From: Psychrobacter sp. HD31
Lineage (GTDB): Bacteria > Pseudomonadota > Gammaproteobacteria > Pseudomonadales > Moraxellaceae
Reading direction: 5' to 3'
DNA: 32,000 nt
NCBI RefSeq assembly: GCF_051097895.1
Contig: NZ_CP142525.1
Location: 1,830,001 to 1,862,000, forward strand
In this document: piece after piece, positions 1-32,000 of the stretch
Layout of the letters: each line of letters starts with the position of its first letter
Numbering within the stretch: position 1 is the first letter of the stretch
Notes under the pieces: model-generated
Seen by the model: the letters and a program-made list of their open reading frames with translations, nothing else
The model's database searches: none
What the model was told of the DNA's origin: nothing
Program-made: the position numbers and the translations under genes

Positions 1-899
1 TTAAGGCAATTTTTGTGACGGATATGGTGCAAGGGTTGGTGTTGCTAGTGACGGTTTGGGCGATTGCGTTTTTTGCTATCTCGGCAAGTGGTGGTATGGG
101 CAATTTATTTGCGCAAGTTGCCACAATCGAACCTGCTTTGCTATCTGCACCTGGTCCTAAAGGTGTGCTTAATTGGCAGTTTTTATTAATAGGCTTTATT
201 TCTATTGTGCTTATGCCCTATGTGCAACCACAATTGTTTACACGAGTATTGGTTGCAAAAAGTGATAAAGCGTTTGCTCGCTCTACCATGGCGTTAGCTG
301 TGTTTGCAATTTTGGTCATTTTACCAACCTTGTTTATTGGGCTTAGGAGTGTGCTGGTTGCGCAAAATATGCCAGAAGGACATTTTTTGCTAAACTTAAT
401 TAGTAGCGATGCGCCCATGTTTTTTTATGCCCTGTTTATTGTGGGTGTTTTAGCTGCGGCAATGTCTACAGCAGATAGCCAATTAATGGCAATTGGTACG
501 GAGTGGAGCTCAGCAATGACAGAGCAAGACATCCAAAAGCATCCTTCAGCAAAAGTTTTGGTTAAAAGTATTGGTGCAGTGGTTGCTTTGGTGGCATTGG
601 CATTGGCTCAAACCTCGTTTAAGTCTTTAATACTGTTTTCAATTAACTCGTTTATTGGTACATCATTACTATTGCCGATTGTGTTGGCAACGGCCGTTCG
701 TTCTCAGGCGCACCGTTGGTTATTGATTATTTCATCGGTGGTTGCCGTGGCAATATTTTTACCAGTCGTACTGGGTATTTTACCTAAAATGATAATGGGG
801 CTACGTATTGAGCTAATTTTATATGCGGTACAAGGCTGTTTATTGGCTTGGGTTTGGTTGTCAAAAAAAAGTAGTGGAGAAACAAGCTATGTCGTTTGA
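1..899 (+). CDS. sodium:solute symporter (SSF) family transporter, C-terminal ~295 aa; the 5' end lies outside the window
   Basis: The frame is open from base 3 (KAIFVTDMVQG...), so the listed start at 15 is not the true start. The protein is a polytopic hydrophobic sequence with SSF-like segments (VTD..Q, AAAMSTADSQLMAIG). The TGA stop at 897-899 overlaps the next gene's ATG at 889. Confidence 0.8.
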   Translation, partial: KAIFVTDMVQGLVLLVTVWAIAFFAISASGGMGNLFAQVATIEPALLSAPGPKGVLNWQFLLIGFISIVLMPYVQPQLFTRVLVAKSDKAFARSTMALAVFAILVILPTLFIGLRSVLVAQNMPEGHFLLNLISSDAPMFFYALFIVGVLAAAMSTADSQLMAIGTEWSSAMTEQDIQKHPSAKVLVKSIGAVVALVALALAQTSFKSLILFSINSFIGTSLLLPIVLATAVRSQAHRWLLIISSVVAVAIFLPVVLGILPKMIMGLRIELILYAVQGCLLAWVWLSKKSSGETSYVV

Positions 900-2004
900 A
901 ATAAAAGAACAAGAGTTAAAACAACAAGGAAAGCTGAAACGATTAACAAACCGTACCTTTAAGTTTGATGAGCGTGTGGGTGAGGGTTGGTTTTCGGCGG
1001 TATATTTTTTAAAAACGGCTCGGCTGGCAAGTAAGCATGTTGCTGGGCAGCGTGTCACCATGCAGTTTTTTCAAAAAAAAGAGGCGGTACTTTGTGGCAC
1101 AGATGAGGCAATTGCTTTGGTGCATACCTTTGCTCAAGAGCCTGAATCATTGACCATTCATGCGCTGCACGATGGCGACCACATTGCCCCTTATGAAACC
1201 GTACTGATGATTGAAGGTGAGTATGACAAGTTTGGGTTTTTAGAGGGGCTGATTGATGGCATCCTTGCCAGACGGACTTCGGTGGCGACTAATGTTTACA
1301 ATGTTGTACAGGCAGCTGGTGAGAACCGTGTAATTTTTATGGGTGATCGAGATGATCACTTTAGCCAACAAGCTGGGGATGGTTATTCGGCATTTGTTGG
1401 TGGTTCAGTAGCACAGGCAACGCATGCAATGAATGATTGGTGGGGCGATGAAGGTATGGGCACGATGCCTCATGCGTTGATTCAGTTGTTTGGTGGTGAT
1501 TTGTTGGCAGCTTGCCATGCTTATCGTGAGGAGTTTCCAGAAGATAATTTGGTGGCTTTGGTTGATTATCATAATGATGTGGTGGCGGATTCATTGGCGG
1601 TGGCACGTGAATTTGGACGAGACTTGTTTGGCGTTCGTGTCGATACCTCACAGTTTATGGTTGACCAGTATTTTTTAGATAATCCTAATGAACTTGGTCG
1701 TTTTGATCCTCGTGGTGTCAACAAACGTTTGATTGAAGTATTGCGTGAGGCATTAGATGCCGAGGGATTTGACTTTGTGAAAATTATTGTAAGTGGCGGT
1801 TTTACTGCCGATAAAATCAATGATTTTGAGCAAAGTGGCACACCGGTTGATGCCTATGGTGTGGGGTCGTCTTTACTTAAAATAGGTATTGGTTTTTCTG
1901 GCGATTGTGTGCTAAAAAATGGTAAACCAGAAGCCAAAGTAGGGCGAAAATATAGCCCAAATGAGCGCTTGGAGTTGGTTGAGTTTGAGGAGAAAAAATC
2001 ATGA
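889..2004 (+). CDS. pncB: nicotinate phosphoribosyltransferase (short, archaeal-type NAPRTase / type II PRTase family)
   Basis: ATG 889 is preceded by GGAGA (876-880). The ORF-track start at 823 lies inside the upstream transporter gene. The 371-aa protein has GTMPHALIQ, VRVDTS and IIVSGG motifs typical of the NAPRTase/QPRTase superfamily. It overlaps nadE in an ATGA arrangement. Confidence 0.8.
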   Translation: MSFEIKEQELKQQGKLKRLTNRTFKFDERVGEGWFSAVYFLKTARLASKHVAGQRVTMQFFQKKEAVLCGTDEAIALVHTFAQEPESLTIHALHDGDHIAPYETVLMIEGEYDKFGFLEGLIDGILARRTSVATNVYNVVQAAGENRVIFMGDRDDHFSQQAGDGYSAFVGGSVAQATHAMNDWWGDEGMGTMPHALIQLFGGDLLAACHAYREEFPEDNLVALVDYHNDVVADSLAVAREFGRDLFGVRVDTSQFMVDQYFLDNPNELGRFDPRGVNKRLIEVLREALDAEGFDFVKIIVSGGFTADKINDFEQSGTPVDAYGVGSSLLKIGIGFSGDCVLKNGKPEAKVGRKYSPNERLELVEFEEKKS

Positions 2005-2759
2005 ACATAGAAAAATATAGTGACTATTTGGTTAGCTGGCTAGAAGACCAACGTAAAGATTTATATGGTATGGAAGGATATGTCATTGGTGTTAGTGGTG
2101 GTATTGACTCGGCAGTGGTGGCACATTTATTGGCAAAAACTGGCGCTCCCGTGCATGGGGTGATTTTACCTAGTGCAACTACCTCTGAAAACGACATCAT
2201 GCACGCAAAGCTGGTGGCAGAAAGTGCGGGCATTGAGTATACCTTAGCACCAATTTCACCAACTTATGATGCTTTTATAGAAACGATGCAACCGCTTTTT
2301 AATAACGAAGCAGAGCGACAAAATGTGATTGCGGGTAATGTGCAGGCACGCATGCGAATGATTGCCCTCTATGCCTATGCCCAAAGCCATAAAGCGGTGG
2401 TTGTAGGCACAGACAACATGGCAGAGTGGCACATGGGGTATTTCACCAAGTTTGGTGATGGCGGTGTGGATGTGGTGCCTTTAGTGCATTTAACCAAAGG
2501 GCAAGTTTATGAGATGGCAAAGCATTTGGGTGTGCCACAGGTGGTATTGGATAAAGCACCAAGCGCAGGATTGTGGATTGGGCAAACTGATGAAGATGAA
2601 ATGGGCGTAAGTTATGCCGAAATTGATGCCTATTTAGAAAGTGGTTTAAATAGTGAATCGGTTAATGAAGCAGCCATGGAACGCATCAATTTTTGGCATA
2701 ATCGCTCTCATCATAAGCGAATGCTAGCACCTGCGCCAAAGGCAATGAATGAGCTGTAA
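2001..2759 (+). CDS. nadE: NH3-dependent NAD+ synthetase
   Basis: The 252-aa protein has the PP-loop motif GVSGGIDSAV and conserved GTDN..E...GYFTK.GDGG and LAP segments. The start overlaps the pncB stop (ATGA at 2001-2004). Confidence 0.92.
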   Translation: MNIEKYSDYLVSWLEDQRKDLYGMEGYVIGVSGGIDSAVVAHLLAKTGAPVHGVILPSATTSENDIMHAKLVAESAGIEYTLAPISPTYDAFIETMQPLFNNEAERQNVIAGNVQARMRMIALYAYAQSHKAVVVGTDNMAEWHMGYFTKFGDGGVDVVPLVHLTKGQVYEMAKHLGVPQVVLDKAPSAGLWIGQTDEDEMGVSYAEIDAYLESGLNSESVNEAAMERINFWHNRSHHKRMLAPAPKAMNEL

Positions 2760-2815
2760 TAGTTAAGATGCCTATTAAAAATAATGGCAATGCAAAAACA
2801 GCCATTTAATAAACT

Positions 2816-2855
2816 AAAAATAAGCCCTGATTGAGATTCAGGGCTTATTTGGTTT
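2816..2855. terminator. Rho-independent terminator, bidirectional, between convergent nadE and the rhomboid gene
   Basis: A 9-bp stem AAGCCCTGA (2822-2830) / TCAGGGCTT (2838-2846) with a 7-nt loop. It is flanked by an A-run upstream and ATTTGGTTT downstream. Confidence 0.75.
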
Positions 2856-2930
2856 GGCGACTTTTATAAATAATAAAACTTGTATTTATTTAGTCCTTTA
2901 GCTATTAATCGAGGGCTGATATGTCACAAA

Positions 2931-3533
2931 TTAAAAACTTGGATTTAAAAGGGCGCTGATAAAATGCGGTATGATGTTTGGTTCAATGGCAATGGTCGCC
3001 ACAATACCAAATGCTGCGCCCCATAAGTGAGCAGAGTGATTGATGTTTGAGCCACCTTTTTTACCTGCATAAATGCTATAGGCAACATACAAAACAGCAA
3101 AAATAATGGCTGGCATTGGCACAAAAAATATTAACAAGGTGCTCCAAGGTGCCATTAAAATGTAAGAAAACAAAACAGCAGAAACGCCGCCAGATGCGCC
3201 TAAACTACGGTAGCGATGGCGGTTTTTGTTATTAATGTAAGTGGGGATAATGGCAGCAATGATGGCAAAAAGGTAAAAGACAATAAAGCCAAAACCATTA
3301 ACATAGTGATTAAAAAATGGTTCTACTGACCGACCAAAAAAATACATGGTGAACATATTAAACAATAAATGTTGACCATCGGCATGGATAAATCCGTGGG
3401 TGATAAAACGATGCAATCCCCCTTGTCCAACCTTTGAAGGTTGAAAAATCAGCTGATTGAACAAAGTGCTATTTTGCCATGCAAGCATACTAATGATGAC
3501 GGTTATGGCAATGATTATGGTAGTGTGGTTCAT
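2931..3533 (-). CDS. rhomboid family intramembrane serine protease
   Basis: The 200-aa protein is predicted to have 6 TM helices. It carries rhomboid signatures HGFIHADGQHLLFNM, the catalytic GASGGVSAV (GxSG), and a downstream HLWGAAFG histidine. Confidence 0.88.
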   Translation of the reverse strand: MNHTTIIIAITVIISMLAWQNSTLFNQLIFQPSKVGQGGLHRFITHGFIHADGQHLLFNMFTMYFFGRSVEPFFNHYVNGFGFIVFYLFAIIAAIIPTYINNKNRHRYRSLGASGGVSAVLFSYILMAPWSTLLIFFVPMPAIIFAVLYVAYSIYAGKKGGSNINHSAHLWGAAFGIVATIAIEPNIIPHFISALLNPSF

Positions 3534-3795
3534 ACACCCTCTAATTTAAAATATAAAGTAAGTTCATTGAGTTATTGTTAAATATGCGTTGTTTTAACTA
3601 ATTTTACAATACTAATAACAATATTATGACGATTTTGTTACGTTAATATAACGAAATATATCAACATGGCGGCTGTTTTTAGGTAAACTAAAGGTAATCG
3701 AGCGACTACTTACCATTGTTTATGTTAAGCTTATCAATATGGAAATAGTCATTCTTAAGTTTTTATAAATTTAATTAATACAGGGAGTACTCTTT

Positions 3796-5478
3796 ATGAA
3801 TATCAATATTGTAGAACAGTTAGCAACTACGATTGCACCAAAAATTTTAGGTGTTAATGCTGACCGTAGTGAATCTTCATTACTTAACCAACTTATTGCC
3901 ATTGTTTTAGGTCGTTTTACAGACGATAGCGTTTTTTCAACCGTATTAGAAGGTTATAACAAAATTACTAGCAACGGTAGTATCAACCTTGATGACATTG
4001 GTATGGATTCATTAAGTTCTTTGGCATCATTGGTGTGGAGCGATAAAGCACAATCAATAGATGTTTTGCAAAACTTAGTATCAAACCACGGTGTGGGAGA
4101 AAGCAAAGTTAAGGGCATCATGGTTTCTGCATTGCCACTAATCTTATCTCAGGTAAAAGGCCTAGCAGGGGATACGCCAGTACCACAGTTTTTACGTGAT
4201 CAGCCAAAAGAAGATGATAAGTCATTTTTGAGTTTTATTCCTGATTGGGCAACTGGCTTATTGCCAGCAGGTTTATTAGGCGCAGCAAGTATTGCCGCTG
4301 TAGCACCCAAAAAAGAAGCAAAGGTTGAAGAAGATATTCAACCAGCTTATGTTAATGATACAAAAGCAACCACAACACCTACTACAACCACTCAAAACAA
4401 TAGCAATGATAACGGTGGTGGGTTCTTAAGAGGTTTGTTACCACTTTTAGGCTTATTAATCCTTGCTGTTTTGGCAATGGCAATGTTAAAGGCTTGTCCA
4501 TCAGAACAAGCAACGGCACCAGCAGCTGAAGAATCTGCCGAAGTTGCAGAAGAGCTTGCCCCATCAACCTTAAATGTAGCCGTAGATCAAGACGGCGTTG
4601 CTTCAGTAAATGCAGCAGCAGGGACACAAGAAGTGGCGGATACCATCAAATCATCACTTGTTAATGTATTTGGTGATGATGTTGCAAATGCTGCAACTAT
4701 CAGTGTGTCAGACAAACTGGCTGCTAACTTACCAGTGGCAGAAAAACTAGGCGATGTACTTAATGTCGTTAAAGGCGTGCCTGGCTCAGTTGCAAGTATT
4801 GTTGGTCAAACTGTTAAAGTAAATGCGCCAGATACAGGTGCTCGTGATAAGTTAGTGACAGACCTAAAAGGTTTGTTACCTGACTTTACGGTAGAAGGCG
4901 ATGCCGGCTTAGACTTTAGTACATTAATTGGTACTGGCGCGACAATGGTTGATGACGTTAAAGACGGCGCTATGGATGTGGTAGGTGCAGTTGATGACAG
5001 CATTACAGCAGCACAAGATGCGCTTAATGGTTTAACTGATAATCTAACTGGTGAAGACTTTGCAAATGCATTGAATTTACAAATCATTAACTTTGCAACT
5101 GATGGCAACGCAATCCCTGAAAAAAACCAAGCTATTTTAAACAAAGCAGCAGAAGTAATGGGCAAAATGCCAGAAGCACAGTTAAAAGTTATTGGTCATA
5201 CCGATGATCAAGGTGATGACGCATACAACCAACAACTGTCTGAAAAACGTGCGAATGCAGTTAAAGCTTATTTAGTAGAGCAAGGCGTTGCTGCTGAGCG
5301 TATTATGGTAGAAGGCGCGGGCGAAGCAACCCCAATCGCTGATAATGCAACCGAAGAAGGTCGTTTCCAAAACCGTCGTATTGAGTTTCAGGTAATTGAA
5401 GATGGTAAAGAAGTTGCATCTGCCGGTAATGCTGAAGAGAAAACCACTGAAGCAACCGTTGAAACTGAGTCTAAGTAA
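3796..5478 (+). CDS. OmpA family protein (N-terminal soluble domain, single TM helix, C-terminal OmpA-like peptidoglycan-binding domain)
   Basis: An AGGGAG SD precedes ATG 3796. The C-terminus has the OmpA_C pattern (NFATDGNAI...LKVIGHTDDQGDDAYNQQLSEKRANAVKAYL...GRFQNRRIEF). A central hydrophobic helix LLPLLGLLILAVLAMAML is present and there is no N-terminal signal peptide. Confidence 0.85.
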   Translation: MNINIVEQLATTIAPKILGVNADRSESSLLNQLIAIVLGRFTDDSVFSTVLEGYNKITSNGSINLDDIGMDSLSSLASLVWSDKAQSIDVLQNLVSNHGVGESKVKGIMVSALPLILSQVKGLAGDTPVPQFLRDQPKEDDKSFLSFIPDWATGLLPAGLLGAASIAAVAPKKEAKVEEDIQPAYVNDTKATTTPTTTTQNNSNDNGGGFLRGLLPLLGLLILAVLAMAMLKACPSEQATAPAAEESAEVAEELAPSTLNVAVDQDGVASVNAAAGTQEVADTIKSSLVNVFGDDVANAATISVSDKLAANLPVAEKLGDVLNVVKGVPGSVASIVGQTVKVNAPDTGARDKLVTDLKGLLPDFTVEGDAGLDFSTLIGTGATMVDDVKDGAMDVVGAVDDSITAAQDALNGLTDNLTGEDFANALNLQIINFATDGNAIPEKNQAILNKAAEVMGKMPEAQLKVIGHTDDQGDDAYNQQLSEKRANAVKAYLVEQGVAAERIMVEGAGEATPIADNATEEGRFQNRRIEFQVIEDGKEVASAGNAEEKTTEATVETESK

Positions 5479-5550
5479 CTAAGGTTAAATAACTTAATTT
5501 AAAGAGCGGAATCTAAGTAATTAGACGCTAATCTGTTTAATCATAATCTA

Positions 5551-5587
5551 AAAAAGCGCTGGGCATTGGTTCAGCGCTTTTTGTTTT
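5551..5587 (+). terminator. Rho-independent terminator after the OmpA-family gene
   Basis: The stem is AAAAAGCGCTG (5551-5561) / CAGCGCTTTTT (5572-5582), followed by a T-rich tail. Confidence 0.75.
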
Positions 5588-5660
5588 CTTTACTAACTGG
5601 TAAATGAACCAGTGTTGACTATCTTTCGAATAAGTTTAAAGAAAGGCTGTAAAAACAAGC

Positions 5661-5686
5661 AAAAAACCGCCCAAATTAGGCGGCTT
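5661..5686 (-). terminator. probable Rho-independent terminator of nagZ
   Basis: On the minus strand a short GC stem (CCGCC/GGCGG) is followed by T6 (plus-strand A6 at 5661-5666), 25 nt after the nagZ stop. The stem is short. Confidence 0.45.
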
Positions 5687-5710
5687 ATGGCTTGATATTA
5701 TAGCGCATTA

Positions 5711-6730
5711 TTAACTTAAAAATTCATTAACAGCTATTTTGGCTTCTTGCCACTTAGTAAACTGTTGGCATGTTGATTCAAGGGTACCTTGCCAAGTAGG
5801 AATCGATGCTTTCATATTTGCCATACGTTGTTGGTTTGGCAAGGGTAATGTTTGAGCTGTTTGCAATGCTTGTAGAGCCGCTGTTCTATCATTACACACT
5901 AAAGCCATGTCGCAACCAGCATTAATGGCGGCTTTAACTCGCTCACCAGCACCGCCGGCAACATGTGCCGCCTGCATCGATAAATCATCTGAAAACAACA
6001 CACCATTAAATCCAATTTTTTTGCGGATGATTTCTTGTAGCCATTTTTGAGAGAATCCAGCGGGCTTGTCATCTACTTTAGAAAAAACAACATGGGCAGG
6101 CATCAGCGCATCTAACCAAGGTAGCGTTTGAACAAAGGTTTGCATATCATATTGTTCGATTTCGGCAAACTCACGCTCATCTATTGCTTGGGCAATGTGT
6201 GAGTCTGGGGCAACTGAACCATGCCCAGGGAAGTGTTTGCCTGTGGTTGCCATACCAGCAGCTTTCATACCACGCATAAACTGGGTAGACAGGGCAACCA
6301 CACCTTCTGGGTTTGTATGAAAGCCCCGGTCGCCAATCACTTGGCTAATGCCGTTAACATCCAGCACTGGCGCAAAGCTTAAATCAATGCCGACTGCCAA
6401 AACTTCGGCTGCCATTAAATAACCACAGTAAAAACTCAGTTTTAATGCTTGCGTTGGGTTTTGCTCAAATAGCTCACCCAGCTTGCCCATGGCAGGGAGG
6501 GGTGTAAAACCCTGACGTAAGCGAGCGACCCGCCCACCTTCTTGATCAACACCGATGATGATGTGTGGGTTAATACTGCGGATTTGATTACAAAGTGAGC
6601 GAACCTGATCTGGGTTATCCACATTGCGAGCAAATAAAATCAAACCACCAACTTGAGTTTGTTTTAATAACTCAATATCAGCCTCATTAAGTTGAGTGCC
6701 TTCTACATCAACCATCAACAAACCGTACAT
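5711..6730 (-). CDS. nagZ: beta-N-acetylhexosaminidase (GH3), peptidoglycan recycling
   Basis: The 339-aa protein has GH3 motifs VDQEGGRV, KHFPGHG and FSDDLSM, and the typical NagZ length. Confidence 0.92.
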   Translation of the reverse strand: MYGLLMVDVEGTQLNEADIELLKQTQVGGLILFARNVDNPDQVRSLCNQIRSINPHIIIGVDQEGGRVARLRQGFTPLPAMGKLGELFEQNPTQALKLSFYCGYLMAAEVLAVGIDLSFAPVLDVNGISQVIGDRGFHTNPEGVVALSTQFMRGMKAAGMATTGKHFPGHGSVAPDSHIAQAIDEREFAEIEQYDMQTFVQTLPWLDALMPAHVVFSKVDDKPAGFSQKWLQEIIRKKIGFNGVLFSDDLSMQAAHVAGGAGERVKAAINAGCDMALVCNDRTAALQALQTAQTLPLPNQQRMANMKASIPTWQGTLESTCQQFTKWQEAKIAVNEFLS

Positions 6731-6991
6731 ATTAACCTCTAAAAAATTTTGATTACTGCTATTGTGTTTGTGGTCACTTACTAATTTAGCTATTAGATTT
6801 CGTGTTGCGCCACTTATGTAAATAAAATATCAAATATTATGCCACATAAGCCAGCTGTATATACAGTTAAGTAAGTTTTCTTACGGTAAAAATACATAAT
6901 AGGCAAGACAAGTAACTAACCACATGCTAGTATTTGATAATCATTTTTGTATACCCATCTATATATAAAGCATAAACTTCAGGGAAATAAT

Positions 6992-9181
6992 ATGAAAAAT
7001 CAAAAATCACAGTGGGCGTTGAGCGCTCTTTTTGTTGGGGTTACTGGCTTACTTTTATCTCAAAGTTATAACACGGCGCTTGCTCAAACCACAACGCAGG
7101 CGCAGCCAGCGGTAACAACTGACTTTATGGCAACCCCTGCGCAAAAGTTAACAACTCGTCAAATTGCCGCTTTGTTAGATAGGGCGCATTACCTAAGCCA
7201 GCCACTTAATGAAGAAATGGGGCGCAAGATCCTCGATATGTACTTTTATCGTTTGGATTCAAATCGTACTTTATTTTTGCAGTCAGATATTGATGAGTTT
7301 ACGGCTAAATATGGTGCAAGTTTTGCCAACCGCCTCAAACGAGGGAATTTAACCGCAGGTGCAGAGATTTTTGAGCGTTATCGTCAGCGTGCGAATGAAT
7401 ATCATGATTTTGCCAATCAATTTTTAGCAAATGAGGTGAACTTAACCACAAATGAAACCGTGGTCATTGATAGAGAAGACGAAGCCAGATTTACCACAAA
7501 GGCTGAACAAGAAGACTATTGGCGACGCAAACTAACCTATCAATTGATTGGTTTAACTTTAGCACAAGAAGATGAAAAGGCAAAAGAGCAGGTATTTCTT
7601 GAAAACCCTGATATTACTCGTGGGCAGGATTTGATTCGTGATGATCAACGTACACCTGCTCAGATTTTGTTAAAACGTTTGGCACGCAAACAAGGGCAAA
7701 TGAATCGCATTAAAGATGATGAGATTATGGAAACCTTGTTAAACACGGCGACTTTAACTTATGATCCTCACAGCAATTATTATGCCCCCGTGCAGGCAAC
7801 TGAGATAAAAATTCAATCAAGCTTGCAGCTAGAAGGCATTGGTGTTTCTATCCGTCCAGACCGAAAAAATCAAGACTACACGCGTATTGTCACATTGGTA
7901 GATGGCGGTCCAGCAGCGCAGTCTGGTCAAATTAAACCCAATGACCTGATTATTGGCGTGGCAAAAGACGGCAAAGAAATGCAAGACGTGATTGGTTGGA
8001 GCACACGAGAAATTGTTGGGTTGATTCGTGGTAAGCGTGGTACTGAAGTTGTACTTAAAGTAAAACAACCAAATACACCCGACTCGGCTGCTCGTACGGT
8101 GTCGATTGTACGAGATGTCATTAAACAAGAAGAATCGGGCGTACAGCATAGAGTGATTGATGTTGAACACAATGGCAGCAACAAACGTATTGGTGTGTTA
8201 GAGATTCCAAGTTTTTATCTCAATTACTTAGCTCGCAGAAGTGGGCAAGAATACCGCAGTGTGAGTGAAGATACCCAAAAAGCAATTAATGCCCTTCAAG
8301 CGCAAAATATTGATGGCATGGTTGTTGACTTACGTAATGACCCAGGTGGCTCATTAACCGAAGTGGTTAAAATGCTGGGTATGTTTATTAAAGATGGTCC
8401 TATGGTGCAAATTCGTGATGGTCGTGGTCATGTCGATGTTTATCAAGATCCAGATGATGGTGAGCAAATTTATGCAGGCGATATGGTGGTTATTACTAAC
8501 CTTGCATCTGCCTCAGCAAGTGAGATTTTTGCTGCTGCGATTCAGGATTATGGTCGAGGCTTGGTAGTGGGGAGTACCACAACGGGTAAAGGTTCGGCAC
8601 AAATTCAGTTAGATAATTTGGCATTAGGCTCGGCAACACTCACTCAGCGCAAGTTTTATCGTGTTAATGGTGGTAGCACACAAAACAAAGGCGTTGTGCC
8701 AGATGTTAAGCTGGTTAATATCTATGATGAAGAAATTTTTGGTGAACGTGCTACAAAAAACCCACTAGCGTGGGATACCATCGAGTCTGCCGATTATACA
8801 CCAGCGGGTAAGTTTACGGCAGATACGCTAAAAACATTAAATGAGCAATCACAAATTCGTCAAACGCTTGACCCTCAATTTGTCTATTTATCTACTCTAA
8901 ATAGCATTAGAGAAATGGATGATGATAAAAAAGCCGTTATGATTAATATTGATGACAGACGTGCCCATAATCAGGAAGTAGAACAAAAAACGCTTGAAGC
9001 AGAAAACAAACGACGCATTGCCACGGGTAAACAACCTTATGCAGATTGGCATACTTATCAAGCGGCGATAGATGCTTTGTTTGAAGAGCGTAGTAAAATG
9101 AAAGAACACGAGCGTCCAGAGTTGCCAGAAAGTGAGGCATTTGTGCTTGAAGCAGCACAGCTGATGTTAGATGCCAAATAA
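6992..9181 (+). CDS. prc: carboxy-terminal processing (tail-specific) protease, S41 family
   Basis: ATG 6992 is preceded by AGGGA (6981-6985) and yields a signal-peptide-like N-terminus (MKNQKSQWALSALFVGVTGLLLSQS..ALA). The TTG at 6947 would add 15 aa with no SD. The 729-aa protein has a PDZ region and S41 motifs (DLRNDPGGSL, ASASASEIFA, GKGS). Confidence 0.9.
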   Translation: MKNQKSQWALSALFVGVTGLLLSQSYNTALAQTTTQAQPAVTTDFMATPAQKLTTRQIAALLDRAHYLSQPLNEEMGRKILDMYFYRLDSNRTLFLQSDIDEFTAKYGASFANRLKRGNLTAGAEIFERYRQRANEYHDFANQFLANEVNLTTNETVVIDREDEARFTTKAEQEDYWRRKLTYQLIGLTLAQEDEKAKEQVFLENPDITRGQDLIRDDQRTPAQILLKRLARKQGQMNRIKDDEIMETLLNTATLTYDPHSNYYAPVQATEIKIQSSLQLEGIGVSIRPDRKNQDYTRIVTLVDGGPAAQSGQIKPNDLIIGVAKDGKEMQDVIGWSTREIVGLIRGKRGTEVVLKVKQPNTPDSAARTVSIVRDVIKQEESGVQHRVIDVEHNGSNKRIGVLEIPSFYLNYLARRSGQEYRSVSEDTQKAINALQAQNIDGMVVDLRNDPGGSLTEVVKMLGMFIKDGPMVQIRDGRGHVDVYQDPDDGEQIYAGDMVVITNLASASASEIFAAAIQDYGRGLVVGSTTTGKGSAQIQLDNLALGSATLTQRKFYRVNGGSTQNKGVVPDVKLVNIYDEEIFGERATKNPLAWDTIESADYTPAGKFTADTLKTLNEQSQIRQTLDPQFVYLSTLNSIREMDDDKKAVMINIDDRRAHNQEVEQKTLEAENKRRIATGKQPYADWHTYQAAIDALFEERSKMKEHERPELPESEAFVLEAAQLMLDAK

Positions 9182-9496
9182 GCTTGCTTGGAGCGTCATT
9201 TTACTGAAATAAAATCTTTTAGCTTAAGACTTCAAAGCAAACGCACTAAGGCACTTGTATTGTGATTTGGCTTTTGTGTAAGTATATGCTTACACACCTT
9301 GGTGGTTTTATCCTCTTTTTATCCATTGGTTTTTTTGCGATTATATACTCAAGGCAAAGGGATACACTCAATGGATTGAGATAAGGATGATGTTTGCCGA
9401 TGAGTATGGATGCTCAAAAGTATCACTGGCAAGAAGCCTAGCTTTGTATTAGTTCATGGATTGAATTAATCGTATAAACAAGGATTGTTTGTAATA

Positions 9497-9530
9497 AAAC
9501 CGTATAGCATTATGTTATACGGTTTTGTTA
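9497..9530. terminator. strong hairpin terminator, U-runs on both strands, 316 nt downstream of prc
   Basis: The stem is AAACCGTATA (9497-9506) / TATACGGTTT with a 9-nt loop. TTTTGTTATTT follows on the plus strand and TTTTATTAC on the minus strand. Confidence 0.7.
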
Positions 9531-9570
9531 TTTCTATAAGCTGGTTGTTGTATGTATTCAATGAAAAAAT

Positions 9571-9605
9571 AAAAACTCAATGGCAATTAACCATTGAGTT
9601 TTTTA
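9571..9605. terminator. bidirectional Rho-independent terminator (serves slyD on the minus strand)
   Basis: A 13-bp stem AAAAACTCAATGG (9571-9583) / CCATTGAGTTTTT (9591-9603) with a 7-nt loop. T-runs are present on both strands. Confidence 0.8.
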
Positions 9606-9688
9606 TATTATGCGACTTTTACAGTTGCAACATTAACTTATTAGCATCATGCAAATAACAACGTAAATTACAGCGCAAACCATAATGA

Positions 9689-10174
9689 TTAGTGCTGTAC
9701 GCCGCCCACACCATGGATATGACCGTGTGAAATTTCGTCTTCAGTTGCGGCACGTACTTCAGTAATTTCTACATCAAAATGAAGAGTTTTGCCAGCAAGT
9801 GGGTGGTTTGCATCTACAGTTACCATCTCATCTGTTACTTCGGTAACCGTTACTAGCATGGTTTGACCGCCTGCTTCTGACTGAAACTGCATACCAACTT
9901 CAATATTGTCAACACCCTGAAAGTTTTCACGTGGTACTTGTTGTACCGCTTGCTCTTGGTATTCACCGTAAGCTTCTTCTGGCGTTACGGTGGCGACTAG
10001 TGTTTCACCAGCTGATTTGCCTTCTAGTTGTTTTTCTAAACCTGGGATAATGTTGCCATGACCATGTAGATAAGCCAGTGGTTGACCTTCTGGTGACTGA
10101 TCAATGACGTTACCTTCATCATCTTTTAAAGTGTAGCTAAAAAATGCAGCAGAATCTTTTGCAATTGTTGTCAT
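9689..10174 (-). CDS. slyD: FKBP-type peptidyl-prolyl cis-trans isomerase SlyD
   Basis: The internal ATG at 10174 is preceded by AGGAAT. The 23 upstream codons are a low-complexity F/L/I run in AT-rich DNA. The 161-aa protein has FKBP/IF-domain motifs (LAYLHGHGNIIPGLE, HPLAGKTL.F.V.I) and a His/Gly-rich C-terminal tail. Confidence 0.88.
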   Translation of the reverse strand: MTTIAKDSAAFFSYTLKDDEGNVIDQSPEGQPLAYLHGHGNIIPGLEKQLEGKSAGETLVATVTPEEAYGEYQEQAVQQVPRENFQGVDNIEVGMQFQSEAGGQTMLVTVTEVTDEMVTVDANHPLAGKTLHFDVEITEVRAATEDEISHGHIHGVGGVQH

Positions 10175-10487
10175 ATTTATTCCTAAAATTAAAAAGTAAA
10201 AATTTAAAATAAACCAAAAAGTGAAAGTAAACTGCTTATTCAAGATTATAGTTTATTGGCTTGGTTATTAGATTGAGATGATACGAAGTGGTTTCAAGTC
10301 AAAACTAAAATAATTATTAAATTTTCGGGTTAAATTTAGCTTGATGGGCAGGCTATTTAACTTAAATAGTTAAATACTTTGTTTAAGCTTAAAAAATCTT
10401 GGTTAATGATGAGCATTTGCAAACTCGTAAACTTGGGGATACTATTAAACCAATATTAATAACATAGCATAATTTTTAGAGATTTTT

Positions 10488-12305
10488 ATGACAAGCATAG
10501 ACTACCAGCTGAGTTTTGAACGTTACAATGAACATTTAGTAGATGTTGCTATTAATTTTGAGACAAAAAATAAAGCGCCAATCGTTTGGTTACCTTCATG
10601 GCTGGCTGGCAGTTATTTGATGCGTGAGTTTGCGCGCAATATCACAGCGGTTTATTATCAGGTGGATGGTGAAACCCATAAGGCGGATAAGCTTAGCAAA
10701 AATGAATGGCAATTAACCCAAGCAAAAAAAGGCGATAAATTAACCATTAATTATGAGGTGTATTGTTATGACTTATCTGTCAGAGCAGCTTATGTAGACA
10801 ATATGCGCATTTTTGGTAATTTTAGTTCGCTGGCATTGGCAATTGATGGGCAAGCAGATACCCAAATTAGTTTAGCTTTATCTGTGCCACTGGCATTTTA
10901 TGCGAATAAAAAAGATGTGAAGATAGCATTTGGTTTGCAAGTGGCAGAGGTAAACACAGAGACGGCTCATATTTATCATGCAAAAGCGTTAAATTATGAT
11001 GCTTTAATAGATTATCCTTTTGAGATTGCTGAGCAAACTCACTTTTGCTTCACAACAACCGACAATAACGGTAAGCAAATACCGCACCGTTTTTATATTT
11101 CTGGGCAGCATAGTACCGATGTTACCCGCCTAAAAACAGACATACAAAAAATATGCCAAACTTATAATAATTGGTTGGGTGATACACCTTTTGCTGATTA
11201 TACGTTTTTAACCTTTGCCAGTGGTAATGATTATGGTGGACTTGAACATATTAACTCAACGGCGTTAATTACCCCCAGAGATGACTTACCGAGTTTTGAT
11301 GAGCCAGCTCAGCCAAGTGATGCTTATCAAAGGTTTTTAGGGCTTTGTAGTCATGAATACTTTCATGCTTGGTGGGTTAAAACCGTGCGTCCAGATGTGA
11401 TGATGGGTGTTGACTTGCGTCAAGAGGCCTATACGCCGCTATTGTGGGTATTTGAAGGATTTACATCGTATATTGATGACTTTATGCTACAAGCCAGTGG
11501 GGTGGTAAGTAAAGCAAGCTACTTAAAATTGTTAACGACCCAAATCAATCGTTATAACCAAACGGCAGGACGTTATCTACAATCTGTTGCTGAGTCTAGC
11601 TTTGATGCTTGGATTAAATTATACCGAGGTGATGAAAATACAGGCAACGCTGGCATTAGTTATTACAACAAAGGGGCATTGGTTGCTTTGTGTTTGGATT
11701 TGTTGATGATTAATAAAACCGATGGAAAAAAGCGTTTGTTTGATGTGGTTAAGGCGTTTTATGCGTTAGCCAAACAAGCCGATAACCATCGTTTTGGCAT
11801 GAATGATACTAACCTTGCAAATGTTATGATAAGTTTTATTGGAGAAGCGGCATGGCAGGCGTTTTATGATAACTACATTATTGGTTTAAAACCGCTGCCG
11901 ATAGCTGAGCTTTTAGAACAAAATGGCATTCAGCTAAAAACTGATGGCATCTTAGCCAATACCTTGCCATGGGGTGTTATGGTTACCGAAGGTGCAAATG
12001 GGTTGGTTGTAAACAAAGTCAATCGCAATAGTGTTGCTAGCGAGGCAGGCATATCTGCAAAAGATGTGATTGTGGCAATTGATGGACTAAAAGCTAATAA
12101 AAAACAGTTAGAAAAAGTAACAAAACAGCAAATTGAGCATGATGAAGATGTTGTTTGTTATGCCTTTAGACGTGATGAACTTTTAGAGTTTAACGTAGCA
12201 AGCAAAACGCAAGCAGGGCAGTCTGCACGACCAACGTTGGGCAAAGCCGTGTTATTTATTCATGATACAGAGCAAGCAAACACTTGGTTAGATGTGAATC
12301 CCTAA
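10488..12305 (+). CDS. M61 family (glycyl aminopeptidase-like) zinc metallopeptidase with C-terminal PDZ domain
   Basis: The 605-aa protein has the zinc motif HEYFHAW (HExxH) with a downstream EGFTSY. A C-terminal PDZ-like segment is present (NSVASEAGISAKDVIVAIDG). Confidence 0.82.
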   Translation: MTSIDYQLSFERYNEHLVDVAINFETKNKAPIVWLPSWLAGSYLMREFARNITAVYYQVDGETHKADKLSKNEWQLTQAKKGDKLTINYEVYCYDLSVRAAYVDNMRIFGNFSSLALAIDGQADTQISLALSVPLAFYANKKDVKIAFGLQVAEVNTETAHIYHAKALNYDALIDYPFEIAEQTHFCFTTTDNNGKQIPHRFYISGQHSTDVTRLKTDIQKICQTYNNWLGDTPFADYTFLTFASGNDYGGLEHINSTALITPRDDLPSFDEPAQPSDAYQRFLGLCSHEYFHAWWVKTVRPDVMMGVDLRQEAYTPLLWVFEGFTSYIDDFMLQASGVVSKASYLKLLTTQINRYNQTAGRYLQSVAESSFDAWIKLYRGDENTGNAGISYYNKGALVALCLDLLMINKTDGKKRLFDVVKAFYALAKQADNHRFGMNDTNLANVMISFIGEAAWQAFYDNYIIGLKPLPIAELLEQNGIQLKTDGILANTLPWGVMVTEGANGLVVNKVNRNSVASEAGISAKDVIVAIDGLKANKKQLEKVTKQQIEHDEDVVCYAFRRDELLEFNVASKTQAGQSARPTLGKAVLFIHDTEQANTWLDVNP

Positions 12306-12603
12306 AAGTTTGTTGTAACTGTTGGTGATAAAGTAATCGCAGCAAATTGGCACCGATGGGAAAAGCTTGTTACTAAGTTGGTATGGAGGGATGACAAGTT
12401 ACAGAAAAATAAGGTTATTATGTTGCTATTGACTATGATCTGAAAATAGAAATTCAGTTGATAAAAACTTAACCAAAGCGTAATAGGAAATAGAGATATT
12501 GCTATGCTATTATCGTTATAGCAGAGTTGATTTAAGTTGTTGTGCTGAGTAATTTTAAATTTACCAATGTGTCATATAATGGATGTGAAACATGGAATAA
12601 GTC

Positions 12604-13260
12604 ATGCGAAAAATCATCAACATACTACTAAAAATGCTGCTTGCTATTCTTGCCACTTTAATTATTTACTTTGTGGTAGCATTGAGTTTATCTGCCATAA
12701 CTGTTGAGCGACCTAACCCACTACCTACCAAAGAATTAACTAAAAAAATCTATATACATACCAATGGAGTGCATTTGGATATTGCGATGCACAAACAAGA
12801 TGTTGCCCCAGAACTGATGAGTGGACTTTTGTTAAAGCCAAATAAAGCGTATGTGTCTTTTGGGTGGGGCGATGAAAATTTTTATTTGAATACGCCAACA
12901 TGGGGTGACTTAACGGTTAAAACAGCAATGACAGCCTTGTTTTTAGACAGTGAAGGCTTAATGCATGTCAAGCATTTTGACGCACCAAAAAAAGATTGGA
13001 AAACGGTGGCAGTAAGCGAGGCTGAGCTTGCCAAAATTAATCACTACTTAAATGCATCGTTTGCGGTAGATAAAAATGGCAATAAAATGATTTTAGCGGG
13101 TCAGGGGTTTACGCCAACAGATGATTTTTATAAAGCAAATGGTCGCTACTCCTTATTTAATACTTGTAATACATGGGTAAATACAGGGTTTAAACAAAGT
13201 GGATTAAAAGCGAGTTTGTGGACTCCATTTGATTTTGGGCTATTAAATAAATATGAATAA
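12604..13260 (+). CDS. DUF2459 / TIGR02117 family protein, N-terminal membrane anchor
   Basis: The 218-aa protein has an N-terminal TM or signal segment. Family-typical motifs as I recall them are NGVHLDI, FGWGDENFY and YSLFNTCNTW. Confidence 0.65.
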   Translation: MRKIINILLKMLLAILATLIIYFVVALSLSAITVERPNPLPTKELTKKIYIHTNGVHLDIAMHKQDVAPELMSGLLLKPNKAYVSFGWGDENFYLNTPTWGDLTVKTAMTALFLDSEGLMHVKHFDAPKKDWKTVAVSEAELAKINHYLNASFAVDKNGNKMILAGQGFTPTDDFYKANGRYSLFNTCNTWVNTGFKQSGLKASLWTPFDFGLLNKYE

Positions 13261-13269
13261 GCTTTAATG

Positions 13270-13286
13270 GACGCTATCAAAGCGTC
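13270..13286. terminator. short hairpin between convergent DUF2459 and rluE genes (possible terminator)
   Basis: GACGCT (13270-13275) / AGCGTC (13281-13286) form a 6-bp stem with a 5-nt loop. There is no clear U-run. Confidence 0.3.
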
Positions 13287-13321
13287 TAGCCTAAAATTGG
13301 TTACATTTAGTGTGCGTTTGC

Positions 13322-13954
13322 TTATTTCACGCCTAATTGTTTTAACTTGTTGTGATTTAAATGCACTCGTATAAATTCACCGACACCAAGGTTACCCAAC
13401 TCAAAGCCAGCAACTGACCATCTAATTAAGCGTAAACAGGGTAAACCAACGTGTGCCGTCATACGACGAACTTGTCGATTCTTACCTTCATAAATGGTTA
13501 ACATTAACCAAGCCGTTGGTACGTTTTTACGTTCTCGTATGGGTGGGTTGCGTTGCCAAAGTGGCATGGGCAATGCGTCTTCGTTAAATTGTTGTACCTT
13601 AGCTGGTAACGTTTTACCATCTTTTAGCACAACCCCTTTAGCAAGCTCAGCAAGTTGTTTGGCAGTGGGAGAACCTTCTACTTGTACTAAATAGGTTTTA
13701 CCTTGTTTATGTTGGTTGAGGCTTGGAGGATGGGTAATAATTTTATTAATTTTGCCACCAACTTTGTCATTGTGTGTGAGTATTAATAAACCTTCACTTG
13801 TGGCGTCTAACCTGCCGGCAATGCGTAGGGATTTATCAGTAAAATAGTCTGCTAGGGTAGCATGGTTGTTGCCTGCATCATTTCTAAATTGGCTTTGTAC
13901 GCCATAAGGTTTATTGAATAAGATGATGGCAGGACTGTTGTTAGATTTTGACAT
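13322..13954 (-). CDS. rluE: 23S rRNA pseudouridine synthase RluE (RsuA/RluE family, no S4 domain)
   Basis: The 210-aa protein has motifs ILFNKPYGV, AGRLDATSEGLLILT, YLVQVEG, RNPPIRERK and EGKNRQVRRMTAHVG, which closely parallel E. coli RluE as recalled. Confidence 0.85.
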   Translation of the reverse strand: MSKSNNSPAIILFNKPYGVQSQFRNDAGNNHATLADYFTDKSLRIAGRLDATSEGLLILTHNDKVGGKINKIITHPPSLNQHKQGKTYLVQVEGSPTAKQLAELAKGVVLKDGKTLPAKVQQFNEDALPMPLWQRNPPIRERKNVPTAWLMLTIYEGKNRQVRRMTAHVGLPCLRLIRWSVAGFELGNLGVGEFIRVHLNHNKLKQLGVK

Positions 13955-14246
13955 GAAAGATGCTAGTAAAAGGCTAAAATTATTTAAATTTTGTTTTTTT
14001 GCTTTAAAAAAGTCAATAACATTTTCTAAATAAATGAATTCAAAAACTATATAACAAAGAAAAATTATCAGTTGCGCTGACTTTTAGTTACTATATAGTC
14101 ACATTTTTTTATTATGAATAAAAAAACTTAAATTTTATTTTTTGCTCTATCTTTGTTGTGCAATTTACATGGAATGTAATAAAAATAGTTGTATAACGAT
14201 TACCCATTATCAATTTTTAAATTCTGAAACATAATTGGAGTCCTAA

Positions 14247-15500
14247 ATGGCTTATGAGAAAGTAACTGTACCTACCGAGGGTGCAAAAATCACAGTAAAT
14301 GATGACCTATCTTTAAACGTACCAAACAATCCAATCATCCCATTTATTGAAGGGGATGGTATTGGTGCAGACATTACGCCTGTTATGATTAAAGTAGTAG
14401 ATTCAGCTGTAGAAAAAGCATATGGTGGTGACAAAAAAATCAGCTGGATGGAAACCTACTGTGGTGAAAAAGCGTCAAATATTTATGATGGCAACTACTT
14501 CCCAGAAGAGACTTTAGAAGTCTTAAAAGAATTTGCGGTAAGTATCAAAGGTCCACTAACCACACCAGTTGGTGGGGGATTCCGCTCATTAAATGTGGCA
14601 TTACGTCAACAACTAGACTTATTTGTTTGCCAACGCCCAGTTCGTTGGTTTGAAGGTGTGCCAAGCCCAGTAAAAGAGCCAGGTAAAACAGACATGGTAA
14701 TCTTCCGTGAAAACTCAGAAGATATTTACTGTGGTATTGAATGGCAATCTAATACAGAAGATGCTAAAAAACTGATTGAGTTTTTACAAAATGAAATGGG
14801 TGTAACTAAAATCCGTTTTCCAGAAGATTGTGGTATCGGTGTTAAGCCAGTGTCTAAACAAGGTACGCAGCGTTTGGTACAAAAAGCGATTCAACACGCA
14901 ATCGATAATGACTTGCCAAGTGTTACTATTGTACACAAAGGTAATATCATGAAGTTTACCGAAGGCTCGTTTAAAGATTGGGGCTATGAGCTTGCAGCTG
15001 AAGCCTTTGGCGCTGAGTTGTTAGATGGCGGACCTTGGATGACAATGAAAAATCCAAAAACTGGTAATGAAATCATCATTAAAGACGTGATTGCTGATGC
15101 CTTCTTACAACAGATCCTTCTTCGCCCAGATGAGTATTCTGTGATTGCAACGCTAAACTTAAATGGTGACTACATTTCTGATGCGCTAGCGGCACAAGTT
15201 GGTGGTATCGGTATTGCACCAGGCGCTAACAAAGCAGAAAAAGTGGCAGTTTATGAAGCAACACACGGCACAGCACCTAAATATGCTGGTCAAGATAAAG
15301 TAAACCCAGGTTCATTAATCTTGTCTGCAGAAATGATGCTGCGTGACATGGGGTGGACAGAAGCTGCTGACCTTATTATTAAGGGTATTGAAGGTGCCAT
15401 TGCTAAAAAGACAGTGACTTATGACTTTGAGCGTTTGATGGATAATGCAACCTTGCTAAGCTGCTCTGAGTTTGGTGATGCAATGATTGCAGAAATGTAA
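14247..15500 (+). CDS. icd: NADP-dependent isocitrate dehydrogenase (homodimeric type)
   Basis: A TGGAG SD precedes the start. The 417-aa protein carries Icd signatures ([54 protein letters not shown]). Confidence 0.95.
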
Positions 15501-15520
15501 TCTCGCATTGCAAAAAAATT

Positions 15521-15553
15521 AAACCCTCGCTATCTTGTAGTGGGGGTTTTTTA
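15521..15553 (+). terminator. Rho-independent terminator of icd
   Basis: The stem is AAACCCTCGCTA / TAGTGGGGGTTT and includes G-U pairs. It is followed by TTTTTT. Confidence 0.65.
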
Positions 15554-15650
15554 TTGCAGATAAATATACCAAAAAATAAAATCAACAAGCATTTGAGTCT
15601 TTGGGCTTTAATGTGGATAATATAAACCAACATTACACAAATAATCATAC

Positions 15651-16157
15651 ATGACGACGCATTTAGATAATAACAAAAGACGTGATAATACGATGCTACC
15701 AAATAAATTAGCTCACTGGTTGACGGCCAGCGGTTCATTAACCGCTTTATTAGAAAACAAAGCTGGGCAACCACTAAGAGTTGTGCGTACTTTTGAAGGG
15801 TTTAAACCGCTAAATCTTACTCAAAAAAAACAAATAGGTTTAACAGGGCAGGCATTAAATCGTCCTTTAATGGCATGGGTACGAGAAGTCTTGTTATATG
15901 GAGATGATGCGACTCCTTGGATTGCAGCGCAAAGTATATTCCCCCAAAAAAGCTTGCAAGGTAATGCAAAACGGCTCAAGCACCTAAAAAATACCCCCAT
16001 TGGTTATGTATTGTTTAAACGTCAAACGAAGCTCCCTAATACGCGCACAATTACAAATACAACAGAAGGTTGGCAACGGCAAACTTTATATCATTGGCAG
16101 GGTAGACCAATTTTAATAGCGGAAACCTTTTTGCAAGCGTTTGAAAATACTCTATAA
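15651..16157 (+). CDS. ubiC: chorismate pyruvate-lyase
   Basis: The protein parallels E. coli UbiC blocks: [23 protein letters not shown] vs [33 protein letters not shown] vs LGKTPLGRYLF, and [11 protein letters not shown] vs GKPLLLTELFL. The start is uncertain; ATG 15693 is an alternative and neither has a good SD. Confidence 0.8.
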   Translation: [168 protein letters not shown]

Positions 16158-16301
16158 CATACACGCTCATCTTCTTAATTAATAGATATTCAAACTTTGT
16201 AAATAATTTGATGTAAAAGCATCAAAATCATATAAAAAAAACAAGTGTTCATGTTAAACTTGTTCTAATTTTTCATTTAAATCACTTTTTAAGGATGTGT
16301 T

Positions 16302-17558
16302 ATGTTTAAAAATATTTCTATCAAAGAATTTGACCCAGCATTATCTCAAGCAATGGAAGCCGAGTCATTACGTCAAGAAGAGCATATTGAGCTGATTGCT
16401 TCAGAAAACTATTGTTCACAGGCGGTGATGGAAGCACAAGGTAGTGATTTAACCAATAAGTATGCCGAAGGCTATCCTAACAAACGATATTATGGCGGTT
16501 GTGAGTATGTCGATGTGGTTGAGCAGCTAGCAATTGACCGTGCAAAAGCGTTATTTGGTGCAGAATATGCCAATGTACAGCCACACTCTGGTAGCTCTGC
16601 TAACTCTGCGGTATACCTTGCTTTGTTAGATGCAGGGGATACAGTTTTGGGTATGAGCTTAGATGCGGGTGGTCATTTAACGCATGGCTCACATGTTAAC
16701 TTTTCTGGCATCAACTATAAAGCTGTACAGTATGGATTAGATGAATCAACTGGTTTAATTGATTACGATCAAGTTGCCCAATTGGCAGCAGAGCATAAGC
16801 CAAAAATGATTTTGGCTGGTTTCTCAGCGTATTCTCAAGTGGTAGATTGGGCAAAGTTCCGTGAAATCGCTGATAGCGTGGGTGCTTATTTGTTTGTTGA
16901 TATGGCACACGTTGCTGGGCTTGTTGCAGCTGGTGTGTATCCAAACCCAGTACCATTTGCAGATGTGGTTACAACAACCACCCACAAAACTTTGCGTGGC
17001 CCTCGTTCTGGTTTGATTTTATCACGTGATGATGTGTTGGCTAAAAAGCTAAACTCTGCTGTATTCCCTGGTAGTCAGGGCGGTCCTTTAATGCATGCTG
17101 TTGCTGCTAAAGCAGTGTGTTTTAAAGAGGCATTAAGTGATGATTTTAAAGCTTATCAACAGCAAGTTGCTAAAAATGCTCAGGCAATGAGTGATGTGAT
17201 TACTCAGCGAGGATATGAAGTTGTATCTGGCGGCACAAAAAACCATTTAATGCTGATTAGCTTAATTAAGCAAGAAGTAACAGGTAAAGAAGCAGATAAG
17301 TGGTTGGGTGATGCATTTATTACAGTTAATAAAAACTCAGTACCAAATGATCCTAAATCACCTTTTGTTACATCAGGTATCCGTATTGGCACGCCAGCAG
17401 TAACAACGCGTGGTTTTAAAGAAGAACAAGTTGCTGAGTTGGCTGGTTGGATTTGTGATGTTATTGATAGCAAAGGCGATGAAGCAGTGATTACAGCAAC
17501 GCGTGAAAAAGTTAAAGCGTTGTGTGCTAACTTCCCTGTTTATGAAAAAAATCAATAA
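16302..17558 (+). CDS. glyA: serine hydroxymethyltransferase
   Basis: An AAGGA SD precedes the start. The 418-aa protein carries SHMT signatures ([19 protein letters not shown], the [15 protein letters not shown]-lysine motif). Confidence 0.97.
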
Positions 17559-17590
17559 GCGCATTAAGCAATAATTTTAATATAAGTTTT

Positions 17591-17628
17591 AAAACCAGTT
17601 TATCTTTAAAAAGATAGGCTGGTTTTTT
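17591..17628 (+). terminator. Rho-independent terminator of glyA
   Basis: The stem is AAAACCAG..TATCT / AGATA..CTGGTTTT, followed by TTTTTT. Confidence 0.75.
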
Positions 17629-17861
17629 AATGGAAGCATTATAACAAAAGGCTTATAAAACCATAAAAATATTAATAATATAAAAAGCAAAATTTTTTAA
17701 TTATACAGATTTAATAACTAAAAGATAGTTTTACTTACATAAAGTTACAAATAAATTGGGCTTCTGATTTGCATTGATAAAAAAAATATGAGAAATTGGA
17801 GTCATGCAGATAAGGATATCGGCATCAGAAAGTTAAATACAAGAGCTAAATATTGGACTCA

Positions 17862-17901
17862 AACATTTGTAAACTGTTCTGTAAATAGGTTTACAAATGT
17901 T
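17862..17901. promoter_or_regulatory. perfect 13-bp inverted repeat upstream of hpf (operator or 5'-leader stem-loop)
   Basis: AACATTTGTAAAC (17862-17874) and GTTTACAAATGTT (17889-17901) are exact reverse complements separated by 14 nt. The repeat ends 44 nt before the hpf ATG. Confidence 0.5.
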
Positions 17902-17945
17902 AATGCTCTTACCCAAAAGCGACATTTTATACAAGGAGTAACCTT

Positions 17946-18326
17946 ATGAATATCTCGATTAGTGGTCACCATATTTCTATCACAAATGGTATGAAAGCAG
18001 CTGTGATGGATAAACTAAATAGAGTTGAGCGTCGATTCGACCAAATTCAAAGTATTAAGGTAATCCTGTCTCTGGATAATCATCATAGTGAAACCAGCCA
18101 TGCAGGTCACCATAACCATAAAGCAGAAGCGATTATGCGCGTAGCAGGGCATGAGATGTTTGTAAGCGTGTCGCAAGATGATATGTATCAGGCTATTAAT
18201 GAGATGGCTGATAAACTGGATAGACAAGCACGAAAGTATAAAACAAAATTAGATCGAAAAAGTCGGGCAAGTAAGCGTTTGCGTTTAAAAAGTTATCGTA
18301 CGGATGATTATGCAATGGCAGTATAA
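17946..18326 (+). CDS. hpf: ribosome hibernation promoting factor / RaiA-family ribosome-associated inhibitor
   Basis: An AAGGAG SD precedes the start. The N-terminus MNISISGHHISITNGMKAAVMDKLNRVERRF and the segment DDMYQAINEMADKLDRQARKYK match the HPF/YfiA fold pattern. The 126-aa protein has a His-rich insertion and a basic C-terminal tail. Confidence 0.88.
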   Translation: MNISISGHHISITNGMKAAVMDKLNRVERRFDQIQSIKVILSLDNHHSETSHAGHHNHKAEAIMRVAGHEMFVSVSQDDMYQAINEMADKLDRQARKYKTKLDRKSRASKRLRLKSYRTDDYAMAV

Positions 18327-18351
18327 AACATTGACTGTTTGATTTGAATTA

Positions 18352-18387
18352 AAAAACCGATGGTTCAATGACCATCGGTTTTATTTT
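18352..18387. terminator. bidirectional Rho-independent terminator between convergent hpf and the DUF423 gene
   Basis: The stem is AAAACCGATGGT / ACCATCGGTTTT with a 6-nt loop. An A-run lies upstream and a T-run downstream. Confidence 0.8.
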
Positions 18388-18405
18388 AACGATATAAAAT
18401 ATATT

Positions 18406-18765
18406 TTAATTGTTTTTAAATGCCACAATGGCTAAGCAAACCCAACCGGCAATCATAAACAAGCCACCCATTGGTGTTATTGCCCCAAACCAACGAGGTG
18501 CACCCAACGCCATTAAATATAAGCTGCCTGCAAATAAAATAATACCGACTTGCAATAGCCATGCAGGTAACTGGTTAAACCCAAAATATTTTATTAACAC
18601 ACCTATTAGCAATAAACCAAGTGCATGGAAAAAGAAGTAAAGCGTACCAGTTTGCCACCAAGCTAACTGCTCAGGGTTTGCGACTGATTTTAAACCGTGG
18701 GCACCAAATGCACCTAAGGCAACGGCACTGGCTAAGTTTAAGGCGGCTATTGCTATCCAGTTCAT
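18406..18765 (-). CDS. DUF423 domain membrane protein (YgdD/TMEM256 family)
   Basis: The 119-aa protein has 4 predicted TM helices and the family-typical GAFGAHGLK motif near the N-terminus. Confidence 0.8.
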   Translation of the reverse strand: MNWIAIAALNLASAVALGAFGAHGLKSVANPEQLAWWQTGTLYFFFHALGLLLIGVLIKYFGFNQLPAWLLQVGIILFAGSLYLMALGAPRWFGAITPMGGLFMIAGWVCLAIVAFKNN

Positions 18766-18886
18766 TTTTTTCTCAATTATAATAATGTTGTTTTATCGTG
18801 CTGCTAAATTTATTGAAGCAGGGGCGTATCATAAAAAAGAAGTTTAACAGGTTTTTGGGTTACAAATCGGCACGAATATAAGTTAA

Positions 18887-19825
18887 TTAATAATCATCGC
18901 CAACAACGCCATCTACTGTCATGGCTTCTTTTATTTTTTCCATCGCATTTTTTTCAATTTGGCGTACGCGTTCGGCAGAAATATCATAAACGGCAGCAAG
19001 CTCATGCAATGTAGATTTTTGTTCAGATAGCCATCGTTGTTGCACAATATCACGAGAGCGCTCATCTAACGTATCCATTGCGGCAACTAAGGCATTATTA
19101 TTGTTTTCTTCCCAATCCGCTTCTTCAATTAGCTCGGCAGGGTCGGCACCTTCATCCTCTAAAAACATTTGAGGGGCGTAGCGTTCTTCCTCATCGTCAG
19201 TAGTTTGCGTTTCAAAAGAGGCATCATATGAAGTTAAACGAGACTCCATCTCCAAAACTTGTTTGCGTGTAACACCCAAATCTTCTGCAATAGCGTCAGC
19301 TTCTTCTAATGTGAGTTGATTGTTAGTTTTTTTAAGGCTACGTAAATTAAAAAACAGTTTACGGTGTGCTTTAGTGGTGGCAACTTTAACAATGCGCCAG
19401 TTGCGGATAACAAACTCATGAATCTCTGCTTTTATCCAATGCACGGCAAATGATACCAAACGCACGCCTTTGTTTGGATCAAAGCGTTTTACTGCTTTCA
19501 TTAAACCCAGGTTACCTTCTTGGATTAAGTCAGCTTGTGGTAAGCCATAGCCAGAATAACTACGAGCAATGTGGATAACAAAACGTAAATGAGACATTAC
19601 CAATAAACGAGCAGCTTCTACATCACCATCGTTGTAATAGCGAACGGCGAGCTCTTTTTCTTGCTCGGGTGTTAAAATTGGGATTTGATGTACCGTATTT
19701 ATATAAGCGCCAAGATTGACGCCCGGCGCACTTAAATGTACAGGTATGGCAGGAACAAGCTCTTTAGTTGGCTTGCTTGCCAAGTCTTGTGCAATCGGAG
19801 TTGCTTTGTTTTGTTCGGTAGCCAT
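18887..19825 (-). CDS. rpoH: RNA polymerase sigma-32 (heat-shock sigma factor)
   Basis: The 312-aa protein contains QADLIQEGNLGLMKAVKRFDP, VSFAVHWIKAEIHEFVIRNWRIVKVATTKAHRKLFFNLR (the RpoH box) and a C-terminal SAERVRQIEKNAM. It has an N-terminal extension of about 25 aa relative to E. coli RpoH. Confidence 0.95.
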   Translation of the reverse strand: MATEQNKATPIAQDLASKPTKELVPAIPVHLSAPGVNLGAYINTVHQIPILTPEQEKELAVRYYNDGDVEAARLLVMSHLRFVIHIARSYSGYGLPQADLIQEGNLGLMKAVKRFDPNKGVRLVSFAVHWIKAEIHEFVIRNWRIVKVATTKAHRKLFFNLRSLKKTNNQLTLEEADAIAEDLGVTRKQVLEMESRLTSYDASFETQTTDDEEERYAPQMFLEDEGADPAELIEEADWEENNNNALVAAMDTLDERSRDIVQQRWLSEQKSTLHELAAVYDISAERVRQIEKNAMEKIKEAMTVDGVVGDDY

Positions 19826-19951
19826 GAAAAGACCCTAAAAAAATAGTTAATGTTATTTATTATAATGGTAATTTGATAAATTTGTAGTTTTGTGTTGTAA
19901 AAGATTGTCTTTTATAAAAATAAACGAGTAACAATTATTGAATAGCTTGTG

Positions 19952-20323
19952 TTACTGTTTTATTAAGAAATGAAAAACACCGTTGCTTTGCCAATTTAAC
20001 AAATTGAGTTTTTTTTGTTTGGCAAAGGCAATCATGTCATGCATTGAGTTTGAGTCGGTTGCGACCATGTATAAATAAGTACCAATAGGCAAAACTCGCA
20101 GCCCAATTTTGGTTTTTAGCAAAGGTTGTGGGCACGCAAGATCTCGCCCATCAACAAAAACACTAATTGATATATCGGCATCATTTACTAGTGCAATATC
20201 ACAGCTTTGCAATAACTGACTGACAGTTTTTATTTGTGTTTCGTCTTCAATTTTTAAACGAACTAACTTAGGGCAAAAAACAGCATCAGAGTTTAGCAGA
20301 GCTGTGGGATTGGCTTGTCGCAT
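19952..20323 (-). CDS. TusA/SirA-like sulfurtransferase family protein with ~50-aa N-terminal extension
   Basis: The C-terminal ~70 aa follow the TusA pattern, with the conserved Cys-Pro-x-Pro motif (DGRDLACPQPLLKTK) and a terminal beta-alpha-beta-like tail. The start is uncertain because there is no SD. Confidence 0.55.
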   Translation of the reverse strand: MRQANPTALLNSDAVFCPKLVRLKIEDETQIKTVSQLLQSCDIALVNDADISISVFVDGRDLACPQPLLKTKIGLRVLPIGTYLYMVATDSNSMHDMIAFAKQKKLNLLNWQSNGVFHFLIKQ

Positions 20324-20360
20324 TTTTTATCAACTTTTAGCTTGTTACGGGATAATGGGT

Positions 20361-20810
20361 TTATCCCATTAATGCTTTTTTTACCAAACCAGAAATCATA
20401 GCTGGGTCAGCACGTCCTGCTGTTTTGCCTTTTAATGCGCCCATTACCTTGCCCATATCTTGCATAGAGCTGGCACCTTGCTCAGCAATTTCTGCCTGTA
20501 CTAATGCAGATACTTCTTCTTCCGTCATTTGTTTTGGCATGAATGCTTGAATTACTTCTAGTTCAAATTGCTCTTTTGCTGCTAAATCATCACGTCCATT
20601 TTCGCTGAATACGGCTAAAGACTCTTGGCGCTGTTTAATTTGCTTTTGTAAAACATCAAGTACAGCGGCATCATCTAGTTCTATTTTTTTATCCACTTCA
20701 ATTTGTTTAATTGCTGCTTGCACACCACGCAAAACTTTTACTTTATCCATTTCACGCGCTTTCATGGCAGTTTTTAGGCTATCTGCTAGAGTTGTTTTCA
20801 TAGTACTCAT
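20361..20810 (-). CDS. GatB/YqeY domain-containing protein
   Basis: The 149-aa protein has a typical YqeY N-terminus (LKTAMKAREMDKVKVLRGVQAAIKQ) and a C-terminal MGKVMGALK.K..GRAD segment. Confidence 0.85.
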   Translation of the reverse strand: MSTMKTTLADSLKTAMKAREMDKVKVLRGVQAAIKQIEVDKKIELDDAAVLDVLQKQIKQRQESLAVFSENGRDDLAAKEQFELEVIQAFMPKQMTEEEVSALVQAEIAEQGASSMQDMGKVMGALKGKTAGRADPAMISGLVKKALMG

Positions 20811-20855
20811 GTTTTTTCCTTATATTTTAATCACAAGTTTTGTTAAATTTTAGCA

Positions 20856-20892
20856 TAAAAAAGCGTCGCTGTTAGATTATAACAGCGACGCT
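20856..20892 (-). terminator. Rho-independent terminator/attenuator after rpsU
   Basis: A 13-bp stem AGCGTCGCTGTTA (20862-20874) / TAACAGCGACGCT (20880-20892). On the minus strand it is followed by T6 (plus-strand A-run 20856-20861). Confidence 0.8.
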
Positions 20893-20924
20893 CTACCAAT
20901 TAGAAAGCTAACTGGATATATCTA

Positions 20925-21140
20925 TTAGTACTTACGAACAGTACGTACTGATTCGCGTTGTACTTTCTTTTTATAGCGTTTTACTGCGGCTGCTTTTTTA
21001 CGCTTACGTTCTTGAGTTGGCTTTTCATAAAACTCACGCTTGCGAACGTCTGCTAAGATACCAGCTTTTTCGCAAGAGCGTTTAAAACGACGGATTGCTA
21101 CGTCAACTGGTTCATTTTCTTTAACCTTAACTGAAGGCAT
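20925..21140 (-). CDS. rpsU: 30S ribosomal protein S21
   Basis: The 71-aa basic protein begins [28 protein letters not shown], which matches the bacterial S21 consensus. An AAGGAG SD is present. Confidence 0.97.
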
Positions 21141-21492
21141 ATTTGCTCCTTAATAAGCATTTTGAGACATTAGTTGGCATTAGTTTGGCTGTTATTTTAT
21201 TTGCCTTTAGCCAAAACGGTCATGACCTTGTCTCATGTTTTGGCATCAGCTCAAACTAGGATAATTAAGTTTAAAAACTGTAATCAAAATTTCACAAATC
21301 TGTAATAAATACCAAAAGTGAAATTTGAACGCAAAATTATACATAAATTTAAATCCCTATACAAGGTTTTATTTTGGTTATTTATTTGAAAATAATGGGT
21401 TACGCATTACGTAGTGACGTTAAAGCTAAGCAAATAATACGGTGTTCATCATATGATTTTAGTTTTTTGGATGCAGAGCCAACAGGTTGCAT

Positions 21493-21500
21493 TGTATAAT
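21493..21500 (+). promoter_or_regulatory. candidate extended -10 promoter element for tsaD
   Basis: TGTATAAT (TGn + TATAAT) lies 44 nt upstream of the tsaD ATG. No good -35 is present. Confidence 0.35.
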
Positions 21501-21543
21501 AGGCAAATGTGTTAAATTCAAAAATTAGGTGACAAAAACAAGC

Positions 21544-22605
21544 ATGAAAGTATTGGGCTTAGAGACATCTTGTGATGAAACAGGATTGGCGATATTTGAT
21601 AGCGAGCAAATATCTGACAAAAATAATGGGTTGGTAGGGCAAGTGCTATATTCACAGATAGCGCTACATGCAACCTATGGGGGCGTAGTACCAGAGCTTG
21701 CTAGTCGTGATCATATCCGTAAACTTGTGCCTTTATTTAATGAGTTATTGACACAATGTAATTTAACAAAACAAGATATTGATGCCATTGCTTTTACGAG
21801 AGGACCAGGGTTGGTTGGTGCATTGATGACTGGGGCTTTATTTGGTAGGTCGCTTGGATATGCTTTGGGTGTGCCGGCAATAGGTGTGCATCACATGGAA
21901 GGGCATTTACTTGCACCATTAATGGGCGCTCAGCCACCAAAGTTCCCTTTTGTTTGCTTATTAGTATCTGGTGGGCATACGCAACTTGTTGCAACACATG
22001 GCATTGGGCAGTATGAGGTTTTGGGTGAGTCGATTGACGATGCGGCAGGAGAATGCTTTGATAAAGCAGCAAAAATGTTGAAATTGCCATACCCAGGAGG
22101 GCCAAATATAGCCGAACTTGCCAAAAACGGTAACCCAAACGCTTATGTGCTACCGCGCCCAATGCTGCATAAAGGGTTAGATTTTTCATTTAGTGGGATG
22201 AAAACAGCGATACATAATTTAATTAAAGATACGGATGGATCAGATAATGACCCTGAAGTAAGAGCAGATATTGCTGCAAGTTTTCAGCATGCTGTGGTAG
22301 ACACCTTGGTGAAAAAGTGTGTAAAAGCATTACAGCAAGTGAAAATGAATCGACTGGTGATAGCAGGTGGTGTGAGTGCCAACTTGCATTTGCGAGAGCA
22401 ATTGGCATTAGCTTTAGAAAAAATAAATGCCAGCGTGCATTATGCCCCACCAGCATTGTGTACAGACAATGGTGCAATGATTGCATTTGCAGGCTATCAG
22501 CGTTTGCAGGCAGGGCAAACTGAAGGTTTGTCTGTCAGTTGTGTACCAAGGTGGGATATGACTGAGTTACCGCCATTAAAAGGAACATCAACATGCAATG
22601 GATAG
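21544..22605 (+). CDS. tsaD: tRNA N6-adenosine threonylcarbamoyltransferase
   Basis: Starting at ATG 21544 gives the canonical N-terminus [14 protein letters not shown]. The GTG at 21529 would add 5 aa. Motifs HHMEGHL and VSGGHT are present. The gene is divergent from rpsU, as in E. coli. Confidence 0.93.
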
Positions 22606-22994
22606 CAATTGGTTTGGGTGCCGCACTTGGGGCATGCATGCGAGCATGGCTTGGGCGGTTTAATGCGCATTTAGGCAATGTGGCTGGCTTTGGCTGGTTG
22701 CCGCATTGGTTTCCACTTGGTACCTTGTTTGCCAATGTATTGGGTGGTTTGTTAGTCGGCATGTCAATTGTAGTTTTTAACTATTGGGCAGATAGCATAC
22801 ACCCTCATATTAAAATGATGCTAATAACAGGTTTTTTAGGGGGGTTAACCACCTTTAGCACTTTTAGTGCCGAAGTGTTTGGGTTATTAAATGATGGTAA
22901 GGTGATTTTTGGTCTAACGTTAGCAAGTACTCACTTTTTGTTAACAATACTGGCAACCGCCATAGGCTTTTATTTTATGAAGGCTATTTTATAG
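22593..22994 (+). CDS. crcB: fluoride efflux channel CrcB/FluC
   Basis: The 133-aa protein has 4 TM helices and motifs GTLFANVLG and [13 protein letters not shown]. An AAGGAA SD is present. The start overlaps the tsaD 3' end by 13 nt. Confidence 0.9.
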
Positions 22995-23013
22995 GCGTTT
23001 TAATCGTCGATAT

Positions 23014-23046
23014 AAAAAAAGCTCATTGTTAACATGAGCTTTTTTA
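23014..23046. terminator. bidirectional Rho-independent terminator between crcB and FadL-like gene 1
   Basis: AAAAAAAGCTCAT..ATGAGCTTTTTT forms a stem of about 10 bp with one bulge. An A7 run lies upstream and T6 downstream. Confidence 0.8.
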
Positions 23047-23064
23047 TTATCGTTAACAGTTTGA

Positions 23065-24609
23065 CTACTTTTCTTGATAAGACAGTTTAACAGCTGCTAC
23101 AAAACCATTGTTATCTTCAAAGTTACCAACTAAATTTTCGTTAGGTAGTGCAGCTTCTGCATCACCAAACCATAGGTATTTACCACCAGCAGATACTGCC
23201 CAGTTGTCGGTAATGTTGTATTTAGCACCCAACCCTGCGCTATAGTAGCCTTCAACAGGACCCAGTGAAGAGGTTGGGTTACCAGCACCGCTATCCCAAC
23301 CAATGCCACCAGATACCGCAAGCTTGTCGTTTAAACGCTTTGCTAAGCCAAGGTCAACTTTCCATTGGTCATCAGAATAATTGGCAATAGGCAAGCCTTT
23401 ATCATCCTTAGTACTCTCTTTTGTTAAAGCGTTATATTTTGGTGGGGTGATGGTAAAATTACTCCAAGGGACATAACGCACATTAGCGGTTAACAAGGTT
23501 GTTTGGTTAAGCCCTGTTTGGAAGTCAAAGTTAATAGACTCTGGTGTGGTGATGGCAATATGCCCTGCGTCATCTGAGGATACACCTAAATCTTTTCCAA
23601 CAGGCACAGATTCATCAACGTTAGCTTCATGATCAATTTCTGAGCGGTAGGTTAATGCCGCTTTTAAAGCAATTTCTGGCTTGTAATACGCAACACCCGC
23701 TAACCAGCCTAATGATGTATCTGGAGAGATGTGGGCGTCATAACCTGTAGAGCCACCATATGCAGCGCCTCTAAGTTTGATGTTACCTTGTGTACGTTGT
23801 AGAACAGGGCCACCATAAACTTGGAAGTTGTTATTTTCGCCAAACTTATAGCCTAAAATACCAGTTAAGCTGTTAGAACGAACCTCAACATTAGTGCCTT
23901 CACCTTCAGTTTCACCTTCAGCCTTGGCAACAAAAGGAGTTAATGGCAGTTTCTCTTTCTTACTTTCTAATCCAGCTTTTTCCGCCTCTGCTTTTGATTT
24001 TCCTGCCATTGCTGCGTCTTTCTGTTTTGTTAGAGCAGCAACAGTATCAGTTTGTCCTGCCTGTTCTGCCTGAGCAATTCCTGCTTCCAATGCAGCGATA
24101 CCTGCATCAGCTTTAGCAATGCCAGCTTCATATTTAGCAATGCCTGCATCAATTTGTTGAACAGCAGCAGGTATTACGGTTGGGGCAGCTGCCATATTTG
24201 GGACAAGCCCTTTAGTTAATTTGTTGATAGACGTATCTGCATCAGTAGCAACAAAGTTGTTTTCGCCAGAGTACTTAACAGCAGCACCCCAAGGCTCATC
24301 ATATAAAACACCAACGCTCCATTTATCATTGATGTCATCTTTTACACCAAAACGGAAAAAGTCATAGGTTTCAATAATGCTCTCAACCTTGTTTCCTTTT
24401 ACATTTTTCTCTTCGTCAGAGATAGCAGCATTATCGTAACCCGTGACATCACCATCAATATAAGTGTAAACAGCCTCGGCATATAAGCCATCTTGAAAAA
24501 AAGCGGTTGTATTTTGACCAGAGCGGTCAAGACCAGCAGCAAAGGCGGTTGTAGTGGCTAAAGTAGCAGTGATTGCAAGGGTTAAACGCGATAAATTAAG
24601 GGTGTTCAT
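23065..24609 (-). CDS. FadL/OmpP1/TodX-family outer-membrane transport protein, paralog 1 (514 aa)
   Basis: A GGAGG SD and a signal peptide ending AFA|AG are present. The N-terminus GLDRSGQ and the block GWLAGVAYYKPEIALKAALTYRSEIDH parallel E. coli FadL [24 protein letters not shown]. The rest is an alternating beta-strand-like pattern. A central insert carries heptad repeats. Confidence 0.85.
   Translation of the reverse strand: MNTLNLSRLTLAITATLATTTAFAAGLDRSGQNTTAFFQDGLYAEAVYTYIDGDVTGYDNAAISDEEKNVKGNKVESIIETYDFFRFGVKDDINDKWSVGVLYDEPWGAAVKYSGENNFVATDADTSINKLTKGLVPNMAAAPTVIPAAVQQIDAGIAKYEAGIAKADAGIAALEAGIAQAEQAGQTDTVAALTKQKDAAMAGKSKAEAEKAGLESKKEKLPLTPFVAKAEGETEGEGTNVEVRSNSLTGILGYKFGENNNFQVYGGPVLQRTQGNIKLRGAAYGGSTGYDAHISPDTSLGWLAGVAYYKPEIALKAALTYRSEIDHEANVDESVPVGKDLGVSSDDAGHIAITTPESINFDFQTGLNQTTLLTANVRYVPWSNFTITPPKYNALTKESTKDDKGLPIANYSDDQWKVDLGLAKRLNDKLAVSGGIGWDSGAGNPTSSLGPVEGYYSAGLGAKYNITDNWAVSAGGKYLWFGDAEAALPNENLVGNFEDNNGFVAAVKLSYQEK
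24070..24153 (-). repeat. 4 x 21-bp in-frame tandem repeat encoding heptads IDAGIAK/YEAGIAK/ADAGIAA/LEAGIAQ
   Basis: Codons 153-180 of paralog 1 were translated directly; for example, 24133-24153 reverse-complemented reads ATTGATGCAGGCATTGCTAAA, which is IDAGIAK. Confidence 0.85.
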
Positions 24610-24674
24610 AATGTTTCCTCCATGATTACATTAAATTAAACAATGACAAAGTTTTGATTAAAACTTTAGTGGTT

Positions 24675-24703
24675 AAGTTAATTGAAAAAAAAACGGCTGT
24701 CAA
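24675..24703 (-). promoter_or_regulatory. candidate sigma-70 promoter of FadL-like paralog 1 with a T9 tract in the spacer
   Basis: The minus strand reads TTGACA (24703-24698) - 17 nt (GCCGTTTTTTTTTCAAT) - TAACTT (24680-24675). The same TTGACAG...TCAATTA framework recurs upstream of paralog 2. Confidence 0.45.
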
Positions 24704-24885
24704 CTAAAATAAACAGTACACTCGTTCACATTATCGTAAGGGTTGTAACAGTTTTGGCAAGATTATCGCCAGGTATTATCACAATTATTTTTTACTTTTA
24801 TTTATTAATGAGAATAGTAAACCCCATACAATAAATGGGATTATAGCAGGCAAGCCACATTTAAGATTAAATGCATTTTTTAAAT

Positions 24886-24918
24886 AAAAAGCCCCCATAT
24901 TAGCAGGGGGCTTTTTTT
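24886..24918 (-). terminator. Rho-independent terminator of FadL-like paralog 2
   Basis: The stem is AAGCCCCC / GGGGGCTT with a 9-nt loop. On the minus strand it is followed by TTTTTATTT, 38 nt after the stop codon. Confidence 0.8.
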
Positions 24919-24955
24919 GTAACTAAGTTTAACATCAACTTAAATTAACAGGGAG

Positions 24956-26542
24956 TTACTTTTCTTGATAAGACAGTTTAATACCAGCGACAAAGCCATC
25001 GTTGTCTTCAAAACGACCAACCAAGTCACGGCTTGGTACCATTGCGTCGGCATCACCAAACCATAGGTATTTACCACCGGCAGATACTGCCCAGCTGTCG
25101 GTAATGTTGTATTTGGCACCCAAACCTGCACTATAGTAGCCCTCAACTGGCCCTAATGAGGTGGTTGGGTTACCAGCACCACTATCCCATCCAACATTAC
25201 CAGATACGGCAAGTTTGTCGTTTAAACGTTTTGCTAAGCCAAGGTCAACTTTCCATTGGTCATCATCATAGGCAACAATGGGTAGCCCTTTTTCTTTAAA
25301 TTCTGGTTTTAATGTACTGGTGGTATTGTAGTTTGGTGGGGTAATTGAAAAATCACTCCAAGGGACATAACGCACATTAGCGGTTAACAAGGTTGTTTGG
25401 TTAAGCCCTGTTTGAAAGTCAAAGTTAACAGATGCTGGTGTGGTAATATCGATGCTACCATTATCATTTTTATATTTTAGTTCTTTAGCAGCAACCTTTA
25501 TATCACCAACCGGCACTACTTCATCAACACTGTTTTTGTGATCAATTTCTGAGCGGTAGGTTAATGCCGCTTTTAAAGCAATTTCTGGCTTGTAATACGC
25601 AACCCCGGCTAACCAACCTAAATCAGATTCTGGCGAGATGTGCATGTCATAGCCTGTTAAACCAGAATATGAAGAACCACGTAAAGAAATATCAGCATGC
25701 AAGCGCTGTAGTACAGGACCACCATAAACTTGGAAATTGTTATTTTCACCAAATTTATAACCAACGATACCGGTTAAGCTATTTGTACGAACCTCAACAT
25801 TTGTTTTTTCTCCAATCGCATCAGACTCATTAGCAACAAGTCCTTGTACCTTTTCGATTCCTGATTTTTTAGTTTCTAAGGCTGATTTTTGAGTTTCCAA
25901 CGCTGATTTCTGAGTTTCTAACCCTGATTTTTTTGTTTCCAGCCCTGACTTTTGTTGATTGAGAGCATTAACTTGGTCGGTGAGCCCTGCTGATTGAGCT
26001 TGAGCGATACCAGCATCAATTTTAGAGATACCAGCATCAATCTGGCCGATTCCAGAATCAATCTGACTGATACCAGCATCAATCTTACCGATGCCAGCAT
26101 TAATTTGATTTAAGCCATCTTTAGCCGCTTGAGCACTTTCTAATTTACCTTGAGATAAAATGGGATACAGTGTGTCTTCGTTTGTTACAAAGTTATTATC
26201 ACCAGAGTATTTAACCGCCGCACCCCACGGCTCATCATATAAAACACCGACGCTCCATTTATCATTGATGTCATCTTTTACGCCAAAGCGGAAGAAGTCA
26301 TAGGTTTCAATAATGTTATTAAGTTTATTTCCTTTGGCGTAATTAGCACTTGGACCATTGGCATTATCGTAACCCGTGACATCACCATCAATATAGGTGT
26401 AGACAGCTTCGGCATATAAGCCATCTTGGAAAAAGGCAGTGGTGTTTTGACCAGAGCGGTCAAGACCGGCAGCAAAGGCGGTTGTAGTGGCTAAAGTAGC
26501 TGTGATTGCAAGGGTTAAACGGGATAGATTAAGGGTGTTCAT
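24956..26542 (-). CDS. FadL/OmpP1/TodX-family outer-membrane transport protein, paralog 2 (528 aa)
   Basis: A GGAGG SD is present. The first 61 aa are identical to paralog 1 and the same ALTYRSEIDH block occurs. The central insert carries two blocks of five heptads each. Confidence 0.85.
   Translation of the reverse strand: MNTLNLSRLTLAITATLATTTAFAAGLDRSGQNTTAFFQDGLYAEAVYTYIDGDVTGYDNANGPSANYAKGNKLNNIIETYDFFRFGVKDDINDKWSVGVLYDEPWGAAVKYSGDNNFVTNEDTLYPILSQGKLESAQAAKDGLNQINAGIGKIDAGISQIDSGIGQIDAGISKIDAGIAQAQSAGLTDQVNALNQQKSGLETKKSGLETQKSALETQKSALETKKSGIEKVQGLVANESDAIGEKTNVEVRTNSLTGIVGYKFGENNNFQVYGGPVLQRLHADISLRGSSYSGLTGYDMHISPESDLGWLAGVAYYKPEIALKAALTYRSEIDHKNSVDEVVPVGDIKVAAKELKYKNDNGSIDITTPASVNFDFQTGLNQTTLLTANVRYVPWSDFSITPPNYNTTSTLKPEFKEKGLPIVAYDDDQWKVDLGLAKRLNDKLAVSGNVGWDSGAGNPTTSLGPVEGYYSAGLGAKYNITDSWAVSAGGKYLWFGDADAMVPSRDLVGRFEDNDGFVAGIKLSYQEK
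25850..25954 (-). repeat. 5 x 21-bp in-frame tandem repeat encoding QKSGLET/KKSGLET/QKSALET/QKSALET/KKSGIEK
   Basis: The units run 25850-25870, 25871-25891, 25892-25912, 25913-25933 and 25934-25954. Each was translated by hand from the reverse complement. Confidence 0.9.
26000..26104 (-). repeat. 5 x 21-bp in-frame tandem repeat encoding INAGIGK/IDAGISQ/IDSGIGQ/IDAGISK/IDAGIAQ
   Basis: The units begin at 26000, 26021, 26042, 26063 and 26084. The 15-nt core GATACCAGCATCAAT is identical in three of the five units. Confidence 0.9.
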
Positions 26543-26648
26543 AAGGTCTCCTCCATGATTTTTATAATGACATGCTTACTTACTATATTTTGGATGTAAA
26601 TATAGTGACATGAAACATTATAAAGCTGTGATTAACATAAGAAACCAT

Positions 26649-26687
26649 AAAATAATTGAGAATGGAACAACTGTCAATAAAAAAAAA
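26649..26687 (-). promoter_or_regulatory. candidate sigma-70 promoter of FadL-like paralog 2 with a T9 tract abutting the -35
   Basis: The minus strand reads T9 (plus-strand A9 at 26679-26687) - A - TTGACA (26677-26672) - 17 nt - TATTTT (26654-26649). A second perfect TATAAT lies further downstream in the leader. Confidence 0.4.
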
Positions 26688-26940
26688 TGGTATGGGCGTT
26701 CAAAATTAGGATGGCGTTAATATACTAACTGTAGTATTGGAAACAGAAGGTTTAATAATGAGATACAAGAAAATAGACAACTTATTAATAAATATTATTT
26801 AGGGTGTTTTTAAATAACAGTGATACAATGCACAGGGGGTTGCATAATTAAGTAAAACTTCAAGGTTAGTGAACCTAAACCCTGTTACCTTAATACTTGT
26901 TCCTCAATAAGTAAAACCTACAAAAGTTTTTGGAGTTTAA

Positions 26941-27696
26941 GTGGATATACAGTTGTCGATAGAAGTAATATTCATGTTGATTGCCGTTGCTGGTATGGCA
27001 GGTTTTATTGATGCCATTGCCGGTGGCGGTGGGTTATTAACTATTCCTGCCTTACTGTTAGCAAACATCCCTCCGGTTTTGGCGCTTGGTACAAACAAGG
27101 TGCAAGCGTGTTCGGGGGCGTTGGCAGCATCTATAACCATGATAAAAAAAGGGGTTGTGAAGCCCAGTACAATGAAGCCTGCTATTATTGGGGCGTTTGT
27201 AGGGTCGGCAGTTGGTACGATTTTGGTACAATTATCGCCACCTGATTTGTTAACAAAATTGATTCCATTTTTAATTGCTGCTATTGGTATTTATACCTTA
27301 TTTGCTCCAAACCTTGGTGAAGTAGAGGCAGCACCTAAAGTATCAGAGAAATTTTGGCAAAAATTGGTGGTTCCAATTATTGGTTTTTATGATGGCTATG
27401 TTGGTCCAGGTACGGGTATGTTTTTTGCATTAGGCAATGTGAGCTTGCGTGGGCGAGAAATCATTGCAGCGACTGGTACAGCAAAAATTCTTAATTTTGC
27501 TACCAACTTTGCTTCTGTTGTTTTTTTTGTATTTGGGGGTAATGTTTTATGGGGTATTGGGCTTGCCATGCTTGTTGGGCAAATGACAGGTGCTTATTTT
27601 GGTTCACACATGGTCGTAAAAGGCGGCAGTAAAATTATCCGACCTGTTATTGTGGTGGTTTGTTTGGCCATGCTTGCCAAATATGTGTTTGGTTAG
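26941..27696 (+). CDS. TauE/SafE (TSUP, DUF81) family anion exporter
   Basis: The GTG start has a GGAG SD 5 nt upstream. The 251-aa polytopic protein has the family-typical G-rich motif FIDAIAGGGGLLTIPALL. Confidence 0.82.
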   Translation: MDIQLSIEVIFMLIAVAGMAGFIDAIAGGGGLLTIPALLLANIPPVLALGTNKVQACSGALAASITMIKKGVVKPSTMKPAIIGAFVGSAVGTILVQLSPPDLLTKLIPFLIAAIGIYTLFAPNLGEVEAAPKVSEKFWQKLVVPIIGFYDGYVGPGTGMFFALGNVSLRGREIIAATGTAKILNFATNFASVVFFVFGGNVLWGIGLAMLVGQMTGAYFGSHMVVKGGSKIIRPVIVVVCLAMLAKYVFG

Positions 27697-28268
27697 TAAA
27701 CATTTGCCAGTTGTAACTTTGTTAAAGCGGCTGTATTTTGATTAACCTGTTGCTCTAAATCATTAATTTTGTTAGCAATAGAAAGCATGTAAATTCTTGC
27801 TTCTTTTTCTGTTTTAAAGTTTAGCATATCGCCCTCTTTAAGTTTTTTGAGTTGCGATTGGTAATCTTTTATTTTTTGTTCATCTTTTTTTATTGTATTG
27901 GCAATTTTAAATTGGTTTAGACCGGTTTGATTAATGCTCTGTAGCTTTGCGGTTACATTAGCTGGGCATACTTTATTTAAGTTTATGCCACGTGTCCCCA
28001 GTTGGAAGGCATTGGGTTGGGTGCAATATTGTTTTAACCCTTGTTTACGTCCTTGCTCCCACAAAGGTTGGTTGGCAATTATGTTTGCTTTAGCACATGC
28101 TTTTTGATGATTACTAATGTAAGTTGGGTAACGACCAGCCGTGCCATCTTTATAGCCAATCGCTTGCCAATTGCCTTGTAAGCATTCTTGTTTTGATAGG
28201 GTGGCGCAAGAGGTTATGCTCAAACAGCACAAGCCTAAACAAACAGTATAAAAAATAGGTTTTATCAT
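27693..28268 (-). CDS. DUF2799 domain lipoprotein
   Basis: A lipobox (LSITSC) is present. The DUF2799-like Cys/Trp pattern is CATLSKQECLQGNWQAIGYKDGTAGRY, repeated as YCTQPNAFQLGTRG. The C-terminus is coiled-coil-like. The stop codon overlaps the convergent TauE stop. Confidence 0.7.
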   Translation of the reverse strand: MIKPIFYTVCLGLCCLSITSCATLSKQECLQGNWQAIGYKDGTAGRYPTYISNHQKACAKANIIANQPLWEQGRKQGLKQYCTQPNAFQLGTRGINLNKVCPANVTAKLQSINQTGLNQFKIANTIKKDEQKIKDYQSQLKKLKEGDMLNFKTEKEARIYMLSIANKINDLEQQVNQNTAALTKLQLANVY

Positions 28269-28327
28269 CCAAAGTCCACCATGCGTGTATGAAAATAAAT
28301 AATAAACAACTTATTGTGATAAAAAAA

Positions 28328-28861
28328 TTAGTTGATAATTTTCCAATTACCATCAAGCTTTTTTAGCCGGTATATCGAGGTTTCTGGTTTTTCTACATTA
28401 TAAAGCTTAATAATGCCTTGTATTTCGGCCTCGGTTTTATCTTTATTGTACTTCACTTGCTTAATGGTAATGGTGTCTACCGTTTGTTGGAACGCAGCTT
28501 GGGTGTTTTCTAACTGTTTGGCAAGGTCTGGCTCGTTGCTTACGTTAAAATATTGAGCAGCTTCTTTTGCACTGCCAAAATACATGGTGTCTAACGCCAT
28601 GCGCAAGGTTGCTTCTGCTGTCCCTTCAACCAGATTATTATTTGTGACAACTGACTCTTTGGTGATGTTGTTTACTATATCTGATTTAACTTGCATGCTA
28701 GAAGATACACTTTGTCCAGCGATTAGCGGTGGTGTTTTTTGTACTTTAACTTTTGCTGTGTCTTCTTTTTTCTCTGGCATCATATCGCCAATTTTATCGC
28801 AACCAGTCATGGTAATCATGCTGGTAAAGCAAATGCCTAGGACAAGTGTTTTAATTGTCAT
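28328..28861 (-). CDS. hypothetical lipoprotein
   Basis: The 177-aa protein has a signal peptide plus lipobox (ITMTGC). No family was recognised with confidence; the C-terminal ...YRLKKLDGNWKI resembles small NTF2-like lipoproteins. Confidence 0.6.
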   Translation of the reverse strand: MTIKTLVLGICFTSMITMTGCDKIGDMMPEKKEDTAKVKVQKTPPLIAGQSVSSSMQVKSDIVNNITKESVVTNNNLVEGTAEATLRMALDTMYFGSAKEAAQYFNVSNEPDLAKQLENTQAAFQQTVDTITIKQVKYNKDKTEAEIQGIIKLYNVEKPETSIYRLKKLDGNWKIIN

Positions 28862-29020
28862 TTTTTATCTCTATCGTTTAAATATATTTTAAAACATAGT
28901 GCTATCGTCATACTAACTTAATAGTATATGGCTAATTATAGCAATAATTCAATGTAAAACTGTTACAGCTTCTATCATGAATGTCTTAGCTATAGCTACC
29001 GTGGTAAGCATTTTGTTAGT

Positions 29021-30586
29021 TTAACCATGTTTTAGCTGACGAGGGCGAAATCCGGTTGCCAAAAGTACAATAGCATAAACGGCTGCACCAGCAATGCATA
29101 GCCCAATCGTGGCGATAATACGCATGATTTGGTCGCTGTTAGTTGTGCCCTCAACAGGGAAGTAACCTAGCAGTAAATACAAAGTGGCAACCATCGCAGC
29201 GGTGGCAGTAATAAACTGGGCAAAAAGTTTTTGCCAATGTTTACCAAAACGAAAGATGTTGCGTTTGTGCAGTAAAAAGTATAAAAGCCCTGCATTCACA
29301 AAACTTGCACTGGTAGTTGCTAAGGCAAGCCCACCGTGTAATGGTAGTTTTAATATGTAATAAAACAAGGCAACAAAAATAATGCTAAACACAATGTTGG
29401 CGATGACAGAAATGATGCCAACTTTAACCGGTGTTTTGGTATCTTGCCGTGCAAAAAATGCGGGCGCAAATATTTTAATGAGCATAAAGCCTAAAATGCC
29501 ACCAGACAAACAACGTAATGCAAACCCTGCCATTTTAGTGTCTTCTAGCGTAAACTCACCACGCATAAACAGTGCCTGAATAAACACATCTGCCAGTACA
29601 AACATAGCACTGGCAGCAGGCAAGCCAACTAAAAATATTAACCGTGCAGCCCAGTCTAGGGTTTTAATAAAGTTATCGCTATCTTTTTGAGCCTCACTTT
29701 TTGAAAGGCTAGGCAAAATAACGGTACCAATAGCAATACCAATCAAACCCAGTGGTAACTCACTCAAACGCTCGGCGGCGTACATCCAAGATACTGAGCC
29801 ATCAATCATTTCACTAGCAAAGCGGGCATTAATTAATAAGTTTATTTGAGTAACTGACACCCCAAAAATTGCCGGCAACATAAGTTTTAAAATCCGTTGT
29901 ACGCCCTCGTGCTTAAAATCTATTTTAGGCATCACCAGCAGGCGTTGTTGCCACAGTTGAGGTAACTGGATAAGCAGTTGTAATAAGCCAGAAATTGCGA
30001 CGGCATAGCCTAATGCCATAATGGGTTTTGCCATCATAGGTGCAACAAGTAATGCCGCACCAATCATACACAAGTTGAGTAAAACGGGCGCAAAAGCAGG
30101 CGCAGCAAACTTGCCATAACTTTGCAAAATGCTACCTGCAAAGGCTGTCATAGATATAAAAAATAAATAAGGAAAGGTAAGACGCAATAAATCTGTTGCG
30201 GTATTAAATTTTGCTGGCTCATCAGCAAAACCACCACCAAACAGCCCCATTACTTGTGGTGCAAGTAAAATTACCAGCACAGTAAGCATAAATAAAATAA
30301 GGCTCAATACCCCAGAAGTACGGCTAATTAGAACCTGTACTTCTTTTATGCTGTATTTTTCTTTATATTCACTAAGTACAGGAACAAATGCCTGGCTAAA
30401 AGCACCCTCGGCAAATAATCGGCGTAAAAAGTTTGGGATTTTAAATGCCATTACAAAGGCATCCATCAATCCGCCAGCACCAAACACCCCTAGTAAAACG
30501 ACATCTCGCACTAATCCTAAAATGCGTGAAAGCATAGTCATAGAGCTAACAATCATTGTAGAGCGGAATAAACGACTTTTTGCCAT
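29021..30586 (-). CDS. murJ: lipid II flippase MurJ (MviN)
   Basis: The 521-aa protein has about 14 TM helices and the typical MurJ N-terminus (SRLFRSTMIVSSMTMLSRILGLVRDVVLLGVFGAGGLMDAFVMAFKIPNFLRRLFAEGAFSQAFVPVL). Confidence 0.93.
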   Translation of the reverse strand: MAKSRLFRSTMIVSSMTMLSRILGLVRDVVLLGVFGAGGLMDAFVMAFKIPNFLRRLFAEGAFSQAFVPVLSEYKEKYSIKEVQVLISRTSGVLSLILFMLTVLVILLAPQVMGLFGGGFADEPAKFNTATDLLRLTFPYLFFISMTAFAGSILQSYGKFAAPAFAPVLLNLCMIGAALLVAPMMAKPIMALGYAVAISGLLQLLIQLPQLWQQRLLVMPKIDFKHEGVQRILKLMLPAIFGVSVTQINLLINARFASEMIDGSVSWMYAAERLSELPLGLIGIAIGTVILPSLSKSEAQKDSDNFIKTLDWAARLIFLVGLPAASAMFVLADVFIQALFMRGEFTLEDTKMAGFALRCLSGGILGFMLIKIFAPAFFARQDTKTPVKVGIISVIANIVFSIIFVALFYYILKLPLHGGLALATTSASFVNAGLLYFLLHKRNIFRFGKHWQKLFAQFITATAAMVATLYLLLGYFPVEGTTNSDQIMRIIATIGLCIAGAAVYAIVLLATGFRPRQLKHG

Positions 30587-30798
30587 TGTGGTATTGCCTA
30601 AGTTTTATTTTTTTAAAGTAGGCGAATTATAGCATTTTGTATGAGTTTTTGGGGTGCTCAAGTGTGGATATTGTATGGAATTAAAATGATGAATAACAAA
30701 AAGGTAAGCTTGAAAGGGCGTATCATATGATGGCTTTTTCAACCCTTCATTTTTTTAATTTTGTTTGGTTGGCTTTGGCTTGATTTTGGTAATGATGT

Positions 30799-31332
30799 CT
30801 ACTTCTTTGACTCATTTCTTCCATAACATGGAAAAAACCGATCATATACAATCTCAATAAATGTGTTAGGGATTTTAGCACTCTCAAAAACAATTTTATC
30901 CTTAACATCAAACATATGAAACACAATACCTGTATTGTTTTTGCATAATACGATTGAATTTTCAGTTATACTTAAAGAACTCATACTATAGACTGTCTGC
31001 GTCATTTCCACAGTTATAGGTAATTCATTCCAAGCATCCTCTTTAAATAATTCAACTAATTTATTTAGCTTTTCTTTATTAAAATTATAATCATAATACT
31101 GGCCACTATAAAAATTATATGAATTTGGATAGCCTGGCTGATAAACACCGGTAGGCTCTGCTAAAAACTTTTTTATTAGCAAACCTTGAGATTCAAACCA
31201 ATCAAGGTTTGCCTTTACGCCAGCTCTTGCTTGTTTCAGCTCATCTGAATCAGGGATTGTTAATGAGTAAAAAATATAACCTGCACCAGCGATATTTAAA
31301 AATATTATTAGATATTCAAAAAACTTTTTCAA
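30799..31332 (-). CDS. hypothetical protein, N-terminal TM anchor, low-GC
   Basis: The 177-aa ORF has a single N-terminal hydrophobic helix (YLIIFLNIAGAGYIFYSL) and a Tyr/Asn-rich soluble domain. No family was recognised. The GC content is clearly below that of the neighbouring genes. Confidence 0.55.
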   Translation of the reverse strand: MKKFFEYLIIFLNIAGAGYIFYSLTIPDSDELKQARAGVKANLDWFESQGLLIKKFLAEPTGVYQPGYPNSYNFYSGQYYDYNFNKEKLNKLVELFKEDAWNELPITVEMTQTVYSMSSLSITENSIVLCKNNTGIVFHMFDVKDKIVFESAKIPNTFIEIVYDRFFPCYGRNESKK

Positions 31333-31487
31333 TTTATTAAGACCTATTTAAATGTGCTTATTTGGCTAAAACCTACCACTGGCTTGATTGTATTTAAGCC
31401 CAGCACATTATAAAACCAAAAATGTATACAAAAGAAATTTAAAAAATAATATATTGGAAGCGTTGCCAAATTATACACATCATCTCT

Positions 31488-31515
31488 TACAAAATAGCTG
31501 GGCAAAATGCCCAGC
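31488..31515 (-). terminator. Rho-independent terminator of the edge ORF
   Basis: A perfect 8-bp stem GCTGGGCA (31497-31504) / TGCCCAGC (31508-31515) with a 3-nt loop, starting 10 nt after the TAG stop. On the minus strand it is followed by TATTTTGT. Confidence 0.6.
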
Positions 31516-31524
31516 ATACGCTTG

Positions 31525-32000
31525 CTACGGTTCTGTAGCTGTCGAAATTAGAGTAAGGCTGATTCTAACCTGCTCAAACCATTCTGATTCTGATAAAAAA
31601 GGAGAACGGACTTTATACTTGTATATATTTAAGCTTAAATTGCCTTTTTTATAACCTCTAATAAAAGTTTCGTCATGAAGAACAGAGACTAAATCTGTAA
31701 CGTCATGCCATTGTTTTTCTTCTAGGCTATCAGTTAATTTCTTTAAAAAACCAGTTTTTGGGTTCTTATAGTAATAAGAAATATAATTTGTCCCTCCTGA
31801 TCTTCCAAATTGACTTCCCTCTTTATATGGTTTACCCAAATCAGAAGTTATATCAGCAATTAAATCCTTAAACTCTATTTCTAAAGCAACATAATCTATA
31901 GTTTCTTTATATTCATCTTTAGTTTGATATTTATAAACAATCTGTGCGACAAAAGTAGCGAAGAAAAACAAACCTAAAATACCAAACAGGATTATTTTAG
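31525..32000 (-). CDS. hypothetical protein, N-terminal TM anchor, low-GC; the 5' end lies outside the window
   Basis: The reading frame stays open to the window edge (..KIILFGILGLFFFATFVAQIVY..), so the listed TTG start at 31971 falls inside a TM helix. The architecture and some motifs resemble the neighbouring 177-aa ORF. Confidence 0.5.
   Translation of the reverse strand, partial: KIILFGILGLFFFATFVAQIVYKYQTKDEYKETIDYVALEIEFKDLIADITSDLGKPYKEGSQFGRSGGTNYISYYYKNPKTGFLKKLTDSLEEKQWHDVTDLVSVLHDETFIRGYKKGNLSLNIYKYKVRSPFLSESEWFEQVRISLTLISTATEP

Follow-up and report, generated by a model that had tools for sequence, protein, structure and literature searches.

Two equal blocks of five heptad repeats lie inside a single loop of a FadL-family outer-membrane protein of Psychrobacter sp. 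HD31, which raises the question of what structure the repeats build and whether the locus is still gaining and losing units. We analysed a 32-kb window (NZ_CP142525.1: 1,830,001-1,862,000), and all coordinates are positions in that window. The gene, referred to here as paralogue 2, and its repeat arrays are laid out as follows:

24956-26542, minus strand: CDS of FadL-family paralogue 2, 528 aa (open reading frame, PF03349, AlphaFold2 and Foldseek)
26000-26104, minus strand: block A, five 21-bp units, codons 147-181, pattern I-(D/N)-(A/S)-G-I-x-(K/Q)
25955-25999, minus strand: 15-aa linker AQSAGLTDQVNALNQ between blocks A and B, containing the hairpin turn AGL at aa 185-187
25850-25954, minus strand: block B, five 21-bp units, codons 197-231, pattern (Q/K)-K-S-(G/A)-(L/I)-E-(T/K)

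Two diverged arrays of 21-bp units

Block A reads INAGIGK IDAGISQ IDSGIGQ IDAGISK IDAGIAQ and block B reads QKSGLET KKSGLET QKSALET QKSALET KKSGIEK. An earlier reading of the letters without database searches (the sequence-only reading) had described two in-frame blocks of five units and proposed Tandem Repeats Finder as a check, and both blocks were confirmed by translation of the open reading frame, by that program and by lag identity compared to shuffled controls. Tandem Repeats Finder recovered a 21-bp period in each block (5.1 copies at 26001-26108, score 125; 4.5 copies at 25860-25954, score 113). Lag-21 identity over 84 nt was 0.80 and 0.77 for the two arrays, the top two values in the window, while none of 200 shuffles exceeded 0.51, and lag-7 identity of the protein was 0.55 compared to 0.09 +/- 0.03 when shuffled. 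Values so far above the shuffles exclude a chance origin of the repeats, while an assembly artefact was ruled out by the divergence of the units and the location of the gene on a 2.17-Mb contig.

The same reading had called the units near-identical in DNA and a substrate for active slippage, which would make this a contingency locus where slipped-strand mispairing or unequal recombination varies stalk length within a population without a frameshift. The tandem in-frame arrangement of the 21-bp units is consistent with this mechanism, as are the 15-nt core GATACCAGCATCAAT, which is indeed exact in three block A units (26006, 26027 and 26069), and a 17-nt repeat with copies 42 bp apart. Whole-heptad differences between relatives and the hypervariability of this surface-exposed loop within the genus, both described below, also fit. 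However, near-identity was an overstatement, as mean pairwise DNA identity is only 79% among block A units and 75% among block B units, the 17-nt repeat is the longest exact one in the arrays, and exact repeats in block B stay below 12 nt. Two block B units both encode QKSALET, yet their codons differ at 3 synonymous sites. At the protein level, block A never varies at heptad positions 1, 4 and 5, and block B never varies at positions 2, 3 and 6. Synonymous divergence between units encoding identical peptides indicates old duplications that were maintained at the protein level, and equal change of both arms would require two coordinated events. The case for active slippage is thus weak and a contingency locus improbable; judged from the letters, the arrays are more like the footprint of earlier duplication and do not look like a live slippage locus or a fast switch.

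A predicted hairpin on L2 of a FadL-type barrel

NCBI has an entry identical to paralogue 2 under the name 'outer membrane protein transport protein' (Psychrobacter sp. HD31). The score of paralogue 2 against Pfam PF03349 (OMPP1/FadL/TodX) is 37.8 bits for a cut-off of 29.7, and that of its tandem paralogue 1 is 52.9 bits, with an alignment covering only the C-terminal half to two-thirds. The AlphaFold2 model contains 14 strands, and its predicted connections (periplasmic turns of 3-5 aa, loops of 5-136 aa) match the usual topology of outer-membrane proteins. Foldseek with this model returned PaFadL 3dwo (E 2e-21), EcFadL 1t16 (E 6e-20) and TodX 3brz (E 1e-14), with TM-scores normalised to the target of 0.56-0.69, and over this range of E-values the 14-stranded barrel fold is common to EcFadL (1T16), PaFadL (3DWO) and TodX/TbuX/CymD. 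An hhalign comparison to 1T16 gave a probability of 87% (E 4e-6, 174 columns). Sequence similarity to the solved members lies below the reach of phmmer and of PDB profile searches, and since PDB sequence searches with the whole protein and with a 72-sequence profile gave no FadL match, membership of the FadL family, as originally proposed for this gene, is set by Pfam and by fold.

The features that define the position and predicted shape of the insert are:

26219-26233, minus strand: EPWGA, codons 104-108, predicted kink interrupting strand S3, shortly before the insert
25802-26209, minus strand: extracellular loop L2, codons 112-247, 136 aa, between S3 and S4
25991-26134, minus strand: ascending helix, aa 137-184, 48 aa, ~7.2 nm (AlphaFold2)
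25823-25981, minus strand: descending helix, aa 188-240, 53 aa, ~7.9 nm (AlphaFold2)

By strand order in the model, the insert occupies the S3-S4 connection just past the predicted S3 kink, which makes it L2, where the sequence-only reading had placed it at L3 of EcFadL. In the profile alignment to 1T16 the EcFadL strand after L3 (198-217) falls on residues 300-318, and hhalign pairs EcFadL 198-390 with residues 300-493, so that the equivalent of EcFadL L3 is the 10-aa loop 288-297; strand order and this alignment together rule out the L3 placement. A periplasmic insert was also ruled out, as the connection runs from an odd to an even strand and the alternate connections are turns of 3-5 aa. 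The structure prediction puts the repeats in an extracellular loop rather than inside the barrel or the periplasm, in line with the surface location first suggested. The modelled S3 is broken at residue 105 (strands 96-104 and 106-111), and E104, P105, G107 and A108 are invariant among 72 homologues. This predicted break with a nearby invariant glycine may correspond to the S3 kink of TodX and CymD, which has a conserved glycine and forms the lateral opening (PMC7728783).

Loop sizes distribute differently in paralogue 2 and EcFadL: L2 is 136 aa compared to about a dozen residues in EcFadL (read from the 1T16 sequence), whereas L3 and L4, large loops in EcFadL, are 10 and 17 aa. FadL channels are the model for hydrophobic molecules crossing the lipopolysaccharide barrier, and substrate capture by the solved members is attributed to L3 and L4. 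Both mature N-termini begin AG-hydrophobic. The segment before S1 in paralogue 2 has ~16 residues (AGLDRSGQNTTAFFQDG; pLDDT <50 for residues 11-31) and no NPA motif, compared to a 42-aa hatch with NPA in EcFadL. From the model, paralogue 2 may therefore have a shortened N-terminal plug unlike that of EcFadL, and with so short a plug its channel function is assigned from family membership.

AlphaFold2 joins helices 137-184 and 188-240 by a turn at aa 185-187, with pLDDT of 92-97 over aa 140-220, and predicts that blocks A and B form the arms of a ~7 nm antiparallel two-helix hairpin leaving the barrel, the hairpin or stalk that the two equal blocks had originally suggested. Coiled-coil-like sequences are easily modelled as confident helices, and in a monomer model such as this one an intramolecular hairpin and intermolecular bundling are indistinguishable. 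The ascending arm has isoleucine at both core positions in five of five heptads, and its spacing at heptad positions 1 and 5 is, as had been remarked, that of a and d positions. On the descending arm one core position is Leu/Ile and the other is Gln/Lys. A Gly/Ala directly precedes the core residue on both arms, which should allow close helix packing, and the net charges are opposite (-2 ascending, +3 descending). With only a single clearly hydrophobic core residue in each heptad of the descending arm, a hairpin of just these two helices may be of marginal stability.

Arm lengths and L2 variability among relatives

The gene next to paralogue 2 encodes a second member of the family, and two features are relevant to the pair:

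23065-24609, minus strand: CDS of tandem paralogue 1, 514 aa, 70% identical to paralogue 2
24892-24909, minus strand: terminator-like hairpin just 3' of paralogue 2 (consensus match only, count not above chance)

The terminator-like hairpin suggests from sequence that the paralogues are transcribed separately; promoter and terminator scans gave counts no higher than the shuffled expectation. The neighbours of paralogue 2 are housekeeping genes (TsaD, CrcB, TauE, MurJ), with no fad or hydrocarbon operon beside it. Paralogue 1 carries a degenerate version of the hairpin (IDAGIAK YEAGIAK ADAGIAA LEAGIAQ, tip AEQAGQTD), with a weak 21-bp array at 24112-24155 and a match to the tip pattern at 24046-24089. 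Identity between the paralogues is 82-100% in barrel segments but falls to 11-43% in L1, L2, L4 and L7, an excess of surface-loop divergence that resembles the variable loops of E. coli FadL and Haemophilus OmpP1. In the FadL family, surface loops are open to recognition by phages and the immune system and differ from strain to strain; E. coli FadL is the receptor for phage T2, and the loops of Haemophilus OmpP1 are heterogeneous. Those loops are short and irregular, whereas L2 of paralogue 2 is a predicted helical stalk.

The tip motif A-x-x-A-G-x-T-D-x-V-x-A-L is common to paralogue 2, paralogue 1 and one homologue, P0003. A degenerate DNA pattern of the last heptad plus the tip matched only these three genes and two metagenome sequences, which were dismissed as chance because the matches lie in unrelated open reading frames (an ABC-type binding protein and a membrane protein). 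The AlphaFold2 model of P0003 has helices 136-169 and 173-212 with a turn at 170-172, at the conserved AGx as in paralogue 2. This nearest relative with the conserved tip has two heptads fewer per arm: by the modelled helices, paralogue 2 is longer by 14 aa in the ascending arm and 13 aa in the descending arm, and flank-to-tip lengths are 65/54 in paralogue 2 and 52/40 in P0003. Between paralogues 1 and 2 the ascending arms differ by 2 aa and the descending arms by 7 aa; the co-variation of the arms is thus drawn from three sequences, with a match that is not exact. The 90% protein cluster of paralogue 2 has one member, and of the 80 loci retained from the genome scan none exceeded 55% identity.

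Across 81 sources (80 fetched loci and the window), 63 of which have two tandem FadL paralogues, we collected 146 L2 inserts ranging from 18 to 150 aa, with size classes of 47, 78-90, 108-116, 124 and 148-150 aa among them. Paralogue 2 is the only one overtly repetitive in L2 among the Psychrobacter/Moraxella FadL paralogues compared, and its period-7 signal is the strongest, followed by those of P0003 and paralogue 1. Sequence comparison thus points to L2 as a length-variable surface module throughout the genus, with paralogue 2 at one extreme, while L3 and L4 are short.

This variability bears on a neutral explanation, in which functionless low-complexity repeats expanded in a permissive loop. 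The loop accepts many unrelated sequences, and homologues with an L2 of only 18-24 aa are presumably functional. Against it stand the heptad positions that stay invariant despite synonymous divergence of the DNA, the arms that are matched in length and a tip conserved in three genes, and L2 types that are well conserved between species, such as the 124-aa type. We regard purely neutral expansion as very improbable.

Relation to known stalks and a proposed origin

The block A heptad fits the xxxLxxG motif of NCBIfam TIGR03057, with isoleucine at position 1 and glycine at position 4 in five of five units. The insert scored 22.1 bits (2 stretches) and the whole protein 19.5 bits, both above the cut-off of 18.6. 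The match is confined to block A, and block B misfits the motif by having Gly/Ala at position 4 and leucine at position 5. The idea that the module belongs to no described family is therefore contradicted in part, by block A. The usual home of TIGR03057 is in Gram-positive YhgE/Pip/EsaA/YueB proteins, which are polytopic in the cytoplasmic membrane, whereas the host here is a gammaproteobacterial outer-membrane beta-barrel of FadL type with only five units in block A. In an exhaustive representative search the best database matches to the insert were YhgE/Pip proteins, those scanned having 7-14 stretches of TIGR03057 each, and a FadL barrel was found in none of the 149 other best matches. Only one of 72 Psychrobacter family members reached TIGR03057, which looks like local convergence or expansion and not a shared domain.

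Ectodomains of the EsaA family form long helical 'there and back again' stalks on a membrane anchor, and family members are phage receptors in several species (bioRxiv 10.1101/2020.08.17.254201). They differ from the L2 hairpin in having a beta domain at the stalk tip and in being dimeric. A second parallel is found in the adaptors AcrA, MacA, HlyD and EmrA, which like L2 have a heptad-based antiparallel two-helix coiled-coil hairpin between beta-rich parts. Members of these periplasmic adaptor families differ in hairpin length by matched changes of both arms. The adaptor hairpins are periplasmic, dock TolC-type channels and form hexameric tubes, and they have no homology to the L2 insert: HlyD_2 matched the insert with E 0.007 and 15.7 bits, below its cut-off of 25.1, a generic coiled-coil similarity. 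Snf7, SMC, flagellin and other Pfam/NCBIfam matches were likewise far below their cut-offs and were rejected as generic coiled-coil composition, and viral matches in the fold search were discarded as low-TM beta-barrel or maturation-protein noise. Literature searches (FadL, Psychrobacter, coiled-coil loops, heptad) found no described helical stalk or heptad array on a FadL-family loop, in agreement with the sequence-only reading, and this decoration of a FadL protein is real and apparently undescribed so far.

The dimeric state of EsaA-type xxxLxxG stalks (bioRxiv 10.1101/2020.08.17.254201) is relevant to an intermolecular arrangement, in which the arms would pack against L2 helices from adjacent copies of the protein or from paralogue 1, in a four-helix bundle for instance, and so link the channels into oligomers or a surface lattice. 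The narrow hydrophobic seam, with one core residue per heptad in block B, often favours higher-order bundles, and the tandem paralogues are alike in tip motif and arm length. On the other hand, in both homologues modelled as monomers the turn falls at the conserved AGx between length-matched arms, and the solved FadL-family hits are single barrels. Bundling between molecules is accordingly an explanation to which we give little credence.

We consider it probable that L2 of paralogue 2 is a 'there-and-back' two-helix coiled-coil stalk, lengthened by matched heptad duplication on a divergent FadL channel. The ascending arm, encoded by block A, and the descending arm, encoded by block B, would pair into a single long antiparallel alpha-helical hairpin, which would form L2 of a 14-stranded outer-membrane channel and rise directly over the kinked S3. 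In-frame duplication of 21-bp heptad units, on each arm independently, would have produced the longer stalk, and the arms would have stayed matched in length, with two heptads more per arm than in P0003. With less confidence, we suggest that the stalk may reach past the lipooligosaccharide layer, where it would be surface-exposed and open to phage and other surface-recognition pressure, and that it probably has a contact or capture role (a hydrophobic substrate, a surface or a partner). It may be dispensable for the channel itself, given that homologues manage with an 18-aa L2, and the repeats would be a record of past expansion and not a rapid switch.

A stronger version, which we think unlikely, is that a lipid-uptake channel carries, in its L2 hairpin, an extracellular stalk of adjustable length, an outer-membrane counterpart of the Gram-positive Pip/YueB/EsaA xxxLxxG stalks. 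Matched gain and loss of heptads would then set its height, and it would provide a contact point beyond lipooligosaccharide or capsule that captures hydrophobic substrates or serves as, or evades, a phage receptor. If this were true, the two tandem paralogues that most Psychrobacter genomes have, which differ in L2 size class, would form a two-height system.

The finding would be a curiosity if the stalk were merely a tolerated loop expansion. If the stalk is real and functional, paralogue 2, with its minimal L3 and L4 and a 136-aa predicted helical hairpin on L2 directly over the predicted kink of S3, the putative lateral exit, would represent a different solution to reaching beyond the surface layer, and a clean natural example of coiled-coil length tuning by tandem duplication with the arms in step. 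The L2 size classes (18-150 aa) and paired paralogues are a ready comparative system.

Paired heptad arrays in paralogue 2

Paralogue 2, the repeat-bearing member of a tandem pair of FadL-family genes, contains two arrays of five 21-bp units, each unit encoding one heptad, at the following positions:

24956..26542, minus strand: paralogue 2 CDS, ORF of 528 aa
26104..26000, minus strand: block A, codons 147-181, from the translated ORF
25954..25850, minus strand: block B, codons 197-231, from the translated ORF

Translation of the ORF returned both heptad blocks exactly as written in the sequence-only reading, separated by a 15-aa linker, AQSAGLTDQVNALNQ. Tandem Repeats Finder called two period-21 arrays, one scoring 113 with 4.5 copies and the other 125 with 5.1, and lag-21 identity over 84 nt was 0.80 and 0.77, the two top values in the whole window, compared to a shuffle maximum of 0.51 (n=200). 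Lag-7 identity of the protein was 0.55 versus 0.09 +/- 0.03 after shuffling, and the paired 21-bp arrays are confirmed as real. The 15-nt core was indeed exact in three units. Calling the units near-identical was too strong, as pairwise DNA identity between units averaged 79% for block A and 75% for block B. Three synonymous differences separate the two QKSALET units of block B, the longest exact repeat in the arrays is 17 nt, no exact repeat of at least 12 nt occurs within block B, and blocks A and B show no relationship at the DNA level (~30% identity).

Because relatives differ by whole heptads, the comparison indicates that units were gained or lost during evolution, and the same differences would suit a contingency locus, with the arrays as a live substrate for unit-number variation. 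This is unlikely, since today's units have diverged, synonymous sites included, and retain little exact homology; on these grounds the proposal that the repeats are prone to slippage or recombination ('hypermutable') is unsupported. The collections searched yielded no second strain, the 90% cluster of the paralogue 2 protein has one member, and identity stayed at or below 55% in all 80 genome loci kept. A scan of metagenomes with a specific degenerate pattern gave only two chance matches, in unrelated genes.

Placement and predicted fold of the L2 hairpin

In the AlphaFold2 model, the hairpin sits between the third strand (S3, 96-111) and the fourth strand (248-264), and the third strand is broken at residue 105, inside an invariant EPxGA. 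The lateral opening of FadL, TodX and CymD is formed by the S3 kink, in which a glycine is conserved (PMC7728783). Connections on the hairpin's side of the barrel span 5-136 aa versus 3-5 aa on the opposite side, the usual loop and turn pattern of outer-membrane proteins. When E. coli FadL (EcFadL; sequence 100% identical to 1T16 chain A) was aligned to the family profile, its residues 198-390 matched residues 300-493 (probability 87%, E 4e-6), and 198-217, the strand after long loop L3, fell on predicted strand 298-318, which makes loop 288-297 of paralogue 2, only 10 aa long, the counterpart of EcFadL L3. The insert had been assigned to L3, which strand order and this alignment correct: the hairpin is loop L2, two strands before the L3 position and straight after the S3 kink. 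Predicted L2 is 136 aa and dominates the extracellular face, with L3 at 10 aa and L4 at 17 aa.

The predicted hairpin consists of helix 137-184, a three-residue turn (AGL, 185-187) and helix 188-240, with pLDDT of 92-97 over residues 140-220, and its length is ~7 nm given helices of 48 and 53 residues. With this turn, block A (147-181) opposes residues 191-225, largely block B. Isoleucine occupies heptad positions 1 and 5 in 5/5 block A units, bearing out the a/d coiled-coil spacing seen earlier, while in block B Leu/Ile fills position 5 and Gln/Lys position 1. Gly/Ala adjoins the core at position 4 of both blocks, and net charge is -2 for block A and +3 for block B. The helix-turn-helix prediction supports the antiparallel hairpin suggested from sequence. 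The core of the descending arm is thin, and with so few core residues, and a monomer model blind to multimers, L2 helices might instead bundle between molecules.

Pairing of the two arms within one molecule finds its best available evidence in their lengths. An independent AlphaFold2 model of P0003, the closest relative with the same tip (pLDDT 82.3), has helix 136-169, a turn at the same AGx (170-172) and helix 173-212, so that paralogue 2 is longer by 14 and 13 residues per arm, or two heptads each. Flank-to-tip lengths were 65/54 in paralogue 2, 52/40 in P0003, in agreement with the models, and 63/47 in tandem neighbour paralogue 1, which is intermediate and less symmetric. Both arms are, by observed or predicted lengths, extended in step, and it is this matched change in arrays unrelated in DNA, across three sequences only, that argues for arm-arm pairing. 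The arms are a neat case of matched heptad expansion, and the hairpin is predicted to be structurally unusual for an outer-membrane channel.

L2 length and the heptad module across relatives

Homologues are plentiful in Psychrobacter, with a few in Moraxella. The L2 region between conserved flanks spans 18-139 aa in 120 database proteins and 18-150 aa in 146 copies from 80 fetched loci and the window (81 sources in all), in size classes of about 18-24, 47, 76-90, 108-116, 124 and 148-150 aa. Two tandem paralogues occur in 63 of the 81 sources and three in one, and paired classes are almost always unlike (124+78, 124+47, 24+82 or 18+114 among Psychrobacter/Moraxella loci L002-L080). Many species share a near-identical 124-aa type, and long inserts are mostly Ala/Gln-rich, without repeats. 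L2 is, as observed or predicted, a variable-length module in the genus. The period-7 and period-21 signal is highest in paralogue 2 and weaker in P0003 (68% identical to paralogue 2; sequencing-run assembly, Logan SRR32022500, L001:355-1842) and paralogue 1, and all three share the tip motif A-x-x-A-G-x-T-D-x-V-x-A-L. The paralogue 1 hairpin is a degenerate copy (IDAGIAK YEAGIAK ADAGIAA LEAGIAQ, tip AEQAGQTD; 24112-24155, 24046-24089), whose weak 21-bp array has 2.2 copies (score 65) and the third-highest lag-21 identity in the window (0.63).

The repeat module proved to be partly described already: block A passed the heptad model TIGR03057 ('X-X-X-Leu-X-X-Gly heptad repeat') at 19.5 bits for the whole protein and 22.1 for the insert (cut-off 18.6), and other family models stayed below threshold. 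Those remaining matches were set aside as coiled-coil noise. An exhaustive HMMER search with the insert (aa 133-244) retrieved 461 proteins at E <= 0.001, and none of the best 149 other matches of the 461 had a FadL barrel. Scanned matches were of three kinds: membrane proteins of the YhgE/Pip family carrying 7-14 matched TIGR03057 stretches, proteins without a family match and, where block B was matched, eukaryotic coiled coils of a generic type. In the related EsaA/YueB/PIP proteins the ectodomain is an elongated stalk of helices that runs 'there and back again', and it is a phage receptor in several species (bioRxiv 10.1101/2020.08.17.254201). Since only 1/72 Psychrobacter family members reaches TIGR03057, the resemblance looks like local convergence via expansion of one heptad, not domain inheritance.

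Host barrel and putative role of the stalk

The paralogue 2 product is identical to the NCBI entry 'outer membrane protein transport protein' of Psychrobacter sp. HD31, and Pfam PF03349 (OMPP1/FadL/TodX) scored above threshold, covering only the C-terminal part. PDB sequence searches with the protein or the family profile recovered no FadL. In Foldseek, its AlphaFold2 model (14 strands, pLDDT 79.7, pTM 0.71) matched a FadL homologue from P. aeruginosa at E 2e-21, FadL from E. coli at E 6e-20 and TodX at E 1e-14, and paralogue 2 is predicted to be a FadL-type barrel with a heptad-built L2 helical hairpin. The heptad type is already known, as are family and fold; full-text literature searches yielded no heptad-built L2 stalk on a FadL-family protein and no genus-wide L2 size polymorphism.

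Paralogue 1 (23065-24609, minus strand) and paralogue 2 form a mosaic: they share their first ~60 aa in full and show 82-100% identity across barrel segments, with synonymous divergence (pS) of 0.24-0.42 (one segment at 0.62), versus 11-43% identity and pS of 0.55-0.75 in predicted extracellular L1, L2, L4 and L7. These contrasts support surface exposure and loop-specific divergence, and high identity with low pS in the barrel relative to the loops suggests barrel homogenisation (gene conversion), loop replacement, or both. Loops also appear to have been swapped between paralogues or lineages. P0003 adjoins CrcB/TsaD, like paralogue 1, but with LysR and YrhK genes intervening; four of its loops (L1, L3, L5, L7) match those of paralogue 2 at 71-100% aa, and its L2 is nearer paralogue 1 (58%) than paralogue 2 (48%).

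The stalk would rise from the cell surface over the lateral-gate side of the barrel, and is presumably dispensable for the basic channel, since homologues have 18-aa L2 loops. It may serve contact or capture under surface-recognition pressure; substrate capture, adhesion and a phage-related role are all candidates. Genes around the paralogues (TsaD, CrcB, TauE, DUF2799, MurJ) are housekeeping, and no lipid-catabolic operon was present among the neighbouring genes inspected. An 89-aa ORF antisense within paralogue 2 (25564-25833, plus strand), overlapping its barrel-coding part, is without support and probably spurious.

The mature N-terminus of paralogue 2, AGLDRSGQNTTAFFQDG (26420-26470, codons 25-41), lies in a low-confidence model region with ~16 residues ahead of S1. 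The EcFadL hatch, in contrast, has 42 residues, and the NPA motif is absent from paralogue 2; this subfamily may have a smaller plug, or one of another kind. At the other end, the family terminates in ...KLSYQ(E/A)K, where S, Y and Q never vary and the final residue is Lys (24956-24982 and alignment A1), unlike EcFadL, which ends in an aromatic residue (...NFNYAF).
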